Sequence record: PV340856.1
Reading direction: 5' to 3' (one strand)
DNA: 64,000 nt
Shown: positions 1-64,000 of the stretch, piece by piece
Layout: every line of letters starts with the position of its first letter
Position numbering within the stretch: the stretch's first letter is position 1
Notes under the pieces: generated by a model
Told to the model about the DNA's origin: nothing
What the model saw: only the letters and a program-made list of their open reading frames with translations
Database searches by the model: none
Program-made: the position numbers and the translations under genes

Positions 1-2
1 TA

Positions 3-140
3 TCGAAGGTAACTTTCAAAGACTTATTTCCAACATCATTATCATCTGTCGAATTTGATGCTAAGTCAACTGATATAAATTATATTATGGCATCAGCCAC
101 GTTTAAATATACAATTTTTGATATTGAGAGTTTGCTGTAG
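3..140 (+). CDS. C-terminal fragment of tail completion / tube-like protein (T4 gp3 family), 5' truncated by window
   Basis: Frame 3 reads SKVTFKDLFPTSLSSVEFDAKSTDINYIMASATFKYTIFDIESLL*; resembles cyanomyophage gp3 C-terminus and lies in the usual position before uvsY. Confidence 0.65.
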   Translation, partial: SKVTFKDLFPTSLSSVEFDAKSTDINYIMASATFKYTIFDIESLL

Positions 141-141
141 T

Positions 142-570
142 ATGAATCTTGAAATGATTGAGAATCTTTGGGAACAAGATTCCAAAATTGATAACGATGA
201 TCTTCACTTAGAGTCAACAAAAATTCCATCCTTACACTCGAAGTATTATAAAATCTATAATAATATTCTTGTTTTAAAAAAAGGGCAGGAAAATAAATTC
301 AAAGTGTTAAGAAAAGAAAAATGGGAGTATTACTCTGGTAAAGCAAAACCAGAAGTATATACAGAAAAACCATTTGACTTCAAGGTATTAAAATCAGACA
401 TTGACAAATATCTTGATTCTGATGAAGATCTTATTAAATGTCTCACAAAAGTTGAATATTATCAAATTGAATTGGATTATCTTGAAAGTATTCTCAAGGT
501 AATTTTAAACAGAACATACCAGATTAAAAACGCTATTGAATGGCAGAGGTTTATTAGAGGATATGACTGA
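142..570 (+). CDS. uvsY: Recombination mediator UvsY
   Basis: MNLEMIENLWEQDSKID..LHSKYY..AIEWQRF; ATG at 142 right after upstream stop; upstream of uvsW. Confidence 0.9.
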   Translation: MNLEMIENLWEQDSKIDNDDLHLESTKIPSLHSKYYKIYNNILVLKKGQENKFKVLRKEKWEYYSGKAKPEVYTEKPFDFKVLKSDIDKYLDSDEDLIKCLTKVEYYQIELDYLESILKVILNRTYQIKNAIEWQRFIRGYD

Positions 571-2026
571 TTTAATCATTGAAAAGAAAAATGAGGTGTT
601 TCTTAAGATTAAAGCAGAACCTCATGTAAATCAGGAACTATCAGATCATTTTACTTTTGACGTTCCTGGAGCAAAATTTATGCCCCAATATCGTAGTAAG
701 TATTGGGATGGAAAGATACGATTATTCTCTACGGCAACTGGAGAAATTTATGTTGGTCTTTTGGATAAAGTATGTGCATGGGCAAAAAAATCCGACTACT
801 CTGTAAGTTTTAAAGACAATAAATTTTATGGAACTCCCTTTGAAAAGAATGACAATATCTCTAGGGAAGGTATAGAAGATTATATGAAATCAATTTCCAA
901 GCACACTCCTAGAGATTATCAAATTGAAGGAGTATATGATGCGCTTAGATATAATAGAAGGTTATTGATTTCTCCAACTGCTTCTGGAAAATCTTTGATG
1001 ATTTATTCTATTGTTAGATATTCGATAGAAAAAGATAGAAAAGTTTTACTAGTTGTTCCTACTACATCATTAGTAGAACAGATGTATAAGGACTTTGAAG
1101 ACTATGGATGGAATGCCCAACAGTATTGTTACAAGATATATGGAGGCAAAACTCGTATTGCCAAAAAGGATGTTGTTATCAGTACTTGGCAGTCTATCTA
1201 CAAAATGGACCGTAAGTGGTTTGGTCAGTTTGATGTCATCATTGGTGATGAGGCACACCAGTTTAAATCCAAGTCTTTAGTTTCAATCATGTCCAAACTT
1301 TCGGATGCCAAGTATCGATATGGATTTACTGGAACTCTTGATGGATCACAAACACATAAATGGGTTTTGGAAGGATTATTTGGACCTAGTTATAAGATTA
1401 CACAAACAGCGGAGTTAATTAAAAAGGGACATTTATCTAAACTTGATATTCGAGTTCTTTTACTAAAACACCCACCAAGGACATTTGATACTTATGAAGA
1501 TGAAATTCAATATATTATTTCACATAATCAGAGAACTAACTTTATTAAAAACTTAGCTTTAAGTTTAAAAGGAAATACTTTAATCTTATTCCAAAGAGTA
1601 GAATCTCATGGAAAAATTATTCATGAGTTAATAAATAATTCAGTTGATAATAATCGAAAAGTATTTTATGTTCATGGTGGTGTAGATGCTGAAGAACGTG
1701 AACAGGTAAGAGAAATTACCGAGAGGGAAATAAATTCTATTATTGTTGCTTCATATGGCACCTTCTCTACAGGCATCAATATCAAAAATTTACATAACGT
1801 AGTTTTTGCTTCGCCTAGTAAATCAAGAATTAGAAATCTCCAATCGATTGGTAGAGTTCTAAGAAAAGGAAGCAATAAAGATAAAGCCATGCTTTACGAT
1901 ATTGCAGATGATATTACTTGTCAAGGGAAAAAAAACTACACTCTCAATCATTTAATCGAAAGAATTAAAATTTATACCGAAGAAGATTTTAATTATGAAT
2001 TTACCCAAATAAAATTAAAAAGCTAA
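563..2026 (+). CDS. uvsW: SF2 DNA helicase UvsW
   Basis: PRDYQ Q-motif, SPTASGKS Walker A, DEAH, QSIGRVLR motif VI; ATG at 563 overlaps uvsY end. Confidence 0.95.
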   Translation: MTDLIIEKKNEVFLKIKAEPHVNQELSDHFTFDVPGAKFMPQYRSKYWDGKIRLFSTATGEIYVGLLDKVCAWAKKSDYSVSFKDNKFYGTPFEKNDNISREGIEDYMKSISKHTPRDYQIEGVYDALRYNRRLLISPTASGKSLMIYSIVRYSIEKDRKVLLVVPTTSLVEQMYKDFEDYGWNAQQYCYKIYGGKTRIAKKDVVISTWQSIYKMDRKWFGQFDVIIGDEAHQFKSKSLVSIMSKLSDAKYRYGFTGTLDGSQTHKWVLEGLFGPSYKITQTAELIKKGHLSKLDIRVLLLKHPPRTFDTYEDEIQYIISHNQRTNFIKNLALSLKGNTLILFQRVESHGKIIHELINNSVDNNRKVFYVHGGVDAEEREQVREITEREINSIIVASYGTFSTGINIKNLHNVVFASPSKSRIRNLQSIGRVLRKGSNKDKAMLYDIADDITCQGKKNYTLNHLIERIKIYTEEDFNYEFTQIKLKS

Positions 2027-2027
2027 T

Positions 2028-2432
2028 ATGGAAGAAGAATTTTATGGAACAATAAAGTTAGTCAGCGGCGAAGAAATCTTTGCAGAAATTCTTCCAACAG
2101 AAGAAAATGGGAGAAGAGTTTTAGTTCTTAGTGATCCAGTTTCTATTGAATCAATATCAATTTCTTCAGGAGAAGGCCTGCGAATGATTCCTTGGATTAA
2201 AACAAATCCAAACGAAGGAATAGTAGTAATTCCAATGCAACATGTGATCACAGTTGTAGAAGCATCTGAAAAATCAGATGTAGTGGAGTCTTACATGAAT
2301 TTTGTCAGATCAAAATTTAATAGACTGTATAAAAAACAAGGCAATGGAACAAAAGTATTCAAAACAACAGTAGAACAAGCTCGAAAAGAACTTGAAAAGA
2401 TTTATAAGATAGAATCTAAAGAAGCTGAATAG
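2028..2432 (+). CDS. Conserved cyanophage hypothetical protein (Sm-like)
   Basis: IKLVSGEEI motif; occupies the slot between uvsW and gp55. Confidence 0.7.
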   Translation: MEEEFYGTIKLVSGEEIFAEILPTEENGRRVLVLSDPVSIESISISSGEGLRMIPWIKTNPNEGIVVIPMQHVITVVEASEKSDVVESYMNFVRSKFNRLYKKQGNGTKVFKTTVEQARKELEKIYKIESKEAE

Positions 2433-2455
2433 TGCTTCTGAACTCTGGCAGAGTA

Positions 2456-2484
2456 ATCATACACAAAATATAGAGCCTTGTCAA
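2456..2484 (-). promoter_or_regulatory. Sigma70-type promoter on minus strand (antisense to 2028-2432 and uvsW)
   Basis: Reverse strand TTGACA-N17-TATGAT. Confidence 0.7.
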
Positions 2485-2485
2485 G

Positions 2486-2514
2486 TTGTCAGTTTCTGCA
2501 CTTCATGATACAAT
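2486..2514 (+). promoter_or_regulatory. Sigma70-type promoter for gp55 operon
   Basis: TTGTCA-N17-TACAAT, back-to-back with the minus-strand promoter. Confidence 0.65.
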
Positions 2515-2540
2515 ATTAATATTTACAGGAGATCAATGAA

Positions 2541-3014
2541 ATGGCTGCTAGAAAGAGGTCTGAACATTATGTAAACAACAAAGAATTTTTGTATGCTATT
2601 GTTCAGTATAAGAAAGATGTAAAGGATGCTGAGGAAGCAGGTCAACCAAAACCTCGCATCACAAATTATCTTGGGGAATGCTTTTTGAAGATTGCAACCC
2701 ACCTATCCTACAAACCAAACTTTGTTAATTACATGTTCCGTGAGGACATGATTTGTGATGGTATTGAAAACTGCGTTCAGTATATTCACAATTTTAATCC
2801 AGAAAAATCTACCAATCCCTTTGCTTACTTCACTCAGATTATTCACTACGCTTTTCTGAGACGTATTCAAAAAGAGAAGAAGCAGATGGAAATCAGAACC
2901 AAGATTCTTGAGAGATCTGGTTATGATGAAGTATTTACAGTCGATGATGACCATGGTAACTCTTTCGAGTATAATAGTATTAAAGACACCATTCAGTCTA
3001 AGATGTATCAATGA
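2541..3014 (+). CDS. gp55: Late-transcription sigma factor gp55
   Basis: HYVNNKEF, YKPNFVNYMFREDMICDGIENC, NPFAYFTQIIHYAFLRRIQKEKKQ. Confidence 0.95.
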   Translation: MAARKRSEHYVNNKEFLYAIVQYKKDVKDAEEAGQPKPRITNYLGECFLKIATHLSYKPNFVNYMFREDMICDGIENCVQYIHNFNPEKSTNPFAYFTQIIHYAFLRRIQKEKKQMEIRTKILERSGYDEVFTVDDDHGNSFEYNSIKDTIQSKMYQ

Positions 3015-4054
3015 AGATTGCGATTATTACGGACACGCATTATGGTTGTAGGCGGTCGTCTAAGGCTTTTCATGATTATTTTCAAAAATTTTATGATGAC
3101 ATTTTCTTTCCTTACATAAAGGAAGAAGGAATCACTCATTGTATTCATATGGGTGATGCTTTTGATAATAGAAAAAGTATTGATTTTTGGGCTCTTGATT
3201 GGGCTAGAACAAATGTATATGATAAATTTAGAGATCTTGGTGTGAAGGTCTGGCAACTTGCAGGCAATCATGATACATATTTCAAAAATACTAATGAAGT
3301 CAATTCTATTGATTCTCTTCTGAAAGATTATGATAATCTAATTCCGATTTCATCTCCTGGTGAATATGATATTGATGGATTCAAAGCTTTCATGATTCCT
3401 TGGATTTGTGATGATAATTTGGAAGAAACGAAGAAAAAAATAGATAAAACAAAAATCAAAGTTGCTTTTGGTCATCTTGAAATCAATGGGTTTCAACTGT
3501 ATCCTGGGTGCGTTCAACAGGGGGGTATCGATAAAGAACTGTTCAAGAAGTTTCAGTTAGTATTTTCTGGGCATTATCATACTCGTAGTAATGATGGACA
3601 AGTATATTACCTTGGCAATCCATATCAAATGTATTGGAATGATGTTGGTGACATTCGTGGATTCAATGTGATTGACACTGAAACTTATGAAATGGAGTTC
3701 ATTCAAAATCCATATACAATGTTTGAAAAGGTTTACTACGATGATACTCCCTCCGAACTTTTCAAAGCCCATCTATACGAAAATAAGATTGTCAAATTAA
3801 TTGTTAGGAAAAAAACAGATCAAAAAAAATTCGATAAATTTGTAGATAAACTTCTCAAATCCAAAGCAATTGATATTAAGATTATTGAATCTTTGGATGT
3901 CAATGATTCGGAGGTTGATTTTAATGGAGATGCTGTAGAAGACACACTAACACTTCTCAATAAATATATTGAAGACTCGGACTTTGATCTTAGTAAAAGT
4001 CGAGTAAAGGACTTGCTTCGTGAAGTCTATCTTGAAGCTTGCGAAATGGAGTAA
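3011..4054 (+). CDS. gp47: Recombination endonuclease subunit gp47 (Mre11/SbcD-like)
   Basis: DTHYG, GDAFD, GNHD, GHLE, SGHYH metallophosphoesterase motifs. Confidence 0.95.
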   Translation: MKIAIITDTHYGCRRSSKAFHDYFQKFYDDIFFPYIKEEGITHCIHMGDAFDNRKSIDFWALDWARTNVYDKFRDLGVKVWQLAGNHDTYFKNTNEVNSIDSLLKDYDNLIPISSPGEYDIDGFKAFMIPWICDDNLEETKKKIDKTKIKVAFGHLEINGFQLYPGCVQQGGIDKELFKKFQLVFSGHYHTRSNDGQVYYLGNPYQMYWNDVGDIRGFNVIDTETYEMEFIQNPYTMFEKVYYDDTPSELFKAHLYENKIVKLIVRKKTDQKKFDKFVDKLLKSKAIDIKIIESLDVNDSEVDFNGDAVEDTLTLLNKYIEDSDFDLSKSRVKDLLREVYLEACEME

Positions 4055-4056
4055 AG

Positions 4057-4329
4057 ATGTTCATTCTATCACTCTCGGGACATGAAGGAGAAGGTGCTTA
4101 TTCGTTGGAAGATGACGAAGGCATTAAACAACTTTACATGTTTGAGGAAGAGGATGATGCTGAAAGATATGCAGGACTTTTAGAAGCCGATGATTATCAT
4201 AAATTATCCGTTGTTGAAATTGATGAAGAACTTGCCATCGAAGCTTGCAACAGGTATAATTATAAGTACATAATCGTGACACCCGAAGATATAGTATTCC
4301 CTCCGTATGATAGTATTTCAGAAGATTAG
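4057..4329 (+). CDS. Conserved acidic hypothetical protein
   Basis: ORF between gp47 and gp46; LYMFEEEDDAERY. Confidence 0.7.
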   Translation: MFILSLSGHEGEGAYSLEDDEGIKQLYMFEEEDDAERYAGLLEADDYHKLSVVEIDEELAIEACNRYNYKYIIVTPEDIVFPPYDSISED

Positions 4330-6022
4330 GTGGAAAAACTTTCTTTCTACAGGAAATAACTTCAATGATATTGATTTTAGAAAGTCTCCAACAACACTTA
4401 TTGTTGGATCGAATGGTGCTGGAAAATCTACAATTTTAGACGCTCTTACTTTTGTCTTATACAATAAGCCGTTTAGGAAAGTAAACAAGAGTCAACTAGT
4501 AAACAGTGTTAACGAAAAAGATTGCATTGTTGAAATTGAATTTGATATCAATGATAGATCTTATAAAGTTATTAGGGGCATCAAACCTAATGTGTTTGAG
4601 ATTCACTGTAATGGAGAATTATGGAACCAGGACGCATCTGCTCTTGACCAACAAAAACATTTAGAAGATAATATTTTAAAGTTAAACTATAAGTCTTTCA
4701 CTCAAACAGTTATTCTTGGTTCAGCTACTTTTGTTCCATTTATGCAACTCAGTTCTTCTCACAGGAGAGATATTGTTGAGGATCTTTTGGACATTAAGAT
4801 TTTTTCTGGCATGGGAAAAATTCTTGCTGATAGAATGAGACAGATAAAACAAGATATTCGAGATCTGTCACTTCAAAAAGATTTGGTGGAAGAAAAAATT
4901 TCCATGCAAAAAAACTTTATTAAAGACCTAGATGAGAGAGGTAAGGTTAATATTGAGAATAAGAAGTCTAAAATTGAAGCGTTGTCAAAAGATATTGACA
5001 ACTTGATGGGGGATAACCGTACACTCAATGAAAATATTAGAGATGTGTATCAACCACAACTTCAAGAACTGAGTGACCCCACAAAATCTCTCAGGAGGAT
5101 GAATGGAGTCAAAGCAAAACTGGAACAAAAGATACAAAACATAACCAAAGAACATAAGTTTTTCAAGGATAATTCGGTTTGTCCCACCTGTGGACAGGAT
5201 ATTGAGGAACAGTTTCGTGTAAATAAAGTAGGAGAGATTGAAGATCAAGTACAAGAAATTAATACGGCATACAAAGCACTCAAGAAAACTATCTCTGAAG
5301 AACAGGATAGGGAGAAAGAGTTTGCTCAGCTCTCTAAGTTGATCTCTGACAAAACGCATGACATCTCTACTAACAATACTAAAATCTCTGAATATCAAAA
5401 ACAAACCAGAAGTTTGGAATCTGAAATTCAAGAGATTGCCTCGCAAATTGCAAACAGAAATTCTGAGAGAGATGCCCTTAAAAAGTTAGAAAAGGAACTT
5501 AAGTCGGTAGAGAAGAACAAGTCCGAACAGACAGAAAGTGTTTCCTATCTAGATTTTGCTCATTCCCTTATGAAGGATAACGGAGTTAAATCTAAGATCA
5601 TTAAAAGATATCTCCCAGTGATGAATAAGCAGATCAATATGTATCTGCAACAAATGGATTTCTATATCAACTTTACATTGGATGAGGAATTTAAGGAGAA
5701 TGTCAAGTCTCCTATTCATGAGAACTTTAGTTATGATTCCTTTTCCGAAGGCGAAAAAATGAGAATTGATCTTGCTCTTCTGTTTACTTGGAGAGATATT
5801 GCCAAGATGAAGAATTCATCATCTACAAATCTTCTTATCTTGGATGAGATCTTTGATAGTTCTTTGGATGTAACTGGAACAGACGAGTTTACAAAGATTG
5901 TGAGATATGCTATTAAAGATGCAAATGTGTTTGTCATTTCACATAATACTCAGGATCTTCAAGACAGATTTGATAGTATGATTACCTTTAGTAAGATAAA
6001 CGGATTCTCAAAAGTCAGTTGA
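4307..6022 (+). CDS. gp46: Recombination endonuclease subunit gp46 (Rad50/SbcC-like)
   Basis: GSNGAGKS Walker A, CPTCGQ zinc hook, FSEGEKMRIDLAL signature, LDEIFD Walker B. Confidence 0.95.
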   Translation: MIVFQKIRWKNFLSTGNNFNDIDFRKSPTTLIVGSNGAGKSTILDALTFVLYNKPFRKVNKSQLVNSVNEKDCIVEIEFDINDRSYKVIRGIKPNVFEIHCNGELWNQDASALDQQKHLEDNILKLNYKSFTQTVILGSATFVPFMQLSSSHRRDIVEDLLDIKIFSGMGKILADRMRQIKQDIRDLSLQKDLVEEKISMQKNFIKDLDERGKVNIENKKSKIEALSKDIDNLMGDNRTLNENIRDVYQPQLQELSDPTKSLRRMNGVKAKLEQKIQNITKEHKFFKDNSVCPTCGQDIEEQFRVNKVGEIEDQVQEINTAYKALKKTISEEQDREKEFAQLSKLISDKTHDISTNNTKISEYQKQTRSLESEIQEIASQIANRNSERDALKKLEKELKSVEKNKSEQTESVSYLDFAHSLMKDNGVKSKIIKRYLPVMNKQINMYLQQMDFYINFTLDEEFKENVKSPIHENFSYDSFSEGEKMRIDLALLFTWRDIAKMKNSSSTNLLILDEIFDSSLDVTGTDEFTKIVRYAIKDANVFVISHNTQDLQDRFDSMITFSKINGFSKVS

Positions 6023-6091
6023 AGAACTGTCCATGGGGGCATGGACCATGCCTTGGTATGATGTATAGTATATGCATACGAGACAACTTCC

Positions 6092-8257
6092 ATGGTCAAC
6101 TACGAAGTCAAGGGACAACTTGCAAAGCTTCTTGCAACTGAAGATCTCATCATTGAGAACAGGACAGTCTCTACTGCATCCTTTGATGTTCGTAGGAGAG
6201 TTCTTACTCTTCCGTTGTGGGAACGTGCTTCTACGACCGTATATGATCTTCTTGTGGGTCATGAAGTAGGACACGCTTTATATACACCAGATACTAATTG
6301 GAAACTGAAATATCCTGATCTTCCTGGCAGTTTTGTCAATGTTTTGGAAGACTCTAGGGTAGAGAGACTGATCAAGAGGAAGTTTCCTGGGATGACCAAA
6401 ACTTTTTATCGTGGATATCATCATCTCTCTGACCAAGATTTCTTTGGGATTGATGATGAAGATGTTGACTCCATGTCTTTCATGGATCGCATCAATCTTT
6501 ATATCAAAATCGGTAACTTTATTGATATAAACTTCACTGAAAATGAAAAGAGCCTTGTCTCAGAAGTTGAGCGCACTGAAACATTTGAAGAAGTTCTAGA
6601 ACTTTCTTTCAAAATCTTTAAATATTTGAAAGAAATGGAAGTAAAATCTCCTCCTCAAGTTGAGACTCCTGCTGGTAATAAACAGGGTGATGTAGAGGAC
6701 ACACCTTCCCCCCAAAGTTCTCCTGAAGGTTCTAATGATAAAGATGATAAATCTGATTCTGAATCGGAATCTGATAATGACTTTAGCGAGTTTACTAATG
6801 AGATCCAAGAAGAACCTAGGGGTGGTTCTGAGTTTGATACAGTTACTGATAAGAACTTCGATGATGCCGTCGAAGAATTGAATAGTGACTATCCATCTCG
6901 TCGCGATATTAATTACTTGGAGACCCCAGAAGTTAAAATTGACAATGTAATTGCAAAAAATTCTGAGATTCATGAGACTCTGAATAATTTTTATGAAATT
7001 ACTTTTCAAATGAGAAAAAATGAGTATGGGGTAGAAGTTGCTAATGAAATCTTTTCTGGAGTAGATAATGAGTACCTACTCTTCAAAAAACAATCACAGA
7101 AAGAAGTCAACTACCTCGTCAAAGAATTTGAGTGCCGTAAAGCCGCAGACTCTTATGCTCGTGCTGCTGTTAGTAGGACTGGAGTTCTTGATACAGGGAA
7201 GTTACATACTTATCGATACAATGAAGACCTGTTCAAAAAAGTAACAACTATTGCTGACGGCAAGAATCATGGTCTAGTGTTTGTTCTAGACTGGTCTGGA
7301 TCTATGTCCGATGTCCTTATGGATACAGTGAAGCAACTGTATAACCTGATTTGGTTTTGTAAAAAAGTCAACATTCCTTATGAGGTATATGCTTTCACCA
7401 ATCATTGGGCTTCTTGGAAACGTGATAATGATGGACATTATCAAGATCCTGAAGATCATGTGGATGAGAAAATTGAAAATCAATTCCATATTTCTCCTGA
7501 CTTTCACATGATGAATGTTCTCTCTAGTAAAGTTCGATCTTCTGATTTTGAGAATCAGATGAAAAACTTCTATCGACTTGCGTATAGTGCTGATTCCAGG
7601 GGATATCGATGGGGTGGTGCTAGTTATCAAATTCCTGCACAACTTTCTCTTTCTGGAACTCCTTTGCATGAAGCTCTGATCTCCTTAAATGCAATTCTCC
7701 CGCAGTTCAAAAAATTTACGGGGGTGGATAAAATGCATACTATTATCCTTACCGATGGTGAAGCTCCTCCTTTGAAATATCACCGAATGATTTCTTATAA
7801 TGAACGGAAACCTTTCTGGGGATTGCGTCAGGTTTATATGGAGGATTTTATCCGAGACCGCAAAACTGGAAACTCATTTAGGATTGATCATCCTTATCAT
7901 GGTCTTACTACTGCTCTTTTAAATCAGCTGCGAGTTCGATTTCCTCAAACCAGCTTTATTGGTATGCGACTTCTTTCTCCTAGAGATGCAAGTGCTTTTA
8001 TCCGCCGATTTATTACAAATTGTGGAGAGTCGGAAAAACTGATTGCTCAATACAAGAAAGATAGGTCTTTCTCTATGGTTGATGTTGGTTATCAAACATA
8101 CTTTGGTCTTTCTTCATCTGCCCTCAATTCTGACTCTTCTTTTGAAGTAAATGAAGACGCTACGAAAGCTCAGATTAAATCCGCTTTCAAAAAATCTTTG
8201 TCTGCTAAAAAGATGAATAAAAAAATTCTTGGAGAGTTTATTTCTCTGATTGCCTAA
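6092..8257 (+). CDS. CobT-like protein: N-terminal HEXXH metallopeptidase-like domain plus vWA domain
   Basis: GHEVGH, NVLEDSRVE; MIDAS DWSGSM, GTPL, LTDGE; directly upstream of a MoxR/CobS ATPase. Confidence 0.8.
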   Translation: MVNYEVKGQLAKLLATEDLIIENRTVSTASFDVRRRVLTLPLWERASTTVYDLLVGHEVGHALYTPDTNWKLKYPDLPGSFVNVLEDSRVERLIKRKFPGMTKTFYRGYHHLSDQDFFGIDDEDVDSMSFMDRINLYIKIGNFIDINFTENEKSLVSEVERTETFEEVLELSFKIFKYLKEMEVKSPPQVETPAGNKQGDVEDTPSPQSSPEGSNDKDDKSDSESESDNDFSEFTNEIQEEPRGGSEFDTVTDKNFDDAVEELNSDYPSRRDINYLETPEVKIDNVIAKNSEIHETLNNFYEITFQMRKNEYGVEVANEIFSGVDNEYLLFKKQSQKEVNYLVKEFECRKAADSYARAAVSRTGVLDTGKLHTYRYNEDLFKKVTTIADGKNHGLVFVLDWSGSMSDVLMDTVKQLYNLIWFCKKVNIPYEVYAFTNHWASWKRDNDGHYQDPEDHVDEKIENQFHISPDFHMMNVLSSKVRSSDFENQMKNFYRLAYSADSRGYRWGGASYQIPAQLSLSGTPLHEALISLNAILPQFKKFTGVDKMHTIILTDGEAPPLKYHRMISYNERKPFWGLRQVYMEDFIRDRKTGNSFRIDHPYHGLTTALLNQLRVRFPQTSFIGMRLLSPRDASAFIRRFITNCGESEKLIAQYKKDRSFSMVDVGYQTYFGLSSSALNSDSSFEVNEDATKAQIKSAFKKSLSAKKMNKKILGEFISLIA

Positions 8258-8327
8258 AACCAGTCAGGAAACTGGCACAAAATCCCAAGACACACTGGGT
8301 TTTTCTCAGTATATTGTATACATACCA

Positions 8328-9431
8328 ATGAGGTTTCAAATGACCGCCCGCGTGAACTCCGATTCTCTGATTAACTCTCTTCGTGATCTTTATGGAGAGA
8401 CTATTACGTCTGCTGACGTTCGTGGCTATTGTGCATCCAATGGTGTTTCTTATCCTACCGTCACTAAGTATCTTGATAGTTACAAGTCTGGTCGTGGTAA
8501 GTGGAATCTGACAGTTCAGGAAGCTCGGCAACAACTTGAAACAGCAGCTTCTGCACCTGCGTTCATTCCTCCTGTCGAACAAAATCTTATCCCACAGAAA
8601 GATGATACTTTCGTCAAGTTTGGTAATTTCACTGATATTAAAAAAATTATTAAGTCCAATCTATTCTATCCGACGTTCATTACTGGTCTTTCTGGTAACG
8701 GCAAGACGTTCTCTATCGAACAAGCGTGTGCTCAACTCGGACGGGAACTCATCCGTGTAAACATTACTATCGAGACAGATGAAGATGATCTCATTGGTGG
8801 ATTCCGTCTCGTCAATGGTGAAACCGTTTGGCACAATGGTCCAGTCATCGAAGCCCTGGAGCGCGGTGCGATTCTACTGCTTGACGAGATTGACCTGGCT
8901 TCCAACAAGATTCTTTGCCTTCAATCAATCCTCGAAGGAAAAGGTGTTTTCCTAAAGAAAATCGGTAAGTTTGTTCGACCTACTGCAGGTTTTAATGTCA
9001 TCGCCACGGCCAACACCAAGGGCAAGGGATCTGACGATGGACGATTCATTGGAACTAACGTGCTCAACGAAGCATTCCTAGAGCGTTTCCCTGTCACCTT
9101 TGAGCAGGAGTATCCAACTCCGTCAACTGAACAAAAGATTCTTGAAGGTATTGCTCTGGATCTTGGGGTAGAAGATCGTGACTTCTGCAAACGTCTTGTG
9201 GACTGGGCAGATATTATTCGTAAGACCTTTTATGACGGTGGTGTTGAGGAAATTATCTCTACTCGTCGTCTCGTCCACATTATCCGTGCTTATAACATCT
9301 TTGGTGATAAAGCGAAAGCAATTCAAGTTTGCTTGAATCGTTTCGATGATGAGACGAAGCAAGCATTTATGGATCTCTACGATAAAGTAGATACCGAAGT
9401 TGATTTTGGAGAAGGAGAAGAAAATGAATGA
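8328..9431 (+). CDS. cobS: CobS-like MoxR-family AAA+ ATPase
   Basis: GLSGNGKT Walker A, LLLDEID Walker B, ATANTKG, NEAFLERF; start 8328 or 8340. Confidence 0.9.
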   Translation: MRFQMTARVNSDSLINSLRDLYGETITSADVRGYCASNGVSYPTVTKYLDSYKSGRGKWNLTVQEARQQLETAASAPAFIPPVEQNLIPQKDDTFVKFGNFTDIKKIIKSNLFYPTFITGLSGNGKTFSIEQACAQLGRELIRVNITIETDEDDLIGGFRLVNGETVWHNGPVIEALERGAILLLDEIDLASNKILCLQSILEGKGVFLKKIGKFVRPTAGFNVIATANTKGKGSDDGRFIGTNVLNEAFLERFPVTFEQEYPTPSTEQKILEGIALDLGVEDRDFCKRLVDWADIIRKTFYDGGVEEIISTRRLVHIIRAYNIFGDKAKAIQVCLNRFDDETKQAFMDLYDKVDTEVDFGEGEENE

Positions 9432-10059
9432 TTTGTGGTTGAATTGGAAAATCGCAGTTTTTGAAACATTTCCTGAACTGTATCACCATTCGACTTGGGC
9501 TAATTGGGAGGGAAAAGGAACCTCCCTCTTAGCCAAACTTTACGGAACACCTAAAGATAGGTACATCAATAAGTCTAGGGAGGTTGAGATCTGGGACGAT
9601 AAATCCTGCATCTACAACAACATCATCTATCCTAGGACAGGTGAAAATCTCCCTTGCTTTGGTATGGACCTTATGGGGTTCTTTGAAAAGAAAGTCATTA
9701 TTGTATTTGACTTTCAACATCCAGTAGAGAATTACTTGTTCTCTCATCCTGATCTGCCAAAGGCGGAAGGAAATTACAGGTTCTTTGAACCTGGAAATCA
9801 CTTCTCAGAAAACATTTACGTTGCTAAATGTACTATGTCTGAAGTGGATGAACACCTGGAAATGTTCAAGAAATACTTGACTGTTTACAAAGAAATGTTA
9901 GAATGTAGGAAACCTAGCGGGTTTTCAATGTATTCTACATACGGAGATTTCGACAAATATATGAGGAGACTTGATCCCGTTGGTGGATATCTTTCTAGTA
10001 AATTTGGAGAAGAAAAAGCAGAATCATTGGTAAACGATTTCCTTTTCTGTTATGGTTAA
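9424..10059 (+). CDS. pebS: Phycoerythrobilin synthase (ferredoxin-dependent bilin reductase)
   Basis: LPCFGMDLM..KKVIIVFDFQHP, YRFFEPGNHFS, DFDKYMRRLDPV, FVND-like C-terminus match recalled P-SSM2 PebS. Confidence 0.88.
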   Translation: MNDLWLNWKIAVFETFPELYHHSTWANWEGKGTSLLAKLYGTPKDRYINKSREVEIWDDKSCIYNNIIYPRTGENLPCFGMDLMGFFEKKVIIVFDFQHPVENYLFSHPDLPKAEGNYRFFEPGNHFSENIYVAKCTMSEVDEHLEMFKKYLTVYKEMLECRKPSGFSMYSTYGDFDKYMRRLDPVGGYLSSKFGEEKAESLVNDFLFCYG

Positions 10060-10882
10060 CTCCTGGTCTTTACTTTATGATGAACTTATGAGCCAAGAAC
10101 ATTCTAAGTATTGGTACGATTATGATCGCAATGATCCTGATCGTAAAAATCCTTTTGCAAAAGAGGATGATGGACGTGATGAAGATGGTCGATATCCTGC
10201 CGATCATCCAAGTCAAGAATTTTGGTATGAAGATGGTATTAGTCTGACTGGAAATCCTGCGCCTTCGGCACAAGATACAATCAATTTAGACTTTGGCACA
10301 TCCGACCAAGGTATTGTAAACTTCGGTGCAGCACAACCAGTTCCTATGGACGGTATTTTTGGTGGTGCTGGAACCGATATTCTTAATTTTGATATGAACT
10401 CATCTGATATGGATTTCATCAGTGCTAATGGAGGGTTTGAATACACTCCACTTTCTGGTGAAGTTTCTGCACGAACTGATGATTGGGTTTACGAATCTCC
10501 CGATGGAGGTAAAACTGTAACTCGTCGTCGTCCTGGTGCTGACTATACAACTAAAGAAGTAATTAAAACAGAGGAAAAATCCCCTCATTTCTGGCAGTAC
10601 GAAGAAGATAAAACTCTTAAGGAGGTTCGTGAATATATTTCGGGAACCTATCATTCCCACTATACATCCAAAGAGTCTAAGACGCAGACTCTCGATTTGA
10701 TTGAAAGTATCGGTGATGCAGAAGCATTCACTCGATCTAACGCTATCAAATATCTGTCACGGTTTGGTAAGAAGGATGGCAAATCCAAACTTGACATCCT
10801 AAAAGCCATCCACTATTGTATTCTTCTCTACCATTTCGCTGGACTTCATAATGCAAACAAAAACCCCTTTGAAACTTTCTGA
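10052..10882 (+). CDS. DUF3310-like (T7 gp1.7-type nucleotide kinase-like) domain with long acidic N-terminal extension
   Basis: C-terminal HY..LDLIESIG..SNAIKYLSRFGKKDG..DILKAIHY pattern. Confidence 0.6.
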   Translation: MVNSWSLLYDELMSQEHSKYWYDYDRNDPDRKNPFAKEDDGRDEDGRYPADHPSQEFWYEDGISLTGNPAPSAQDTINLDFGTSDQGIVNFGAAQPVPMDGIFGGAGTDILNFDMNSSDMDFISANGGFEYTPLSGEVSARTDDWVYESPDGGKTVTRRRPGADYTTKEVIKTEEKSPHFWQYEEDKTLKEVREYISGTYHSHYTSKESKTQTLDLIESIGDAEAFTRSNAIKYLSRFGKKDGKSKLDILKAIHYCILLYHFAGLHNANKNPFETF

Positions 10883-11537
10883 TCGTACTGTTAATCTTCT
10901 TCGTAACTTCTCGTCGATTAATCAGTCGATTCTGTTCAAAGAAGGTAACAAACTTCGCACCATCAGTGTGATGAAGAACATCCTTGCAGAAGCAAACATT
11001 GATGAAGAACTTCCACAAGACTTTGGTATCTATGACCTTGGTCAGTTTCTCAATTCCCTGAATCTTTTTCAGGAACCTGAACTGAACTTCGATGGATCCA
11101 GCTATGTCACTCTTAAAGAGGGACGACAGAAATCTAAGTATTTCTTTGCTGATCCTAGTGTTATTGTATCTCCTCCCGACAAGTCTATCGAACTGCCTAC
11201 AGTTGATGTTGATTTTATTCTGAAGAGTTCTCAACTTGATCGTCTTCTTAAGGCTGCTGCAGTCTACCACCTCACAGACCTTTCTGTGATCGGTGAAGAC
11301 GGTGAGATCAAACTGATGGTACATGACCGTAAGAACGACACGTCTAACGACTTCTCTATCGTTGTAGGCGAGACTAGCAAGAACTTTGGTCTCCACTTCA
11401 AAGTTGAGAATATTAAAATTGTCCCTGGTTCTTACGAAGTTTCTATTTCTAAAAAACTTCTTTCTCAGTTTAAATCCTCTGAGTATGATTTGACTTACTT
11501 TATTGCTCTTGAGCCTGATCTTACCTGGGAAGAATAA
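10851..11537 (+). CDS. gp45: Sliding clamp gp45
   Basis: LKLSDRTVNLLRNFSSINQSI, FGIYDLGQFL, YFIALEPD. Confidence 0.95.
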   Translation: MQTKTPLKLSDRTVNLLRNFSSINQSILFKEGNKLRTISVMKNILAEANIDEELPQDFGIYDLGQFLNSLNLFQEPELNFDGSSYVTLKEGRQKSKYFFADPSVIVSPPDKSIELPTVDVDFILKSSQLDRLLKAAAVYHLTDLSVIGEDGEIKLMVHDRKNDTSNDFSIVVGETSKNFGLHFKVENIKIVPGSYEVSISKKLLSQFKSSEYDLTYFIALEPDLTWEE

Positions 11538-11540
11538 ACA

Positions 11541-11569
11541 TTGACGATATTCTGCCCTATGGTTATCAT
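11541..11569 (+). promoter_or_regulatory. Sigma70-type promoter with the -10 box inside a 9-bp inverted repeat
   Basis: TTGACG-N17-TATCAT; TGCCCTATG (11553-11561) / CATAGGGCA (11567-11575). Confidence 0.6.
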
Positions 11570-11589
11570 AGGGCATATCCAACATTATC

Positions 11590-12117
11590 ATGAATATTTT
11601 TGTAACAGATCAATGTCCAAAAAATTCAGCGACAGTTCTTCCTGATAAACATATTGTTAAAATGCCACTTGAATCCTGTCAGATGATTTCTATCATCTAC
11701 AGCAAGTGGTATTTAAATTGGGGAGAAGTTTATCGCAAGGATGGTCAACCATATAATACAAAAAAAGGTGCCTTTCGCAATCACCCATGCACTAAGTGGG
11801 CTGCAAAGAATCATTACAATCTTGCTTGGTTGATTCAACATGGATGTGCATTGACTACCGAGTATCTCCATAGGTATGGAAAAATTCATACATGTGCAAA
11901 AACTTTGTTTGAAGCCAAAAAAATGTTTCATCGTCTAGTTGGTGAGACAATTACATGTTATAATATGGCTGATAATTTTGTTCGTGCAATGCCAGATGAG
12001 TTTAAACTTGACACAAGCATCGACACTTTTACTGCTTACAAAATGTATATCTCATCCAAACCTTGGGTTGCATCTAATTATCTTCGTGACGAATCCCGTA
12101 AACCAAATTGGATATGA
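11590..12117 (+). CDS. Conserved phage protein, possible pyrimidine-dimer glycosylase-like family
   Basis: MNIF..DKHIVKMPLESCQM..HPCTKW pattern typical of this widespread family. Confidence 0.55.
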   Translation: MNIFVTDQCPKNSATVLPDKHIVKMPLESCQMISIIYSKWYLNWGEVYRKDGQPYNTKKGAFRNHPCTKWAAKNHYNLAWLIQHGCALTTEYLHRYGKIHTCAKTLFEAKKMFHRLVGETITCYNMADNFVRAMPDEFKLDTSIDTFTAYKMYISSKPWVASNYLRDESRKPNWI

Positions 12118-12120
12118 TCT

Positions 12121-12318
12121 ATGAATGACCAGTATATGATTAACGATGGCGAATCCAAACAAGACAAGTGGAACAGAGGACTTGATCTTTTCATTGAGTC
12201 TGTTCTGAAACCTGACCATGCTCTCCGTCAGTGTGCTCATAATCAGAAGTGTTATCACGAATTGATGGATGTGCGACAAGATGTATTGGACTACTTGAAT
12301 ACTTTGCGATGGCACTGA
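12121..12318 (+). CDS. Hypothetical protein
   Basis: KWNRGLDLFIESVLKPD..LRQCAHNQKC; fills gap in operon. Confidence 0.7.
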   Translation: MNDQYMINDGESKQDKWNRGLDLFIESVLKPDHALRQCAHNQKCYHELMDVRQDVLDYLNTLRWH

Positions 12319-12449
12319 AGAATCCTATAGTCCCAATCTGTATGTTCCTTGGAGTAATCTTTGCTACATTATCTGTTATTGTTGCAGGATACTTTCATGG
12401 TAAAATGAACATTGGTGCCGTTTGGCACAATTTGCATAACTTTAACTAA
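12309..12449 (+). CDS. Small single-TM hypothetical protein
   Basis: MALKNPIVPICMFLGVIFATLSVIVAGYFHGKMN; hydrophobic helix. Confidence 0.55.
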   Translation: MALKNPIVPICMFLGVIFATLSVIVAGYFHGKMNIGAVWHNLHNFN

Positions 12450-12452
12450 ATT

Positions 12453-13403
12453 ATGAACAACCAGGATTTTCTTTGGGTTGAGAAATATCGCCCAAAGACT
12501 ATTGAAGATTGTATCCTTCCCGAGGATACGAAAAAAACTTTCAAGTCATTCCTGGAGAAAGGTGAGATTCCAAATTTACTTCTCGCTGGACCTCCTGGCA
12601 TTGGAAAGACTACTATTGCAAAGGCACTATGTCACGAACTTGGAGTAGATTATTATGTCATCAACGGATCCGATGAAGGACGATTTCTGGATACAGTACG
12701 GAACCAGGCCAAGAATTTCGCTGCGACCGTATCACTATCGGCATCTGACGCAAAGCACAAAGTCATCATTATTGACGAAGCTGACAACACAACCCACGAC
12801 GTACAGCTCCTCCTACGGGCAAATATTGAGGCGTTTTATAAAAACTGCCGATTCATCTTTACTTGCAACTATCGAAACCGAATTGTTGAACCAATACAAT
12901 CTCGGTGTTCTGTCATCGAGTTCGGAATTACAGGAAAAAACAAACCTGCAATCGCCTCAAAGTTCTTCAAACGACTCCAAACCATCCTGGATAAGGAGAA
13001 TATTAAGGCGGATCCAAAGGTCCTTGCCGAACTGATTAACAAACACTTCCCTGATTGGAGACGTGTTCTGAACGAATGTCAGAGACATGCATCCTCGGGA
13101 GAAATTGACTCATCAATCCTTGCTAATTTTTCCGATGTCAATATTCAAGACCTTATCAAGGCGCTTAAGGATAAGAAGTTTCCCGAGGTCCGTAAATGGG
13201 TCGTTAATAATCTGGACAATGATCCTGGTGTACTTCTTCGTCGTCTTTACGATGCTCTTTTTGAAACCCTTGACGGTCCTAGCGTTGCTGCTGCTGTGCT
13301 CATTATTGCTAAATATCAGTATCAGATCGCGTTCGTAGCGGATCAAGAAATTAACTTACTTGCTGCTATGACCGAAATTATGGTGGAGTGCGAGTTCAAA
13401 TGA
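12453..13403 (+). CDS. gp44: Clamp loader large subunit gp44
   Basis: LWVEKYRP, GPPGIGKT, IIIDEAD, SRC motif. Confidence 0.95.
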   Translation: MNNQDFLWVEKYRPKTIEDCILPEDTKKTFKSFLEKGEIPNLLLAGPPGIGKTTIAKALCHELGVDYYVINGSDEGRFLDTVRNQAKNFAATVSLSASDAKHKVIIIDEADNTTHDVQLLLRANIEAFYKNCRFIFTCNYRNRIVEPIQSRCSVIEFGITGKNKPAIASKFFKRLQTILDKENIKADPKVLAELINKHFPDWRRVLNECQRHASSGEIDSSILANFSDVNIQDLIKALKDKKFPEVRKWVVNNLDNDPGVLLRRLYDALFETLDGPSVAAAVLIIAKYQYQIAFVADQEINLLAAMTEIMVECEFK

Positions 13404-13630
13404 AAAAGAAGATTGATAAATTAATTGACAAGTCTCTTAGATTTCATCATCGTGATATTCATCAAGAGATTAATGGCATGAAACTCAGTGCTCAAATTAA
13501 ATCTAAGTGGTATTATATTTTCTGGGGAATTGCTACAGTTTCTGTAGTCTCAGGACAGTTATATGTTGGGAGTGGATATAGAATTATGTCTGACTCCATG
13601 AAGGAGTTAATTGAACATGCAGCTAAGTGA
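13400..13630 (+). CDS. Small membrane hypothetical protein
   Basis: ATGA overlap with gp44 stop; KWYYIFWGIATVSVVSGQLYVG TM segment. Confidence 0.6.
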   Translation: MKKKIDKLIDKSLRFHHRDIHQEINGMKLSAQIKSKWYYIFWGIATVSVVSGQLYVGSGYRIMSDSMKELIEHAAK

Positions 13631-14747
13631 AACCGATGCAGTATATGCAGCTAGTAAATTCATTGATTACTTTTCAAACACTGGAAGAATCGATGAATAT
13701 CTTCGCACAGTCAAACTAGATCGTATTGCCGATCAACCACAATCTCTCTTTGGTATGCGTCCTGAAGATGATCTCTTCAGCAACTTTGACATGCATCCAG
13801 AGGATATGGATATTAGAGTGTACCCTGCTGGAGAAAAAGATAGACAAGATTCTTTCCAGAATGAATACTTCAATGAGAGACTTCAGATTACGATGTCTCA
13901 TGCTTTTGAAACTTCTATTCCTGGAAAATCTCTAAAGTGGATTGTCCAAGAGAAGAATACTAACAAGACCCTTGGGTTTATTCGGTTCGGTTCTCCCACC
14001 ATCAATAGCAAACCTCGCAATGAGTGGTTGGGTGATACGCCAGAACTCAGTAGATTCAATCGTCATGCAATCATGGGATTTGTTATTGTCCCTACTCAAC
14101 CGTTCGGTTTCAACTACCTGGGCGGTAAACTCTTAGCTCTTCTTTGTTGTTCTCACGCCGCTAGAGAACAGTTAAATAGTAAGTACGGTTCGGATATCTG
14201 TCTGTTTGAGACTACCTCTCTGTACGGGTCTACAAAGTCCTCCTCACAGTACGATGGACTCAAACCCTACATGAGGTACAGAGGACTCACTGACAGCGAT
14301 TTTACACCGCTCTTACACGACAATATATTCAAAGACCTGAACAAATGGTTCATAGCAAGGAACAACGACAAACTCCTGGTGAAGGAGGACGCATCGAGTC
14401 GCAAACTCAAGACTCAACAAAAGATGATATCAATCATCAAGAAGAACTTACCTTCTCAAAAGGTTGTGGAGTTCACAACTGCGATTGCAAGTGCAAAAAA
14501 TCTGACTGAACAAAAGCGTTTCTATATGTGTGACTATGGATTCAGCAATGCTCGTGAAGTTATTCTCGGTGAACAAGAAACTCTCTGTCCTGGCCAGAAT
14601 TATGAAAAGTTCCATACCGAGAACTTGATTAAATGGTGGAAGAATAAATCTTCTAAACGATATGCGAAATTAAAGTCGGAAGGAAGACTTCGCATCAAAC
14701 TTGAAACCTGGAATACCAATCCAGATGAAATTGATATTATTAGATAA
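13617..14747 (+). CDS. DUF4338 / DruA-like protein
   Basis: VPTQPFGFNYLGGKLLALL, ETTSLYG, SSQY motifs resemble recalled DruA-family motifs. Confidence 0.55.
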   Translation: MQLSETDAVYAASKFIDYFSNTGRIDEYLRTVKLDRIADQPQSLFGMRPEDDLFSNFDMHPEDMDIRVYPAGEKDRQDSFQNEYFNERLQITMSHAFETSIPGKSLKWIVQEKNTNKTLGFIRFGSPTINSKPRNEWLGDTPELSRFNRHAIMGFVIVPTQPFGFNYLGGKLLALLCCSHAAREQLNSKYGSDICLFETTSLYGSTKSSSQYDGLKPYMRYRGLTDSDFTPLLHDNIFKDLNKWFIARNNDKLLVKEDASSRKLKTQQKMISIIKKNLPSQKVVEFTTAIASAKNLTEQKRFYMCDYGFSNAREVILGEQETLCPGQNYEKFHTENLIKWWKNKSSKRYAKLKSEGRLRIKLETWNTNPDEIDIIR

Positions 14748-15127
14748 TGGAACTCAAAGACTGGCTAAACTCTATCAACTTCAACAAACAAGATCTTATT
14801 AAAGAAGATCCTGATCGCGAAAAAAAGTATCCCGCTTTTATTATAAACAAGTGCCTATCTGGGTTTCTGGATACAATCATGTTTGCTAATGAGATGAATT
14901 TGTCTCATCAATTACCAAATAAACTCCAATATGACTTTTATCTAAATAGTCTCAGGAAAAAGAAGAGATTCTCTCCCTGGCTCCGAAAAGAGAAAATTAA
15001 AGACCTTGACCTTGTTAAACAGTACTATGGATATAGTAATGAAAAAGCAATGCAGGCTTTGACGATTCTAAATAAAAGACAACTGGATTACATTAGAGAA
15101 CGACTTGACGTTGGAGGTACAAAATGA
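14747..15127 (+). CDS. gp62: Clamp loader small subunit gp62
   Basis: LKDWLNSIN, YPAFIINKCLS, LRKKKRFSPW, YYGYSNEKA. Confidence 0.92.
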   Translation: MELKDWLNSINFNKQDLIKEDPDREKKYPAFIINKCLSGFLDTIMFANEMNLSHQLPNKLQYDFYLNSLRKKKRFSPWLRKEKIKDLDLVKQYYGYSNEKAMQALTILNKRQLDYIRERLDVGGTK

Positions 15128-15558
15128 CTGCATTTGCAGAGCCTGAGGTTAATTGGTCTGCCGACCGAATGGTAGAAGTGACACTAAATGAACCCGATGA
15201 TTTTCTGAAGGTTCGTGAAACTCTAACACGAATCGGAGTAGCTTCTAGGAAAGAGAAGAAGATTTATCAGAGTTGCCATATCCTGCATAAACAGGGTAGA
15301 TATTATATTGTTCATTTCAAAGAGTTGTTTGCTCTGGACGGTAAACACGCCAATCTTACAATTAATGATGTGCAGAGACGTAATCGCATCATTAATCTTC
15401 TAAGTGATTGGGGATTGATTAATATTGTTAAACCTGATGATACTATGGATGTTGCTCCTCTAAACCAGATTAAAGTTTTGTCTTACAAAGATAAGAATGA
15501 TTGGACACTAGAGACTAAGTATAATATCGGCAAAAAGAAGAAGGTAGAAACCGTATAG
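15124..15558 (+). CDS. regA: Translational repressor RegA
   Basis: DDFLKVRETLTRIG, QSCHILHKQGRYYIVHFKELF. Confidence 0.95.
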   Translation: MTAFAEPEVNWSADRMVEVTLNEPDDFLKVRETLTRIGVASRKEKKIYQSCHILHKQGRYYIVHFKELFALDGKHANLTINDVQRRNRIINLLSDWGLINIVKPDDTMDVAPLNQIKVLSYKDKNDWTLETKYNIGKKKKVETV

Positions 15559-15562
15559 GTTT

Positions 15563-15587
15563 GGGGGGTTTACCACCCCCTTTTTTT
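15563..15587 (+). terminator. Intrinsic terminator after regA
   Basis: GGGGG-N-CCCCC stem followed by T7. Confidence 0.75.
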
Positions 15588-15599
15588 ATGGTATACTAT

Positions 15600-15664
15600 C
15601 TAAATAGTGATGGATGCCTTCGGGGTCCTCACAATACAAACTCGCTTTCTAAGGAGCTACAATC
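15600..15664 (+). promoter_or_regulatory. Late promoter plus structured 5' leader of hsp20
   Basis: CTAAATA at 15600; C(UUCG)G hairpin 15607-15632; weak hairpin 15641-15656 containing the SD AAGGAG. Confidence 0.6.
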
Positions 15665-16099
15665 ATGGGAAACCTACAACGCTATCAAGCGGCTGATCTT
15701 CCTCAGCTGTTTGATCGAATCACTCGTAATGCTATTGGGATGGACGATTATTTTGATCGTATCTTTACTCTCAATGAATCGGTTAGCAATTACCCTCCAT
15801 TCAATCTTGTCCAAGTAAACAATGTAGAGTCTCGACTTGAAATTGCATTGGCTGGATTTAAGAATGAAGAGGTAAAAGTCTATACAGAATTTGGGAAACT
15901 CTTCATTGAAGGAAAGAAAGAAGAAGAAGAATCTCAAAAAACCTATGCCCATCGCGGCATTGCTCAAAGATCTTTTATTCGTAGTTGGACTCTCTCGGAT
16001 GATACAGAGATTCGCTCGGTAACCTTTGAGGATGGGCTACTGACGGTTGATCTAGGTAAGGTCGTCCCTGACCACCATTTGAGAAAAGAATGGTTCTAA
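15665..16099 (+). CDS. hsp20: Small heat shock protein
   Basis: NYPPFNL, LEIALAGF, HRGIAQRSF, FEDGLLTV alpha-crystallin motifs. Confidence 0.95.
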   Translation: MGNLQRYQAADLPQLFDRITRNAIGMDDYFDRIFTLNESVSNYPPFNLVQVNNVESRLEIALAGFKNEEVKVYTEFGKLFIEGKKEEEESQKTYAHRGIAQRSFIRSWTLSDDTEIRSVTFEDGLLTVDLGKVVPDHHLRKEWF

Positions 16100-16164
16100 A
16101 TACTTAGGAATATCGTCGCCGCTGGGGGAAGTCTGGTCACAGTCAGACACTCCCCCTTTTTTTT
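16096..16164 (+). ncRNA. Candidate approximately 60-nt late small RNA
   Basis: CTAAATA promoter overlapping the hsp20 stop, 21-nt unpaired leader, GC-rich hairpin 16124-16156, T8; no ORF. Confidence 0.45.
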
Positions 16165-16167
16165 AGC

Positions 16168-16196
16168 TTGACAAATAAATAATTTTAGCTTATGAT
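16168..16196 (+). promoter_or_regulatory. Sigma70-type promoter
   Basis: TTGACA-N17-TATGAT. Confidence 0.75.
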
Positions 16197-16218
16197 ACGA
16201 GCATAATACACTTAGATC

Positions 16219-16413
16219 ATGAACTACAAACCGTACAGTCAGGAATGGCATAGGTATCGGTATCTTAAGGAAGCTATCGATACTTACCTTGACGATTACG
16301 TTGAAAATGATATCATTATGAATGATATTCTAGATATCATTTGTGAACGTCAAGAACGGGCACATGTTGAGTATCATCGGTTGGAAGACCTGGAATTAAA
16401 ACTGCGGGAGTAA
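16219..16413 (+). CDS. Hypothetical protein
   Basis: First ORF after promoter; MNYKPYSQEWHRYRYLKEAI. Confidence 0.7.
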   Translation: MNYKPYSQEWHRYRYLKEAIDTYLDDYVENDIIMNDILDIICERQERAHVEYHRLEDLELKLRE

Positions 16414-16414
16414 C

Positions 16415-16729
16415 ATGCTATCTACTCAATACAGACTCCGACTGGAGTTCATCTGTAAGAAGATCGCTAACAAAGAAGAAGTACAATTGGATGATATGAT
16501 TTGGGCAGAGAAACTTGCCAAGCGTCATACCACTGCTCGTGACTGGTTAAACAAAGCACGCCGTCAAGCCTCTCAAGATATTCAAGAGGGGACCATTGAT
16601 GATTTTATGAATAAGATGGGACTAGGAGACCCCGACCCATCTAATTATAAAACGGGGTTCGATAGTGCTGACGAAATTGTTGATTGGTTCAAACAAGACA
16701 AACCTGATGATTGGAGACAAAGAGACTGA
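16415..16729 (+). CDS. Conserved cyanophage/cyanobacterial hypothetical protein
   Basis: MLSTQYRLRLEFIC..DMIWAEKLAK..DWRQRD. Confidence 0.75.
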   Translation: MLSTQYRLRLEFICKKIANKEEVQLDDMIWAEKLAKRHTTARDWLNKARRQASQDIQEGTIDDFMNKMGLGDPDPSNYKTGFDSADEIVDWFKQDKPDDWRQRD

Positions 16730-16732
16730 ATT

Positions 16733-17083
16733 ATGGCTGTAAAACTTGTATTGATGGAATCTGGAGATCTAGTTATCGCAGATGTGAAACAGGCTGTAGA
16801 AGGAGATAAAGTAATTTTTACTGTTCTAGATTGTCCTTTCTTTGCGGAACTGGTGGAAATACAACGAGAACCAGAACTTCTTGTGGAAGAAAATTTGGTG
16901 AATATGGATCAAGATGATTCACCTAGATATAATGTCGCTTTTACTGAGTGGCAACCCCTGACTTCGGACAGAAAGATTTCTATTGAACCAGGATTTGTGG
17001 TGTCGATAATGGAACCTAAGAAAGAAGTCAAAGAGTCTTATGAAGAACGAATAAACCAACTTTATGGAACCAATGGAAAGTGA
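16733..17083 (+). CDS. Hypothetical protein (Sm-like)
   Basis: VKLVLMESGDLVIAD; typical gene before gp43. Confidence 0.7.
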   Translation: MAVKLVLMESGDLVIADVKQAVEGDKVIFTVLDCPFFAELVEIQREPELLVEENLVNMDQDDSPRYNVAFTEWQPLTSDRKISIEPGFVVSIMEPKKEVKESYEERINQLYGTNGK

Positions 17084-17360
17084 AATTCAATGCATCATTT
17101 TGACTAATGATGTCGTCCTTATCAGTCAAATTGAATCTGTTGCCGCTGACATTGGTGCTCCAGATTGCAAACTAACATCTCCATATCAAATTTTGGGAAG
17201 GCATGAAACTGATTCTCCTCCCGAAGAACGTTTGATTCCATGGTTAGGAGATGTTACAGATGACAATGTTGTGATGATTTCTTCTGATAAAATCCTAACA
17301 TTGGTCGAACCACACAAAAAACTTATCGACTTTTACTTGAAACTTGCTACAAAGGAATGA
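17064..17360 (+). CDS. Hypothetical protein
   Basis: Overlap-coupled to gp43; ISSDKILTLVEP. Confidence 0.7.
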   Translation: MEPMESEIQCIILTNDVVLISQIESVAADIGAPDCKLTSPYQILGRHETDSPPEERLIPWLGDVTDDNVVMISSDKILTLVEPHKKLIDFYLKLATKE

Positions 17361-19858
17361 GGTTCTACACTAACGTTTTCCAAATTGGTAATGACATTTT
17401 GATCCGTGGATATGAGAATGGGAAACACTTTAGTGATCGACAGAAGTTTCAACCAACACTGTATGTTCCCACAAAAAGAAAGTCTAAGTGGCGAACTCTG
17501 GACAACATTCCAGTAGAACCAGTTCAACCTGGAACAATTAAAGACTGCAGAGAATTCATTGACAAGTATAGTTCTGTCAATGGATTTGCTGTCTTTGGGA
17601 ACGAACGATATGTCCACCAATACATCTCTGAGATGTATCCTGAAGATGAAATTAAGTTTGATATCAGTAAAATCAAACTAATTACGATTGATATTGAGGT
17701 TGCTGCAGAGAGCGGATTCCCAGATCCGTTTAACTGTGCAGAAGAACTTCTACTCATTACTATTCAGGACTACAATACCAAGAAAGTTATTACTTTTGGG
17801 TCAAGACCTTACGCTAATCAAGACAGACCTAACTTTAAGTATGTTCAATGTCACGATGAAGAGGATCTGATCAGCAGGTTCTTGGCTTGGTGGCAAGAAA
17901 ATACCCCAGAAGTTATCACTGGATGGAACTGTGAGTTTTACGACATTCCATATTTGACTGGTCGCATCGAAAGAATCATGGGTGAGAAAACCATGAAGAA
18001 GATGTCTCCCTGGAATATTCTCCGTCGTAACGAAATTGTCATTGCTGGTCGCAAGAATATCTCTTGTGATGTTGCGGGTATCTCAGTAATCGATTACCTA
18101 GATCTTTATAAGAAGTCTCCTGGCACCCCTAACCAGGAGAGTTATCGACTGGATCATATTGCCTCACAAGAACTAGGACAGAAGAAATTGGACCACTCGG
18201 AGTTTGATACCTTCCGAGAGTTCTATACTAAAGCCTGGGACAAGTTTGTTGACTATAACATTGTTGACGTGGAACTGGTGGATAAACTTGAGGATAAGTT
18301 GAAACTTATTGACTTGTGTCTTACCCGTGCATATGACGCTAAGGTCAACTTTAGCGATATTGCATATCAGGTTCGCACCTGGGACGCAATCATTTACAAC
18401 TATCTCAAGAAACAAAACATTGTTATTCCACAAAAGGAGAGGAATCAGAAAGATGAAAAATATGCTGGTGCTTATGTTAAAGAACCTAAGCCTGGAGTTT
18501 ATGAATGGGTGGTCAATTTTGACCTCAACTCCCTATACCCTCACCTCATTATGCAGTACAACATCTCGCCAGAGACGCTACTGGATAAGAAACACCCATC
18601 AGCAACTGTAGATAAACTTCTGAACCAGGATATTACATTTGAAATGTATTCTGACTATGCAGTATGTGCCAATGGTGCAATGTATAGGAAAGACAAGAAA
18701 GGTTTTCTCCCAGAATTGATGGAGAAGATGTATAACGAACGTGTCATCTTCAAGAAGAAGATGATTCAAGCGAAGAAAGATTATGAGAAGACGCCTACTA
18801 AAGCACTTGAAAAGGAAATCGCTCGTTGCAATAACATTCAGATGGCGAAAAAGATTGCTCTTAACTCTGCTTATGGCGCAATCGGTAATCAGTATTTCCG
18901 ATATTATAAACTAGCTAATGCAGAGGCAATCACATTGTCTGGACAGGTCTCCATCCGATGGATTGAGAACAAGATGAATTCATATATGAATCGTGTATTG
19001 AAAACAAAGGATGTAGATTATGTTATTGCTTCTGATACTGACTCTATCTACCTTAATATGGGTCCTCTGGTTGAAAATGTATACCAGGGAAGAGAGAAAA
19101 CTACTGAAAGCATTGTCAAGTTCCTTGATAAGGTGTGTGAAGTGGAACTTGAGCCGTATATTGACAGTTCTTACCAAGAACTCGCGGACTACGTGAACGC
19201 ATACGATCAGAAGATGTTCATGAAACGAGAGAACATTGCTGATCGTGGTATCTGGACTGCTAAGAAGAGATACATTCTCAATGTATGGGACAGTGAGGGT
19301 GTTCGATATAAAGAACCCAAACTGAAGATTATGGGTATTGAAGCCATTAAGACTTCTACTCCTGCTCCTTGCCGTAAGATGATTAAGGATGGTCTGAAGT
19401 TGATGATGAGTGCAACTGAAGATGAGATGATTGACTTCATCGAAAAGTCTCGTAAAGAGTTTCATGATCTCCCCCCATCAGATATTGCTTTCCCTCGAAG
19501 TGTTTCTGATATTAATAAGTGGAAGTCATCTTCGGATTTATATTCAAAGGGTACGCCTATCCATGTTCGTGGAGCCATTCTTTACAATCACTATGTGAAA
19601 CAAAAGAAACTTTCGGATAAGTATCAGGACATTCAAAGCGGAGAGAAGATCAAGTTTGTTTATCTCAAAACTCCTAATCCTATTCATGAAAATGTGATGT
19701 CTTTTATCCAAGATTTCCCTTCCGAGTTTGACCTAGATAAGTATGTTGACTATGAACTTCAGTTCAGCAAATCTTTCATTGAACCCATCAAAGTGATCCT
19801 TGATTGTATTGGTTGGGAAGTTGAAAGGCGAAATACTTTAGAGGCATTTTTTTCATGA
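17357..19858 (+). CDS. gp43: Family B DNA polymerase gp43
   Basis: DIE exonuclease I, DLNSLYP, KIALNSAYG, SDTDS, KKRY; uninterrupted ORF. Confidence 0.98.
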   Translation: MRFYTNVFQIGNDILIRGYENGKHFSDRQKFQPTLYVPTKRKSKWRTLDNIPVEPVQPGTIKDCREFIDKYSSVNGFAVFGNERYVHQYISEMYPEDEIKFDISKIKLITIDIEVAAESGFPDPFNCAEELLLITIQDYNTKKVITFGSRPYANQDRPNFKYVQCHDEEDLISRFLAWWQENTPEVITGWNCEFYDIPYLTGRIERIMGEKTMKKMSPWNILRRNEIVIAGRKNISCDVAGISVIDYLDLYKKSPGTPNQESYRLDHIASQELGQKKLDHSEFDTFREFYTKAWDKFVDYNIVDVELVDKLEDKLKLIDLCLTRAYDAKVNFSDIAYQVRTWDAIIYNYLKKQNIVIPQKERNQKDEKYAGAYVKEPKPGVYEWVVNFDLNSLYPHLIMQYNISPETLLDKKHPSATVDKLLNQDITFEMYSDYAVCANGAMYRKDKKGFLPELMEKMYNERVIFKKKMIQAKKDYEKTPTKALEKEIARCNNIQMAKKIALNSAYGAIGNQYFRYYKLANAEAITLSGQVSIRWIENKMNSYMNRVLKTKDVDYVIASDTDSIYLNMGPLVENVYQGREKTTESIVKFLDKVCEVELEPYIDSSYQELADYVNAYDQKMFMKRENIADRGIWTAKKRYILNVWDSEGVRYKEPKLKIMGIEAIKTSTPAPCRKMIKDGLKLMMSATEDEMIDFIEKSRKEFHDLPPSDIAFPRSVSDINKWKSSSDLYSKGTPIHVRGAILYNHYVKQKKLSDKYQDIQSGEKIKFVYLKTPNPIHENVMSFIQDFPSEFDLDKYVDYELQFSKSFIEPIKVILDCIGWEVERRNTLEAFFS

Positions 19859-20313
19859 AGAGAATTATTACTTTAGTCACTGGTGGATTTGACCCCATTC
19901 ACAGTGGACATATTGCATACTTTAAGAAAGCCAGAGAACTCACCAACTATCTGGTAGTGGGTCTGAATACAAACGATTGGCTAAAGGATAAGAAAGGACA
20001 GTACTTTCAAGATTGGAAAGAACGTGCAGAGATCATTAGGCATTTGGAAATGGTTGATGCTGTGATTACGGTTCCATATGATGAGAAGGGATCTGCATGT
20101 GGAGCCATTGAGACTTGTCTGGGAATTGCACAGACAGTAGTCTTTGCCAATGGTGGTGATCGCGGAAAGGATAATACTCCAGAAGTTGATATGTATGGAG
20201 ATAATCCTAGAGTTGAATTTGAATATGGTACTGGAGGAACTGATAAACTGAATAGTAGTTCTTGGTTACTTCACGATTACTTTAATAGACAGAGAAAAAT
20301 TCTTGGTATATGA
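19855..20313 (+). CDS. Cytidylyltransferase-family protein (HIGH motif)
   Basis: GGFDPIHSGH, NGGDR, KLNSSS. Confidence 0.85.
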   Translation: MKRIITLVTGGFDPIHSGHIAYFKKARELTNYLVVGLNTNDWLKDKKGQYFQDWKERAEIIRHLEMVDAVITVPYDEKGSACGAIETCLGIAQTVVFANGGDRGKDNTPEVDMYGDNPRVEFEYGTGGTDKLNSSSWLLHDYFNRQRKILGI

Positions 20314-20945
20314 AAGAAATTGAATGGGATCCTTTTGAGCTTCCTAACCTTCCAATATACAAAACAAAATTGCCAGAGAATGTAATGGACTATCTCTGGC
20401 AAAGGATAGACATTGCAAAAAAAGAAAATAAAAAAGTTACCAATAAACTTGCAGGCAATATTTCATCAAGTTTAGAACTTACGGATGACGGATTTTTTGT
20501 CAATAATGTTCTGATTCCTATTTCTAAACATATGGTAGATTCCAATCTATCTGCATTTGGACCACAATTACATCGTGATGCTCCCCCATCTACTCTTGAC
20601 ATGACATGGTGGGTTAACTTCCAAAAACAAATGGAGTTTAATCCTATTCATACTCACGCAGGAATTTTGTCATTTGTAATCTGGATGCAAATTCCTACTG
20701 ATTATAGAGAACAACATAAACTTCCCTTTTGTGAGGGAAGCAATGGTCCAGCAGCATCAGATTTTCAGTTTACATATGCTGATATTCTTGGTAATATACA
20801 AACATATCCTATTTTAATGGATAAAGAGTCGGAGGGATGTATGTTTATTTTTCCAGCACACCTTGGACACTCTGTGCATCCTTTTTATAATTGTGATGAT
20901 GAGAGGATTTCCATCGCTGGTAACATTCTTTGGACCGTAAAATGA
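20310..20945 (+). CDS. 2OG-Fe(II) oxygenase-like protein
   Basis: NPIHTH..HSV..RISIAGN. Confidence 0.8.
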   Translation: MKEIEWDPFELPNLPIYKTKLPENVMDYLWQRIDIAKKENKKVTNKLAGNISSSLELTDDGFFVNNVLIPISKHMVDSNLSAFGPQLHRDAPPSTLDMTWWVNFQKQMEFNPIHTHAGILSFVIWMQIPTDYREQHKLPFCEGSNGPAASDFQFTYADILGNIQTYPILMDKESEGCMFIFPAHLGHSVHPFYNCDDERISIAGNILWTVK

Positions 20946-21577
20946 TGCATTTTCAATACCAACTATTGAATCCTTTCGGACCCAACATTTTAAAAGCTAA
21001 ATGTCCTCAGTCTATACTTAATGAGGTCAATAAATTTATTGATGGTCCTGAATCTAGATCAGTATCACAAGATCTTCTGGATAGAGATATTGATGTTGTA
21101 TATTTAACTGAAGAGTTCTGCGAATCCATTCAGTTGAAAACGTTTGTTGAAGATCTGGGTCAATTTTACAATGAACAATTTCCATCTAATATCGATAAAC
21201 TTTGCCTCTCATTGGTTCCACCAAATGATGATCGATTTGATGGGAAAACAATTATGGCAGATGCCTGGGTAAATAGATACCGATCAGGCAACTTTACTCC
21301 AGTTCATATACATGCAGCGGACTTATCTGGTATAATACTACTAGAAGTACCTGAGGATCCCTCGGAGCTTTGTTTCATGCATGGACATTACTTACCTTGG
21401 ACTTCAGCTGAGTGGGTGCCAAAACAAGAGGTTGGAGATGTAATTCTTTTTCCTAGTTGGCTTCAACATATGGTATTCCCACAAAAACATAATAACGAGA
21501 GGAGAACTCTAAGTTTCAATCTCATTGATGAACAAAATTATTCTGAACGCAAATGGATTTTCTCAAAGACATCGTAA
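20942..21577 (+). CDS. 2OG-Fe(II) oxygenase-like protein
   Basis: PVHIH..LFPSWLQHMV..RRTLSFN; ATGA overlap with upstream gene. Confidence 0.8.
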   Translation: MMHFQYQLLNPFGPNILKAKCPQSILNEVNKFIDGPESRSVSQDLLDRDIDVVYLTEEFCESIQLKTFVEDLGQFYNEQFPSNIDKLCLSLVPPNDDRFDGKTIMADAWVNRYRSGNFTPVHIHAADLSGIILLEVPEDPSELCFMHGHYLPWTSAEWVPKQEVGDVILFPSWLQHMVFPQKHNNERRTLSFNLIDEQNYSERKWIFSKTS

Positions 21578-22554
21578 AAGAAATCGGAGATGACTACACC
21601 AAACTCGCCGCAGATATTGATGATACTGAAGAGTTTGTTGATACGGGCTCGTACATTTTTAACGGACTTGTTTCAGGTAGTATTTTTGGTGGTGTATCTA
21701 GGAACAAGATTACTGCCATTGCTGGCGAGTCTTCTACTGGCAAAACTTTCTTCAGCCTCGCTGTTGTTAAAAATTTCCTTGATAGCAATCCCGATGGTTA
21801 TTGTCTATATTTTGACACTGAAGCCGCTGTTACGAAGTCTCTTCTTGCAGATCGGGGCGTAGATCTTAAACGTGTAGTTGTTGTCAATGTTGTAACTATT
21901 GAAGAGTTTAGGTCTAAAGCTCTAAAGGCTGTAGATATATATTTAAAAAAATCAGAGGAAGATCGCAAACCGTGCATGTTTGTGTTAGACTCCTTAGGAA
22001 TGCTTTCCACCGAAAAGGAGATCACTGACGCACTGAACGATAAACAAGTTCGTGACATGACTAAATCCCAACTGGTCAAAGGTGCTTTCAGAATGCTCAC
22101 TCTCAAGTTGGGTCAAGCAAACATTCCAATGATTGTTACTAATCATACCTACGATGTTATCGGTTCTTATGTGCCTACAAAAGAAATGGGAGGAGGCAGT
22201 GGCCTCAAGTATGCAGCGAGTTCAATCATCTATCTCAGCAAGAAGAAAGAGAAAGATGGAACAGAAGTCGTCGGAAATCTTATCAAGGCAAAGACTGCTA
22301 AGTCGCGTTTGAGTAAAGAAAATAAAGAAGTTACTGTACGTCTCTACTATGATGAACGTGGATTAGACAAGTATTATGGTCTCTTGGAACTTGGCGAACT
22401 TGGTGGACTTTGGAAGAATGTAGCAGGTCGTTATGAGATCGATGGGAAAAAAATCTACGCAAAACAAATCCTGGCATCGCCCGAGGAATACTTTACCGAT
22501 GATGTTATGGAAAAACTTGATGCGATTGCGAGAGAAACCTTTGCATATGGATGA
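21553..22554 (+). CDS. uvsX: RecA-like recombinase UvsX
   Basis: GESSTGKT, VLDSLG, NHTY, GGGSGLKY. Confidence 0.95.
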   Translation: MDFLKDIVKEIGDDYTKLAADIDDTEEFVDTGSYIFNGLVSGSIFGGVSRNKITAIAGESSTGKTFFSLAVVKNFLDSNPDGYCLYFDTEAAVTKSLLADRGVDLKRVVVVNVVTIEEFRSKALKAVDIYLKKSEEDRKPCMFVLDSLGMLSTEKEITDALNDKQVRDMTKSQLVKGAFRMLTLKLGQANIPMIVTNHTYDVIGSYVPTKEMGGGSGLKYAASSIIYLSKKKEKDGTEVVGNLIKAKTAKSRLSKENKEVTVRLYYDERGLDKYYGLLELGELGGLWKNVAGRYEIDGKKIYAKQILASPEEYFTDDVMEKLDAIARETFAYG

Positions 22555-23092
22555 GTTTATCAAACAATGTGAAACTTTTGACTCGGTAACTTGCCAATCA
22601 CTTATTGATATTTTTGAACAATCTGAAAATAAAGAACGCATTGAAAATTTTGGAAGACCTAATTTCACACAAGTAAACTTAAATGCAGAAAAAAAATATA
22701 AAAAATTTGTTCAAATTCTTTGTTATAAATTTATAGAAATTCTTCGATCTTATAAAGAAGGAATTGGAGAGTGTGGGGAATGGTTTCCACACAAAACTTT
22801 TTTTGAAGAATTTAGAATCAAAAAGTATGAGCCTGATTCGGACGATATGTTTGATTTACATGTCGATGTACAGGATCATGATACATCAAAAAGATATCTC
22901 GCTTTTCTCTGTTATCTCAATGATGATTTTTTCGGTGGAGAAACAGATTTTCCTTACCATAAATTGACAGTCAGACCAAAGACTGGTACAGTGTTGGTAT
23001 TCCCCCCAACATGGCAGTACCCACACAGAGGTTTACCTGTAAAAGAAGGTAAACCAAAATATATTATGAGCACGTATCTTCACTATAATTGA
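22547..23092 (+). CDS. 2OG-Fe(II) oxygenase (prolyl-hydroxylase-like)
   Basis: HVD..YLND..GGET..HRG..KYI; ATG at 22547. Confidence 0.85.
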   Translation: MDEFIKQCETFDSVTCQSLIDIFEQSENKERIENFGRPNFTQVNLNAEKKYKKFVQILCYKFIEILRSYKEGIGECGEWFPHKTFFEEFRIKKYEPDSDDMFDLHVDVQDHDTSKRYLAFLCYLNDDFFGGETDFPYHKLTVRPKTGTVLVFPPTWQYPHRGLPVKEGKPKYIMSTYLHYN

Positions 23093-24471
23093 TGGAAACG
23101 ATTGAAAAGACAATCCTTAAGAATCTAATTCTTAATGAAGACTATACTAGAAAGGTGCTTCCTTTTATCAAGAAGGATTACTTTGATAGTGTACATGAGA
23201 AAGTAATCTTCGAGGAATCTGAAAGATTCATTAGTGAGTATAATAAGTGTCCTACAGTAGAGATTCTTAATATCGAATGTGAGAAACGATCTGATATCAA
23301 TCAAGAAACGTTTCAAACTGTTGTTTCTGCTCTTTCTGAGTTTGATACCGATCGTTCAAACGAAGAGTGGTTGACTGATGTTACGGAGAAGTGGTGTAGG
23401 GATAGAGCAATTTATCTCGCCCTGGTTGAGAGTATTGGTATTGCGGATGGAAATAATGAAAAGAAAAATATTGATGCAATCCCATCTATTCTTTCAGATG
23501 CACTAGCTGTAAGTTTCGACAATCATGTTGGTCATGACTATCTGCAAGACTTTTCTGAACGATTTGATTTCTATCATCAAAAAGAAGAAAGAATACCTTT
23601 TGATCTTGACTTCTTCAATAAGATTACGAAAGGTGGTTTGGTTAATAAGAGTCTTAATATCGCTCTGGCTGGCACAGGTGTCGGTAAGTCTCTTTTCATG
23701 TGTCACATGGCTTCTTCCGTTCTCCTCAGAGGAAGTAACGTACTCTATATTACGCTTGAGATGGCTGAGGAAAAAATTGCAGAGAGAATCGACGCGAATC
23801 TCCTCAACATCCCAATCCAACAATTGACTGATTTGCCTAGGTCAATGTTTGAAAACAAAGTATCTAAGCTTGCGGAAAAAACTCAGGGGTCTCTTATAAT
23901 TAAAGAGTATCCTACCGCAAGTGCTCACGTTGGACACTTTAGATCACTTCTTAATGAACTTGCACTTAAGAAGTCATTTAGACCTGATATTATTTTCGTT
24001 GATTACCTTAATATATGTGCTTCCGAAAGGTATCGCGGAAACAGCACTGTCAATTCATATTCTTATATTAAGGCTATTGCAGAAGAACTTAGAGGATTGG
24101 CTTGCGAAGCCAAGGTCCCTATCGTATCTGCCACCCAGACCACTCGTTCTGGTTATGGTAGCTCTGATGTTGAGCTTACTGATACAAGTGAGTCCTTTGG
24201 TCTCCCTGCTACTGCTGATCTTATGTTTGCCCTTATCTCTACTGAGGAGCTTGAAGAACTTGGACAGATTATGGTGAAACAATTGAAGAACCGATACAAT
24301 GATCCTACAGTAAATAAAAGGTTTGTGGTTGGTATCGACCGTGCTAAGATGCGTCTTTATGATTGCGAACAATCTGCACAGGATGATATTCTTGACTCTG
24401 GACAAGAAGAAGAGTATACTCATGAAGAGACTAAAAAATCTAAAGACAAATTTTCTGCTCTAAATTTTTAA
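23089..24471 (+). CDS. gp41: Replicative helicase gp41 (DnaB-like)
   Basis: AGTGVGKS, ITLEM, VDYLN, ATQTTRSG, SESFGLPATAD, KNRY. Confidence 0.96.
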   Translation: MMETIEKTILKNLILNEDYTRKVLPFIKKDYFDSVHEKVIFEESERFISEYNKCPTVEILNIECEKRSDINQETFQTVVSALSEFDTDRSNEEWLTDVTEKWCRDRAIYLALVESIGIADGNNEKKNIDAIPSILSDALAVSFDNHVGHDYLQDFSERFDFYHQKEERIPFDLDFFNKITKGGLVNKSLNIALAGTGVGKSLFMCHMASSVLLRGSNVLYITLEMAEEKIAERIDANLLNIPIQQLTDLPRSMFENKVSKLAEKTQGSLIIKEYPTASAHVGHFRSLLNELALKKSFRPDIIFVDYLNICASERYRGNSTVNSYSYIKAIAEELRGLACEAKVPIVSATQTTRSGYGSSDVELTDTSESFGLPATADLMFALISTEELEELGQIMVKQLKNRYNDPTVNKRFVVGIDRAKMRLYDCEQSAQDDILDSGQEEEYTHEETKKSKDKFSALNF

Positions 24472-24935
24472 TGACTATTTCAATTAACAAAGAACAAACA
24501 TCAGAAGGAACTAAATTTACAATGTCGAAGGATAAAGTAGACACTCAAAAATACGTGGAGTTTGTTGATGCCGTCACGTCAAATGAAAGTAAAAACTATT
24601 ACGATTTCGCACAACGGATTGCGACTCTCCAAGAACAAGGTTTTCCTACCGAGCGACTGCTTACTGCTGCTGTAGGAATGTCTGCAGAAGCAGGTGAGTT
24701 TACTGAGATTATTAAAAAGATTATCTTTCAAGGCAAACCAGTCAATGAAGAAAATCTGTTCCACCTGAAACGTGAACTGGGTGATATTATGTGGTATGTT
24801 GCTCAGGCATGTATTGGTCTTGATATTTCTCTTGATGAAGTCATGGAGATGAATGTTGAGAAATTAGTTGCTCGTTATCCTGGTGGTAACTTTGATGTTC
24901 ACTATTCTGAAAACCGTAAGGAGGGAGACCTGTGA
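24471..24935 (+). CDS. mazG: Nucleotide pyrophosphohydrolase MazG
   Basis: GMSAEAGEF..ELGDIMWY..NVEKL.RYP. Confidence 0.92.
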   Translation: MTISINKEQTSEGTKFTMSKDKVDTQKYVEFVDAVTSNESKNYYDFAQRIATLQEQGFPTERLLTAAVGMSAEAGEFTEIIKKIIFQGKPVNEENLFHLKRELGDIMWYVAQACIGLDISLDEVMEMNVEKLVARYPGGNFDVHYSENRKEGDL

Positions 24936-25186
24936 TTGGTAAACTTGAGCCCGAAGAAAGAGTTATGGATGGATCAGTAAGTTATCCTGGTAGTATGCTT
25001 GGACAACTTGCCATTGCCCTTGACAAGCTGGAATGGGATGGCGGTGATGATGTTGTTGTGGAAATTGCTGGCAGTCAAATCTATGAGATTGAAGGTGCAG
25101 GCACTAAGTGGGCACCACTCAAAGGAACTCGCAAGTATAACAAAGATGCATTTATTGTAATTAAAAACAGATCACGAAATGTATAG
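24932..25186 (+). CDS. Conserved hypothetical protein
   Basis: GTKWAPLKGTRKYNKDAFIVIKN; GTGA overlap with mazG. Confidence 0.7.
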   Translation: MIGKLEPEERVMDGSVSYPGSMLGQLAIALDKLEWDGGDDVVVEIAGSQIYEIEGAGTKWAPLKGTRKYNKDAFIVIKNRSRNV

Positions 25187-25379
25187 TCTCTGGATTCACC
25201 TGGTAGCATTCTTCCAAGTTGTCGTGATGAATTGTGTTCAACCAGTCAACTGGAAGTATTGTTACCGTGTGGATCAGTGGTTGTTTCCTGAAGTGGTTGA
25301 GGGGTATCAATTATGGACGGGACAAAAAAAGATCTATCAAAACGAGAAGGACTATCTAAATAGGGTTGTAGAACCATGA
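25179..25379 (+). CDS. Conserved hypothetical protein
   Basis: MYSLWIHLVAFFQVVVMNCVQPVNWKYCYRVDQW. Confidence 0.65.
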   Translation: MYSLWIHLVAFFQVVVMNCVQPVNWKYCYRVDQWLFPEVVEGYQLWTGQKKIYQNEKDYLNRVVEP

Positions 25380-25385
25380 CCCTAT

Positions 25386-26102
25386 ATGGCAGGAACTCTA
25401 GCAGAAAGACAAGAAACTGGTCTTGTAGATGCAATCAATTTCTTCTCTGAGAAAAAAGGAGGCAAACCCTTCACTCTGCAGGCTGGTTCAACTAGATTAA
25501 ATAATGTTCTTTCTGCTAATAAAGTAATGGGCAGATCTGCATCTGGTGATGAACCGTATACTGATGTAGAAATTAAAACCATAAACAGAATTTATAAACT
25601 GTCGATGAAAGGTCCCAGTGCTCCTAGTATGGCAGGTGGGGGACTAAACGGACTTGAAAAAATTGTACCTGGATTTAGTGGTAGATTTATTCGGGCAGCA
25701 TATGAAAAGTATTTGCAACTTGGATATACACAGGGACAACAGATTCCTGATATGTATGGTCAGATTGGTTCTGAATTGAAGGAGACTATTGTTCTCGGAA
25801 CACAAGCAATGGGAGGTCCAATTACCCATATGTATATCGGACCTATGGATGTTCATTCCACATCTAGTGGCAATGTTTTAACAGTGAATGGTAGACTTCA
25901 TGATGCAAAGAAGTATGCAAGAGAACATGATCTTTATTTGCGACTTAGGAAAAGAAGAGCTGATCAACCCTTCGAGACAAATGAAAAGGATAAGAAAGGT
26001 CTTCCTTTGATTCTTGGTAAGTCTCCTAGTGCTGGTGATAAGGGTAGAAGAATTGTGATTGTGGCTAAACCACCATCAAATGCCATAGTGGTAACCTTTT
26101 AA
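25386..26102 (+). CDS. Putative PD-(D/E)XK-fold nuclease
   Basis: PYTDVEI..KLSMK pattern; late promoter CTAAATA at 25356. Confidence 0.5.
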   Translation: MAGTLAERQETGLVDAINFFSEKKGGKPFTLQAGSTRLNNVLSANKVMGRSASGDEPYTDVEIKTINRIYKLSMKGPSAPSMAGGGLNGLEKIVPGFSGRFIRAAYEKYLQLGYTQGQQIPDMYGQIGSELKETIVLGTQAMGGPITHMYIGPMDVHSTSSGNVLTVNGRLHDAKKYAREHDLYLRLRKRRADQPFETNEKDKKGLPLILGKSPSAGDKGRRIVIVAKPPSNAIVVTF

Positions 26103-26131
26103 TAAATATAAGAAAGGGCAGAATTCTTGTA

Positions 26132-27421
26132 GTGAAAAGTTTCTTAGAATTTATTACTGAAGCCGTCAAGACCAATGCTTCCATTCAAGCCAAACAAAAA
26201 GGTTTGACTGGTGATGGTCATGGCGGGTGGTATGATAAAAATGGAAAGTTTGTAGCAAAGACAGTTAATGGTAAGCTAAAATTCACAGGTTCTAAGGAGA
26301 CTGGGAAGGATGATGCACCAAAACAAGGCGGTTCATCTAAGCCTAATGTACCAGGGAAGACTGCGACTCCAGTTGATACATCCCCAAAACCTGCTGCCCA
26401 GACAAGTCAGAAAACCGACCAAGAAGATAGTACGAAAACGGCGACATCACCCGAAGAACAATCTCTAGAAACGATGGGGGATCCATCAAGTGATAGTGCT
26501 GTAATCGTCTTTGGTAGATTCAACCCACCAACTATTGGTCACGAAAAACTTCTGAAATCTGCATCTAGTGAAGCGAAGAGAACTAGAGCGGATCTAAGAA
26601 TTTATCCAAGTCGTACACAGGATGCTAAGAAGAATCCTCTGGAACCTGCAACTAAGATTGAATATATGAGGATGATGTTCCCTGATTACGAGGATGAAAT
26701 TAGGGATGATCCAGAAGCAAAAACAATCTTCAATGTATTACAGTCTTGTTACGGTCTTGGTTATAGAGGAGTAACTATTGTCGTGGGTCAGGACAGACTC
26801 GCTGAGTTCCAAAGTCTTGCTCAGAAATATAATGGGGATCTCTATGAGTTTGATGAGATCAAAGTTATCTCTGCTGGCGCAAGAGATGCAGACTCTGATG
26901 GTGTGGAAGGTATGTCCGCATCTAAGATGAGAAAGGCTGCCAAGGATGGAGATTTCAAAGGTTTTGTGAAAGGTATTCCAAATACTTTGGGAAATATGGA
27001 TAAGAAACAGTTGTTCAATACCCTACAGAAGAGTATGGGTGCATCTGTTACTGAAGATTGGGAAGTTGCTCCTAAGTTAGACCCAGAGGGGTTGAGAGTT
27101 GCTTATATGAAAAATGAAGTATTTGATTTGGGTTCACTGGTAGAAAATGTTAATACTGGAGAAGTTGGTAGAATCACAAGACGTGGTACAAATTATGTGA
27201 TTTGTATGACTAAAGAAGGCACAATCTTCAAGTCTTGGTTAAGAGATATTATGGAAGCATATGAGGTTGGAACAGATGATTATCGAGAGTATGTTCAGTC
27301 AATGACACCAGGACAATCCAAAAAGAAGTTTGGTTTTTTCAAAGGCAGAATTAAACCAACAGTTCGTCCATTAAAACCAAATGATCCTCCTTCAGGTCCA
27401 GGCACAAAATACAATAAATAA
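26132..27421 (+). CDS. Late nucleotidyltransferase-like protein (cytidyltransferase family)
   Basis: FGRFNPPTIGHEKL, VVGQDR, MSASKMR; ATAAATA at 26102. Confidence 0.8.
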   Translation: MKSFLEFITEAVKTNASIQAKQKGLTGDGHGGWYDKNGKFVAKTVNGKLKFTGSKETGKDDAPKQGGSSKPNVPGKTATPVDTSPKPAAQTSQKTDQEDSTKTATSPEEQSLETMGDPSSDSAVIVFGRFNPPTIGHEKLLKSASSEAKRTRADLRIYPSRTQDAKKNPLEPATKIEYMRMMFPDYEDEIRDDPEAKTIFNVLQSCYGLGYRGVTIVVGQDRLAEFQSLAQKYNGDLYEFDEIKVISAGARDADSDGVEGMSASKMRKAAKDGDFKGFVKGIPNTLGNMDKKQLFNTLQKSMGASVTEDWEVAPKLDPEGLRVAYMKNEVFDLGSLVENVNTGEVGRITRRGTNYVICMTKEGTIFKSWLRDIMEAYEVGTDDYREYVQSMTPGQSKKKFGFFKGRIKPTVRPLKPNDPPSGPGTKYNK

Positions 27422-27448
27422 CTTTGATAAGGTCTTTCTTTCAGAGCT

Positions 27449-28672
27449 ATGTTTGATAAAAAGTATGATGCCGAAGAGCTAGCATCTATCTATAAGTCTG
27501 TGTATGAGAAGAAATTAGATCCTGTTGGCCAGGAAGATAAGGACATCGATAACGATGGAGATCATGATAAGTCCGATAAGTATCTTCTGAATCGTCGCAA
27601 GGTTCGTAGTGATGCTATCAAGTCGGGAATGCATCGTGATGCCAAGACTGGTGTTGAAGAGGGTTATAAAGAGATTAGTTTTGATAAACATCAGAAAATG
27701 TATAACAGATATAAGAACCTTAGCAAGGCTGCTATGAAAGATGCTCGTGATTCAGGTGAAGCATCTGGTGACAACAGAAGAAAGATGGGTAAGATGATGC
27801 CTGTTATTAATAAGTCTTCTGAGAATCTGAGAAAGAAACAAACAAAAGGAGAACTCACTGGTAGAGGACCTAGAAAAGAAGAAGTTGAGTTGGACGAGAA
27901 CCGTCGTGCTGCTCGTTCTGCTGGTGGTTATAAGGACGATTCTAAGAAGCAACCCGATCCTTCTAAGGATGGATTTACTGGTATCGGTAACATGAGTATC
28001 GATGCAATCAGAAAGATGTCTGCTCGCATCGAGAAAGAAAAGACTAAGAAAGAAGAAGTCGAAGTAGTTGACGAGGGCAGCATGAAGAAAGCCCGCGAGA
28101 ACGTTGGCGCTTCTACATGTTGGGATGGATATAAGGCCAAGGGAACCAAGAAAAAGAATGGTCGTGAAGTTCCTAACTGTGTGAAGGAAGAAGAAGAACT
28201 AGAAGAGGATAAAAAGGAACTCTCTAGAGAAAAGAGAAACAAGATGTTCCGCCGTGCTGGTAACCTTTCCAGAGAAGCTCTGCAGGGTGGTGACAAAGGA
28301 TCTGAAGCACATAAGAAGTCTGGAAAGATTGTCAAGGCACTCAACAAAGATGCCGAAGAGAACAACAGAAATGATGTTAGAGAGGAAACTCTGAGAGACA
28401 TCTACGAAGGTAAGAAGAAAGGTCTCTGGGACAACATCCATGCCAAACGTAAGCGTGGTGAGAAACCTGCAAAGCCTGGTGATGAGGACTATCCCAAGAC
28501 TTTGAAAATCGAGTCCAATGAAAAATTGGAAGAAGCAGCTCCCGCTCTCGTTGGTGTACTTGCCAAGATGGCTGCAAAAAAAGCAGCAGTTCATGTTGCA
28601 AAGAAGGGTGCTGAAAAAGTAAAGGATAAGATGGGTAAACTCCTCAAGGGAGATGAAGAGGAGGAAGGTTGA
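27449..28672 (+). CDS. Highly charged modular late protein (probable head-internal protein)
   Basis: K/E-rich; modules DIDNDGDHD, CWDGY..VPNCV, GLWDNIHAKR separated by V/L-x-E sites; ATAAATA at 27414. Confidence 0.7.
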   Translation: MFDKKYDAEELASIYKSVYEKKLDPVGQEDKDIDNDGDHDKSDKYLLNRRKVRSDAIKSGMHRDAKTGVEEGYKEISFDKHQKMYNRYKNLSKAAMKDARDSGEASGDNRRKMGKMMPVINKSSENLRKKQTKGELTGRGPRKEEVELDENRRAARSAGGYKDDSKKQPDPSKDGFTGIGNMSIDAIRKMSARIEKEKTKKEEVEVVDEGSMKKARENVGASTCWDGYKAKGTKKKNGREVPNCVKEEEELEEDKKELSREKRNKMFRRAGNLSREALQGGDKGSEAHKKSGKIVKALNKDAEENNRNDVREETLRDIYEGKKKGLWDNIHAKRKRGEKPAKPGDEDYPKTLKIESNEKLEEAAPALVGVLAKMAAKKAAVHVAKKGAEKVKDKMGKLLKGDEEEEG

Positions 28673-30582
28673 TGGATAAACCAAGTCTTGATGATTTGAT
28701 CGATTCTGTGAGAAAGGGACCTGCTCCAGATCCCAAAAAAGTTGCTGCTGAAAAAAAGAAGAAAGAGAGAAAAGAAGCTCTGAAAAATGTGCCCGTCGCT
28801 AAGAAAAAGTCAAGGGCACAAAAAGATAAGGAATCTGCAGATTCCTTTATTTCTACTGCAAAGAAATCTGTTTCTGATGCACGTAATAGACAACTAGATA
28901 GAGAGAAGAAAGAGGATACTCTTGCTTCTAGAACTAGAAAAAGAGAACTTGGAGATAAGAAGAAGTCTCTAGAGAACAAGAAAGCGGCAAGTGACGAAAG
29001 AAAACAGAAAGCTGGTGAAGCCTTAGCTTCTGCAAAGACCAGTACAGTTTCCAGTAAAGATTCTAATGCAGAAGCAACTGGAAAAATTGTTGGTAATGCA
29101 TTGAGTACAGTTGGTGCTGGACTTCGAGCAGGTGCTGCTAGAGTTGGTGCTAGTGAAAAAGCATCTAGACTTAAGAAAAAGATGGTTCAAAAGATGCGGA
29201 AAAACAGAGGTCTCAAGACTGGTGTTGCTTCCAAACAAGATATTAAGAATAGAAGTCCCAAGAAAAAACAGGAAAAGGAAAAGGATCCGTGGAATGAGTC
29301 CATGGATTGGAGAGATTCTTATATTCCAACGGAGATTGAAACCATGGACGTTATTAAACCAGAACCTCTTAAAGCTTCTAATTGGAAAGAGGATTTTATT
29401 TGGGAAGTAGAAGACTATCCAAAAGAAAAAAAAGAGAAACAACTCAAACCAATGACAGGAAAGAACACTGTCATTATTAATCCAAAGATTGATGAAGGTA
29501 TTCGTCTTAAGACAAAAGATGAGTACATGCAGGGACTCAACAAGGCTAAAGAAAGAATTGGTAATTGGTGGAATAAGTTTGTTCCTCCAGCAAAAGATTC
29601 AAATGAACCTAGCGTAAGATCTGGTGAGAGAACTCCAAATACTGGAGGAGTCACTCAACCACATATCCCATCTAGAGGAAGAGACGGTAAACGATATGGT
29701 TCCGAAGATGATGGAAGTGTAGCACCTCCAAAGAGCACCGAAAAAGATACCAGAACCCCAGAACAGAAAACAACTCCTGCGGATAGAGCAAAACAGAAAC
29801 CAACTCCTACTCCAACCCCCACTCCAACTCCAACTCCAACCCCGAAACCTAAACCAAAACCTCCTACCGCGAGAGAAAAAGCATACGGACCCAAATCCAC
29901 TCTTTCTGCTAAAGATCAAGCGACCAATAGAGAGTATGATCGTCTAAGAAGACAGCCTGGAGGAACAAAACCAGGTAGTGCTGCGGAGAAGTTTGGTAAG
30001 GCTGCAGCGAGAGCGAAGTTTGGTGATCAAAAACCAAAGACTCCCAATCCTTTGATGAGGGGAATGCCAAAGAGACCTAAAATTAATACCCCAGTAAAAC
30101 TGACACCTACACCAGCTCAGGGATCAACTCCAACTCCAATAAAAAAGAGTGGGTTTAGTAGTACACCCAAACCAATGAGATTGACAAACTCTTTCTCCGA
30201 CTGGAGATCAGAGTTGCAATTAGATGAAGAGGCAGAGAAAAGATACTGTCCAAAGTGTGACAAAGTAGAAACTAAATCCGAGTGTTCTTACGGTCCAAAA
30301 TACTGGGAAGAGAACGCAAAGAAGGTAGTTGATGAGGGTGCTGCCTGGACTAAGAAGGAGGGTAAGAACTCTGCAGGTGGACTCAATGAAAAAGGAAGAA
30401 AGTCTTACGAAAAGGAAAATCCTGGATCTGACCTTAAAGCACCTAGCAAAAAGGTTGGAAATCCCCGTAGGGCATCCTTCTGCGCTAGAATGAAAGGTAT
30501 GAAGAAGAAACTAACTTCTAAGAAGACCGCATCTGATCCAGATTCTAGAATCAATAAGTCCCTTAGAGCTTGGAATTGCTGA
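28669..30582 (+). CDS. Highly charged modular late protein with PT repeat
   Basis: Basic N-half, (PT)n(PK)n linker, YCPKC module, AAWTKKEGKN..SFCARM..RAWNC C-terminal module. Confidence 0.7.
   Translation: MMDKPSLDDLIDSVRKGPAPDPKKVAAEKKKKERKEALKNVPVAKKKSRAQKDKESADSFISTAKKSVSDARNRQLDREKKEDTLASRTRKRELGDKKKSLENKKAASDERKQKAGEALASAKTSTVSSKDSNAEATGKIVGNALSTVGAGLRAGAARVGASEKASRLKKKMVQKMRKNRGLKTGVASKQDIKNRSPKKKQEKEKDPWNESMDWRDSYIPTEIETMDVIKPEPLKASNWKEDFIWEVEDYPKEKKEKQLKPMTGKNTVIINPKIDEGIRLKTKDEYMQGLNKAKERIGNWWNKFVPPAKDSNEPSVRSGERTPNTGGVTQPHIPSRGRDGKRYGSEDDGSVAPPKSTEKDTRTPEQKTTPADRAKQKPTPTPTPTPTPTPTPKPKPKPPTAREKAYGPKSTLSAKDQATNREYDRLRRQPGGTKPGSAAEKFGKAAARAKFGDQKPKTPNPLMRGMPKRPKINTPVKLTPTPAQGSTPTPIKKSGFSSTPKPMRLTNSFSDWRSELQLDEEAEKRYCPKCDKVETKSECSYGPKYWEENAKKVVDEGAAWTKKEGKNSAGGLNEKGRKSYEKENPGSDLKAPSKKVGNPRRASFCARMKGMKKKLTSKKTASDPDSRINKSLRAWNC
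29799..29864 (+). repeat. Degenerate 6-nt tandem repeat encoding (Pro-Thr)n(Pro-Lys)n
   Basis: ccaact/cctact/ccaacc units in frame. Confidence 0.8.
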
Positions 30583-30902
30583 TGAGATCCTTCAAACAAT
30601 TTATGTCAGAGTCAGTCAATATCTCTGGCGACTTCAACGGAAACCTATATGTAAACTCTCAACCTGAAGAACCAAAACAGGTTGGTGAAAATTATGTTGC
30701 AGATGTTACTTGGATGGGTAGCATCTATCGTCTTGAAATGGTGTCCAAGAATGGTATTCCAACCAAACAAGAACTTGGAGAACAACTACAAAAAGATTAT
30801 CCTGGAGCAATGGTTCAAAACATTTATCCAGTAGAAGAAAAGAATTTCAATATTAAAAATGCAAGAAGATATCAACCAGAAAAATTGACCTGGACTGACT
30901 AA
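30570..30902 (+). CDS. Hypothetical protein
   Basis: MRSFKQFMSESVNISGDFNGNLYVN; true start probably 30582. Confidence 0.65.
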   Translation: MELLMRSFKQFMSESVNISGDFNGNLYVNSQPEEPKQVGENYVADVTWMGSIYRLEMVSKNGIPTKQELGEQLQKDYPGAMVQNIYPVEEKNFNIKNARRYQPEKLTWTD

Positions 30903-30904
30903 TT

Positions 30905-32179
30905 ATGGCACAGTGGAATAAAAAAGAACAAGACTTCTTGAATCAAGAGAGAAGTCTCTTTGAGGTTTATAATATCGCAGATCACTGGGGAAACCAAACG
31001 GATTGGAGACCTCAGTTTAATGACAATAACAGACTAAAGGTTGCTCCTTTCCAAACAGTTTTCTTCAATACTTTCCAGTATGGTAAGGAGACTGATGTTT
31101 GGGATGAGAGTGTAGTTGGTGTTGCAACTGCTACTCATAATGCCAGTTCCAGTAATGTGGTTATGGAAGTTGGATCTACTGCTGGTAGTAAGGTTGTCAG
31201 ACAGACTAAACATGTAATGAGATACATTCCTGGTAGACCAGCAACTCTCGCATTTGCAATTCGTCTAGAAACACCACAAGTAGGTATTCGCAGAAGATTT
31301 GGATTGTTTAATGAGACTGATGGTGCTTACTTTGAGGATGATGGAGGCACATATTCTTATGTAATTCGCAGCAGTGCATCTGGTATCACTACAGAAACAA
31401 GAGTAACCAGAGAAAACTGGAATGGTGAAAAGTTTGATGGTAATGGATACACTGGTGTAACTGCTGATGCTACAAAACAGCAGATGATTTCCATTAACTA
31501 TGAATGGTATGGTGCAGGTGCTGTAAAATTTAATTGGTTAATGAAAAATGAGACTATTGTTAGCCATGAATTTGAGAACTCAAATGTCAATGATTTAGTT
31601 TGGTGTAGAAGTCCATTCCTTCCAATTCGTGTAGAGATTGAGAATGTAGATGGTGTTGCTGGAACCCATTATCTTTATCAGGGCTCTAACTCTCTTATCC
31701 AAGAAGGTGAGCCAGAAAAACTTGGTACTTTGTTGAGTGTCTCAAATGACATCACTGGAACAACGATGCCTCTCGCAAACAATTTCTACCCAATCATCAG
31801 TTTGCGTCTTAAAACAGATCAACTTCAGGCAGTTATGTTACTGAGATCTCTGCAGGCAGTAACGAACGATAACACGAATGTCTATTGGAGACTTTTTGAA
31901 AATGCAACTTTGACTGGTGCGAATTGGGAAGATCATCCAGATCCAAACTCCTTTATGCAATATGATACTACAGCTACTGCAGTTACTGGAGGACAAGCAC
32001 TTCTTTCAGGATTTACGATTGCTGGTGGTGCCTCTCTGGTTAATGTTGATGATAAAGCAGCACTACAAATTGGTAGAAGTGGTATTGGTACAATCAGTGA
32101 TATATACACACTTGCTTGTGCTTCTCCTAACACCAACAAAAAAGCACTTGCGGTACTTAACTGGATTGAACAAAGGTAA
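30905..32179 (+). CDS. Probable virion structural protein
   Basis: Beta-rich 424 aa; RQTKHVMRYIPG, WYGAG motifs typical of cyanophage structural proteins. Confidence 0.6.
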   Translation: MAQWNKKEQDFLNQERSLFEVYNIADHWGNQTDWRPQFNDNNRLKVAPFQTVFFNTFQYGKETDVWDESVVGVATATHNASSSNVVMEVGSTAGSKVVRQTKHVMRYIPGRPATLAFAIRLETPQVGIRRRFGLFNETDGAYFEDDGGTYSYVIRSSASGITTETRVTRENWNGEKFDGNGYTGVTADATKQQMISINYEWYGAGAVKFNWLMKNETIVSHEFENSNVNDLVWCRSPFLPIRVEIENVDGVAGTHYLYQGSNSLIQEGEPEKLGTLLSVSNDITGTTMPLANNFYPIISLRLKTDQLQAVMLLRSLQAVTNDNTNVYWRLFENATLTGANWEDHPDPNSFMQYDTTATAVTGGQALLSGFTIAGGASLVNVDDKAALQIGRSGIGTISDIYTLACASPNTNKKALAVLNWIEQR

Positions 32180-32239
32180 ATTTAATTACTGACAATTCTC
32201 TAAATAGACCTATAATGTATCGAGTAAATATACTCTTTT

Positions 32240-32449
32240 ATGTATTTTACCTACGTACTTATTGCTCTCCTGTTGCTTTTAGTAGCTTACGCAGGTGTAG
32301 AAGAGACTATGCGTCTCATTTATTATGTTGAACTTAATATAAAGTACGCTTACGTAAAAGTTAGAATGTACTTTATGGAGAAAAAACTCCGTAAGCAATT
32401 AGTCGAAGCAACCTCTGAAATTAATTGGGAGAAAAAGAATGACCGATAA
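32240..32449 (+). CDS. Small membrane hypothetical protein
   Basis: N-terminal TM; preceded by CTAAATA and TATAAT. Confidence 0.65.
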   Translation: MYFTYVLIALLLLLVAYAGVEETMRLIYYVELNIKYAYVKVRMYFMEKKLRKQLVEATSEINWEKKNDR

Positions 32450-32690
32450 AGAGATGTCCAACCTTTCTATTGACAGGAGGGAATGCCCTAAGTGTGGTGC
32501 TACTTGGATCAACGGAACGCATCGATGGTCTACGGGAAAGATGGGAAATGAATTAGATCTTGCCGGCTTGGTATGCAATAGTCTTGGTGATGACACTTGT
32601 ATTAATCCCAAGAGAGGGATAGATGGTGGTGATTCATGGGAAAAAAGACTTGTAGATCTCAATAAAAAAATTGAGGACTCGGATAAATAA
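32439..32690 (+). CDS. Hypothetical Cys-rich protein
   Basis: CPKCGATWING..DLAGLVCN..CINP. Confidence 0.7.
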   Translation: MTDKEMSNLSIDRRECPKCGATWINGTHRWSTGKMGNELDLAGLVCNSLGDDTCINPKRGIDGGDSWEKRLVDLNKKIEDSDK

Positions 32691-32710
32691 TTTGAAAAGT
32701 CTTTATTCTA

Positions 32711-32971
32711 ATGACGTACACAATTAAACCACTGGGTCCTCAGACGGATCTAGACCCTGCTACTGATGTAGATAGTGCTACAACTGTGCATCTTGTAAAT
32801 ACACATTCGGCAGCAGTAGTAATTGTAAGATCTACTTCTGCGAACGTTGGAATTAGTAGTTTTACTCTGCCTGCTGGAGAAATGGTTAAGGTAGAGAAGG
32901 ATGCATCGGACAAATTGTCAGCATCTTCTAACGGAGGCGACGTAAAAGTCACAAAAGTTGCCGCTGGATAA
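32711..32971 (+). CDS. Small late hypothetical / structural protein
   Basis: ATAAATA upstream; beta-rich. Confidence 0.65.
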   Translation: MTYTIKPLGPQTDLDPATDVDSATTVHLVNTHSAAVVIVRSTSANVGISSFTLPAGEMVKVEKDASDKLSASSNGGDVKVTKVAAG

Positions 32972-33010
32972 TTGAGTAATTATAATTAGTAATAGAGTTC
33001 TCCGAGGTTT

Positions 33011-33514
33011 ATGGAGAAGATCAACACTTTCGTTTTGAACATCACTGTGACAATACTTGACTTCCTTTATAGAGGTCGAGACTATCAACGTTTTTGGGTG
33101 CTTGAGGAAATTGCCCGAGCACCCTATTTTGCTTTTTTGAGTGTCTTACATTTCAGAGAAAGCATGGGACTTCGCGGTCCTGAGCATCTATATTTGATGA
33201 AACAACACTTTGAGCAGTCGGTTAATGAAACAGAACATCTGGAGTACATGGAATCTAGGGGCGGTAATTCTTATTGGATTGATCGCTTTGTTGCCAAACA
33301 CCTCGTACTTATCTACTATTGGAGTAATGTGGTTTATTATGGGTTGGCTCCTCGCCTTGCTTACCATCTCTCCTACGAGGTAGAGATACATGCAGCAGAA
33401 ACTTATGCTAAGTATCTTGCTATCAATGGACATGATGACAAGATCCTTGAGATTTTGAATGATGAATTAGAACACTCTAGAGAATTAAAATTAGCAATGG
33501 AGAAAATTAAATGA
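33011..33514 (+). CDS. ptox: Plastoquinol terminal oxidase
   Basis: RFWVLEEIARAPYF, NETEHL, EVEIHA..TY, DELEH di-iron carboxylate motifs. Confidence 0.95.
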   Translation: MEKINTFVLNITVTILDFLYRGRDYQRFWVLEEIARAPYFAFLSVLHFRESMGLRGPEHLYLMKQHFEQSVNETEHLEYMESRGGNSYWIDRFVAKHLVLIYYWSNVVYYGLAPRLAYHLSYEVEIHAAETYAKYLAINGHDDKILEILNDELEHSRELKLAMEKIK

Positions 33515-34530
33515 AAGTAGGAATGATCGGACTTGGACGGATGGGCGAAGGTATGTCCCGCCGTCTCATTAAATCAGGACATGAAGTTTGGGGATACAGA
33601 AACAATGCTGCTAAGGCAGAAGAGCAGTATGAGAAAGGTTACATCAGTGGATACACCACTTCAATCAAATACCTCGTACAAGAAGTCGGGGCAAAAGGTC
33701 CTGGCGTTTATATGATGGTAGTGCCAGCAGAAACAGTGGAGGACACCCTCAATGAGTTACTACAATTTTGTGTGGAAGGCGATATTATTATTGATCATGG
33801 CAATTCCAATTTTAAAGACTCTAGACGCAGGGCAGAACGGTTGGAAAAACTTGGCATCCAATATCTTGACTGTGGTACTAGTGGTGGTGTTTATGGTCTG
33901 GAGCGTGGATATTGTCTTATGGTTGGTGGTGCAAATACTGCAGTATCCGTCTGTTCTCCTATCTTCAGAGCCCTCGCCCCAGGCATTGGATCTGCCTCTC
34001 GTACAGACCCCCTCAGTCATGAAACAAGTGCCGAACATGGTTGGTTACATTGTGGATCAGCTGGAGCAGGTCATTTTGTGAAGATGGTCCATAATGGTGT
34101 GGAGTATGGTATTATGCAGGCATACGCTGAAGGTTTCAATATTCTTCATGAAGCAAATGCTGGATCCAAGTATGTTAAGGAAGGAGATGCTGAGGTTGCC
34201 CCAATGGAAAACCCTGCCGATTATCAGTATGATATTGACTGTGCTGAAGTGGCTGAGCTTTGGCGTCGTGGTAGCGTTGTTGGTTCTTGGTTACTTGACC
34301 TTACTGCGAATGTACTACGCCGCGATGGTGAGCTTCGTAAGTTTGATGGGGGCGTCTCAGATTCTGGCGAAGGTCGTTGGACTGTCCATGCTGCTGTGGA
34401 CCTTGGCGTACCCGCTCCTGTCATCAGCAGTGCGTTGTGGGCACGTTTTGAGTCGCGCCGTCTTGGTGCTTTCACAGCCAAGGTTTTAAATGGTATGCGT
34501 GCTATGTTTGGTGGTCATGATGTTCGGTGA
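33511..34530 (+). CDS. gnd: 6-phosphogluconate dehydrogenase
   Basis: IGLGRMG, DHGNS, DCGTSGG, GHFVKMVHNGVEY, SGEGRW, MRAMFGGH. Confidence 0.97.
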   Translation: MKVGMIGLGRMGEGMSRRLIKSGHEVWGYRNNAAKAEEQYEKGYISGYTTSIKYLVQEVGAKGPGVYMMVVPAETVEDTLNELLQFCVEGDIIIDHGNSNFKDSRRRAERLEKLGIQYLDCGTSGGVYGLERGYCLMVGGANTAVSVCSPIFRALAPGIGSASRTDPLSHETSAEHGWLHCGSAGAGHFVKMVHNGVEYGIMQAYAEGFNILHEANAGSKYVKEGDAEVAPMENPADYQYDIDCAEVAELWRRGSVVGSWLLDLTANVLRRDGELRKFDGGVSDSGEGRWTVHAAVDLGVPAPVISSALWARFESRRLGAFTAKVLNGMRAMFGGHDVR

Positions 34531-34648
34531 ATTTCTTAAATGGATATCGATGCCCTTTGTATTATCCACAATATATTTCGGGATACGAAAAGGTGAAAAT
34601 AACTACTACGACTCAGACGACTATGATGGAAATGGAACCGCTCACTAG
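34520..34648 (+). CDS. ndhP: NdhP-like small subunit of NDH-1L (42 aa, absent from ORF track)
   Basis: MFGEFLKWISMPFVLSTIYFGIRKGENNYYDSDDYDGNGTAH*; C-terminus matches the recalled NdhP motif FFGxxNGxYDxDxYxGNGSAH; GGTGG 5 nt upstream. Confidence 0.85.
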   Translation: MFGEFLKWISMPFVLSTIYFGIRKGENNYYDSDDYDGNGTAH

Positions 34649-35963
34649 AGGCATAGTTATCTTCGGTGCGACTGGAGATCTATGTAAACGAAAACTTATT
34701 CCAGCACTTCATAAACTTTGGGAGAAAGATCTTCTTCCAAAGGGATTTTTAATTACTGGTGCCGCAAGAAGGGATATTGGGGTGGAAGCATGGAAAGAAT
34801 CTCTTGGAGAATATCCAGAGGAATTCCTACATCAATTAGATTATGTTCCTTGTGATTTATCTAATCAGGAAACTCTTCATCATCTTCCTGAAACAGACGA
34901 CACAACATATTTTCTATCTGTTCCGCCAGAAAGATATGAGTCAGCTATTGTTAATCTTAAACAAGGAGGACTTTTAGATGACCCAGAAACATCCCGTGTG
35001 GTTATTGAAAAACCCTTTGGGTACGATCTTAAATCTGCTAATCATTTACAGTCAGTGGTGGGCAGGCATTTACGCGAGAAACAAGTATATCGCATTGATC
35101 ATTATCTCGGTAAAGATACTGTTAATAACATCCTTGCCACCCGTTTTGGCAATATTCTACTGGAACCACTTTGGAACAGGGAGTACATAGAAGAGGTTCA
35201 GATCTATGCAACTGAAACTATTGGTTGTGAAGGTCGTTCACAATACTATGAAGGTGCAGGTGTCGTAAGAGACATGCTGCAAAATCATATGCTTCAGGTT
35301 CTTGCATTGATTGCGATGGAAGCACCATGTCGTATGGATGCAAAAGAAATTCGTAGAGAAAAGGTGAAAGTTTTATCTGCCACACGATTGGGAGAAAAAC
35401 TTATCACTGGTCAGTATGCAAGTTATCGTGATGAAGAAGGTGTTGGTCCTGAATCAATGACTCAAACTTTTGTTGCTGGTGATCTTTATATTGATAACTG
35501 GAGATGGAAAGGTGTTCCATTTCACTTTATGACTGGTAAGAAAATGCCTTATCAGTGTGTAGAAGTTGTGATTAAACTTAAAGCACCGCCACTCAGTTTG
35601 TTTGAGGGTGAGACAAATGATCGTATTGTAATGCGTTTACAACCACATGCTCATCTTGATATTCGCATTGATGTTAAGTCTCCTGGACTTGGTGATTCTG
35701 TTGAACCAGCTACTTTGACTCACCGTTATCCTGACTGGTTGGGTGTGGATGGTTATGAGAAACTTCTTCATGATGCTATCAATGACGATCAATCGCACTT
35801 TGTTCACTCTGAAGAAGTGTTGGAATCCTGGAGAATCGTTGACGATCTAATCTGCACTGGAGATAATTGTAAAGTTAGAACCGCACCTTACATCTATCAT
35901 GATGGGCAGTGGGGTCCTACTCATAAAACACAATTTATTACTGATTGGGATTATCCAGAATGA
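34623..35963 (+). CDS. zwf: Glucose-6-phosphate dehydrogenase
   Basis: GATGDL, EKPFG, RIDHYLGK, DMLQNH; likely start 34623-34632 rather than 34527. Confidence 0.97.
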   Translation: MMEMEPLTRGIVIFGATGDLCKRKLIPALHKLWEKDLLPKGFLITGAARRDIGVEAWKESLGEYPEEFLHQLDYVPCDLSNQETLHHLPETDDTTYFLSVPPERYESAIVNLKQGGLLDDPETSRVVIEKPFGYDLKSANHLQSVVGRHLREKQVYRIDHYLGKDTVNNILATRFGNILLEPLWNREYIEEVQIYATETIGCEGRSQYYEGAGVVRDMLQNHMLQVLALIAMEAPCRMDAKEIRREKVKVLSATRLGEKLITGQYASYRDEEGVGPESMTQTFVAGDLYIDNWRWKGVPFHFMTGKKMPYQCVEVVIKLKAPPLSLFEGETNDRIVMRLQPHAHLDIRIDVKSPGLGDSVEPATLTHRYPDWLGVDGYEKLLHDAINDDQSHFVHSEEVLESWRIVDDLICTGDNCKVRTAPYIYHDGQWGPTHKTQFITDWDYPE

Positions 35964-36040
35964 TTATTGCCAAAGCAACTTTTATTTTCGGAATCATTAT
36001 ATTCTTAATATGTTGGGGGCTTTCTGATGCCTATCGTTAG
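35960..36040 (+). CDS. ndhQ: NdhQ-like minimal single-helix protein (26 aa, absent from ORF track)
   Basis: ATG overlaps zwf stop (ATGA), in frame with TAG 36038-36040; C-terminus FGIIIFLICWGLSDAYR aligns ungapped with recalled NdhQ LGFIAGLIWWALHTAYA. Confidence 0.62.
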   Translation: MIIAKATFIFGIIIFLICWGLSDAYR

Positions 36041-36173
36041 ATCAATAATGCAAAATCCATGGGCACTGGGATTTATGTCCTGGTGCCTTATATGTGTACC
36101 CATCATAGGAATACAGTTAATTCATAAATATGGGTGGCAACATTGGGAACCATTTAATAGGAGCCATAAATGA
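36027..36173 (+). CDS. Small single-TM protein (48 aa, absent from track)
   Basis: MPIVRSIMQNPWALGFMSWCLICVPIIGIQLIHKYGWQHWEPFNRSHK*. Confidence 0.6.
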   Translation: MPIVRSIMQNPWALGFMSWCLICVPIIGIQLIHKYGWQHWEPFNRSHK

Positions 36174-36379
36174 ATCCCGTAATTTTAGTTGGGTGTTTTA
36201 CGCCTCTTATTATCATCTTCATTGTGATGAAACTTGCTGTTTGGGTTGAAGCCGTTAATGCAGAACAGGATTATGTCAGACAAGAACCTCTACGAAAACG
36301 AGGACCCTTTGTGGCAAACCCGTATGAGGATGTTGACTCAGAGGAAGAGGAGTATGGAAATCGCACAGACTATAGATGA
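36170..36379 (+). CDS. Small TM protein with acidic tail
   Basis: ATGA overlap; GCFTPLIIIFIVMKLAVW..EEEEYGNRTDYR. Confidence 0.7.
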   Translation: MNPVILVGCFTPLIIIFIVMKLAVWVEAVNAEQDYVRQEPLRKRGPFVANPYEDVDSEEEEYGNRTDYR

Positions 36380-36503
36380 CGCTCTTCATCAATACTATGT
36401 TGTAGAACAAGGCAAAGAAGTTCCTAACTGGAGATATATAAAGGACGCCGACTGGTGGATTGAGTATCTCAGAAGTTTGGGAATAGATCCGAGGAATCCA
36501 TGA
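36354..36503 (+). CDS. Small hypothetical protein
   Basis: MEIAQTIDDALHQYY..VPNWRYIKDADWWIEYL; GAGGAG upstream. Confidence 0.6.
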   Translation: MEIAQTIDDALHQYYVVEQGKEVPNWRYIKDADWWIEYLRSLGIDPRNP

Positions 36504-36691
36504 ATCAGGAACCAGATTATAAAATAGATATGTCTATTGAGGACATACGTCTTTTATACCATTGTGTTCAAGAAACTATTAGGACTTGGCCTGGTTCTCC
36601 TGCTAGACCAGCTGAAGAACAAGAACACTTGTGGTTTCTTAGAGATTGGCTTTTTAGAATAATATTGGAATATAAATTTGATAACTTATGA
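36500..36691 (+). CDS. Small hypothetical protein
   Basis: ATGA overlap; WPGSPARPAEEQEHL. Confidence 0.7.
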   Translation: MNQEPDYKIDMSIEDIRLLYHCVQETIRTWPGSPARPAEEQEHLWFLRDWLFRIILEYKFDNL

Positions 36692-36855
36692 ATTTATTAC
36701 TTCGTCCGTTAGAAGATGTTAATGATGTAACTTGGAGTATCATCATATCCCTCGTAATTCTTTTAGTTGGTGTTACTTATTACATATATACCATTATGAG
36801 TTTGGCATTTAAGGAACTTGAAGATGTCAATAACACTTCCAAATCGGAGGAATAG
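36688..36855 (+). CDS. Small single-TM protein (55 aa, absent from track)
   Basis: MNLLLRPLEDVNDVTWSIIISLVILLVGVTYYIYTIMSLAFKELED..; start overlaps upstream stop. Confidence 0.65.
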   Translation: MNLLLRPLEDVNDVTWSIIISLVILLVGVTYYIYTIMSLAFKELEDVNNTSKSEE

Positions 36856-36863
36856 ATTTTTAA

Positions 36864-36968
36864 ATGGATGAGAGAAGGCTTTGGTATAGAAGAATGAAAG
36901 TGTTGATGAGGAAAATCAGTAAACTTCAATTAAAAAAATCTATAGATAATAATTTGGATACTAAATAA
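36864..36968 (+). CDS. Possible 34-aa basic peptide
   Basis: MDERRLWYRRMKVLMRKISKLQLKKSIDNNLDTK*; fills the intergenic gap. Confidence 0.35.
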   Translation: MDERRLWYRRMKVLMRKISKLQLKKSIDNNLDTK

Positions 36969-36990
36969 GGCTGCCCCCTGAACTGATGTC

Positions 36991-37203
36991 ATGTTAGCCT
37001 TTCTATTACCACTAGCATCTAAAATTATTTCTGATGCTGTATCCAAGATCCCTGAAAATGAAGCTCTGGGAGAAAAGTTAGTTGAAATTTGCCTACTTAT
37101 TCTATCCAAAGCTGTTAAACTTACCAAGACCGATATGGATGATAAACTTCTAGAAGTTGTCACCAAAGCAATCGCTGCAAGAGAAGAATCTCCTGCGGAG
37201 TGA
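36991..37203 (+). CDS. Small late hypothetical protein
   Basis: CTAAATA at 36961; LTKTDMDDKL. Confidence 0.7.
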   Translation: MLAFLLPLASKIISDAVSKIPENEALGEKLVEICLLILSKAVKLTKTDMDDKLLEVVTKAIAAREESPAE

Positions 37204-37227
37204 TTTATCATATTCACTAAGTTTTTG

Positions 37228-37255
37228 GAGACCTCTGAACGGGGTCTCTTTTTTT
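37228..37255 (+). terminator. Intrinsic terminator
   Basis: GAGACC..GGTCTC followed by T7. Confidence 0.75.
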
Positions 37256-37262
37256 ATAAATA
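37255..37262 (+). promoter_or_regulatory. T4-type late promoter
   Basis: Exact TATAAATA. Related ATAAATA/CTAAATA boxes at 25356, 26102, 27414, 36961, 43425, 52757, 55396, 61157 (+) and 46381, 47670, 52743 (-). Confidence 0.8.
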
Positions 37263-37298
37263 AATCTAGGTCATAGTTAACAATTGGAGTACAAGCCC

Positions 37299-37796
37299 AT
37301 GTCTCTTTGGGGAAATAAAGATACTGTATACGCGACTGGTAACATTACCACGATCACCGATCAGGGTGTTGTTATTGGATCTGGCACTACATTCACCGAC
37401 TCTGGTCTTGTTGAAGCTGGTCAAGTGATTTCCATGGGTGCTTATGGCAGTGGGGTCATTAAAGCGGTTCATTCAAATACTCAACTTACCCTTGACAGCC
37501 CTGCTGGATTGTCTGGTGTTTCTACAAGTGGAATCACACAATCTTTCAATATCAGTGAGTCTCCTAAGTTTCTGGTTAAGGACAGCAACTGGGAAGGCAG
37601 TGAAATTTATGGTGCAGATCCAACGGAAGTTGGTGTTGCAAGAACTACCATTTATTCTGTAGATCACGCTGGTTGGGTTGGTATCACCACATATACAGAT
37701 ACACACGGAAACACAAGAACCAAGACGGAAGTCTTTGTTGCAAGTTCTTCGATGCAACATGATGCTGCTGACGATTCTGTCCTCGCAGATAGTTGA
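37299..37796 (+). CDS. Probable virion structural protein
   Basis: MSLWGNKD..HAGWVGITTYTDTHGNTRTKTEV; late promoter upstream. Confidence 0.65.
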   Translation: MSLWGNKDTVYATGNITTITDQGVVIGSGTTFTDSGLVEAGQVISMGAYGSGVIKAVHSNTQLTLDSPAGLSGVSTSGITQSFNISESPKFLVKDSNWEGSEIYGADPTEVGVARTTIYSVDHAGWVGITTYTDTHGNTRTKTEVFVASSSMQHDAADDSVLADS

Positions 37797-37823
37797 TATA
37801 TATTAAGGTTGATTTAATTGTTC

Positions 37824-38195
37824 ATGAAATTTACTGAGTTGAATGAAAATAATTATGTGATATTTGCAATTAAAAATTATGAGAATCCACATGCTGTAAC
37901 CAAAGAAGATTTTGAAGAAGATCTTAAACGGTTCAAATGGATTAAACGATTGCTCAAACGATATAAAACAACAGGAGTGTTAAAGGCACATCTGTTGATT
38001 AATCATTTTATCATTTTGTATAATGTTTTTGGTGAAGCAGCAACTCCTTTGCTATTTTATAAAATTGATAGTCAGTTATGGCCTGTGGTGAAAACGTTTA
38101 TCGTTTATTTGGGTAAATTTCCAGAATATCCAAAATCACATTTACATGATGTTCCTTTAGATGATACTTGTTTAGATTGTCTGAAACAATTATGA
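37824..38195 (+). CDS. Conserved T4-like phage hypothetical protein
   Basis: FEEDLKRFKWIKRLL..HLLINHFIILYNVFG. Confidence 0.75.
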   Translation: MKFTELNENNYVIFAIKNYENPHAVTKEDFEEDLKRFKWIKRLLKRYKTTGVLKAHLLINHFIILYNVFGEAATPLLFYKIDSQLWPVVKTFIVYLGKFPEYPKSHLHDVPLDDTCLDCLKQL

Positions 38196-38368
38196 ATGAA
38201 CATAGAGCACTCACAAACATGCGAAAAGTTGTGAGAGAAATGATGTCCGCTGGTACAGGTGGATTCACAAGTGCTGCAGATGAAAAGGGTCCCGTAGCGG
38301 GATTTGATCCTGTAATGTCTAAACCTTTGAAGAGGAAACTCAAAAAAGTAAAAGATATCAAAAAGTAA
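38192..38368 (+). CDS. Small hypothetical protein
   Basis: AGTGGFT..GPVAGFDPVM. Confidence 0.6.
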   Translation: MNEHRALTNMRKVVREMMSAGTGGFTSAADEKGPVAGFDPVMSKPLKRKLKKVKDIKK

Positions 38369-38369
38369 A

Positions 38370-38807
38370 ATGGCATTCGGTCTTGGTAAAATAGCGGTCC
38401 TTGAAAGCAAACTCGATATTTATGAAGACCTATCAAAAGAGATGCTCGACAAGCTTGAAAAGGCAGTCGGGACTATCTCAGAAAACAGTAATAAGATTGC
38501 TGTGATTTTAGAGCGCCACGAAAACAGACTTGATGAAAGCGAGAGGGCAGATAAATTGATTATCGGTATGTTGGAAGAGATGAAAGCAAGGCACGAAAAG
38601 GATAATGAAACTATCCATCAGAGAGTGTCTGCTCTTCAAAAGAAAGTAGAGACCAATGCTAAGTTTGTGATTGGTGCTGGTGCTGTTCTTGCTACCATTG
38701 TGGCAATCCTACAAGTGGTCCCACCCGTCATAAAAGTCTTGACACCTTCAATATCTACAAGTATGATAGGGAGACAGGTATCCCTAGTTCATGATCTTCG
38801 TAGATGA
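38370..38807 (+). CDS. Coiled-coil protein with C-terminal TM
   Basis: IAVLESKLDIYEDLSKEML..FVIGAGAVLATIV. Confidence 0.7.
   Translation: MAFGLGKIAVLESKLDIYEDLSKEMLDKLEKAVGTISENSNKIAVILERHENRLDESERADKLIIGMLEEMKARHEKDNETIHQRVSALQKKVETNAKFVIGAGAVLATIVAILQVVPPVIKVLTPSISTSMIGRQVSLVHDLRR
38739..38767 (+). promoter_or_regulatory. Sigma70-type promoter for primase-nrdAB, inside upstream CDS
   Basis: TTGACA-N17-TATGAT, 24 nt before primase ATG. Confidence 0.75.
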
Positions 38808-39786
38808 CAAATATATCGGGATGATTTCATCTCGACTTACTAAATTTGCCAAAAAGAAGAACGGATTATATAACTTCAGATGCCCTTACTGTGGGGATTC
38901 TCAGAAACACAAGAATAAAGCCAGAGGGTATCTTTACATTGTAAAGAACGATTATAACTTCAAGTGTCACAATTGTGGTACTACGAGAACTCTTGCCAAC
39001 TTTTTGAAAGATCATGATTCAATCATTCATGATCAGTACATCATGGAGAGGTACAAACGTGGTGCCACGGGGAAAAGATCCAATACGGCTGCACCCAAAT
39101 TCAAGTTTGAGAAGCCTGTTTTCAAGAAGAAACAAGAGCTAAATCTCAACAAAGTCGTAAACCTAAATAAAGAACATCCCGCTCGAACCTACCTAGAAGA
39201 GAATAGACAACTTCCCAGTCAGGCACTGGAAGATATGTACTATGTCGATAATTTTAAAGAGTGGACTAATACCCAAAAACAGACGTTTGATAGTGTAACA
39301 AATGACGAACCACGCATTATCATACCCCTTAGGTATAATGGAAAGATAATTGGATATCAGGGAAGAGCTCTTCTTCCAAAATCGAAGATCAAGTACATAA
39401 CGATCATGCTGGAGGAGGATGCTCCGAAGGTTTTTGGTCTTGACAAAATCAAAATTGAGGATCCAGTATATGTCGTCGAAGGACCCATCGACAGTTATTT
39501 CCTTGGAAATGCTATCGCTATGTGTGGTAGCGATGTTGACTTGCGCTCTCTTAATTATCAATTCGTATTCGTCTACGACAACGAACCAAGAAACAAGGAG
39601 ATTGTTGAGAAGATTGCAAGAGCCACCGAGCAAGGTTATAAGGTAGTTATTTTCCCAAAGGAGGTTGTTGAGAAAGATTTAAATGACATGTATCTATCTG
39701 GACTAGATGTCCAAAATCTGGTAGAATCTAATATCTACCAAGGTTTAGAAGCCAAACTAAAATTACAGACCTGGAAACGAGTATGA
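38791..39786 (+). CDS. gp61: DNA primase gp61
   Basis: CPYCGDS..CHNC zinc finger, VEGPIDS TOPRIM, YDNEPRN, KDLND. Confidence 0.95.
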   Translation: MIFVDDKYIGMISSRLTKFAKKKNGLYNFRCPYCGDSQKHKNKARGYLYIVKNDYNFKCHNCGTTRTLANFLKDHDSIIHDQYIMERYKRGATGKRSNTAAPKFKFEKPVFKKKQELNLNKVVNLNKEHPARTYLEENRQLPSQALEDMYYVDNFKEWTNTQKQTFDSVTNDEPRIIIPLRYNGKIIGYQGRALLPKSKIKYITIMLEEDAPKVFGLDKIKIEDPVYVVEGPIDSYFLGNAIAMCGSDVDLRSLNYQFVFVYDNEPRNKEIVEKIARATEQGYKVVIFPKEVVEKDLNDMYLSGLDVQNLVESNIYQGLEAKLKLQTWKRV

Positions 39787-42083
39787 GCAATGGTATTAAG
39801 GTAGTTAAGAGAAGTGGGAATATTGAGTCTCTTAACTTGGAAAAACTTCACAAGATGGTAGATGCTGCTTGTGATGGTCTTGCGGGAGTGTCTGCAAGTC
39901 AAGTAGAAATTAATTCTGGAATTCAGTTTTATGATGGCATCACTACTGCTGAGATTCAAGAGATTCTTATTCGTAGTGCTAGTGACCTCATTGATCTTGA
40001 TCATCCAAACTATCAGTTTGTAGCTGCTAGACTTCTTTTATTTGCACTGAGGAAGAGTTTGTATGGGGGAATGAGGGATCATCCTCCCCTTCACGAACAA
40101 ATCCATAATGGTGTTGGAAAGAGAATTTATGATAAAGAAATTCTTGATAACTATACCGACGAAGAAATTGAAAAGGTAAATAGTTTTATCGACCATGAAC
40201 GTGATTTTCTTTTCACGTATGCTGGTCTTCGTCAGGTAATTGACAAGTATCTCGTACAGGATCGTAGTACAGGTCAGGTGTATGAGACTCCTCAGTTCAT
40301 GTATGCATTGATTGCCATGACGATCTTTGCCAAGTATCCTCAGGAAAACCGACTCGATTATGTTAGAAGATACTACAACTCAATCAGCAAACACAAAATC
40401 AACATTCCCACACCTATCATGGCGGGAGTGCGAACTCCACTTCGACAATTTGCTAGCTGTGTTCTTGTTGATGTTGATGACACCCTCGATAGCATCTTTA
40501 GTTCTGATATGGCAATTGGCAAATACGTTGCACAAAGGGCGGGAATCGGTATCAACGCAGGTAGAATCCGCGGCATCAACGCTAAGATCCGAGACGGAGA
40601 GGTTCAACACACAGGTGTGGTCCCCTTCCTCAAAAAGTTTGAGTCAACTGTCAGATGCTGTACACAAAACGGGATCCGAGGTGGGTCAGCGACTGTCCAC
40701 TTTCCTATCTGGCATCAAGAAATCGAAGACATCATTGTCCTAAAGAATAATAAGGGAACAGAAGATAATCGTGTTCGTAAACTAGATTATTCTATTCAAA
40801 TTTCCAAGTTGTTCTATGAACGTTTTATCCAAGATGGACAAATTTCTCTCTTCAGTCCTCACAACGTTCCTGGTCTGTATGATGCTTTCGGCACTGATCG
40901 ATTTGATGATCTATATGTGGGTTACGAACAAGATCTCCGAGTTCCAAGAAAGACGGTTAAGGCTCAGGAGTTAATTCTCGATATCCTTAAAGAACGTGCT
41001 GAGACTGGTCGTCTTTATATCATGAACATCGACCATTGTAATAGTCACTCCTCCTTTATTGATAAGATTAACATGAGTAATCTCTGTCAGGAGATCACTC
41101 TTCCAACTGATCCTATTCAACACATTGATGATATTTCTGGAGAAATTGCTCTCTGTATTCTCTCCGCAATTAATATTGGTAAACTTCGCAATACGGAAGA
41201 ATTGGAGGAACTGTGTGATCTTTCTGTTCGCTCTCTTGACGAGTTGATCGACTATCAGCAGTATCCAGTTAAGGCTGCAGAACTTGCCACAATGGGTCGT
41301 AGATCTCTTGGAATAGGTTATATCGGTCTTGCACATTATCTCGCTAAGAACGGCTGGAGATACGACTCACAGGACGCTTGGGATGCGGTTCACAAACTCA
41401 CGGAGAGTTTCCAATATTATCTACTGAAGGCATCTAATCAACTCTCTAGAGAGAAGGGTGCTTGTGTTGATTTCCCAAGAACAAAATATTATGAGGGTTT
41501 ACTCCCTATTGATACATATAAAACTGATGTAGATGAAATTACTACCCAGGAGCTCCAACATGATTGGGAATCTCTTAGATCATCTATCACCACGCACGGA
41601 TTACGGCACTCAACACTGTCTGCTCAGATGCCATCGGAGAGCAGTTCCGTTGTGTCAAACGCAACAAATGGAATCGAGCCACCTAGAGGGTATCTGTCCG
41701 TTAAGAAGAGCAAGAAGGGACCGCTTAAACAGATTGTCCCGCAATACCAAACTCTTAAAAATAATTACAGTCTTCTGTGGGATATGCCTGACAATAGTGG
41801 GTATATCAATATTGTTGCTGTGATGCAGAAATTCTTTGACCAGGCAATTTCTGGTAACTGGAGTTACAATCCAGAAAATTATCCCAATAATGAAGTCCCC
41901 GTTTCTGTTATGGCAAATGATCTATTAACTACATATAAGTACGGGTGGAAGACTTCATATTATCAAAATACTTATGATAATAAGACCGATGAGGTCTCAG
42001 ACGAAAAACAAAATAAACTTAACGAATTGATTCAAGAATTAAGTTCAGCAGAGGAGGAAGCTTGTGACAGCTGTGCAGTTTAA
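39783..42083 (+). CDS. nrdA: Class Ia ribonucleotide reductase alpha subunit
   Basis: N-terminal ATP cone, FASCV, SNLCQEI, QMPSESSS, CDSC C-terminus. Confidence 0.97.
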   Translation: MSNGIKVVKRSGNIESLNLEKLHKMVDAACDGLAGVSASQVEINSGIQFYDGITTAEIQEILIRSASDLIDLDHPNYQFVAARLLLFALRKSLYGGMRDHPPLHEQIHNGVGKRIYDKEILDNYTDEEIEKVNSFIDHERDFLFTYAGLRQVIDKYLVQDRSTGQVYETPQFMYALIAMTIFAKYPQENRLDYVRRYYNSISKHKINIPTPIMAGVRTPLRQFASCVLVDVDDTLDSIFSSDMAIGKYVAQRAGIGINAGRIRGINAKIRDGEVQHTGVVPFLKKFESTVRCCTQNGIRGGSATVHFPIWHQEIEDIIVLKNNKGTEDNRVRKLDYSIQISKLFYERFIQDGQISLFSPHNVPGLYDAFGTDRFDDLYVGYEQDLRVPRKTVKAQELILDILKERAETGRLYIMNIDHCNSHSSFIDKINMSNLCQEITLPTDPIQHIDDISGEIALCILSAINIGKLRNTEELEELCDLSVRSLDELIDYQQYPVKAAELATMGRRSLGIGYIGLAHYLAKNGWRYDSQDAWDAVHKLTESFQYYLLKASNQLSREKGACVDFPRTKYYEGLLPIDTYKTDVDEITTQELQHDWESLRSSITTHGLRHSTLSAQMPSESSSVVSNATNGIEPPRGYLSVKKSKKGPLKQIVPQYQTLKNNYSLLWDMPDNSGYINIVAVMQKFFDQAISGNWSYNPENYPNNEVPVSVMANDLLTTYKYGWKTSYYQNTYDNKTDEVSDEKQNKLNELIQELSSAEEEACDSCAV

Positions 42084-43242
42084 ACTCACCCAGAAAGATA
42101 GTATTCAAGGTATGACGGTCTTTAATACCGAACAAGTAGATACTAAAAAACAACCAATGTTTTTCGGACAACCCTTAGGAATCCAGAGATACGATTCATA
42201 CAAATACCCAGTATTCGATAAACTTACAACACAACAACTAGGATACTTCTGGAGACCAGAAGAAGTTTCGCTGCAGAAAGACCGTGGGGATTATCAAACA
42301 CTTCGCCCAGAACAAAAGCATATCTATACCTCTAATCTCAAGTACCAGATTATGCTTGACTCCATTCAAGGGCGTGGTCCTGGGATGGCTTTTATTCCTT
42401 ACTGCAGCTTACCTGAGTTAGAGGCATGTATGGAGGTCTGGGGATTCATGGAAATGATCCACAGTCGATCCTACACCTACATCATCAAGAACGTCTATCC
42501 AGATCCTTCCGATGTATTTGATAAGATCGTGACCGATGAACGCATCCTAGAACGTGCCTCAAGTGTTACAGAGGGATATAATGATTTCATTCAAAGTGCT
42601 CATCATTATGATGCTACTAATGATTGGAAACATGCTTTGGAAGACGTTCCCTATGCATTAGAAGGCAAGTATGAACTCAAACGAAAACTCTATAGAGCAA
42701 TTGCAAATGTTAACGTTCTTGAGGGTATTCGATTCTATGTTAGTTTTGCTTGTAGTTTTGCCTTTGGTGAACTCAAACTTATGGAGGGATCCGCTAAAAT
42801 CATTTCCCTCATTGCAAGAGATGAGAATCAACACTTGGCAATCACTCAGAATATTCTGAACAAGTGGAATCAAGGTGATGATCCTGAAATGAAACAGATC
42901 ATGAAGGAAGAGGAAGAGTGGACGTATAAAATGTTTGATAATGCCGTTAGTGAGGAAAAGCGTTGGGCTGAGTATCTTTTCAAGGATGGATCTATGATTG
43001 GTTTAAATGACAAACTACTTCAGAAGTATGTTGAGTGGGTTGCTAATCGTCGTCTAAAGGCAATTGGTCTTAAACCAGTTTATGATGTTGCTGCTAAGAA
43101 CAATCCTTTGCCCTGGACACAACACTGGATCTCTTCTAAGGGTCTTCAAGTCGCTCCTCAGGAGACAGAAGTGGAGTCTTATATTGTTGGTGGTATCAAA
43201 CAAGACATGAAGAAAAATGCTTTTGCTGGATTCCAACTATGA
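42064..43242 (+). CDS. nrdB: Class Ia ribonucleotide reductase beta subunit
   Basis: FWRPEE, MEMIHSRSY, EGIRFY, RDENQH, APQETE. Confidence 0.97.
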   Translation: MTAVQFKLTQKDSIQGMTVFNTEQVDTKKQPMFFGQPLGIQRYDSYKYPVFDKLTTQQLGYFWRPEEVSLQKDRGDYQTLRPEQKHIYTSNLKYQIMLDSIQGRGPGMAFIPYCSLPELEACMEVWGFMEMIHSRSYTYIIKNVYPDPSDVFDKIVTDERILERASSVTEGYNDFIQSAHHYDATNDWKHALEDVPYALEGKYELKRKLYRAIANVNVLEGIRFYVSFACSFAFGELKLMEGSAKIISLIARDENQHLAITQNILNKWNQGDDPEMKQIMKEEEEWTYKMFDNAVSEEKRWAEYLFKDGSMIGLNDKLLQKYVEWVANRRLKAIGLKPVYDVAAKNNPLPWTQHWISSKGLQVAPQETEVESYIVGGIKQDMKKNAFAGFQL

Positions 43243-43388
43243 CAGAAATACCTGAGTGGAAGAAGAGGGCCCTACAGGATCCAAGTCTTCCACAAAGACA
43301 ATTAGAAGTCTTAATGAAAGGACCCAAGTCTCTCACTGATGCTTGGTTCCTTCAAGCAATGAGATTTAAGTACGGCAGGGACAGCTGA
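43239..43388 (+). CDS. Small hypothetical protein (49 aa, absent from track)
   Basis: MTEIPEWKKRALQDPSL..GPKSLTDAWFLQAMRFKY; ATGA overlap with nrdB. Confidence 0.65.
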   Translation: MTEIPEWKKRALQDPSLPQRQLEVLMKGPKSLTDAWFLQAMRFKYGRDS

Positions 43389-43452
43389 TAATTACTGGAC
43401 TCTTATACCCAAGAGGTGTATTTAATAAATAAAACTGCCTTACAACTTTTTC

Positions 43453-43728
43453 ATGGAAACTCCTGGAAAGGATAAACCTAAGAAGGAAAAGTTTGACTGG
43501 GCGGACGAAGGTCTGTCCGCATTGGTGCGTGTTGTTATTCTATCGTGGTCCGCAGCAATTCTTACACTTAATTATGTAACTATTCCTGGGTTACAACAGA
43601 AACAAATCGATCCCACATTTATTGCGAGTGTCTTTACGGGCACGCTAGCCACTTTTGGCGTTCAGGCGACAAAGAAAAAAGATGACGAAGTGAAAAAAGA
43701 GGATTCTAAAGATGCAAAAATTAATTAA
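43453..43728 (+). CDS. Two-TM membrane protein
   Basis: VRVVILSWSAAILTLNY..DPTFIASVFTGTLATFGV. Confidence 0.7.
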   Translation: METPGKDKPKKEKFDWADEGLSALVRVVILSWSAAILTLNYVTIPGLQQKQIDPTFIASVFTGTLATFGVQATKKKDDEVKKEDSKDAKIN

Positions 43729-43948
43729 TGTTGTAGCACTGCTGTCTGGTCTCACCTCTCTTGGTATGGTCAGCGGCGGTGTTTATTTGTATACACAAAA
43801 AGATGTTCTCGTAGAGAACGCTATCAATAAAGTTACTAAAGCTGCTATAGAAGGCGTTAGTAACGCTCTCCCAGGAATGTTAGACTCTGTTATTCCTAAA
43901 CCACCCGAACTTCCTAAACAAACTGGTGGTGTAATTCCTGGTATCTAA
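43712..43948 (+). CDS. Membrane-anchored hypothetical protein
   Basis: MQKLINVVALLSGLTS..GGVYLY. Confidence 0.7.
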   Translation: MQKLINVVALLSGLTSLGMVSGGVYLYTQKDVLVENAINKVTKAAIEGVSNALPGMLDSVIPKPPELPKQTGGVIPGI

Positions 43949-44754
43949 TGGATATTCCTGAAATTAAAGTCAGGGCTCTGGATGTTGGACCTATTGATAT
44001 ATGGGTTGCTCCAGAACCTAGGACTCCTGTCGTCCCTCCAATCTACCCTGTGACCACACAGATCGGTGTGCCCGTTGTGGACATGCCTGGGTGTGTAGAA
44101 GCGCACGAAGTAAACGAAAAAGATAACTTTAAGATCAATGAAGACGATCCTAAAGGAGTCAAGGTGTTCTGTGATGCAGGTGTGCCATCATTTAATCCGA
44201 TGGACTACAATAAGAAAAAATTAAAAATGACTGGTGAACGTCCCATCCCAGAAATGAAAATGGACGGGTCAAAAAAAGAAACAACTGATAACAGTACACC
44301 TCAAACTAAAATACCAAAATCTCCAGAAATACCGCCTGTAATCAGAGAGTGTCCTACTGATGAACAACTATCAAAGGAACCATTAGGGTTTATATTTGAT
44401 GGTGGTAGAAAAATTATTACAGGGTATGAGTTGTCTCCTGCTGGTCAATGTATACGTATCATAGAGAATGTACCTATCATTGAACAAGCCATAAATGGAT
44501 TGCCCCCAGTAGAAGTTGTGGTAACTACTGGAGGCATTGCTGTGGTTGCTACCACATCTGCACTGATTGCTAAACCCTTTGCAGATATTCTTCTTAAGGT
44601 GATTAAACCTACTGTGAAAAAAGTCCTGAAGAAGATTGCTTCTATCAGGGGTAAGAAATTGAAACTCCAGTCCTTAAGGGACCGCCGAGTAGAGCAGCGT
44701 CAGAGGAATGCTGCGATTCGCGCTCTTCGGGTTGGTCCGAAGACGAAGAAGTAG
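43948..44754 (+). CDS. Pro-rich hypothetical protein with C-terminal TM and basic tail
   Basis: DMPGCVEAH..CDAGVPSFNPMDY..LLKVIKPTVKK. Confidence 0.7.
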   Translation: MDIPEIKVRALDVGPIDIWVAPEPRTPVVPPIYPVTTQIGVPVVDMPGCVEAHEVNEKDNFKINEDDPKGVKVFCDAGVPSFNPMDYNKKKLKMTGERPIPEMKMDGSKKETTDNSTPQTKIPKSPEIPPVIRECPTDEQLSKEPLGFIFDGGRKIITGYELSPAGQCIRIIENVPIIEQAINGLPPVEVVVTTGGIAVVATTSALIAKPFADILLKVIKPTVKKVLKKIASIRGKKLKLQSLRDRRVEQRQRNAAIRALRVGPKTKK

Positions 44755-45424
44755 ATGGGATCGTATGTCTGTGTGGTGCAATATCATTCTTATTCATTAC
44801 TACCACATCAGCACATACTTTATAGTAACGACTCTTGGGGTGGAACATGATTCCCTTCTGCATTAATTCGCCACAATTTTTGAGTCTAGCGATCTCAAAA
44901 TCTAACCGTTTATTGGCAGTAATTTGTTGTTGTAATTCGATTTGTGTTGTAGCAGCTTTCTTACACAGGTCTTGCAACTTTTTATCAGTTGGTGTACTCC
45001 ATGTCATAGAGAAACCAACACCTAGACTGTAGTTATCTTTTTGACCAGTTCTGGTTTTCTTTCTGAAAAGAATGTTTCCTGGGTTGTCTAAAACACCATC
45101 TCCTATTGGATTGCCATCTGCATCGAAAGCACCGAAATTATCGGTAATATCATATACGGGGTCCATGTAATGGGGCTCATATGGTTTAGAAGCAGAAGCA
45201 GTTCCTGTTACATATGGAGTAAAATTACGAGTGGGTCCTTGACATTGGATCCCTCCTCCGTAAGTATTAGTAATATATGGTCCTTGCAAAACCTGCACAG
45301 CTTGATTGGTCACCGAGCCAGAGCTATTTGCGATTGGACTTGCTGTTGCACTTACACCCCCTACAGTCTCCGCCAGAGTGGCAGGGACAGTCGCAATTGA
45401 TGTTAGACATAGAGTTACTGGGAG
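44645..45424 (-). CDS. Secreted hypothetical protein (start uncertain)
   Basis: Signal-like LLPVTLCLTSIATVPATLA then ETVGGVSATASP..CQGPT..RLKNCGEL; 5' part of the track ORF overlaps the upstream gene. Confidence 0.6.
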   Translation of the reverse strand, partial: LPVTLCLTSIATVPATLAETVGGVSATASPIANSSGSVTNQAVQVLQGPYITNTYGGGIQCQGPTRNFTPYVTGTASASKPYEPHYMDPVYDITDNFGAFDADGNPIGDGVLDNPGNILFRKKTRTGQKDNYSLGVGFSMTWSTPTDKKLQDLCKKAATTQIELQQQITANKRLDFEIARLKNCGELMQKGIMFHPKSRYYKVCADVVVMNKNDIAPHRHTIPSTSSSSDQPEERESQHSSDAALLGGPLRTGVSISYP

Positions 45425-45834
45425 AAGATACTTGTGGTGTCTGTTACGCTTGTAACCTCGGTCGTTCTTTGGATAATCGTATGATTTTGCAAACCAGGGC
45501 CTGAGTAAGTTTCTGTGAACTGAAACGCTGCTCCTGGTGTCGTCTGTGTGAATGTTGGTTTGTTGTTGACGCCTGTCCATGTCGAACTCACTCCATTAAT
45601 AGTTACATTATTTGTTCCTGTCCCTGGTGATAAGTTACCAGATGCATTCACTCCACTTCCTGTAGCAGAGTATTGATACCCTGTGCTATAGTCCATCGAA
45701 TTGATGGTTTCTGTGATCTTTTGTGTCGTCTCTGTGTGGCTAGTCATGGAGCCCTGTGTGAAGTTCGGGACCACGGGGACCGCTTGCACTGCAGGCGATC
45801 CTAACAATAACGCCACGAAAAGTAGTCTTTTCAT
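45415..45834 (-). CDS. Secreted Thr-rich protein
   Basis: Signal peptide MKRLLFVALLLGSPAVQA; VPVVPNFTQGS. Confidence 0.7.
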   Translation of the reverse strand: MKRLLFVALLLGSPAVQAVPVVPNFTQGSMTSHTETTQKITETINSMDYSTGYQYSATGSGVNASGNLSPGTGTNNVTINGVSSTWTGVNNKPTFTQTTPGAAFQFTETYSGPGLQNHTIIQRTTEVTSVTDTTSIFSQ

Positions 45835-45846
45835 GACTATTTAACC

Positions 45847-46353
45847 TCAGTCGATAACAGTGATTTCCGTAACGAATTGTCCTGTAGCAACAGTACCAGC
45901 ACCACCAGCAGTCAATGACATTGTGTGAGCATTATCAATCGTACCTGCTAGTGATCCAGCAGTACCTGCTGTGTAAGCAGTAACATTAGAGAAATTTGGT
46001 GTATCTCCTGTTGTTACAGCAGCAGAAGGAACAGCATCACCTTGACTGTATGTAGCAGAGAAGGAGAAAGCATCACCATCTGTTGCCTGTGTTGCTGTGA
46101 TAGTGGATGTAGCAGCAGTAAAACCATCACTGGTCATACCGATAGCATTACCTACAGTTCCAGAAGTGGTGCCGTCAGTCGTATTTACACCAGTGCCAGA
46201 GATGGACATCGAATGTCCAATTCTTGTAGCAGTTGAACGAGCAGCATCAACAGTAAGTTGAACACTGGATGCGTGCTTAGTAACGAGTCCGCCAGCATTT
46301 GCTGTTGCAGCGGTCATCAGTAACATTCCAAAAGCAATTATTGCTTTTTTCAT
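45847..46353 (-). CDS. Secreted Ser/Thr/Ala-rich protein
   Basis: Signal peptide MKKAIIAFGMLLMTAATANA; late box at 46381-46387. Confidence 0.7.
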   Translation of the reverse strand: MKKAIIAFGMLLMTAATANAGGLVTKHASSVQLTVDAARSTATRIGHSMSISGTGVNTTDGTTSGTVGNAIGMTSDGFTAATSTITATQATDGDAFSFSATYSQGDAVPSAAVTTGDTPNFSNVTAYTAGTAGSLAGTIDNAHTMSLTAGGAGTVATGQFVTEITVID

Positions 46354-46398
46354 TGTTGGTCATAGGATTATGAACAGCTGTATTTAGTGAATTTTAAA

Positions 46399-46989
46399 TT
46401 AGAAATATCTTAGTGTATATGTAGATGTGTCGATCTCCACTCTTGATACTCTTTGTCCATCACTTTCTCTGTTAGTCGTGATGATTTGTTGTCCTGCAGA
46501 AGCTTTGAAATTATTAAATGTTTGAGTTGCTGTTGGATTATAAAAACCGTATCCTGGAATGTTGCCAGTTTCTGCTTCTTTGAGTGGAGTTCCTCCCTGG
46601 AATCCATCAGCGGTTATGATAACTGGATCCGTGCCAACTTGATCGTACCAAGTTCCTCTTAGATCTAATACAATTCTAGGAGAATTATTACCAGGAGCGG
46701 ATAAAATTGCAGGCACATCAATCAAAATGGATTCATATCCATCATCTGTGGATAGTGTGTTATCTCCACCCCATTCCATATATGTAACTGTTTGATCATT
46801 ATTTTGAATCTTAGTGCCTTTTCTTGCACCAACAGATCCGATTAAGTTTGGTTCGATAAACTTCGCGATGATATCAAAGTCTTTTCCGTTTGTCCAATTC
46901 CAGTTGAATACTAAAAAATTGCAATAAAAAACTGCTGGATCAAATACCGTTCCTCGGGACTTGCCGATTCCAAATGCGAGTGGTGACAT
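46399..46989 (-). CDS. Hypothetical protein
   Basis: 196-aa ORF in minus-strand late block. Confidence 0.65.
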   Translation of the reverse strand: MSPLAFGIGKSRGTVFDPAVFYCNFLVFNWNWTNGKDFDIIAKFIEPNLIGSVGARKGTKIQNNDQTVTYMEWGGDNTLSTDDGYESILIDVPAILSAPGNNSPRIVLDLRGTWYDQVGTDPVIITADGFQGGTPLKEAETGNIPGYGFYNPTATQTFNNFKASAGQQIITTNRESDGQRVSRVEIDTSTYTLRYF

Positions 46990-46994
46990 ATTAA

Positions 46995-47648
46995 CTACTG
47001 TGGGATTATAAATGAACCTACCATATTACTATGGATGGTGCATATGTATTGATAATTTGGTGGGGCATTATGTGGGATTATGAATACTTGAGTTCCCTGT
47101 TGAGATCCACTTACATAGGTTCCAACACCAGTTGACGTTCCAGTGAATTGAATACGGAATGGATGGGAGCCTCCAGTTGAGTTCTCAAAAATATATGTAA
47201 ATCCTCTCTGTAAATATAGAGTTGGATTGTCTACTGTGTTTAGGATCCCAGGTCCAGCAAAGCGATAAGAGCTGGAACCATTTGCAGTAATATAATATTT
47301 AATTGCGAAAGAACGATCCGTTCCATTTCCAGTAGTGAGATCGGTTACGAAACTTCCAGCGGTACAGATACCAGAAACATCCAGTGTAGTTGCTGTTAGG
47401 TTTGCAGGTACTCCTCCACCACCAAGACCAACTCCATAGTTGGTAATATTTGTGGTGGAGATGCCTGTAATATTTGTACCATTGCCAGCAAAAGATGTAG
47501 CAGTAACTACACCAGTCACGGATGTGTTGGTTGTGATTGCAACCTGACCCGTAGCACTCAACCTTAAATCAGCGGTGCCACCAAAAGTTGAAGTGTTTCC
47601 TGTTCCAACAATTCCAAATGATTTTACTCCAAAAGATTTAGATCCCAT
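46995..47648 (-). CDS. Fibre-like protein with cupredoxin-like C-terminal motif
   Basis: GVVTATSFAGNG fibre repeat; HPF..YICTIHSNM. Confidence 0.6.
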   Translation of the reverse strand: MGSKSFGVKSFGIVGTGNTSTFGGTADLRLSATGQVAITTNTSVTGVVTATSFAGNGTNITGISTTNITNYGVGLGGGGVPANLTATTLDVSGICTAGSFVTDLTTGNGTDRSFAIKYYITANGSSSYRFAGPGILNTVDNPTLYLQRGFTYIFENSTGGSHPFRIQFTGTSTGVGTYVSGSQQGTQVFIIPHNAPPNYQYICTIHSNMVGSFIIPQ

Positions 47649-47675
47649 TTTTGGTTACACTCTTTGTACTATTTA

Positions 47676-49892
47676 TTATTCCAACCCGAGGGTTAGTTCT
47701 GGGTTTTTTGGTTCTGTAGGAGATCCAGTAGGAGCATCCCAAATAACAACTGGTCCATTTTCACCATCGGCCCAGGAAGTTTGTGTTGAATAAACATCTT
47801 CCCATGCAAAATCTGTTGCAGATAGACTATCCACATCTAGACCATAATAAAATCTAGCTGGATTTGCATTCCCACATTGATTTTTCAACCAGTTTTTGAT
47901 ATCTCTCCAATCCCATTCTCTATTATATTGTAGTTTAGTGGTAATCCATCCAGCAGCAGTTGGACATGCAGAACTGGTTCCACTAAAGTCTTCGTCATAT
48001 GCAACTTTTGTTAATCCAACATAGGTTTCTGGATGTTCATATGGACCTCCAGAATAATCACTGTCAGCTTCGTTCTGACCTTCTGCACTTAGAGTATCAT
48101 CTGCTGCTGCATAACAATCAACACCAGTTCCTTTATCGGAATAATTTACAATTCTTTCTTTATACTCTGTTACTTGTCCACCATATCCACCAGAACTAAT
48201 CTGATCATCTAGTGCGCCAACATTGATTGCTGGGAACTCGCAACCAACTGTTGATAGTCCTGCCTGAGTTTTTCCAATTGACTGTGGCCAACCTCTGCGG
48301 TTGAATGTATTATAACAAGTGAGACTGAATTCAGTATGCGTAGAACTAGCTAGTGATCCATTTTGAGATGTTGACCAGTAGTTATTGTAATCTGGATCAC
48401 CAGGGGACATTTGAGTTTGGTTTGAGTTTCCTGCAGCCATGACACAAATGACACCAGCTTGTTGCATTTCTGCACCTGCAGTGGTGGTAGAATTATCAAC
48501 CATTTCTCCTTTCATCCTACCACCGTCACCATAGGCACCCAGTTGATCAAAAAAGTCTGGTTGAGAAGCAGAACTATATGATGTTCCAGAAGTTTCTCCC
48601 GCAGTTCCTACAGGTCTGTACCAGTAGTATGCTGTGGTATTCCAACTGGTAGATCTATAACCCCAACTATTACTACTTAATGTTGGGTTTTTGCCATCTG
48701 TTCTTTGTTGATTTCCGTTATTTGCGGAGTGCCTATCGTAGTTTGGTTTATACAGATGGAATAGTTTTTGAACATCAAATTGACCTCCAGTGATTCCAGC
48801 AGATCCAGCTCCATAAGCATTAAGCACCCATCTATTGCAGTTGTATGCAACACCATAGTTCTTTCCAAATACTTGTCCAGCACATTCCGTACCATGGTTA
48901 GTGCTGTTTTCTGGTTTTGCAGTATTTGATCCGTTGCAATATCCTCTGGTATAACTTGCACTGATATCAGATACTGTTCCGATGGTAGAGAACCCAACAG
49001 ATCTATTAGCAGAATTAGACCACCAAGATCTAGCGGCAGATTCTTGTGGTACTGTTGTTCCATCCCATCTCTGAGTTAATCTACCAGCTGGATCTGCATT
49101 AAACCAGTCTGGATCAATATAGTAGGGTCCGTCTAGAACTAAATCTAAGACTCCACATGTGCCTGGAGTGCTGGAGATTCCACTCCAAGTTAGTGCATTT
49201 CCTGTTTGATATCCAACTGGATCTGTTCCTGGACAATGGACGAACTCTGGGTGACCTAACCAAAATCCCTCATCTGCAACAATTGCATCAACACCAGTAC
49301 CATCACCAAGTTGATAGATATCTTGACGAAGAATTTGATGATCTGCTCCTGATCTGGTTCCACCAGCAAATTCGGAACCAGTTGCATCCCAAGGATTATC
49401 AAATTGAGTATGTCTTAGGAGTTGATATCCAGTTCTATTGAGGTCAGTAGATCCTAGACTGGTTCTAGCAGTTGGTGGAGTAGATGGTGCAGTGTTCCAT
49501 GCTCTATAGTTTGATACTTGTTTTTGGAATCTAGGACTTCTTTTAACAGAAGTATTAATCATTTCTGGATCAGGTGCAAACGTGCCTGGGTAGGCATCAT
49601 AGTTTAGGTTTACATAATGCACACGGGGATCATTTCTTAAAGCATCTGCTTCTGCATCATCTAGGATATAAATTGCTCTTGTCTTACTATGCTCACAAGA
49701 ATTAACACACCCCACAGAACGAGATGGAATATTATCTTCCAATGTTCCATCTTGCATGAGAATATCATGGATATGATCCCAATCTTCTGGTTGATAACAC
49801 CCAACATAATATTGTTTTTCTCCTGTTCCTTCAGGAACAAAAGCTAGATTTGTTCTGTCTAGAATATTTTTGGGCTTATGTGTGTTAATCAT
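47676..49892 (-). CDS. Subtilisin-like (S8) serine peptidase
   Basis: AIVADEG (Asp), NHGTECAG (His), AAGNSN (oxyanion), FSGTSSACP (Ser). Confidence 0.85.
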   Translation of the reverse strand: MINTHKPKNILDRTNLAFVPEGTGEKQYYVGCYQPEDWDHIHDILMQDGTLEDNIPSRSVGCVNSCEHSKTRAIYILDDAEADALRNDPRVHYVNLNYDAYPGTFAPDPEMINTSVKRSPRFQKQVSNYRAWNTAPSTPPTARTSLGSTDLNRTGYQLLRHTQFDNPWDATGSEFAGGTRSGADHQILRQDIYQLGDGTGVDAIVADEGFWLGHPEFVHCPGTDPVGYQTGNALTWSGISSTPGTCGVLDLVLDGPYYIDPDWFNADPAGRLTQRWDGTTVPQESAARSWWSNSANRSVGFSTIGTVSDISASYTRGYCNGSNTAKPENSTNHGTECAGQVFGKNYGVAYNCNRWVLNAYGAGSAGITGGQFDVQKLFHLYKPNYDRHSANNGNQQRTDGKNPTLSSNSWGYRSTSWNTTAYYWYRPVGTAGETSGTSYSSASQPDFFDQLGAYGDGGRMKGEMVDNSTTTAGAEMQQAGVICVMAAGNSNQTQMSPGDPDYNNYWSTSQNGSLASSTHTEFSLTCYNTFNRRGWPQSIGKTQAGLSTVGCEFPAINVGALDDQISSGGYGGQVTEYKERIVNYSDKGTGVDCYAAADDTLSAEGQNEADSDYSGGPYEHPETYVGLTKVAYDEDFSGTSSACPTAAGWITTKLQYNREWDWRDIKNWLKNQCGNANPARFYYGLDVDSLSATDFAWEDVYSTQTSWADGENGPVVIWDAPTGSPTEPKNPELTLGLE

Positions 49893-49895
49893 TTA

Positions 49896-52712
49896 TCAGA
49901 TATCTCTCAGTAGATTTTTGGTGAAACGACATGTTGTGGTTCCAGAAATACCTTGTTCTGGTGTTATAGAAACTACGATATTTCCTGCGTTGTATGATGC
50001 AGATACAGATACAATTTGAACAGGAGAATACATGATTCCATACTCTTGATAATATGTAGTTGTGGTTATTCCTGCTCCACCACCATCATGCATAATCATG
50101 AATTTCTGCATTTGCCTGTACGTTCCAACTCCAACGGTTAGTGTGTACTCACCACTAGAGTAGGTGGAAGCAGACCAAGTATCGATGGTTTGTGGTGTAG
50201 CAGCGATTGCAGTAAAGGTTGTGACTCCTGCAGCGATACCAGTAGCAGTTACCGTAACAACACCTGCAGATACAGGAGTTACTGTAAGTTCTCCATCAAA
50301 GTTAATTGTTCCTGCAGTGCCAACTGGAGTTCCAGAATCTTGAATAATGACACCAGATCCAGAACCAACAACACCTGTCAGACCAGATCCATCGCCATAG
50401 AATCCATTGGCAGTGATGATACCTGTTGTGTTAATACTACCGTCCGTTCCAATACCACCACTACCACCAGGAAGATTGGTCAATGCAGATCCATCACCAA
50501 CGAATGCGTTCGCTGTTATGGTCTGACTAGAAGTTACGTTTGCTACAGTCAGTGTATTTGTGCCAGGATTGAATTGTATACCTCCATTATCAACCATTAC
50601 TGCACGGTATGCAGAACCAGCTCCACTTTCGCCAAGCATCATAACATTGTATGAATTATTATCATCAACAGACTCGTCGATGTAAAAATCGCCAGAGAAT
50701 CCAGCAGCAGTAATAATACCTGTAGTATTGATACTGTCGTTAGGTCCAACACCACTTCCACCACTAACACCAGTCAGACCAGATCCATCACCAACGAATG
50801 ATGTTGCAGTTACAACACCTGTTACATTGATGCCAGATCCAGTTACTTGGAGTTTTGTTTGTCCAGAATTTTGTAAGATTAATTCACTAGAATTAATGAA
50901 TAGAGATCCAGCTCCACTTTCATTGATGTAACTTTGATTTCCATCATGCCAGATCTGGAGATCACTTGCAGCACCAAGTCCTAGTCTAACGTTATCTGCG
51001 TTTTGTGTGCCGATTCCAGTAGCAGTTGTCCAGATAGATCCATTGTATTTCAGGATATCATTGATCTGTGCTCCAGAGGATATAACATCAGTTAGATCAT
51101 TCAATGTGGTTGCTCCACCACCGCCACCACCAACTACATCGGTGATTTCAATGGTTGCAACTCCATTTGAATAGGTTGCAGTAACACCAGAACCAACGAA
51201 GTTAATGGTTGCAGCAGTTCCAACAGTGCTTCCTTCTTCTTGGATTGCGACACCAGATCCTTCTGCGGTGACTCCTGTTAGGTTAGATCCATCACCATAG
51301 AATGTACTTGCGGTAATGATGCCAGCAGTGAAATTATCTGTTCCAACACCGATACTTCCGTCTATGTTTCTATTAACAAGTTCAGCCCATCCTCCTGCAT
51401 GAGCATAATATGCCTTTCCAGTGTCATGGGTATGAACAAATGCACCATGGTAATCAACAGGACTTGGTAGATTTCTATATTCCGCATAGAGGAATGGTAA
51501 GATATTGGTTGTTGCAGTACCTACAATTCTTCCTTTCAGTCTGAAGTTGCCCAGAACACTAAGAGCTTCTTCTGCATTAGTTGTTCCAATACCTACATTG
51601 GATGTTGTGGTAATACCTGTTGGACCAGATCTCCAGATAGAACTGCTTGATGGTAGGTTAAACAGACCAGAAGCATCACCATAGAATGTGGATGCTGTTA
51701 AGATGCCAGTGGTCTGATAATTACCATGAATATCTTCTACAAGTAATCTTCTCCAACCATTATACCCGCCGTTAGTAGTACCGTAAGAAACGTATGCTTG
51801 TTTTGAGTTATTTGCATAAGCAAACATACCTCTCCAAGACACTGCACTAGGCATGTCAGTGGTAGAGTCAAAGTCAAATCTCATCTTGCTTCCTTGACCT
51901 GGGAAGGTAACAATACCTGCGCCAGAGTTGATGTTATCAACTAGGATAGAAGGGGTCCCAGAGAGGTTCTGTGCGACTGTTGCGATGCCTGCGGTATGTG
52001 CATATCCAGCAACTGTTGAGAATCCTGCATTGCCAGTGTATGTTGATACACCAGCGATCTTTGCATACTCAGAAACACCCGCATTGGTTGCAACACCCGA
52101 TGCAGAAGAGTAAGTAACAATTCCTGCAGAAGTTGCGTAAGTTGCGACTCCTGCTATTGTAGCATACGAAGAAACTCCCGCAAGAGGGGAATAATCTGTA
52201 ACAGACGAATATCCTGCAGTTGGTGTGTACGATGACACACCCGATACATTTGCATAGGAGACGTAATCCGATGCATCAATTGTAACGCTACCACCAAATA
52301 CGCTTCCTACGTCTAATCTATCACCAAAGTTTACGGTTTGTGCAACACCAAGAGTTGCGCCACTATTTTGAATAACAATTCCTGATCCAGTAGCAGTAAC
52401 TCCAGTTAGTCCAGATCCATCTCCAATAAAGGTTCCTGTTGTGATACCTGCAAGTAATACGTTCCCCTCAACATGTAGTTGACTCTGAGGCAAGGTTGTA
52501 CCAATGCCAACGTACTTACTGGTACTGATGCCATATGTGCTCGCTTTACTCCATGTACCCGCAGAACCTGCATTAGAAGATAGCTCTGTACCGTCACCAA
52601 ATTGAGTATAGATCTCTTCAAAGTTGGCGTTAATCTTTACAGCACCAGATGCGAGGGAGTCTCCCAGACCATCATTCGGCGTAAATCCAGTGAAAATCCC
52701 CTGTCTAGCCAT
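49896..52712 (-). CDS. Modular tail-fibre / baseplate-associated structural protein
   Basis: N-terminal NDGLGDSL..KINANFEEIY (gp9/gp10-like), about six (F/Y)xGDGSxL repeats, 9-aa AGxxxYxxx repeats. Confidence 0.75.
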   Translation of the reverse strand: MARQGIFTGFTPNDGLGDSLASGAVKINANFEEIYTQFGDGTELSSNAGSAGTWSKASTYGISTSKYVGIGTTLPQSQLHVEGNVLLAGITTGTFIGDGSGLTGVTATGSGIVIQNSGATLGVAQTVNFGDRLDVGSVFGGSVTIDASDYVSYANVSGVSSYTPTAGYSSVTDYSPLAGVSSYATIAGVATYATSAGIVTYSSASGVATNAGVSEYAKIAGVSTYTGNAGFSTVAGYAHTAGIATVAQNLSGTPSILVDNINSGAGIVTFPGQGSKMRFDFDSTTDMPSAVSWRGMFAYANNSKQAYVSYGTTNGGYNGWRRLLVEDIHGNYQTTGILTASTFYGDASGLFNLPSSSSIWRSGPTGITTTSNVGIGTTNAEEALSVLGNFRLKGRIVGTATTNILPFLYAEYRNLPSPVDYHGAFVHTHDTGKAYYAHAGGWAELVNRNIDGSIGVGTDNFTAGIITASTFYGDGSNLTGVTAEGSGVAIQEEGSTVGTAATINFVGSGVTATYSNGVATIEITDVVGGGGGGATTLNDLTDVISSGAQINDILKYNGSIWTTATGIGTQNADNVRLGLGAASDLQIWHDGNQSYINESGAGSLFINSSELILQNSGQTKLQVTGSGINVTGVVTATSFVGDGSGLTGVSGGSGVGPNDSINTTGIITAAGFSGDFYIDESVDDNNSYNVMMLGESGAGSAYRAVMVDNGGIQFNPGTNTLTVANVTSSQTITANAFVGDGSALTNLPGGSGGIGTDGSINTTGIITANGFYGDGSGLTGVVGSGSGVIIQDSGTPVGTAGTINFDGELTVTPVSAGVVTVTATGIAAGVTTFTAIAATPQTIDTWSASTYSSGEYTLTVGVGTYRQMQKFMIMHDGGGAGITTTTYYQEYGIMYSPVQIVSVSASYNAGNIVVSITPEQGISGTTTCRFTKNLLRDI

Positions 52713-52796
52713 TTATTTCCTTATGATAAGGTCCATTTCTTCTATTTATTGATCTAATAAATATCAGTATACGGCAAAATCTTTCCCTTTTATACT

Positions 52797-53531
52797 ATGA
52801 CTAAAAAAGTCACTAGACATAGAGAAGAATACGAACAACTCAAATCCCAACTTCGAGAATACTATTGGGATAATTATATCTCTTGGCTGGAAAATTTGCA
52901 AGAGGAGGGATATGATGTTAGCAAGTGGGAAACTGAAGAGATTATTGATACTTATATTAAGGAAAATAATCTTTGGAAATCTGCGGATACTATCCGAGAA
53001 TCTATTTTTGAAGCAAAAGAAAAGAAAGATAATTCATATCTAGAAACAGATATGAAAAAAAGAAAGAAGAATAATGAAAAAGCGATTGCGGACATGAAGA
53101 AAGTCAAGGATGACACTGTTCCTCGCTGGATGAGAGAAGATGTGCGTCGGAGACTTGAGGAAGCTCGCCGTGGTCCTGAAGATCCCAGCAAAGCAGAGAA
53201 GCGTGAGAAAGCAGAAAAGAGTTATGCTTCTGTCAAAAAGCGCCAGAAAGTTCTCGACAAGCATGAGAAGGATACGGGGAAAAAATTAGACATCAATAAG
53301 TCTGTCGAAGGTAAAAAGCATAAGATGAATCACCCTGGTTCTCGTCAGAAACCAAAGGTGAAAGGTGAAAAGGAAACTGAACTGCAACAGCATAACCGCA
53401 GAGTCAGTAAGCATAACGATAGACTTATCAAAAAAGGTCCTACCACGAAAGAGAAAGAGAAACAAGCAGGTTATGATGCTTATGAGAAAAAGACTAAATC
53501 AAAATATGGTAACAAATCTGTTTGGGATTGA
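52797..53531 (+). CDS. Highly charged late protein
   Basis: K/E/R-rich; ATAAATA at 52757. Confidence 0.65.
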   Translation: MTKKVTRHREEYEQLKSQLREYYWDNYISWLENLQEEGYDVSKWETEEIIDTYIKENNLWKSADTIRESIFEAKEKKDNSYLETDMKKRKKNNEKAIADMKKVKDDTVPRWMREDVRRRLEEARRGPEDPSKAEKREKAEKSYASVKKRQKVLDKHEKDTGKKLDINKSVEGKKHKMNHPGSRQKPKVKGEKETELQQHNRRVSKHNDRLIKKGPTTKEKEKQAGYDAYEKKTKSKYGNKSVWD

Positions 53532-53539
53532 TACTACTG

Positions 53540-54118
53540 ATGAAAAAGTGTAAGTCTGGATACTATTGGTGTTACACTGATAACAAGTGCAAAAAAATTC
53601 CGCTGGGATGGCACGTTGGACGTGGTGGAATTATTGAGAAAGACGAAGAGGAAAAGAATGGAAATAACAAGGATGGCTCTGGAAATGGGGATGGGGGGTC
53701 TGATGGGGGCTCTGATGGCGGAAGCGTCTCAGAAGAAGCAGTCTCTAAAGCTCAACAAAGATTCTTTGGAATGGTCCGTGCAGTCCAAAAAGGAAGAGCA
53801 AACATCGGAGGAGATGTAGCCAAAGCTGCTGCGTCGATGAAGAAGAAAGATGTGAAAGACTTTGCATCCACCAAACATAAAGATTTGCCAGAGAAGAAGA
53901 AAGTGGAAGAGGCGTATGACAATGCCGAAATGGCTAGTCGTCTCAAAAGATATGCTGATGAGAAGAAGGTTAATTATAAAAAAGACATGCGTATGAAGCA
54001 TGGAAAGAATTGGAAAGAGTTTTCTAAACAAGCAACGGAAGCTAAGAATAAACTGCGCCCTGGTGAAGTTAAGAAGTGGGATAAAGAAAAGAAAAAATGG
54101 GTATCGAATAGAGATTGA
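53540..54118 (+). CDS. Charged modular late protein
   Basis: CKSGYYWC module, EAVSKAQQRFFGMV, DFASTKHKDLPEK. Confidence 0.65.
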   Translation: MKKCKSGYYWCYTDNKCKKIPLGWHVGRGGIIEKDEEEKNGNNKDGSGNGDGGSDGGSDGGSVSEEAVSKAQQRFFGMVRAVQKGRANIGGDVAKAAASMKKKDVKDFASTKHKDLPEKKKVEEAYDNAEMASRLKRYADEKKVNYKKDMRMKHGKNWKEFSKQATEAKNKLRPGEVKKWDKEKKKWVSNRD

Positions 54119-54171
54119 CAAGGTGTTAAATCGCAGGTAGACTAACTCTGCCAGGGTTCAAAGGACACTAT
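54115..54171 (+). promoter_or_regulatory. Sigma70-type promoter with palindromic site at +1
   Basis: TTGACA-N17-TAGACT then ACTCTG-C-CAGGGT (54145-54157). Confidence 0.7.
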
Positions 54172-54196
54172 ATAACTTAGAGTTTTACTAATTCAT

Positions 54197-54706
54197 TTGA
54201 ATGGCAACTTTGAGAGAAAAGATGAGAGCGAAGGGGGAACTCCTCCTGGCTCATGCTCCTATCCTAACCCTTGGACTTACAATGGTAAGTACTTTGAGTC
54301 TGATGACATTGGCGACAGCTACGGCTTTGTCTACAGGATTACGAATCTCAGGAATGGAAAACAATACATCGGCAGGAAGTACTTCTGGCAGCATCGAAAG
54401 CCTAGAGGTAAATCTAGGAGAGTTAAAAGTGAGAGCGATTGGAAAAAATACTACGGAAGCTCTAACGAACTTAATGATGAACGCAGTGGAATTGGAAATA
54501 ATTCCTTCAAGAGAGAGATTTTATCAGTCCACTCCACCAAAGGTTTTGTAAACTACGAAGAGACCCGACAGTTGTTTCTAAATAACGTGCTGACAGAAGC
54601 ACTTGACAACGGTGAACCCGCCTATTACAATAGTAATGTTCTCAGTCGTTACTTCAGGAAGGATTACTTCAATGGAACACCTGACCATGGATCAGACTCT
54701 ACGTGA
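54197..54706 (+). CDS. GIY-YIG nuclease-family protein
   Basis: GFVYRITN..KQYIGRK..YYGSS..E; TTG start in track, no nearby in-frame ATG. Confidence 0.8.
   Translation: MNGNFERKDESEGGTPPGSCSYPNPWTYNGKYFESDDIGDSYGFVYRITNLRNGKQYIGRKYFWQHRKPRGKSRRVKSESDWKKYYGSSNELNDERSGIGNNSFKREILSVHSTKGFVNYEETRQLFLNNVLTEALDNGEPAYYNSNVLSRYFRKDYFNGTPDHGSDST
54201..54551 (+). CDS. Possible nested ORF (+1 frame) with N-terminal hydrophobic segment
   Basis: ATG 4 nt after the TTG; basic N-terminus then LLLAHAPILTLGLTMVSTLSLMTLATATAL. Confidence 0.35.
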   Translation: MATLREKMRAKGELLLAHAPILTLGLTMVSTLSLMTLATATALSTGLRISGMENNTSAGSTSGSIESLEVNLGELKVRAIGKNTTEALTNLMMNAVELEIIPSRERFYQSTPPKVL

Positions 54707-54818
54707 TGTGATTATTGATCGTTTGCATGAGTTGGTTAACGATGGTTGCCATGAAGATGCCATCGCTTTGTATGAAGAATACAAAGAGTCTTTTGAATGT
54801 ACTTCTTCTTCTAAATGA
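54687..54818 (+). CDS. Small hypothetical protein
   Basis: MDQTLRDVIIDRLHELVNDG..; ATGA overlap with the downstream lysozyme gene. Confidence 0.55.
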   Translation: MDQTLRDVIIDRLHELVNDGCHEDAIALYEEYKESFECTSSSK

Positions 54819-55399
54819 AAAAAATAATGATTATTTCTGGAATTGTATTGATTTCTGCTATCGCACAGTTTTCTGTAGATGCAGATCCACAGAAAGTACA
54901 AAAAATTGAAGTAGAACCATATCAACCCGAAGTAGCGCAAAAGTGGAAGTGCCCCGACTGTACTACTGAAGAACAATATGTCCTTAAACAACTCCAAGAG
55001 AAAACAAAAATCAAAGATCGCAATGCACTTGCAACAATCCTGGGAAACATTAAACAGGAGAGCAAGTTTATTTCCAACATATGCGAGGGAGGGGCTCGAG
55101 TTTCTTACGACGCTTGCCGTCGTGGGGGTTATGGTCTTATTCAATGGACAACCCTAGGACGCTATAATGGTCTTGGTAAGTTCTGTCAGAAGTATTCTTG
55201 TGATCCCAGTAGTTTGGAAGGTCAAACTCGCTGGATGATTAACGAACCTATCTTCCAGAAGTATCTTCCGATGTTTGAGGGCGGTGGACAAACTGTCCGT
55301 CAATATATGGTTCCTGCTTATTACTGGTTGGGGTGGGGAATTAAAGGCAATCGTGAACTTTATGCATATCAGTATACTAAAATGTTAAAATTGGGATAA
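54815..55399 (+). CDS. Phage tail-type lysozyme with N-terminal signal/anchor
   Basis: ILGNIKQES (catalytic Glu), GGYGLIQWT; MKKIMIISGIVLISAIA. Confidence 0.75.
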   Translation: MKKIMIISGIVLISAIAQFSVDADPQKVQKIEVEPYQPEVAQKWKCPDCTTEEQYVLKQLQEKTKIKDRNALATILGNIKQESKFISNICEGGARVSYDACRRGGYGLIQWTTLGRYNGLGKFCQKYSCDPSSLEGQTRWMINEPIFQKYLPMFEGGGQTVRQYMVPAYYWLGWGIKGNRELYAYQYTKMLKLG

Positions 55400-55486
55400 A
55401 TAGTGGGGGTGCTAAGAAAAACCGTAGAACACAAAACAAATTAACCCCTACATACGTTTAAATTTACAGCACTCTAATTTTTTCTT

Positions 55487-55759
55487 ATGATAAACAAACT
55501 ACGTAAACCATATGTCGGAGTTCCCGCTCCAAACTATCTCCGACCAGATCCTTGGTTTGGTGATCCAATTCTTTCCGAGAAAGCTCAAAAACTGAGAGAA
55601 GCAGACGTTCAGAGAGATATCACAGAAATTAGTATGAGACGACAGGCTACAAAAGAACCTGATAATATTCACGAAGTCATGTATAATATGGCTACAGATA
55701 ACGGTAAGACTACCGTTCAACTCAATCCTCCTGGTGGTTCTGAAAACTTCCAAGGTTGA
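55487..55759 (+). CDS. Hypothetical protein
   Basis: PDPWFG..NIHEVMY..QLNPPGGSENFQG. Confidence 0.65.
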   Translation: MINKLRKPYVGVPAPNYLRPDPWFGDPILSEKAQKLREADVQRDITEISMRRQATKEPDNIHEVMYNMATDNGKTTVQLNPPGGSENFQG

Positions 55760-55784
55760 CCTAATCCCATAAGTAGTGTAAACT
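55756..55784 (+). promoter_or_regulatory. Sigma70-type promoter for tRNA cluster
   Basis: TTGACC-N17-TAAACT, 8 nt before tRNA-Arg. Confidence 0.6.
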
Positions 55785-55792
55785 ACTTTTAT

Positions 55793-55866
<74 letters not shown>

Positions 55867-55870
55867 CTTC

Positions 55871-55952
55871 GTCGATGTGGCGGAATTGGTATACGCGCTG
55901 GGTTTAGGTTCCAGTGAGGCAACTCATGAAGGTTCAAGTCCTTTCATCGACA
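55871..55952 (+). tRNA. trnL: tRNA-Leu(TAG)
   Basis: Acceptor GTCGATG/CATCGAC; CTGGG-TTTAGGT-TCCAG; long variable arm; TTCAAGT. Confidence 0.92.
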
Positions 55953-55954
55953 CT

Positions 55955-56560
55955 ATGGATTTTAAAATTAGACAATATTGTAACGATCCCTTTAATACTT
56001 GTAGGTTATATGACCCTGCAATATTTGAATGTCCTTACGCAGAAGATATTAATCCAGGCCTCATGGAGTGGATTAAGTCCAATGTAATTCCACAACCTTC
56101 AAATAATGCATTAACAACTCCTTTTAAACCTACTAAAATAGGATTACCGATTAAAGAGTTGAAAGTTTTGTTTGATTGGATTAATTCTGTATCGGTTGAG
56201 TCTTCTGAAATGCTTGCTAGGGGTACAGGAACAGCATATCATTCTGCTCCTCCAGAATTTAAAAATTTTGAAGTTGCAGATTATTGGGGAATGTGGTATA
56301 ATGAAGGAGACTTTGCAGAAGAACATAATCATTTTCCATACTCAATGTCTTTTGCATACTATGTAAACTGCCCAGAAGGAAGTTCTCCTCTAGTATTAGA
56401 AGGCAATGAAATTCAGGTTACTGAAGGTAGATTGATTATGTTTGCTGGTCACCAAAACCACAAGGTAGATCCTTGTCCAGTAAATAATAGATTTATGATT
56501 GCTGGTAACATTGCGTATCTTGGTTTTGTAGACGATAATGCGGGTGTAGTTCAGCGGTAG
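55955..56560 (+). CDS. 2OG-Fe(II) oxygenase-like protein (stop inside tRNA-Gly)
   Basis: EHNH..HKV..RFMIAGN; start 55955 just after tRNA-Leu. Confidence 0.8.
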   Translation: MDFKIRQYCNDPFNTCRLYDPAIFECPYAEDINPGLMEWIKSNVIPQPSNNALTTPFKPTKIGLPIKELKVLFDWINSVSVESSEMLARGTGTAYHSAPPEFKNFEVADYWGMWYNEGDFAEEHNHFPYSMSFAYYVNCPEGSSPLVLEGNEIQVTEGRLIMFAGHQNHKVDPCPVNNRFMIAGNIAYLGFVDDNAGVVQR

Positions 56561-56611
56561 AACGCTATCCTTCCAAGTTAGATGTCGTCGGTTCGATTCC
56601 GATCACCCGCT
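56540..56611 (+). tRNA. trnG: tRNA-Gly(TCC)
   Basis: GCGGGTG/CACCCGC; loop CTTCCAA; GGTTCGATTCC. Confidence 0.93.
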
Positions 56612-56641
56612 TGTTAAATAGTAATGTGTGTGCAATGACAC

Positions 56642-56926
56642 ATGAATACCAAGTTACGAGTCCAACAATCATATGTCTGGTATGAAACTCCCAATCATAC
56701 CATGATCGTTAAAATGTATTTTTTGAATTATATACCTTTTACATTTGATGAGATTCCAGCTGTTGCAATGGATGATCCAGAAGTAATTATGGAAGCAAAT
56801 AAAAATCAAGTAATCACAACAGAACAATTGTATAAATCTGCTTCTTATCTTTCTGAAGAACTTGCAATGCCTTTAATTTATGAAATGGATTTAGAAAACC
56901 CACAAGATCTTCCAGATGCATTATGA
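56642..56926 (+). CDS. Conserved hypothetical protein
   Basis: IVKMYFLNYIPFTFDE..SYLSEELAMPLIYE. Confidence 0.7.
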   Translation: MNTKLRVQQSYVWYETPNHTMIVKMYFLNYIPFTFDEIPAVAMDDPEVIMEANKNQVITTEQLYKSASYLSEELAMPLIYEMDLENPQDLPDAL

Positions 56927-57579
56927 TTGACGCATGGTTCTGTGTTCCCATATACAGAAATTATATAATTCCCACCAAGGATCAAGATTTTAAAATTGAA
57001 AAGTTTTTTTATAAATATTGTCAAGACTTTGGACATCTCCTAGACGGTGGCATTCATAATGTTACTGGAGATATCACAGGACTTATTAAAATTTCCGAAC
57101 TTGATGAGTTTAAATGGATTAATTCTGATTTATGTTCGCATGTAAATAATTTTCTGAGACAAATTGGCGTAGATGTCTCAGAACATATGATTCACATACA
57201 GAAATCTTGGCCTGTTGTTTGTGACACAAATGGAAGTGTGTCTCCACATAACCATAAAAATGCACATATCAGTGCAGTTTATTATGTTAAATGTGATTCG
57301 GACAATGGCGGAGATATTGAATTCCATTGCCCACCTTATCACCCTATTTTAAATTTGCCAGTGATGCTGGAGAATAATTCTACAGTTAGATATACTCCAG
57401 AAAAAAATCTACTTCTAATTTTCCCTTCCTCTCTAGAACATAGAGTTACGAAATATATCGGAAAAGACTTCCGTTTTTCTATCTCTTATGATATAATGAT
57501 TACGTCAAAAAAAGACTCTGGACTGGATACAGAATTAATCGTGACACATCCATCAATGTGGACTGTTTTGGGAGATTAG
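56923..57579 (+). CDS. 2OG-Fe(II) oxygenase-like protein (stop inside tRNA-Val)
   Basis: PHNH..SAVYY..IFPSSLEHRV..RFSISYD. Confidence 0.8.
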   Translation: MIDAWFCVPIYRNYIIPTKDQDFKIEKFFYKYCQDFGHLLDGGIHNVTGDITGLIKISELDEFKWINSDLCSHVNNFLRQIGVDVSEHMIHIQKSWPVVCDTNGSVSPHNHKNAHISAVYYVKCDSDNGGDIEFHCPPYHPILNLPVMLENNSTVRYTPEKNLLLIFPSSLEHRVTKYIGKDFRFSISYDIMITSKKDSGLDTELIVTHPSMWTVLGD

Positions 57580-57641
57580 CTCAGAGGTAGAGCTACTCGT
57601 TTACACCGAGTCGGTCACTGGTTCAATCCCAGTATCTCCCA
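57570..57641 (+). tRNA. trnV: tRNA-Val(TAC)
   Basis: GGGAGAT/ATCTCCC; ACTCG-TTTACAC-CGAGT; GGTTCAATCC. Confidence 0.93.
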
Positions 57642-57648
57642 TAAAAAA

Positions 57649-57897
57649 ATGTTACACGTTAAATGCACTTGTTGCAATAAAGAAATTATTTCGTCTTCAA
57701 AGCTACAGACATGTGGTTGTGAAAATAATATGATTGTGAGAAATGGAACAGTCACTGCACAAGATTTAAATTACGTAGTTTTAATTAAATCTAAAGATAA
57801 TATAAAAAATCGTGGTTTCCTGACAAATGCTGACCTAAAATACCAAGAGGAACGACGCAAACGTAAAGTTCGTAAACTAACTTTTGAGGAACGCTAA
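57649..57897 (+). CDS. Zn-ribbon hypothetical protein
   Basis: CTCC..CGCEN; RKRKVRKLTFEER. Confidence 0.7.
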   Translation: MLHVKCTCCNKEIISSSKLQTCGCENNMIVRNGTVTAQDLNYVVLIKSKDNIKNRGFLTNADLKYQEERRKRKVRKLTFEER

Positions 57898-58097
57898 TGA
57901 TAAATCTCGATGAACGATACCATTCGTATCTTGCAGGACAGAAAAAATTTCGCATTGATGGTGTGGAGGAGGCAGTAAAAGGATATGGATTTGAGTGTGA
58001 TGGTTCATCAATTGTTGGTTATTATGTGTTGACAGAGAACCATAAACTCGTATATAATCTAAAAGAACAGTTCCAATATATGGAACATCTTTCTTAA
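57897..58097 (+). CDS. Conserved hypothetical protein
   Basis: MINLDERYHSYL..FRIDGVEE. Confidence 0.7.
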   Translation: MINLDERYHSYLAGQKKFRIDGVEEAVKGYGFECDGSSIVGYYVLTENHKLVYNLKEQFQYMEHLS

Positions 58098-58135
58098 ATA
58101 TATAACTTACGTTTAAAAAAATCGCATTAAAGATC

Positions 58136-58738
58136 ATGTTTCAAGTTCCAAACGCTGAATTGTTTTATCTCACTCAGAAGAATACTCTGAAGAGAAAATC
58201 CGTACATGATGAATTTAGAGGAAAGAAAGTTGTAGTTTACTTTGTTTGCGGAGCATATACCCCCACTTGCAGCACAAAACACGTACCTGAATATGAAGCT
58301 GCTTATGATGAAATCAGATCTTTGGGTATTGATGAAGTCTATTGTTGTTCTATGAATGATCCATGGGTTATGAAATCCTGGTGGAAGTCCATGGATATTA
58401 AGAAACATAAGTATCTGTGTGATGGAAACGGTGCTTGGCTCTTGAGGTTTGAGCAACTTGCTTCTGCAGGACAAAAAGTAGTTCAGTTCTTTAATACGGG
58501 TATGGGAAGACGTGCATGGAGACATGCTCTTGTCATTCATGACAATGTTGTTATGCATGAAGTGCAAGAGACTTCAGAAACTGGAGAAAAAAATAACTCT
58601 CCAGACGATCCATATGAATTCACTACTGCTCAATCAATCATTGACTATCTTAAAACAAGAGAAGAAGTCAAAAAGAGAAATTTAGAATTTAATGAATCTA
58701 AAACTTCATTGTCCGATCCTACAGATGTAAACATCTGA
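58136..58738 (+). CDS. Peroxiredoxin (Prx5/redoxin type)
   Basis: GAYTPTCSTKH peroxidatic motif, SMNDPWVMKSW, DGNG, GMGRRAWR. Confidence 0.85.
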   Translation: MFQVPNAELFYLTQKNTLKRKSVHDEFRGKKVVVYFVCGAYTPTCSTKHVPEYEAAYDEIRSLGIDEVYCCSMNDPWVMKSWWKSMDIKKHKYLCDGNGAWLLRFEQLASAGQKVVQFFNTGMGRRAWRHALVIHDNVVMHEVQETSETGEKNNSPDDPYEFTTAQSIIDYLKTREEVKKRNLEFNESKTSLSDPTDVNI

Positions 58739-58764
58739 TACTAACCCCCCCTTCGGGGGATCTA

Positions 58765-58838
58765 CGGGGCTTAGTTCAGTTTGGTAGAACGCTCGCTTTG
58801 GGAGCGAGAGGTCACAGGTTCAAATCCTGTAGCCCCGA
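58765..58838 (+). tRNA. trnP: tRNA-Pro(TGG)
   Basis: CGGGGCT/AGCCCCG; CTCGC-TTTGGGA-GCGAG; GGTTCAAATCC. Confidence 0.95.
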
Positions 58839-58854
58839 TTTCCACTACCCATGC

Positions 58855-59073
58855 ATGGAAAAAATTACAATACAACAATTAGAGTCCGATTTTGATGCCA
58901 TTTTTGAGAGGGTGGAAAAAGGTGAGTCCTTCCACATTCTCACACCAGATGGTAAGGACGTGATGATGGTTCCATCCGAGGATGTTATCAAGGCTTCTAT
59001 TGAGGCTGGAGTTGCATCTCCCATTGATGATGACTACTTCAAACTCTACCAAGAAACTGGTGAGGCTCCTTGA
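58855..59073 (+). CDS. Phd/YefM antitoxin-like small protein
   Basis: ITIQQLESDFDAIFERVEKGESFHILTPDGKDVMMVP beta-alpha-alpha-beta-beta pattern; acidic tail. Confidence 0.5.
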   Translation: MEKITIQQLESDFDAIFERVEKGESFHILTPDGKDVMMVPSEDVIKASIEAGVASPIDDDYFKLYQETGEAP

Positions 59074-59099
59074 CAAATCTAGTCCACGACAGTAAAATT
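59071..59099 (+). promoter_or_regulatory. Sigma70-type promoter
   Basis: TTGACA-N17-TAAAAT. Confidence 0.75.
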
Positions 59100-59121
59100 A
59101 ACTCGTAAACCAAACCGACTC

Positions 59122-59331
59122 ATGTCTGTTCAAGTTAAGTTCAAGAAGGATATTGGTATGCTGATCGCAGCAGCCAATGGTGATTTTTATCTTGATGTTA
59201 AAAATCCAAAACTTTATAAAAAAGTTCGTCGTTTTTATGAAAAAGAAGGTGTAGAATTTACAGGAGATGTTGAAGAGGATTATGAAATCCTCATTGACTA
59301 TCTCGCCTCTGATCTTAATTGTGCAGTTTGA
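59122..59331 (+). CDS. Conserved hypothetical protein
   Basis: KFKKDIGMLIAAANGDFYLDVKNPKLYKKV. Confidence 0.7.
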   Translation: MSVQVKFKKDIGMLIAAANGDFYLDVKNPKLYKKVRRFYEKEGVEFTGDVEEDYEILIDYLASDLNCAV

Positions 59332-59606
59332 TGCGTATTGCAAAAAAGCCAACCGTTCTTCTTGAGCGGTTCCCCTATCGTTATATTCAGTGTGGCACAC
59401 TAGAAATCAATGGTATGCCAGACTGTCGCATCCAAAAAGTAGATTCCTATACGGGTCGATACAGAGACATGTATCTGTGCGACAATGAGATGCAGTTGAT
59501 GACCGCTATGGAAGATCATGATTACACCTGCTGGTTAGATCCTGATGGTGTTCCTTGTTATGTTCGCGGTGATGTGGTTACAGCAAATGGTCGCGGAGTG
59601 ACCTAA
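59331..59606 (+). CDS. Conserved hypothetical protein
   Basis: LERFPYRYIQCGTLEINGMPDCRIQK..WLDPDGVPCY. Confidence 0.75.
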   Translation: MRIAKKPTVLLERFPYRYIQCGTLEINGMPDCRIQKVDSYTGRYRDMYLCDNEMQLMTAMEDHDYTCWLDPDGVPCYVRGDVVTANGRGVT

Positions 59607-59672
59607 AACCTGCCCTGGTGGAGCCAGTCTCGGGATGACTATAAAAGCGCCCTGGTCGGGATTATGACCCCC
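59589..59672 (+). ncRNA. Structured RNA with two tandem modules, manA-like candidate
   Basis: GGTC-gcggagt-GACC..GCCCTGGT and AGTC-tcgggat-GACT..GCCCTGGT; near tRNAs and sugar genes. Confidence 0.5.
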
Positions 59673-59680
59673 TGTTTAAT

Positions 59681-59929
59681 ATGAATGACGACTTTCCAAG
59701 TATTCCAGAACAAGCAAGAAACTTATCTAAGACTGCTTTAGATATTGCAAAGTCTCTCGCTGAGACTCGCAGACTTCTTGCTCCAGATGATTTAGTTGAT
59801 TTACGCAATTCCATTTGTGAATCTTGCGATCGATATGAATATGATTCTTCTAGATGCAAAGAATGTGGTTGTTTTATGGTGAACAAAGTCCGTTTTAATG
59901 GGGCTAAATGCCCTCTTGGTTATTGGTAA
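59681..59929 (+). CDS. Small Cys-rich protein
   Basis: CESC..CKECGC..CPLGYW. Confidence 0.7.
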   Translation: MNDDFPSIPEQARNLSKTALDIAKSLAETRRLLAPDDLVDLRNSICESCDRYEYDSSRCKECGCFMVNKVRFNGAKCPLGYW

Positions 59930-59930
59930 G

Positions 59931-60404
59931 ATGTTTGTATTAGATGATTTTTTAACTGATTTTCAGATTCAAAAAATCTATAATAGAAACCTCCCTTATG
60001 ATCATACCCTCTATCCGAAAGAGGAACTTGAATGCTTTTATCCTTTTTTTGATGAAGCAAAAAAACATTTTGATTTTTCAGAATGTATTGGTTATGAAGT
60101 CTGGAGACAACGCAATCCCCAGAATCTCGGTTGGCATTATGATCATGATGAAATTCTTCTTCAAACAGAGGATGTTTTTTCTTGGCCAATATGCACAATT
60201 GTTTACTACATAAGAGTATGTGATATTCTTGGTGGTAATCTTCTCTTTAGAGATGGAACGTCCATCAAACCGTTACAAAATCGACTAGTTATTTTTGGTC
60301 CTGGTATTGAACATGCTGTTGATGAAATGTTTACGGTTGATGGACACCGAGATTCTATTCTCATAAATCCCTGGACATATGAGATTAAAAACCCCGTAGG
60401 ATAA
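59931..60404 (+). CDS. 2OG-Fe(II) oxygenase-like protein
   Basis: WHYD..GGNL..EHAV..R. Confidence 0.75.
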   Translation: MFVLDDFLTDFQIQKIYNRNLPYDHTLYPKEELECFYPFFDEAKKHFDFSECIGYEVWRQRNPQNLGWHYDHDEILLQTEDVFSWPICTIVYYIRVCDILGGNLLFRDGTSIKPLQNRLVIFGPGIEHAVDEMFTVDGHRDSILINPWTYEIKNPVG

Positions 60405-60413
60405 GGGTTAATC

Positions 60414-60485
60414 CTGCTGGTGCGGATGGGATATATCCCGCCTGGTTTCCAATTTCCAGTAAAAGAATTGGTGGCGAGCCTGCAA
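60414..60485 (+). ncRNA. wcaG RNA motif candidate (pseudoknotted cis-regulatory RNA)
   Basis: GGGA/TCCC hairpin, CGCC/GGCG closing stem, crossing helices CTGG/CCAG and CCAATT/AATTGG; upstream of an oxygenase and NAD-dependent epimerase genes. Confidence 0.7.
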
Positions 60486-60496
60486 CCCCCCTAAAG

Positions 60497-61090
60497 ATGA
60501 AACCAAAGTACGAAGATTTTATAGGCCTTTATGAAGGAGCGGTAGATCCAGAGTTTTGTAATTGGATCTGTCGTTACATGGATAACTCTACTCATGTTCT
60601 TCCAAGAAACTTCATGCAAGTAAAAGATCAACAGATCTGCTTTAGTGCATTTTCTCCACAAGAGAATAAGCAACTAATGGAAATGGTTGATCGTTGCCTC
60701 TTCGACTATGTTAGTGAGTATCCATATCTTTCTAATTTTAATTATGTTAGTTCTTTGACTCTAGTGCAAAAAACTGAACCATGTCAAGGTTACCATCTCT
60801 TTCATGGTGAAAATCTAAACTGGGATGTTCAACACAGAACTCTCGCTTGGATGGTTTATTTAAATGATGTTAAGGAGGGTGGTGAAACTGAGTTTCAATA
60901 TCAGAAACGAAGAGTTCGTCCCAAAAAAGGAACAGTTCTTATTTGGCCTGGAGGATTTACTCATCTCCATAGAGGCAACCCTCCCTTGAGTGGTAACAAG
61001 TACATTGCCACTGGTTGGTATCAAGGATCAATTGGTTTACGTGAAGTGTACACCGCTGGTATTAATGATAAAAAACAAAACGAAGATTGA
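60497..61090 (+). CDS. 2OG-Fe(II) oxygenase (prolyl-hydroxylase-like)
   Basis: HLFHGE..YLND..GGET..THLHRG..KYIATGW. Confidence 0.85.
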   Translation: MKPKYEDFIGLYEGAVDPEFCNWICRYMDNSTHVLPRNFMQVKDQQICFSAFSPQENKQLMEMVDRCLFDYVSEYPYLSNFNYVSSLTLVQKTEPCQGYHLFHGENLNWDVQHRTLAWMVYLNDVKEGGETEFQYQKRRVRPKKGTVLIWPGGFTHLHRGNPPLSGNKYIATGWYQGSIGLREVYTAGINDKKQNED

Positions 61091-61094
61091 TTGG

Positions 61095-61119
61095 TTGGGT
61101 CTATTAAGACCCAATTTTT
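61095..61119 (+). terminator. Intrinsic terminator
   Basis: TTGGGTC/GACCCAA followed by a T-run. Confidence 0.65.
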
Positions 61120-61185
61120 GTTTTTGGGGTTGCAGAAAACTCTTAGACATAATATAATAAATAAGACGCAGTAAATTATTACAAC

Positions 61186-62220
61186 ATGGCGCAACAAAAA
61201 ACTGCACTGGTTCTCGGTGCTGGTGGTTTCATTGGAAGTCATATGGTTAAACGCCTGATCAGAGAAGGATATTGGGTCAGGGGTGTAGATATTAAATATC
61301 CAGAGTTCTCTGAGACGATGGCTCATGAGTTCGTTATTGGTGATCTTCGTAGTCATACTGTCGTTGAAGGTGTTCTCTCTGTCAACAATGGCACCTTTGA
61401 TGAGATCTATCAGTTCGCTGCAGACATGGGTGGTGCAGGGTATATCTTTACTGATGAACACTCTGCAGACATTATGCATAATTCTGCTAGTATTAATCTA
61501 AATATTTTGGATCGTCAGAAGAAACTGAATGATTTTCTTAGTGTAAACAAAACTAAGATTTTCTATAGTTCTTCTGCATGTATGTACCCAGAACGTAATC
61601 AACTGGACCCTGATAACCCTGATTGTCGTGAAGAATCCGCATATCCAGCAGACCCAGACTCCGAATACGGATGGGAGAAACTATTCTCCGAACGTGTATA
61701 CTTTGCTTACAACAGGAACTATGATATTCCTGTTCGTGTTGCCCGTTATCATAACATCTTTGGTCCCGAAGGAACCTGGGAGGGAGGAAAGGAGAAAGCA
61801 CCAGCTGCAATCTGCCGTAAGGTCGCCTATCTTCCTGAGACGGGTGGAGCAATCGAGGTGTGGGGAGACGGCTTACAGACTCGTTCCTTCCTGTTCATTG
61901 ACGAATGCATTGAAGCAACTCGAAGACTGATGGACAGTGACTTTATGGGTCCTGTGAACATTGGATCTGAAGAAATGGTACAGATCAATCAACTAGTTGA
62001 CACTGCTGCCAAAGTTTCTGGTAAAGTAGTAACTAAGTTGCACAAACTTGATGCACCTTTGGGTGTTCGTGGACGTAACTCCAACAATGATCTCATTCGT
62101 GAGAAACTTGGTTGGGATTATTCTCAAACCCTTGAGGAAGGTATCCGTAAAACGTATGAGTGGATCTCTGCTCAAATCAAAAACCGTAAACTAGCTGAAC
62201 GTGAATTGACCAATGTCTGA
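61186..62220 (+). CDS. NAD-dependent epimerase, GDP-mannose 3',5'-epimerase-like
   Basis: GAGGFIG, FAADMGG, SSACMYP, YGWEK, KAPAAICRK. Confidence 0.9.
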   Translation: MAQQKTALVLGAGGFIGSHMVKRLIREGYWVRGVDIKYPEFSETMAHEFVIGDLRSHTVVEGVLSVNNGTFDEIYQFAADMGGAGYIFTDEHSADIMHNSASINLNILDRQKKLNDFLSVNKTKIFYSSSACMYPERNQLDPDNPDCREESAYPADPDSEYGWEKLFSERVYFAYNRNYDIPVRVARYHNIFGPEGTWEGGKEKAPAAICRKVAYLPETGGAIEVWGDGLQTRSFLFIDECIEATRRLMDSDFMGPVNIGSEEMVQINQLVDTAAKVSGKVVTKLHKLDAPLGVRGRNSNNDLIREKLGWDYSQTLEEGIRKTYEWISAQIKNRKLAERELTNV

Positions 62221-62812
62221 AACTATTACTAAAGTACCCGATACAACTATTGTTCTCAGGAAATCTGAGATTCAAAACCTTGATGTCTCTGCACTAGAGA
62301 ATGCATCTCTTAATCCGAATGACTGGCTGTCTGCTGGACAATCTGAGTATCGTCTCTATGCATATCTGTCTACTTGTTTCAATGATTCTGTTATCCTTGA
62401 CGTAGGTACTCGCGTTGGTGGATCTGCTCTTGCACTTTCTTATAATGAAAACAACCGTGTCATTAGTTATGATTTGGTTGAGCAAGGTGCATCTAAAATC
62501 GTAAAGGATAATATTGAATTTAAGATTCAAGACTTTCGTGAAGACGAAACTCTAAACTACGATGAGATTTCAATCATTATGATTGATGTTGATCCTCATG
62601 ATGGTATTCAAGAAGTTGAGATGATGGAATTCCTGAACGACAAGGAATGGAAAGGTATTATTCTTCTGGATGATATTGGTCCTGCTTGGCCTGAGGTTCA
62701 GGACATGTGGGATGCAATTGAGGAGCCCAAGATTGATGTGACTGAAGTTGGTCACATGAGTGGAACTGGACTGGTAAACTTTGGATCTAAGCACACTGTT
62801 GATTGGGAATGA
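62213..62812 (+). CDS. Class I SAM-dependent methyltransferase-like protein
   Basis: ILDVGTRVGGSA, IMIDVDPHDG, LLDDI. Confidence 0.7.
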   Translation: MSETITKVPDTTIVLRKSEIQNLDVSALENASLNPNDWLSAGQSEYRLYAYLSTCFNDSVILDVGTRVGGSALALSYNENNRVISYDLVEQGASKIVKDNIEFKIQDFREDETLNYDEISIIMIDVDPHDGIQEVEMMEFLNDKEWKGIILLDDIGPAWPEVQDMWDAIEEPKIDVTEVGHMSGTGLVNFGSKHTVDWE

Positions 62813-63657
62813 AAATTACTATTTTGGGGTCTTCTGGTCAGGTGGGTGCCTACCTGACTCAGTATTTCAAGGCCAAAGGTCATGATGTAATTGAGTTTGA
62901 TAAAGTCAATGCAGACTGGCAGGATATGACTCGTATCCCCAATGTCAATCTGCAAGATGCTTTGAAGGATACGGATTTTTGTTTCTTTCTTGCATTTGAT
63001 GTGGGTGGCTCTCACTACCTGAAAAAGTATCAACATACATTTAAATTCCTTGATAACAATGCAAGGATGATGTGTAATGCTTTCCAGTATCTTGAAAAGT
63101 ATAAAGTTCCTTTCGTATTCGCCTCATCTCAGATGAGTAGCATGAGTTATTCTCCTTACGGAGTTATGAAGAGAGTTGGTGAACTATATACTGAGTCCCT
63201 GGGTGGCAAGATTGTTAAATTCTGGAATGTTTATGGTATCGAGAATGACATGGAGAAAGCCCACGTCATTACCGACTTCATCGACAAGGGATTTAGGAAC
63301 GGAGTCATCGACATGATGACAGATGGTACAGAACAACGAGAGTTTCTTTACGCAGAAGATTGTTGTGAAGCTCTTGAGGCAGTCATGCAAAATTATGATG
63401 ACTTCACCTCTACTGACCCTCTTCATATTACTTCTTTTGTTAGTACATCTATTCTGGAAGTCGGAAAGATTATTCAGAATCTATTTGATGCTGACGGTAA
63501 AGAAGTCAAAGTTATTCCTGCGGAGTCGAAAGACACTGTTCAGAAAGATGCTCGCAACCAGGCGGATACCTTTATTACTAAGTGGTGGAAACCCAAGACT
63601 AGTATCGAAGAAGGTATTGCAAAAGTCTATCGAGAAATGAAACATTACCATGAGTAA
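62809..63657 (+). CDS. NAD-dependent epimerase/dehydratase
   Basis: GSSGQVG, YGVMK (YxxxK), NVYG, REFLYAED. Confidence 0.85.
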   Translation: MKITILGSSGQVGAYLTQYFKAKGHDVIEFDKVNADWQDMTRIPNVNLQDALKDTDFCFFLAFDVGGSHYLKKYQHTFKFLDNNARMMCNAFQYLEKYKVPFVFASSQMSSMSYSPYGVMKRVGELYTESLGGKIVKFWNVYGIENDMEKAHVITDFIDKGFRNGVIDMMTDGTEQREFLYAEDCCEALEAVMQNYDDFTSTDPLHITSFVSTSILEVGKIIQNLFDADGKEVKVIPAESKDTVQKDARNQADTFITKWWKPKTSIEEGIAKVYREMKHYHE

Positions 63658-64000
63658 AGGATTTAAAAAATCGTTGACGAAATCCCTAGGCAACGATACT
63701 TCTATTTTATCTCCAGATAAAAAGTTTCCAATTAACTTGATCTGCAATGATGATTTGGAACCATCTACATCTGCAAACAACAGATCCGTTTATACCCGCT
63801 GGGTTCGTGACGGATCTGGATTTTGTAATTTGTATGTCAACCATAGAGCATTGGAAGTTCTAGAAGATACTAGTGATCTTCCTAAGTTCATTTGGTTGCT
63901 TGAGTCAAGAGAAATTATTCCAGACCAGTACAAATTCATTGAAGATAACTATGATTTTGTTGCTAGTCGTGTGGATGGGATTTTTACTTGTGACCAAAGA
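63650..64000 (+). CDS. Partial ORF, probable glycosyltransferase of the sugar cluster
   Basis: Open to window end; KFIWLLESREII..IFTCD; overlap-coupled to the epimerase. Confidence 0.5.
   Translation, partial: MSKGFKKSLTKSLGNDTSILSPDKKFPINLICNDDLEPSTSANNRSVYTRWVRDGSGFCNLYVNHRALEVLEDTSDLPKFIWLLESREIIPDQYKFIEDNYDFVASRVDGIFTCDQR

What the first reader, a model, noticed from the sequence alone, without database searches (positions are those of the whole stretch)
33011..36040. PTOX-gnd-ndhP-zwf-ndhQ: a coupled phage operon for an OPP to NDH-1L to plastoquinone to PTOX electron route
Seen: five consecutive overlap-coupled genes (ATGA at 33511 and 35960; overlaps at 34520-34530 and 34623-34648), two of them micro-ORFs missed by the track. 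Established: Zwf and Gnd make NADPH; cyanobacterial NDH-1 reduces plastoquinone from ferredoxin (linked to NADPH via FNR); NdhP and NdhQ stabilise NDH-1L, the respiratory/cyclic-flow form, as opposed to the CO2-uptake NDH-1MS forms; PTOX oxidises plastoquinol. Inference: the phage supplies the substrate source, the small subunits that favour NDH-1L, and the terminal sink, sustaining proton pumping and ATP in light or dark without carbon fixation. Viral ndhP-like genes have, as I recall, been noted before; I am not aware of an NdhP+NdhQ pair interleaved with OPP genes and PTOX being described.
Basis: partly seen in the sequence, partly recalled or inferred. Interest (0 to 1): 0.88.

Follow-up and report, generated by a model that had tools for sequence, protein, structure and literature searches.

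The report
Phage NdhP plus mini-NdhQ cassette
A marine Synechococcus virus carries, hidden between its known sugar-oxidation and plastoquinol-oxidase genes, two tiny unannotated genes that copy the two small subunits which hold the host's NDH-1L proton-pumping complex together; the second of these (NdhQ-like) appears not to have been reported in viruses before.

Summary
The window is Synechococcus phage Sf-FS3. All reported coordinates and overlaps are exact. ptoX, gnd and zwf pass curated family thresholds.

Micro-ORF 34520-34648 is a genuine NdhP. It matches the NdhP chain of solved NDH-1L (E=9e-5) and is under purifying selection in its own frame. It occurs in 241 phage records, almost always unannotated.

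Micro-ORF 35960-36040 is an N-terminally truncated NdhQ homologue.
- A canonical NdhQ HMM ranks it first of 2298 window segments (25 bits; next 6.9).
- It belongs to a family of 26-30-aa viral peptides. A profile of that family hits only NdhQ chains in the whole PDB.
- The family sits repeatedly next to ndhP, ptoX, gnd and a conserved small membrane gene.

The same profile also finds a short chromosomal NdhQ-like gene in marine Synechococcus. A 2025 survey listed NdhQ as missing in that lineage.

The gene identities are therefore supported. The proposed OPP to NDH-1L to PQ to PTOX electron route remains inference and resembles a model published in 2016. The ptoX-gnd-zwf cluster and viral ndhP were already known. 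The viral mini-NdhQ, its pairing with ndhP and the host short form appear to be new.

The parts
32958..32986 (+). sigma-70-like promoter match (TTGCCG-17-TATAAT) in the 39-nt gap upstream of ptoX
   Evidence: It matches 10 of 12 positions. The number of such matches in the region equals the shuffle expectation, so this is weak evidence.
33011..33514 (+). ptoX, plastoquinol terminal oxidase (167 aa)
   Evidence: Pfam AOX PF01786, E=4.2e-12, 46.6 bits against a cut-off of 22.7. The translation shows the carboxylate/histidine boxes LEE, NETEH, YEVEIH and DELEH. Annotated as PTOX in PV340856.1.
33511..34530 (+). gnd, 6-phosphogluconate dehydrogenase (339 aa, short form)
   Evidence: NCBIfam NF007161, 388 bits (cut-off 271), and TIGR00872, 349 bits (cut-off 297). 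Pfam NAD_binding_2 and 6PGD.
34520..34648 (+). ndhP, 42-aa single-helix NDH-1L subunit homologue (alternative start 34517); unannotated in GenBank
   Evidence: - It matches the NdhP chain 6khi_P at E=9.1e-5.
- A host NdhP HMM scores it E=1e-18.
- It belongs to phrog_2173, labelled 'unknown function'.
- tblastn finds it in 241 phage records.
- Codon-position differences are 539/335/1075.
34623..35963 (+). zwf, glucose-6-phosphate dehydrogenase (446 aa from 34623; GenBank start 34626)
   Evidence: TIGR00871, 442.5 bits (cut-off 400.6). Pfam G6PD_N and G6PD_C. The GATGDL and RIDHYLGK motifs are visible.
35960..36040 (+). mini-ndhQ, a 26-aa peptide MIIAKATFIFGIIIFLICWGLSDAYR homologous to the TM helix and C-terminus of NdhQ; unannotated
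   Evidence: - Canonical NdhQ HMM: 25.2 bits, E=1.2e-6, top of 2298 window segments.
- Viral-only HMM built without this peptide: E=5.4e-9.
- Profile of the family alignment A2 against the PDB: only NdhQ chains are returned.
- HMM of the host short form: E=1.7e-4.
36027..36173 (+). 48-aa conserved small membrane protein (Syn9 gp123-like, phrog_1184), unannotated here; the constant downstream partner of mini-ndhQ in other phages
   Evidence: No PDB relative was found, so its function is unknown.
36170..36855 (+). four further overlap-coupled small ORFs (36170-36379, 36354-36503, 36500-36691, 36688-36855) that travel with the cassette
   Evidence: They belong to phrog_2832, phrog_2075, phrog_628 and phrog_10723/814, all of unknown function. 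The same order occurs in S-CAM9 and in contig L021/L079.
37227..37249 (+). intrinsic-terminator-like hairpin (9-bp stem, T-run); possible end of the transcription unit

Best explanation
This is a co-oriented, overlap-coupled auxiliary metabolic gene cassette of a T4-like cyanomyovirus: ptoX-gnd-ndhP-zwf-mini-ndhQ, followed by a conserved small membrane gene.

Shown:
- The two unannotated micro-ORFs are homologues of NdhP and NdhQ.
- Among cellular sequences they resemble the picocyanobacterial forms most closely, which points to a host origin. That origin is inferred from similarity; no phylogeny was built.
- In solved NDH-1L structures NdhP and NdhQ are single-helix subunits that sandwich NdhD1 and contact NdhF1. 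They are specific to the respiratory/cyclic-flow form NDH-1L.

Inferred mechanism:
- During infection, when host protein synthesis declines, the phage supplies fresh copies of these two peptides.
- The NdhD1/NdhF1 module then stays attached to NDH-1M.
- Ferredoxin-to-plastoquinone electron input and proton pumping therefore continue.
- Phage PTOX oxidises surplus plastoquinol.
- Zwf and Gnd make NADPH and ribulose-5-phosphate from stored carbon.

Whether OPP-derived NADPH actually feeds NDH-1L (through FNR and ferredoxin), rather than mainly feeding nucleotide synthesis, is open.
For: Identity of the three enzymes.

NdhP:
- It matches the PDB chain 6khi_P at E=9e-5, including the C-terminal YD.D.YDGNGTAH motif.
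- A host NdhP HMM scores all 12 phage copies between E=1e-14 and 1e-22.
- Third-codon-position bias is 539/335/1075.
- It sits directly upstream of zwf even in the distant S-TIM5 lineage, where gnd lies about 1 kb away.

Mini-NdhQ:
- The canonical HMM places it top in the window, and shuffles never reach its score.
- There are 19 distinct viral versions.
- The L021 peptide is 15/24 identical to the helix and C-terminus of Synechococcus PCC 7502 NdhQ (my count from the alignment).
- The A2 profile returns only 6khi_Q, 6l7o_Q and 6hum_Q from 177,635 PDB sequences.
- Non-cyanobacterial decoys that contain the same motif score at most 22 bits, against 27-36 bits for true NdhQ.

Linkage in other phages:
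- miniNdhQ-ptoX-ndhP-gp123like (L023/L097)
- miniNdhQ-ndhP-gp123like (L093)
- miniNdhQ-gnd-ptoX-ndhP (L094/L095)
- ptoX-gnd-ndhP-...-miniNdhQ-gp123like (S-CAM9)
- ndhP followed by miniNdhQ (ACG-2014f)
- petE-x-miniNdhQ-gp123like (S-CAM4, S-RIM12)

Host link:
- Chromosomal Synechococcus and Cyanobium proteins have the form ME.GGSDNP-TM-WGLTHAYP.
- They score 25-41 bits with the canonical HMM and 32-44 bits against the other viral peptides; the window's own copy scores 18.7 bits.

Roles of NdhP and NdhQ in NDH-1L: PMC6992706, PMC7021789, PMC11794437 and PMC4131877.
Against: - There is no expression, proteomic or binding evidence for either peptide.
- The mini-NdhQ lacks the roughly 18 N-terminal residues that are nearly invariant in canonical NdhQ, so it may not behave like NdhQ.
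- The Sf-FS3 copy is the most divergent family member: 18 bits against the host-type HMM, ending AYR rather than AYP. It is unique to this isolate among the phage records searched, so selection on this particular copy cannot be measured.
- The close relatives S-SCSM1, S-CAM3 and Syn9 lack the gene, so it is dispensable.
- Cyanobacterial NDH-1 takes electrons from ferredoxin, not NADPH (PMC6992706). Host FNR transcripts fall during infection (PMC5082946). Both weaken a direct OPP-to-NDH-1 link.
- The promoter and terminator matches are no more frequent than in shuffled sequence.
Confidence: 0.6

Rival explanations
1. The genes share a neighbourhood but serve separate purposes and do not form one electron route. 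Zwf and Gnd supply NADPH and pentose for ribonucleotide reductase and dNTP synthesis. PTOX is a safety valve for photosystem-II electrons. NdhP and mini-NdhQ sustain PSI cyclic flow independently. The clustering reflects the hyperplastic region where cyanomyoviruses collect host-derived genes.
For: - nrdA and nrdB lie 3.8 kb downstream. In ACG-2014f, ndhP and mini-ndhQ lie directly after nrdA/nrdB with no zwf or gnd in the 6-kb locus fetched.
- Gene order and content vary widely: zwf is missing in S-CAM9, both OPP genes are missing in L023, and petE is the neighbour in S-CAM4.
- The published model assigns PPP NADPH to nucleotide synthesis (PMC5082946).
- NDH-1 uses ferredoxin rather than NADPH (PMC6992706).
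Against: ndhP, mini-ndhQ and ptoX stay adjacent after many rearrangements. ndhP stays fused to the zwf start even in S-TIM5. Both observations suggest selection for co-expression.
Confidence: 0.3
2. The phage peptides act as antagonists or modulators rather than spare parts. A truncated NdhQ, and an NdhP with a 3-residue KGE insertion, could occupy the NdhD1 sites and change NDH-1 isoform balance or activity. One example would be diverting NDH-1M away from the CO2-uptake forms.
For: - The mini-NdhQ lacks the conserved N-terminal region.
- Phage NdhP carries a conserved RKGEN insertion relative to host TRGG/TRNG.
- Cyanophages are known to shut down carbon fixation (CP12; PMC5082946).
Against: - The host short form itself lacks NRGIMKF, so truncation is a lineage trend and not a sign of sabotage.
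- The motifs conserved between phage and host are the helix and the C-terminus, which are the parts modelled against NdhD1.
- NdhP and NdhQ are absent from NDH-1MS anyway (PMC11794437).
Confidence: 0.07
3. The 26-aa ORF in this particular phage is a decaying or chance reading frame with no function, even though the family is real elsewhere.
For: - It is the most divergent member, ends in AYR and lacks the polar N-terminal residues of the others.
- It has no close relative in 50,697 phage records.
- A frameshifted copy exists in a metagenome contig, L101, so decay does happen.
- The nearest relatives lack the gene.
Against: - The frame is intact from an ATG that overlaps the zwf stop.
- It keeps the invariant W-G-L-x-x-A-Y and the 14-nt overlap with the gp123-like start, as in S-CAM9.
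- It scores 32.9 bits against a family HMM built without it.
Confidence: 0.1

Closest known systems
Cyanobacterial NdhP (Synechocystis Sml0013; T. elongatus chain P of 6KHI/6NBY/6HUM) and previously reported viral ndhP (P-TIM68, S-SCSM2R)
   Same: - About 42 aa with one TM helix.
- The C-terminal FG.R.G..YYD.D.Y.GNGTAH motif is conserved, and the last eight residues (YDGNGTAH) are identical to those of marine Synechococcus NdhP.
- Viral homologues have been noted since Schwarz et al. 2013, as cited in PMC6596454.
   Different: - The phage form has a short N-terminus, like Prochlorococcus NdhP, and a conserved 3-residue insertion (RKGEN).
- It is far more common than the literature states: 241 phage records, against 'only P-TIM68 previously' in PMC12801897.
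- It is nearly always unannotated, and PHROGs lists the family as of unknown function.
Cyanobacterial NdhQ (T. elongatus chain Q of 6KHI/6L7O/6HUM; Synechocystis Norf6)
   Same: It is a single TM helix ending in I-[WC]-W-G-L-x-x-A-Y. The alignment to HMM positions 19-43 is ungapped, and profile matches are reciprocal.
   Different: - It lacks the N-terminal MSDLNRGIMKF-GADSP region, so it is 26-30 aa rather than 43-47.
- The C-terminus (WGL.[NH]AYP) matches the short picocyanobacterial form, not the canonical WWAL..AYA.
- No viral NdhQ was found in the literature library.
Cyanomyovirus ptoX-gnd-zwf (often petE-ptoX-gnd-zwf) AMG cluster, e.g. Syn9 gp119-122, S-RSM4, S-SM2
   Same: The genes, their order and their overlaps are the same. 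171 phage records match this stretch of DNA.
   Different: - petE is not adjacent in Sf-FS3.
- Published annotations skip ndhP. Syn9 and S-SM2 instead extend zwf over it in another frame.
- Sf-FS3 has mini-ndhQ inserted between zwf and the gp123-like gene.
Phage-encoded photosystem subunits (psbA/psbD, hli, PSI cassette of P-TIM68) and the Thompson 2016 model of infected-cell electron flow
   Same: The logic is the same: the phage supplies host-type membrane subunits to keep an energy-converting complex working. The published model already invokes PPP NADPH, NDH cyclic flow and PTOX as the terminal acceptor.
   Different: Here the supplied parts are accessory stabilisers of NDH-1L, not core reaction-centre proteins. 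No physiological data exist for them.

Membership tests
NdhP | About 40-50 aa with one transmembrane helix | tested here: met
   It is 42 aa, with the hydrophobic stretch FLKWISMPFVLSTIYFG.
NdhP | C-terminal conserved motif FG.R.G.Y(D/N).(D).Y.G(N/D)G.AH and a significant match to a structure-verified NdhP chain | tested here: met
   6khi_P E=9.1e-5 and 6hum_P E=8.5e-4. The HMM of 14 cyanobacterial NdhP gives E=1.1e-18.
NdhP | Reading frame maintained by selection | tested here: met
   The ORF is intact in all 12 phages examined. Codon-position differences are 539/335/1075.
NdhP | Physical subunit of NDH-1L bound to NdhD1/NdhF1 | not testable with these tools
   This needs BN-PAGE with mass spectrometry, or complementation.
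NdhQ | Single TM helix ending in (I/L)-(W/I/C)-W-(A/G)-L-x-x-A-Y near the C-terminus | tested here: met
   The alignment to HMM positions 19-43 is ungapped at 25 bits. W-G-L-x-x-A-Y is invariant in the 8 peptides of alignment A2; S-CAM4 and S-RIM12 have WGI and WGV.
NdhQ | N-terminal NRGIMKF box followed by G-A-D-S/K-P | tested here: not met
   Both are absent from the window peptide and from every viral member. The picocyanobacterial chromosomal form keeps GGSDNP but also lacks NRGIMKF.
NdhQ | Significant and specific profile match to structure-verified NdhQ chains | tested here: met
   The family profile A2 against the whole PDB returns only 6khi_Q (3.4e-5), 6l7o_Q (8.4e-5) and 6hum_Q (2.7e-3). 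The 26-mer on its own, with phmmer, gave no PDB hit.
NdhQ | Conservation as a coding sequence across genomes | tested here: inconclusive
   There are 19 distinct versions with codon-position differences of 2129/1414/2767. The sequences are very divergent, and the Sf-FS3 copy has no close relative.
NdhQ | Physical subunit of NDH-1L bound to NdhD1 | not testable with these tools
   Only single-chain structure prediction is available here.
PTOX / alternative oxidase (PF01786) | Score above the Pfam gathering threshold and di-iron carboxylate boxes present | tested here: met
   46.6 bits against a cut-off of 22.7. LEE, NETEH, YEVEIH and DELEH are present in the translation.
Zwf (TIGR00871) and Gnd (NF007161/TIGR00872) | Score above the curated equivalog or subfamily cut-off | tested here: met
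   zwf scores 442.5 against 400.6. gnd scores 388.1 against 271 and 348.9 against 297.2.

The most novel reading that the evidence does not exclude
Cyanomyoviruses carry a matched pair of host-derived NDH-1L-specific 'molecular glue' peptides: NdhP and a minimal NdhQ reduced to its helix. The pair is genetically welded to PTOX and the OPP dehydrogenases. It lets the virus lock host NDH-1 into the proton-pumping NDH-1L form, at the expense of the CO2-uptake forms, and run a PQ-reducing, PTOX-drained, ATP-generating pathway. As a by-product, the viral peptides reveal that marine Synechococcus, Cyanobium and possibly Prochlorococcus do have a short NdhQ that genome surveys had scored as absent.
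Probability: 0.35. Interest if true: 0.85.

Novelty: new variant of a known kind. Interest (0 to 1): 0.72.

Why it matters
It would add NDH-1L to the host energy complexes that cyanophages service with their own parts. It would also give genetic support to the idea that infected cells run cyclic or respiratory electron flow with PTOX as the sink.

It corrects annotation on a large scale. ndhP sits unannotated, or overwritten by an extended zwf, in hundreds of cyanophage genomes. PHROGs lists the family as of unknown function.

It defines a minimal NdhQ: one helix plus the WGL..AYP motif. That offers a natural experiment on which part of NdhQ is needed to stabilise NDH-1L.

It also points to an overlooked short ndhQ gene in marine picocyanobacteria. 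This changes the reported picture that this lineage lost NdhQ.

Tried and rejected
- Pfam and NCBIfam gave nothing for either micro-ORF. This is uninformative, because the clearly genuine NdhP was also missed.
- phmmer of the 26-mer against the PDB gave no hit. tblastn of the 26-mer against phages found only itself. tblastn of a canonical NdhQ consensus against phages found nothing. All three were superseded by the profile searches.
- My first reading of alignment A1 was that the 26-aa ORF is a by-product of a 52-nt insertion that splits the gp123-like gene. I rejected this once the same peptide was found upstream of the gp123-like gene in many other phages, with the same short overlap.
- The degenerate-pattern scan of genome contigs returned only full-length canonical NdhQ from non-marine cyanobacteria, plus decoys. 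The metagenome scan returned only phage-type contigs. The host gene came out only with the exhaustive profile search.
- There is no synteny between the Synechococcus short-ndhQ locus and the canonical ndhQ loci.
- The gp123-like protein (phrog_1184) has no PDB relative.
- The promoter and terminator scans are not enriched over shuffles.


Full report
**What the window is.** Bases 32700-36400 are 100% identical to Synechococcus phage Sf-FS3 (PV340856.1). This is a 216-kb T4-like cyanomyovirus isolated on Synechococcus WH8102. Record coordinate equals window coordinate plus 124000. The surrounding genes are typical of such phages: UvsW/Y, gp43 polymerase, structural proteins, nrdA/nrdB and a tRNA cluster.

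**Checking the observation.**
- ptoX is at 33011-33514 and gnd at 33511-34530. They share ATGA at 33511-33514.
- A small ORF has in-frame ATGs at 34517 and 34520 and a TAG at 34646-34648. It overlaps the gnd stop.
- zwf starts at ATG 34623 or 34626 and ends at 35963. It overlaps that small ORF.
- A 26-codon ORF at 35960-36040 shares ATGA with the zwf stop.

GenBank annotates only ptoX and two 'dehydrogenases'. It leaves 34531-34625 and 35964-36169 empty. The three enzymes pass curated thresholds:
- AOX PF01786: 46.6 bits against a cut-off of 22.7.
- gnd NF007161: 388 bits against 271.
- zwf TIGR00871: 442.5 bits against 400.6.

The overlap-coupled chain continues beyond the finding through five more small ORFs, to 36855. 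A weak promoter-like site precedes ptoX (32958-32986). A good terminator-like hairpin lies at 37227-37249. Neither class of match is enriched over shuffles.

**The first micro-ORF is NdhP.**
- The 42-aa product matches the NdhP chain of solved T. elongatus NDH-1L structures (6khi_P, E=9.1e-5). The match runs through the helix and the C-terminal YYD.D.Y.GNG.AH motif.
- An HMM of 14 cyanobacterial NdhP sequences, taken from the supplement of PMC12038448, scores the phage copies between E=1e-14 and 1e-22.
- Its last eight residues, YDGNGTAH, are identical to those of marine Synechococcus NdhP.
- tblastn finds the peptide in 241 of 50,697 phage records, nearly all Synechococcus myoviruses. In 39 of the 60 rows shown it lies on or between annotated gnd and zwf. 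It is annotated, as 'hypothetical protein', only in a few genomes such as Bellamy, S-TIM5 and ACG-2014f.
- Across 12 phages, nucleotide differences in its frame are 539/335/1075 by codon position (1/2/3). Selection therefore acts on this frame.
- The zwf frame is also open upstream. That explains why Syn9 and S-SM2 annotate a long zwf running over ndhP.
- In the distant S-TIM5 lineage, ndhP still abuts zwf although gnd is about 1 kb away.

Viral ndhP is known. PMC6596454 cites Schwarz et al. 2013 for it, and PMC10452541 and PMC12801897 also mention it. However, PMC12801897 calls it uncommon, and PHROGs lists the family (phrog_2173) as of unknown function.

**The second micro-ORF is a truncated NdhQ homologue.** Simple searches failed at first. 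Alignment with S-SCSM1, S-CAM3 and Syn9 then suggested that the ORF was merely about 52 extra bases splitting a conserved downstream gene. Profile methods reversed that view.
- I built an HMM from 19 canonical NdhQ sequences (supplement of PMC12038448). I scanned all 2298 stop-to-stop segments of the window in six frames. The segment 35945-36037 scored 25.2 bits (E=1.2e-6) and the runner-up scored 6.9 bits.
- The alignment is ungapped. It runs from NdhQ position 19 to 43, covering the transmembrane helix and the WW(A/G)L..AY end. The N-terminal 18 residues are absent.
- Twenty thousand shuffles of the peptide reached at most 15.5 bits.

**The peptide belongs to a viral family.** A degenerate DNA pattern and a follow-up alignment search of IMG/VR and JGI metagenomes recovered more copies.
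- They form a family of 26-30-aa viral peptides of the form M..-helix-WGL.[NH]AYP. I counted 19 distinct versions, with codon-position differences of 2129/1414/2767.
- Several score better than the window copy against canonical NdhQ (E about 1e-8). One is 15/24 identical to Synechococcus PCC 7502 NdhQ (my count from the alignment).
- An HMM of the viral peptides built without the window copy finds the window ORF at E=5.4e-9.
- That same HMM separates true NdhQ (27-36 bits) from non-cyanobacterial decoys containing the same motif (22 bits or less).
- A profile of the viral alignment, searched against all 177,635 distinct PDB sequences, returns exactly three hits. All three are NdhQ chains of NDH-1L: 6khi_Q at 3.4e-5, 6l7o_Q at 8.4e-5 and 6hum_Q at 2.7e-3.

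**Genomic context of the family.** The mini-ndhQ gene is almost always immediately upstream of a conserved small membrane gene (Syn9 gp123-like, phrog_1184), often with a short overlap as in this window. It is repeatedly joined to ndhP, ptoX and gnd in different orders:
- miniNdhQ-ptoX-ndhP-gp123like (L023/L097)
- miniNdhQ-ndhP-gp123like (L093)
- miniNdhQ-gnd-ptoX-ndhP-gp123like (L094/L095)
- ptoX-gnd-ndhP-...-miniNdhQ-gp123like (S-CAM9, L103)
- ndhP followed by miniNdhQ after nrdAB (ACG-2014f)
- petE-x-miniNdhQ-gp123like (S-CAM4, S-RIM12)

Isolates that carry it include S-CAM9, S-CAM4, ACG-2014e/f/h/i/j, S-RIM12, DSL-LC03 and S-SRM01. In the records I inspected closely (S-CAM9, S-CAM4, S-RIM12, S-SRM01 and Sf-FS3) no annotated CDS corresponds to it. 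The window therefore shows the family's usual layout, not a random insertion. The nearest relatives simply lack the gene.

**The host has a short NdhQ too.** PMC12038448 lists NdhP but no NdhQ for Synechococcus WH8102, WH5701 and Prochlorococcus CCMP1375.
- An exhaustive search of 1.84 billion representative proteins with the viral profile gave 53 hits. They fall into two classes: viral-type 29-33-mers, and proteins with a core of the form ME.GGSDNP-MLVLISGILLLGGIA.FI.WGLTHAYP.
- Members of the second class are chromosomal proteins of Synechococcus sp. CBW1107, Cyanobium sp., Synechococcus MIT S9503 and other marine Synechococcus.
- In CP138940.1 and CP138970.1 the gene lies between a thiE-like gene and ribF, among housekeeping genes, in DNA of 62% GC.
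- The canonical NdhQ HMM scores these proteins at 25-41 bits.
- An HMM of these host forms scores the other viral peptides at 32-44 bits. That is higher than most canonical NdhQ sequences (13-34 bits). It scores the window peptide at 18.2 bits (E=1.7e-4; next best 8.7).
- The three tiers align cleanly: canonical (NRGIMKF-GADSP-helix-WWAL..AY), picocyanobacterial (GGSDNP-helix-WGL..AYP) and viral (helix-WGL..AYP).
- The viral gene is thus most simply a further-shortened copy of the picocyanobacterial gene.

**How it probably works.**

Established by others:
- Losing either one halves NDH-1L, and losing both abolishes it (PMC6992706, PMC7021789, PMC11794437, PMC4131877).
- NDH-1L takes electrons from ferredoxin and reduces plastoquinone while pumping protons. 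PTOX oxidises plastoquinol.

Inferred:
- The phage expresses both peptides together with PTOX, Zwf and Gnd, so that NDH-1L stays assembled as host synthesis fails.
- Cyclic or respiratory electron input and ATP synthesis then continue, while PTOX prevents over-reduction.
- Thompson et al. 2016 drew essentially this scheme from transcript data, with PPP NADPH, NDH cyclic flow and PTOX as the terminal acceptor.

Not shown:
- That the peptides are made.
- That they enter NDH-1L.
- That OPP-derived NADPH is the electron source, rather than being reserved for the ribonucleotide reductase encoded nearby.

**Rivals.**
- The genes are co-located but serve separate ends.
- The truncated peptide modulates or antagonises NDH-1 instead of stabilising it.
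- The Sf-FS3 copy, the most divergent member, is decaying.

**Novelty.** The ptoX-gnd-zwf cluster and viral ndhP are known. I found no paper in the searchable library that mentions a viral NdhQ, the ndhP/ndhQ pairing next to PTOX and the OPP genes, or the short picocyanobacterial NdhQ. The library is incomplete, and the original NdhP/NdhQ paper (PMC3040284) could not be read.

**Verdict.** The gene identities are supported, including the surprising NdhQ call, with the caveat that the peptide is truncated. The pathway interpretation is plausible but untested.

Noticed in passing
window 36027-36173 (+): There is an unannotated 48-aa single-helix protein with an invariant HKYGW.HWEPF tail (Syn9 gp123-like, phrog_1184, unknown function). 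In other phages it starts at the zwf ATGA. Wherever mini-ndhQ exists it follows it directly. It has no PDB relative.
   Followed up: partly
L112/L113 4001-4156 (Synechococcus chromosomes CP138940.1, CP138970.1); proteins P0054, P0057, P0079, P0082: Marine Synechococcus and Cyanobium chromosomes encode a short NdhQ-like protein (core MENGGSESTMHVLVWGVVLLGGIGFFIVWGLTNAYP) between a thiE-like gene and ribF. PMC12038448 scored NdhQ as absent in WH8102, WH5701 and Prochlorococcus CCMP1375.
   Followed up: partly
L002 4199-5644 (Syn9 gp122), L011 3011-4450 (S-SM2 zwf), L106 2154-2474 (S-CAM9 N161109_096): Public annotations extend zwf, or call a hypothetical ORF, across the ndhP region in a different frame. 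The codon-position pattern shows that ndhP is the selected frame, so these starts are probably mis-annotations.
   Followed up: partly
L101 563-665 (metagenome contig FUWD013211608.1): This mini-ndhQ copy is split by a frameshift: its N-terminal half and C-terminal half are in different frames. It is either a pseudogene or an assembly error.
   Followed up: no
L015 2956-3051, L020 5911-6006, L021 14309-14404: In one viral subgroup an additional conserved 31-aa hydrophobic ORF (MHTLADYSPLIIIFLFCSFGVFLFILSVLSE) is wedged between mini-ndhQ and the gp123-like gene.
   Followed up: no
L009 3089-3322 (ACG-2014f Syn7803C7_203): In ACG-2014f, ndhP is followed by an annotated 77-aa ORF that overlaps ndhP exactly where zwf would start. 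Mini-ndhQ comes next. The 77-aa ORF could be a remnant of the zwf 5' end, but this was not examined.
   Followed up: no
window 9424-10059 (+): The GenBank record annotates a 15,16-dihydrobiliverdin:ferredoxin oxidoreductase (pebS-like), which is another ferredoxin-dependent auxiliary metabolic gene in the same window.
   Followed up: no
window about 55793-58838 (+): According to the GenBank record there is a cluster of five tRNA genes (Arg, Leu, Gly, Val, Pro) interleaved with 2OG-Fe(II) oxygenase genes.
   Followed up: no
L013/L014/L017/L022/L023 upstream of mini-ndhQ; L004 3932-4165: A conserved small membrane protein (…IRRHNRNASIISMCVGWVVLALFAEGLLRL…) and an acidic 34-aa ORF ending in EDEEDD precede mini-ndhQ in one viral subgroup. 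The membrane protein also occurs downstream of zwf in S-SCSM1.
   Followed up: no

What the first reader, a model, noticed from the sequence alone, without database searches (positions are those of the whole stretch)
35960..36040. 26-aa minimal NdhQ-like peptide right after zwf
Seen: the ATG overlapping the zwf stop is in frame with TAG at 36038. The C-terminal part reads FGIIIFLICWGLSDAYR. Codons 8-9 lie in a T-run that I could not read with certainty and should be machine-translated. Recalled T. elongatus NdhQ: MATDFNRGIMKFDGADSPAMIAISAVLILGFIAGLIWWALHTAYA. The phage peptide aligns without gaps to its last 26 residues (G, I, LI, W, L and AY conserved) and lacks the N-terminal arm. Inference: a stripped-down, possibly deregulated or dominant NdhQ.
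Basis: partly seen in the sequence, partly recalled or inferred. Interest (0 to 1): 0.72.

Follow-up and report, generated by a model that had tools for sequence, protein, structure and literature searches.

The report
Phage copy of NDH-1 subunit NdhQ
A 26-residue membrane peptide encoded right after the phage's zwf gene is a real, shortened homologue of NdhQ, a small subunit that holds the cyanobacterial NDH-1L electron-transport complex together, and it belongs to a widespread, almost never annotated family of cyanophage genes.

Summary
The window is Synechococcus phage Sf-FS3.

**Homology.** A profile of 65 canonical NdhQ proteins ranks this peptide and its phage relatives above all 8,955 six-frame ORFs tested (24.1 bits, E 1e-5; next unrelated hit 11.9 bits). 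None of 20,000 shuffles reaches the real score. A profile of the phage peptides hits only NdhQ in the whole PDB. The profile-profile comparison gives 96.5% probability.

**Family.** At least 115 viral loci (68 variants) carry the same gene. It sits beside zwf, gnd, talC, PTOX or petE and is under purifying selection.

**Host.** Marine Synechococcus has its own 39-45 aa NdhQ, orthologous by synteny, that already lacks most of the canonical N-terminal arm. The phage form is therefore about 10-13 residues shorter than the host form, not 19.

**Neighbour.** An unannotated NdhP homologue lies just upstream of zwf. NdhP is the partner subunit on the other side of NdhD1.

**Most likely function (inferred).** Phage NdhP and NdhQ keep host NDH-1L assembled, so that NADPH made by the pentose phosphate pathway feeds proton-pumping electron flow. 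The "deregulated or dominant" idea is untested.

No cyanophage NdhQ turned up in the literature I could search.

The parts
35960..36040 (+). ndhQ-like ORF, 26 aa: one transmembrane helix ending in W-G-L-S-D-A-Y-R. Not annotated in GenBank PV340856.1.
   Evidence: Translation. Canonical NdhQ HMM 24.1 bits, E 1e-5, top window hit. No shuffle reaches the score. The annotation table has no CDS here.
34490..34648 (+). ndhP-like ORF. It is 52 aa from the first ATG; the real start is probably the internal Met pair near 34517, giving about 43 aa. The C-terminus ends in GNGTAH. Not annotated.
   Evidence: phmmer against PDB: NdhP chain 6khi_P, E 1.1e-4. The same ORF type occurs in 134 of 210 viral loci.
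34626..35963 (+). zwf (glucose-6-phosphate dehydrogenase). Its stop overlaps the ndhQ-like start codon.
   Evidence: Annotation of PV340856.1 and ORF list.
33511..34530 (+). gnd (6-phosphogluconate dehydrogenase).
33011..33514 (+). PTOX (plastoquinol terminal oxidase).
36027..36173 (+). gp123-like small membrane protein (phrog_1184, HKYGWxHWEPF motif). Its start lies 14 nt inside the ndhQ-like ORF. Unannotated here.
   Evidence: PHROG hit E 1.8e-26. It is the commonest downstream neighbour of the ndhQ-like gene in other phages.
36170..36379 (+). phrog_2832 small membrane protein, the next gene in the overlapping chain (ATGA junction).

Best explanation
The ORF is a phage-borne auxiliary metabolic gene encoding a shortened NdhQ. 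NdhQ is the single-helix subunit that, together with NdhP, clamps the NdhD1/NdhF1 module onto the core of the NDH-1L complex. The ORF is translated by coupling to zwf through the ATGA overlap. The peptide inserts into the thylakoid membrane and occupies the NdhQ site on host NdhD1. Together with the phage NdhP encoded just upstream of zwf, it keeps NDH-1L assembled while host gene expression is shut down. NADPH made by phage Zwf and Gnd can then be passed through ferredoxin and NDH-1L into the plastoquinone pool, with phage PTOX as an outlet. This pumps protons for the ATP that phage replication needs. Shown here: homology to NdhQ, membership of a widespread selected phage gene family, the genomic association with zwf, gnd, talC, PTOX, petE and ndhP, and the existence of a host orthologue. 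Inferred: translation, binding to NdhD1, a stabilising rather than inhibitory effect, and the pathway logic.
For: Homology. The canonical NdhQ HMM places only this peptide family at the top of 8,955 ORFs: 17.6-29.2 bits against 11.9 for the best other hit, in a gap-free 25-residue alignment. No shuffle out of 20,000 reaches the score. The phage-peptide profile against 177,635 PDB sequences hits only NdhQ, at E 0.028 and 0.094. hhalign of phage family against canonical NdhQ gives probability 96.5%, E 7e-10. As a control, the other small hydrophobic peptide found after zwf in other phages scores 1.5%. Bridge to the host. The NdhQ profile finds picocyanobacterial forms ending in WGL(T/S)HAYP. Marine Synechococcus 5.1 has MENGGSDSTMHVL...WGLANAYP. 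That gene sits between thiE and ribF, as does the Ca. S. spongiarum gene that keeps the full NRGIMRFDGAD arm. A real gene family. There are 115 viral loci and 68 variants. pN/pS is 0.31 in frame against 0.76 and 2.42 out of frame, measured on 18 codons outside the search motif. Context. The neighbours are zwf, gnd, talC, PTOX and petE. NdhP-like ORFs occur in 65 of the 115 ndhQ-like loci and in the window itself. Function of NdhP and NdhQ. They sandwich NdhD1, and deleting them disassembles NDH-1L (PMC6992706, PMC7021789, PMC11794437).
Against: The window's copy is the most divergent member. It has D where all 70 distinct aligned family sequences have N or H, and its R after A-Y replaces the usual P. 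It scores only 14.7 bits (E 0.036) against a narrow marine-Synechococcus NdhQ profile. No close relative of this variant exists in IMG/VR. Against the 1.84-billion-protein library, 24-29 bits would not be significant on its own; the case rests on restricted databases, reciprocity and the transitive chain. There is no expression or binding evidence. The canonical N-terminal arm is invariant in most cyanobacteria and is absent here, so binding could be weaker or different. Pairwise dN/dS over all variants is saturated and only weakly below the out-of-frame controls.
Confidence: 0.6

Rival explanations
1. Dominant-negative or re-tuning mimic. The armless peptide displaces host NdhQ from NdhD1 without providing the arm's contacts. 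This loosens or alters NDH-1L, for example by shifting complexes toward NDH-1M or changing the balance between cyclic flow and respiration. It is the reader's 'deregulated or dominant' idea.
For: The N-terminal arm residues R-G-I-M-K-F and A-D are invariant in 60 canonical NdhQ and absent from all 68 phage variants. Even the host's residual GGSDS stub is missing.
Against: The host lineage itself has lost most of the arm while keeping the gene in conserved synteny, so the arm is dispensable in this clade. The phages usually also carry NdhP with its conserved C-terminal motif intact, which fits support rather than sabotage. The neighbouring genes all promote electron flow and NADPH supply.
Confidence: 0.15
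2. A true NdhQ descendant that has been exapted. The helix now works elsewhere in the membrane, for example with the adjacent gp123-like or phrog_2832 membrane proteins, PTOX or another complex, and no longer binds NDH-1L.
For: The gene is very often followed by the gp123-like membrane protein (26 of 86 distinct contexts). Phage copies are about equally distant, roughly 45% identity in the core, from every host clade. This suggests long independent evolution.
Against: The residues shared by all NdhQ (mid-helix G-x-I and the W-[AG]-L-x-x-A-Y end) are exactly those kept invariant in the phage family. That is expected if the same binding surface is under selection.
Confidence: 0.12
3. In this particular phage the ORF is a decaying remnant or is not translated, even though the family is real elsewhere.
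For: It is the shortest (26 aa, shared with one other variant) and most divergent member, with unique D and R substitutions in the terminal motif. It has no close relative and is unannotated.
Against: The ORF is intact. It has ATGA coupling to zwf and a 14-nt overlap with the next gene. It keeps G, I, W, G, L, A and Y at the conserved positions. Its canonical-HMM score is in the middle of the family range.
Confidence: 0.08
4. It is a homologue of another small photosynthetic subunit with a VWG-type C-terminus, such as PetN of cytochrome b6f, or merely a generic hydrophobic peptide resembling NdhQ by composition.
For: The length (26-30 aa) and a VWG motif recall PetN (from memory). One family member sits directly after plastocyanin.
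Against: The PDB holds b6f, PSI and PSII small subunits, yet the phage profile hit only NdhQ at E<=10. Composition-matched shuffles reach at most 17.2 bits against 23.8 for the real peptide. The other small phage peptide family from the same position shows no similarity.
Confidence: 0.02

Closest known systems
NdhQ of cyanobacterial NDH-1L (T. elongatus, PDB 6NBY/6KHI/6L7O chain Q; Synechocystis NdhQ)
   Same: Single transmembrane helix with a mid-helix G-x-I and a terminal W-[AG]-L-x-x-A-Y. Gap-free alignment to the last 25-26 residues; 12 of 26 identical to T. elongatus.
   Different: Lacks the whole 18-19 residue N-terminal arm (NRGIMKFxGAD). It is 26 aa instead of 45-47, is encoded by a virus, and has G instead of A after the Trp.
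Marine Synechococcus / Cyanobium NdhQ orthologues (hypothetical proteins such as WP_255442541.1 of PROS-7-1; 38-45 aa)
   Same: The same WGLxxAYP-type ending and GGIG mid-helix. This is the host lineage of the phage.
   Different: The host form keeps an N-terminal MENGGS(D/E)S stub and sits between thiE and ribF on the chromosome. Phage forms start at or just before the helix. Core identity is only about 36-56%.
Cyanophage-encoded NdhP (reported for P-TIM68 and S-SCSM2R; PMC12801897)
   Same: Also a roughly 40-aa single-helix, NDH-1L-specific subunit carried by T4-like cyanophages in the zwf/gnd region. It is present in this window at 34490-34648.
   Different: A different protein family that binds the opposite face of NdhD1. 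The phage NdhP is full length, whereas the phage NdhQ is truncated.
Other phage copies of small photosynthetic membrane proteins (hli, psaJ/F, psaK)
   Same: Host-derived small membrane subunits carried as auxiliary metabolic genes to sustain host energy conversion during infection.
   Different: Those are annotated and recognisable by standard models. No Pfam or NCBIfam model exists for NdhQ, so this one has gone unnoticed.

Membership tests
NdhQ (NDH-1L small subunit) | Significant sequence-profile similarity to bona fide NdhQ, reciprocally | tested here: met
   Forward HMM 24.1 bits, E 1e-5 among 8,955 ORFs. Reciprocal PDB search returns only NdhQ. hhalign 96.5%. 0 of 20,000 shuffles reach the score.
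NdhQ (NDH-1L small subunit) | One transmembrane helix with conserved mid-helix G-x-I and C-terminal W-[AG]-L-x-x-A-Y | tested here: met
   Residues G11, I13, W19, G20, L21, A24 and Y25 align to the invariant or near-invariant NdhQ columns. GRAVY is 1.57.
NdhQ (NDH-1L small subunit) | Conserved N-terminal arm N-R-G-I-M-K-F-x-G-A-D (invariant in 60 canonical sequences) | tested here: not met
   Absent. Met1 aligns to profile position 19. The arm is also largely absent from the syntenic marine Synechococcus orthologues, so it does not define the family in the host clade.
NdhQ (NDH-1L small subunit) | Physical presence in NDH-1L next to NdhD1/NdhF1 and a stabilising effect on the complex | not testable with these tools
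   No multimer modelling or experiment is available. The role is known only for Synechocystis and T. elongatus NdhQ.
Cyanophage auxiliary metabolic gene | Host homologue exists; the gene recurs in phage genomes; it is under purifying selection; it sits among other metabolic genes | tested here: met
   Host orthologue. 115 viral loci. pN/pS 0.31 in frame. Neighbours are zwf, gnd, talC, PTOX, petE and ndhP.
PetN (cytochrome b6f small subunit) | Profile similarity to PetN chains of solved b6f complexes | tested here: not met
   No PetN chain appears among PDB hits at E<=10, with either the single peptide or the family profile.

The most novel reading that the evidence does not exclude
T4-like cyanophages carry a matched pair of NDH-1L clamps: a full-length NdhP and an armless NdhQ. 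The pair is embedded with zwf, gnd, talC and PTOX as one viral 'chlororespiration' module. The armless NdhQ is a virus-specific design that locks host NdhD1/NdhF1 onto the core independently of whatever the N-terminal arm normally senses. NADPH from the pentose phosphate pathway is thereby committed to proton-pumping electron flow during infection.
Probability: 0.3. Interest if true: 0.8.

Novelty: new member of a known kind. Interest (0 to 1): 0.64.

Why it matters
Cyanophage genes for NDH-1 subunits were thought to be rare: ndhP 'only in P-TIM68' according to PMC12801897, plus ndhI and ndhD.

- An NdhQ homologue is present in at least 115 viral contigs.
- NdhP-like ORFs occur in about two thirds of the zwf-region loci examined. 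Neither gene is annotated in the four isolate records where I checked that gene (Sf-FS3, DSL-LC02, S-CAM4 for ndhQ; Sf-FS3, Syn1 for ndhP).
- NDH-1L therefore appears to be a routine target of viral metabolic takeover. This links the well-known PPP genes to a concrete electron sink.
- Marine Synechococcus does have NdhQ, which a recent evolutionary survey listed as missing (PMC12038448). That changes the picture of NDH-1 subunit evolution in the most abundant marine phototrophs.
- The natural armless variants give a ready-made experiment on what the NdhQ N-terminal arm does.

Tried and rejected
- **Single-sequence searches found nothing.** The 26-aa peptide gave no hit in PDB, Pfam or NCBIfam, and only itself by tblastn against phages. 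tblastn with a 29-aa relative found nothing, probably because of the low-complexity filter. Only profiles worked.
- **No curated model exists.** Pfam and NCBIfam have no NdhQ model even for T. elongatus-type NdhQ, so their silence says nothing.
- **PetN idea.** I raised it from memory and rejected it.
- **The TWPGRYRG peptide.** I tested whether the other small peptide found after zwf in related phages is a diverged NdhQ. There is no support. It does give the best non-family scores, about 15 bits, against the marine NdhQ profile.
- **All-pairs dN/dS.** Saturated and uninformative outside the motif, so I replaced it with 24 independent close pairs.
- **Promoter scan.** No more sites than shuffles give.
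- **Close relatives of the window's variant.** A search for CWGLSDAY in IMG/VR found none.
- **Host genome scan.** The genome-contig scan used a pattern too narrow for marine subcluster 5.1. Those hosts were recovered later through the protein database.
- **Structure prediction.** Not attempted: the peptide is below the 30-aa limit and no multimer mode is offered.
- **The NdhQ arm in the literature.** The original NdhP/NdhQ paper is not held. I found nothing on what the NdhQ N-terminal arm contacts.

Full report
**What the window is**

A 5-kb query around the finding matches Synechococcus phage Sf-FS3 (PV340856.1) at 100% identity. This is a 216-kb T4-like cyanomyovirus isolated on WH8102 from a sponge. 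Window position plus 124,000 gives the record position. The local gene order is:

- PTOX (33011-33514)
- gnd (33511-34530)
- zwf (annotated 34626-35963)
- a string of small overlapping ORFs

The GenBank record annotates nothing between the zwf stop and 36170.

**The observation**

Window 35960-36037 translates to MIIAKATFIFGIIIFLICWGLSDAYR, followed by TAG. The ATG overlaps the zwf stop as ATGA. The next ORF starts 14 nt before this one ends, at 36027; it is a gp123-like protein of phrog_1184. The T-run codons read F-I.

An ORF of this size is not remarkable in itself, so everything depends on homology.

**Is it NdhQ-like?**

Single-sequence searches were blind. Neither Pfam nor NCBIfam has any NdhQ model, not even for canonical NdhQ. 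I therefore collected 65 NdhQ homologues and built an HMM. I searched it against every six-frame ORF of at least 20 aa in the window and in 88 fetched phage loci, 8,955 ORFs in total.

| Hit | Bits | E-value |
|---|---|---|
| Related peptides from other phage contigs | 17.6-29.2 | 2.5e-7 to 1.1e-3 |
| This window's peptide | 24.1 | 1e-5 |
| Best unrelated ORF | 11.9 | 0.067 |

The only hits above noise were this peptide and the related phage peptides. The alignment is gap-free: profile positions 19-43 against peptide residues 1-25.

Four further tests agree:

- None of 20,000 composition-preserving shuffles reaches the real score. The maximum is 17.2 bits against 23.8, and the reversed sequence scores 0.1.
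- A profile of five phage peptides, searched against all 177,635 distinct PDB sequences, returned two hits at E<=10. Both are NdhQ.
- Profile against profile (28 phage peptides versus 60 NdhQ) gives hhalign probability 96.5%, E 7e-10, over 25 columns.
- As a control, the other small hydrophobic peptide at the same position after zwf in related phages (consensus ending TWPGRYRG) gives 1.5% and no meaningful PDB hit.

**A widespread phage family**

Downstream of zwf in 80 IMG/VR loci I found the same peptide type in L009 and L079-L082. In L087/L088 it lies directly after plastocyanin. In isolate DSL-LC02 it lies downstream of psbA-psbD.

Over 90 of them scored at E ≤ 10 with the canonical NdhQ HMM (70 listed), and a motif check placed about 105 in the family. 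In all I hold 115 viral loci with 68 distinct peptides of 26-36 aa as called from the furthest in-range Met (26-35 after trimming to the nearest).

W, G, A and Y of the terminal motif are essentially invariant, and mid-helix G-x-I is strongly conserved. None has the NRGIMKF arm.

The immediate neighbours are zwf, gnd, talC, PTOX, petE, the gp123-like protein and a protein ending in ELFEEPSTYEDE. This is the classic cyanomyovirus metabolic-gene island.

Isolates carrying it include S-CAM4, ACG-2014j and ACG-2014e. In S-CAM4 and DSL-LC02, as in Sf-FS3, the ORF is not annotated.

**Selection**

All-pairs estimates are saturated. I then used 24 independent close pairs and only the 18 codons outside the motif used for the search.

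| Reading frame | pN/pS |
|---|---|
| Proposed coding frame | 0.31 |
| Alternative frame +1 | 0.76 |
| Alternative frame +2 | 2.42 |

This points to purifying selection in the proposed frame.

**The host has NdhQ too**

A profile search of 1.84 billion representative proteins with canonical NdhQ found distant members ending in WGL(T/S)HAYP. These belong to Cyanobium and subcluster 5.2 Synechococcus. Ca. Synechococcus spongiarum keeps the full arm together with WGL(A/T)NAYP.

A second search found marine subcluster 5.1 proteins in PROS-7-1, CS-197 and Parasynechococcus. They are 39-45 aa, of the form MENGGSDSTMHVL...WGLANAYP.

In PROS-7-1 the gene lies between thiE and ribF, followed by DUF3611, surE and pheS. 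The arrangement is the same in S. spongiarum and in Synechococcus CBW1107. Sequence bridging plus synteny make these NdhQ orthologues.

A recent survey left the NdhQ cell blank for WH8102 and Prochlorococcus CCMP1375 (PMC12038448, supplementary table). The host form has already lost the NRGIMKF half of the arm. Relative to its own host lineage, the phage peptide is about 10-13 residues shorter.

Phage cores are about 45% identical to every host clade. There is no sign of a recent transfer.

**NdhP next door**

The ORF at 34490-34648 lies between gnd and zwf and ends in ...YYDSDDYDGNGTAH. It hits PDB NdhP chains at E 1.1e-4. It too is unannotated.

The same ORF type is in 134 of the 210 viral loci I hold, and in 65 of the 115 loci with the NdhQ-like gene. 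In the solved NDH-1L structures, NdhP and NdhQ sit on opposite faces of NdhD1 and contact NdhF1, lipids and two beta-carotenes. Deleting either one disassembles about half of NDH-1L, and deleting both disassembles nearly all of it (PMC6992706, PMC7021789, PMC11794437).

Two independent NDH-1L-specific clamps flanking zwf are strong contextual support for the assignment.

**Mechanism (inferred)**

The chain of overlapping starts runs zwf-ATGA-ndhQ, then a 14-nt overlap into the gp123-like gene, then ATGA into phrog_2832. This suggests co-translation with zwf.

The most economical reading is that the phage supplies both small clamps so that NDH-1L stays assembled during infection. NADPH made by phage Zwf and Gnd would then flow through ferredoxin into plastoquinone, with proton pumping, and PTOX would serve as an overflow. 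This extends the established view that cyanophages redirect carbon to the pentose phosphate pathway; that view comes from my own knowledge of the field, not from a tool result.

My confidence at each level:

| Claim | Confidence |
|---|---|
| The ORF is homologous to NdhQ | about 0.85-0.9 |
| It is expressed | about 0.8 |
| It stabilises NDH-1L | about 0.5-0.55 |

**Caveats**

- The window's copy is the family's outlier, with D for N/H and R for P in the terminal motif.
- It scores only 14.7 bits against the narrow marine-host profile.
- It has no close relative in IMG/VR.
- The similarity would not be significant in a search of all proteins. It rests on reciprocity, restricted search spaces, profile-profile scoring and the transitive chain through the host orthologues.
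- What the canonical N-terminal arm does is not described in the literature I could reach. The consequence of its absence is therefore open, and the dominant-negative reading cannot be excluded.

**Novelty**

The held literature has one paper containing both 'cyanophage' and 'NdhQ', and there the term appears only in a cited title. Phage ndhP, ndhI and ndhD are known, and ndhP is described as uncommon. This is a new member of a known kind, the phage-borne photosynthetic electron-transport subunit. It comes in a naturally truncated form and is far more common than annotation suggests.

Noticed in passing
window 34490-34648 (+): Unannotated NdhP homologue between gnd and zwf (PDB NdhP, E 1.1e-4). 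It overlaps the end of gnd and the annotated start of zwf. NdhP-like ORFs occur in 134 of 210 viral loci examined, so phage ndhP is much commoner than the literature states.
   Followed up: partly
L003:621-701, L004:621-707, L005:621-698, L013-L017, L031, L034, L039, L073, L076, L079 (just after zwf): A second family of 26-30 aa hydrophobic peptides (consensus M-S-x-L-F-V-F-x-F-I-x-L-L...L-T-W-P-G-R-Y-R-G) occupies the same post-zwf slot in S-PRM1, Syn30, Sf-CH3 and many contigs. In L079, L081 and L082 it sits in tandem with the NdhQ-like gene. It has no PDB or NdhQ relationship, and its function is unknown.
   Followed up: partly
L291:4001-4129 (Synechococcus PROS-7-1, CP047945.1); L293, L294: Marine and sponge-associated Synechococcus encode NdhQ orthologues between thiE and ribF. 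A 2025 survey lists NdhQ as absent from WH8102 and Prochlorococcus. Some Ca. S. spongiarum copies are mis-named 'RNA polymerase subunit sigma' in GenBank.
   Followed up: yes
window 36027-36173 and 36170-36379 (+): Two conserved small membrane proteins (phrog_1184 with an HKYGWxHWEPF motif, and phrog_2832 with an acidic tail ending in EEEEYGxRTDYR) follow the NdhQ-like gene in an overlapping chain. The first is unannotated in this record. Their function is unknown, and they are frequent neighbours of the NdhQ-like gene.
   Followed up: no
window 34527 versus 34626: The longest zwf ORF starts at a GTG at 34527 (478 aa). GenBank starts it at 34626 (445 aa). The shorter start leaves room for the NdhP-like ORF and is probably right.
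   Followed up: no
L087:1069-1161 (+): Another 30-aa hydrophobic ORF (ending ...LGYGIYKNFKNR) lies directly upstream of plastocyanin in the contig where the NdhQ-like gene lies directly downstream.
   Followed up: no
window 37227-37249 (+): A strong terminator-like hairpin (9-bp stem, T-run) lies after the run of small ORFs. A promoter-like site lies at 32958-32986, just upstream of PTOX. Together they may bound one transcription unit, but the promoter scan overall is at chance level.
   Followed up: no
P0066: A 1,591-aa protein tops the NdhQ profile search with 18 separate matches to the helix part of the profile. It is presumably a repetitive hydrophobic protein and not an NdhQ relative.
   Followed up: no
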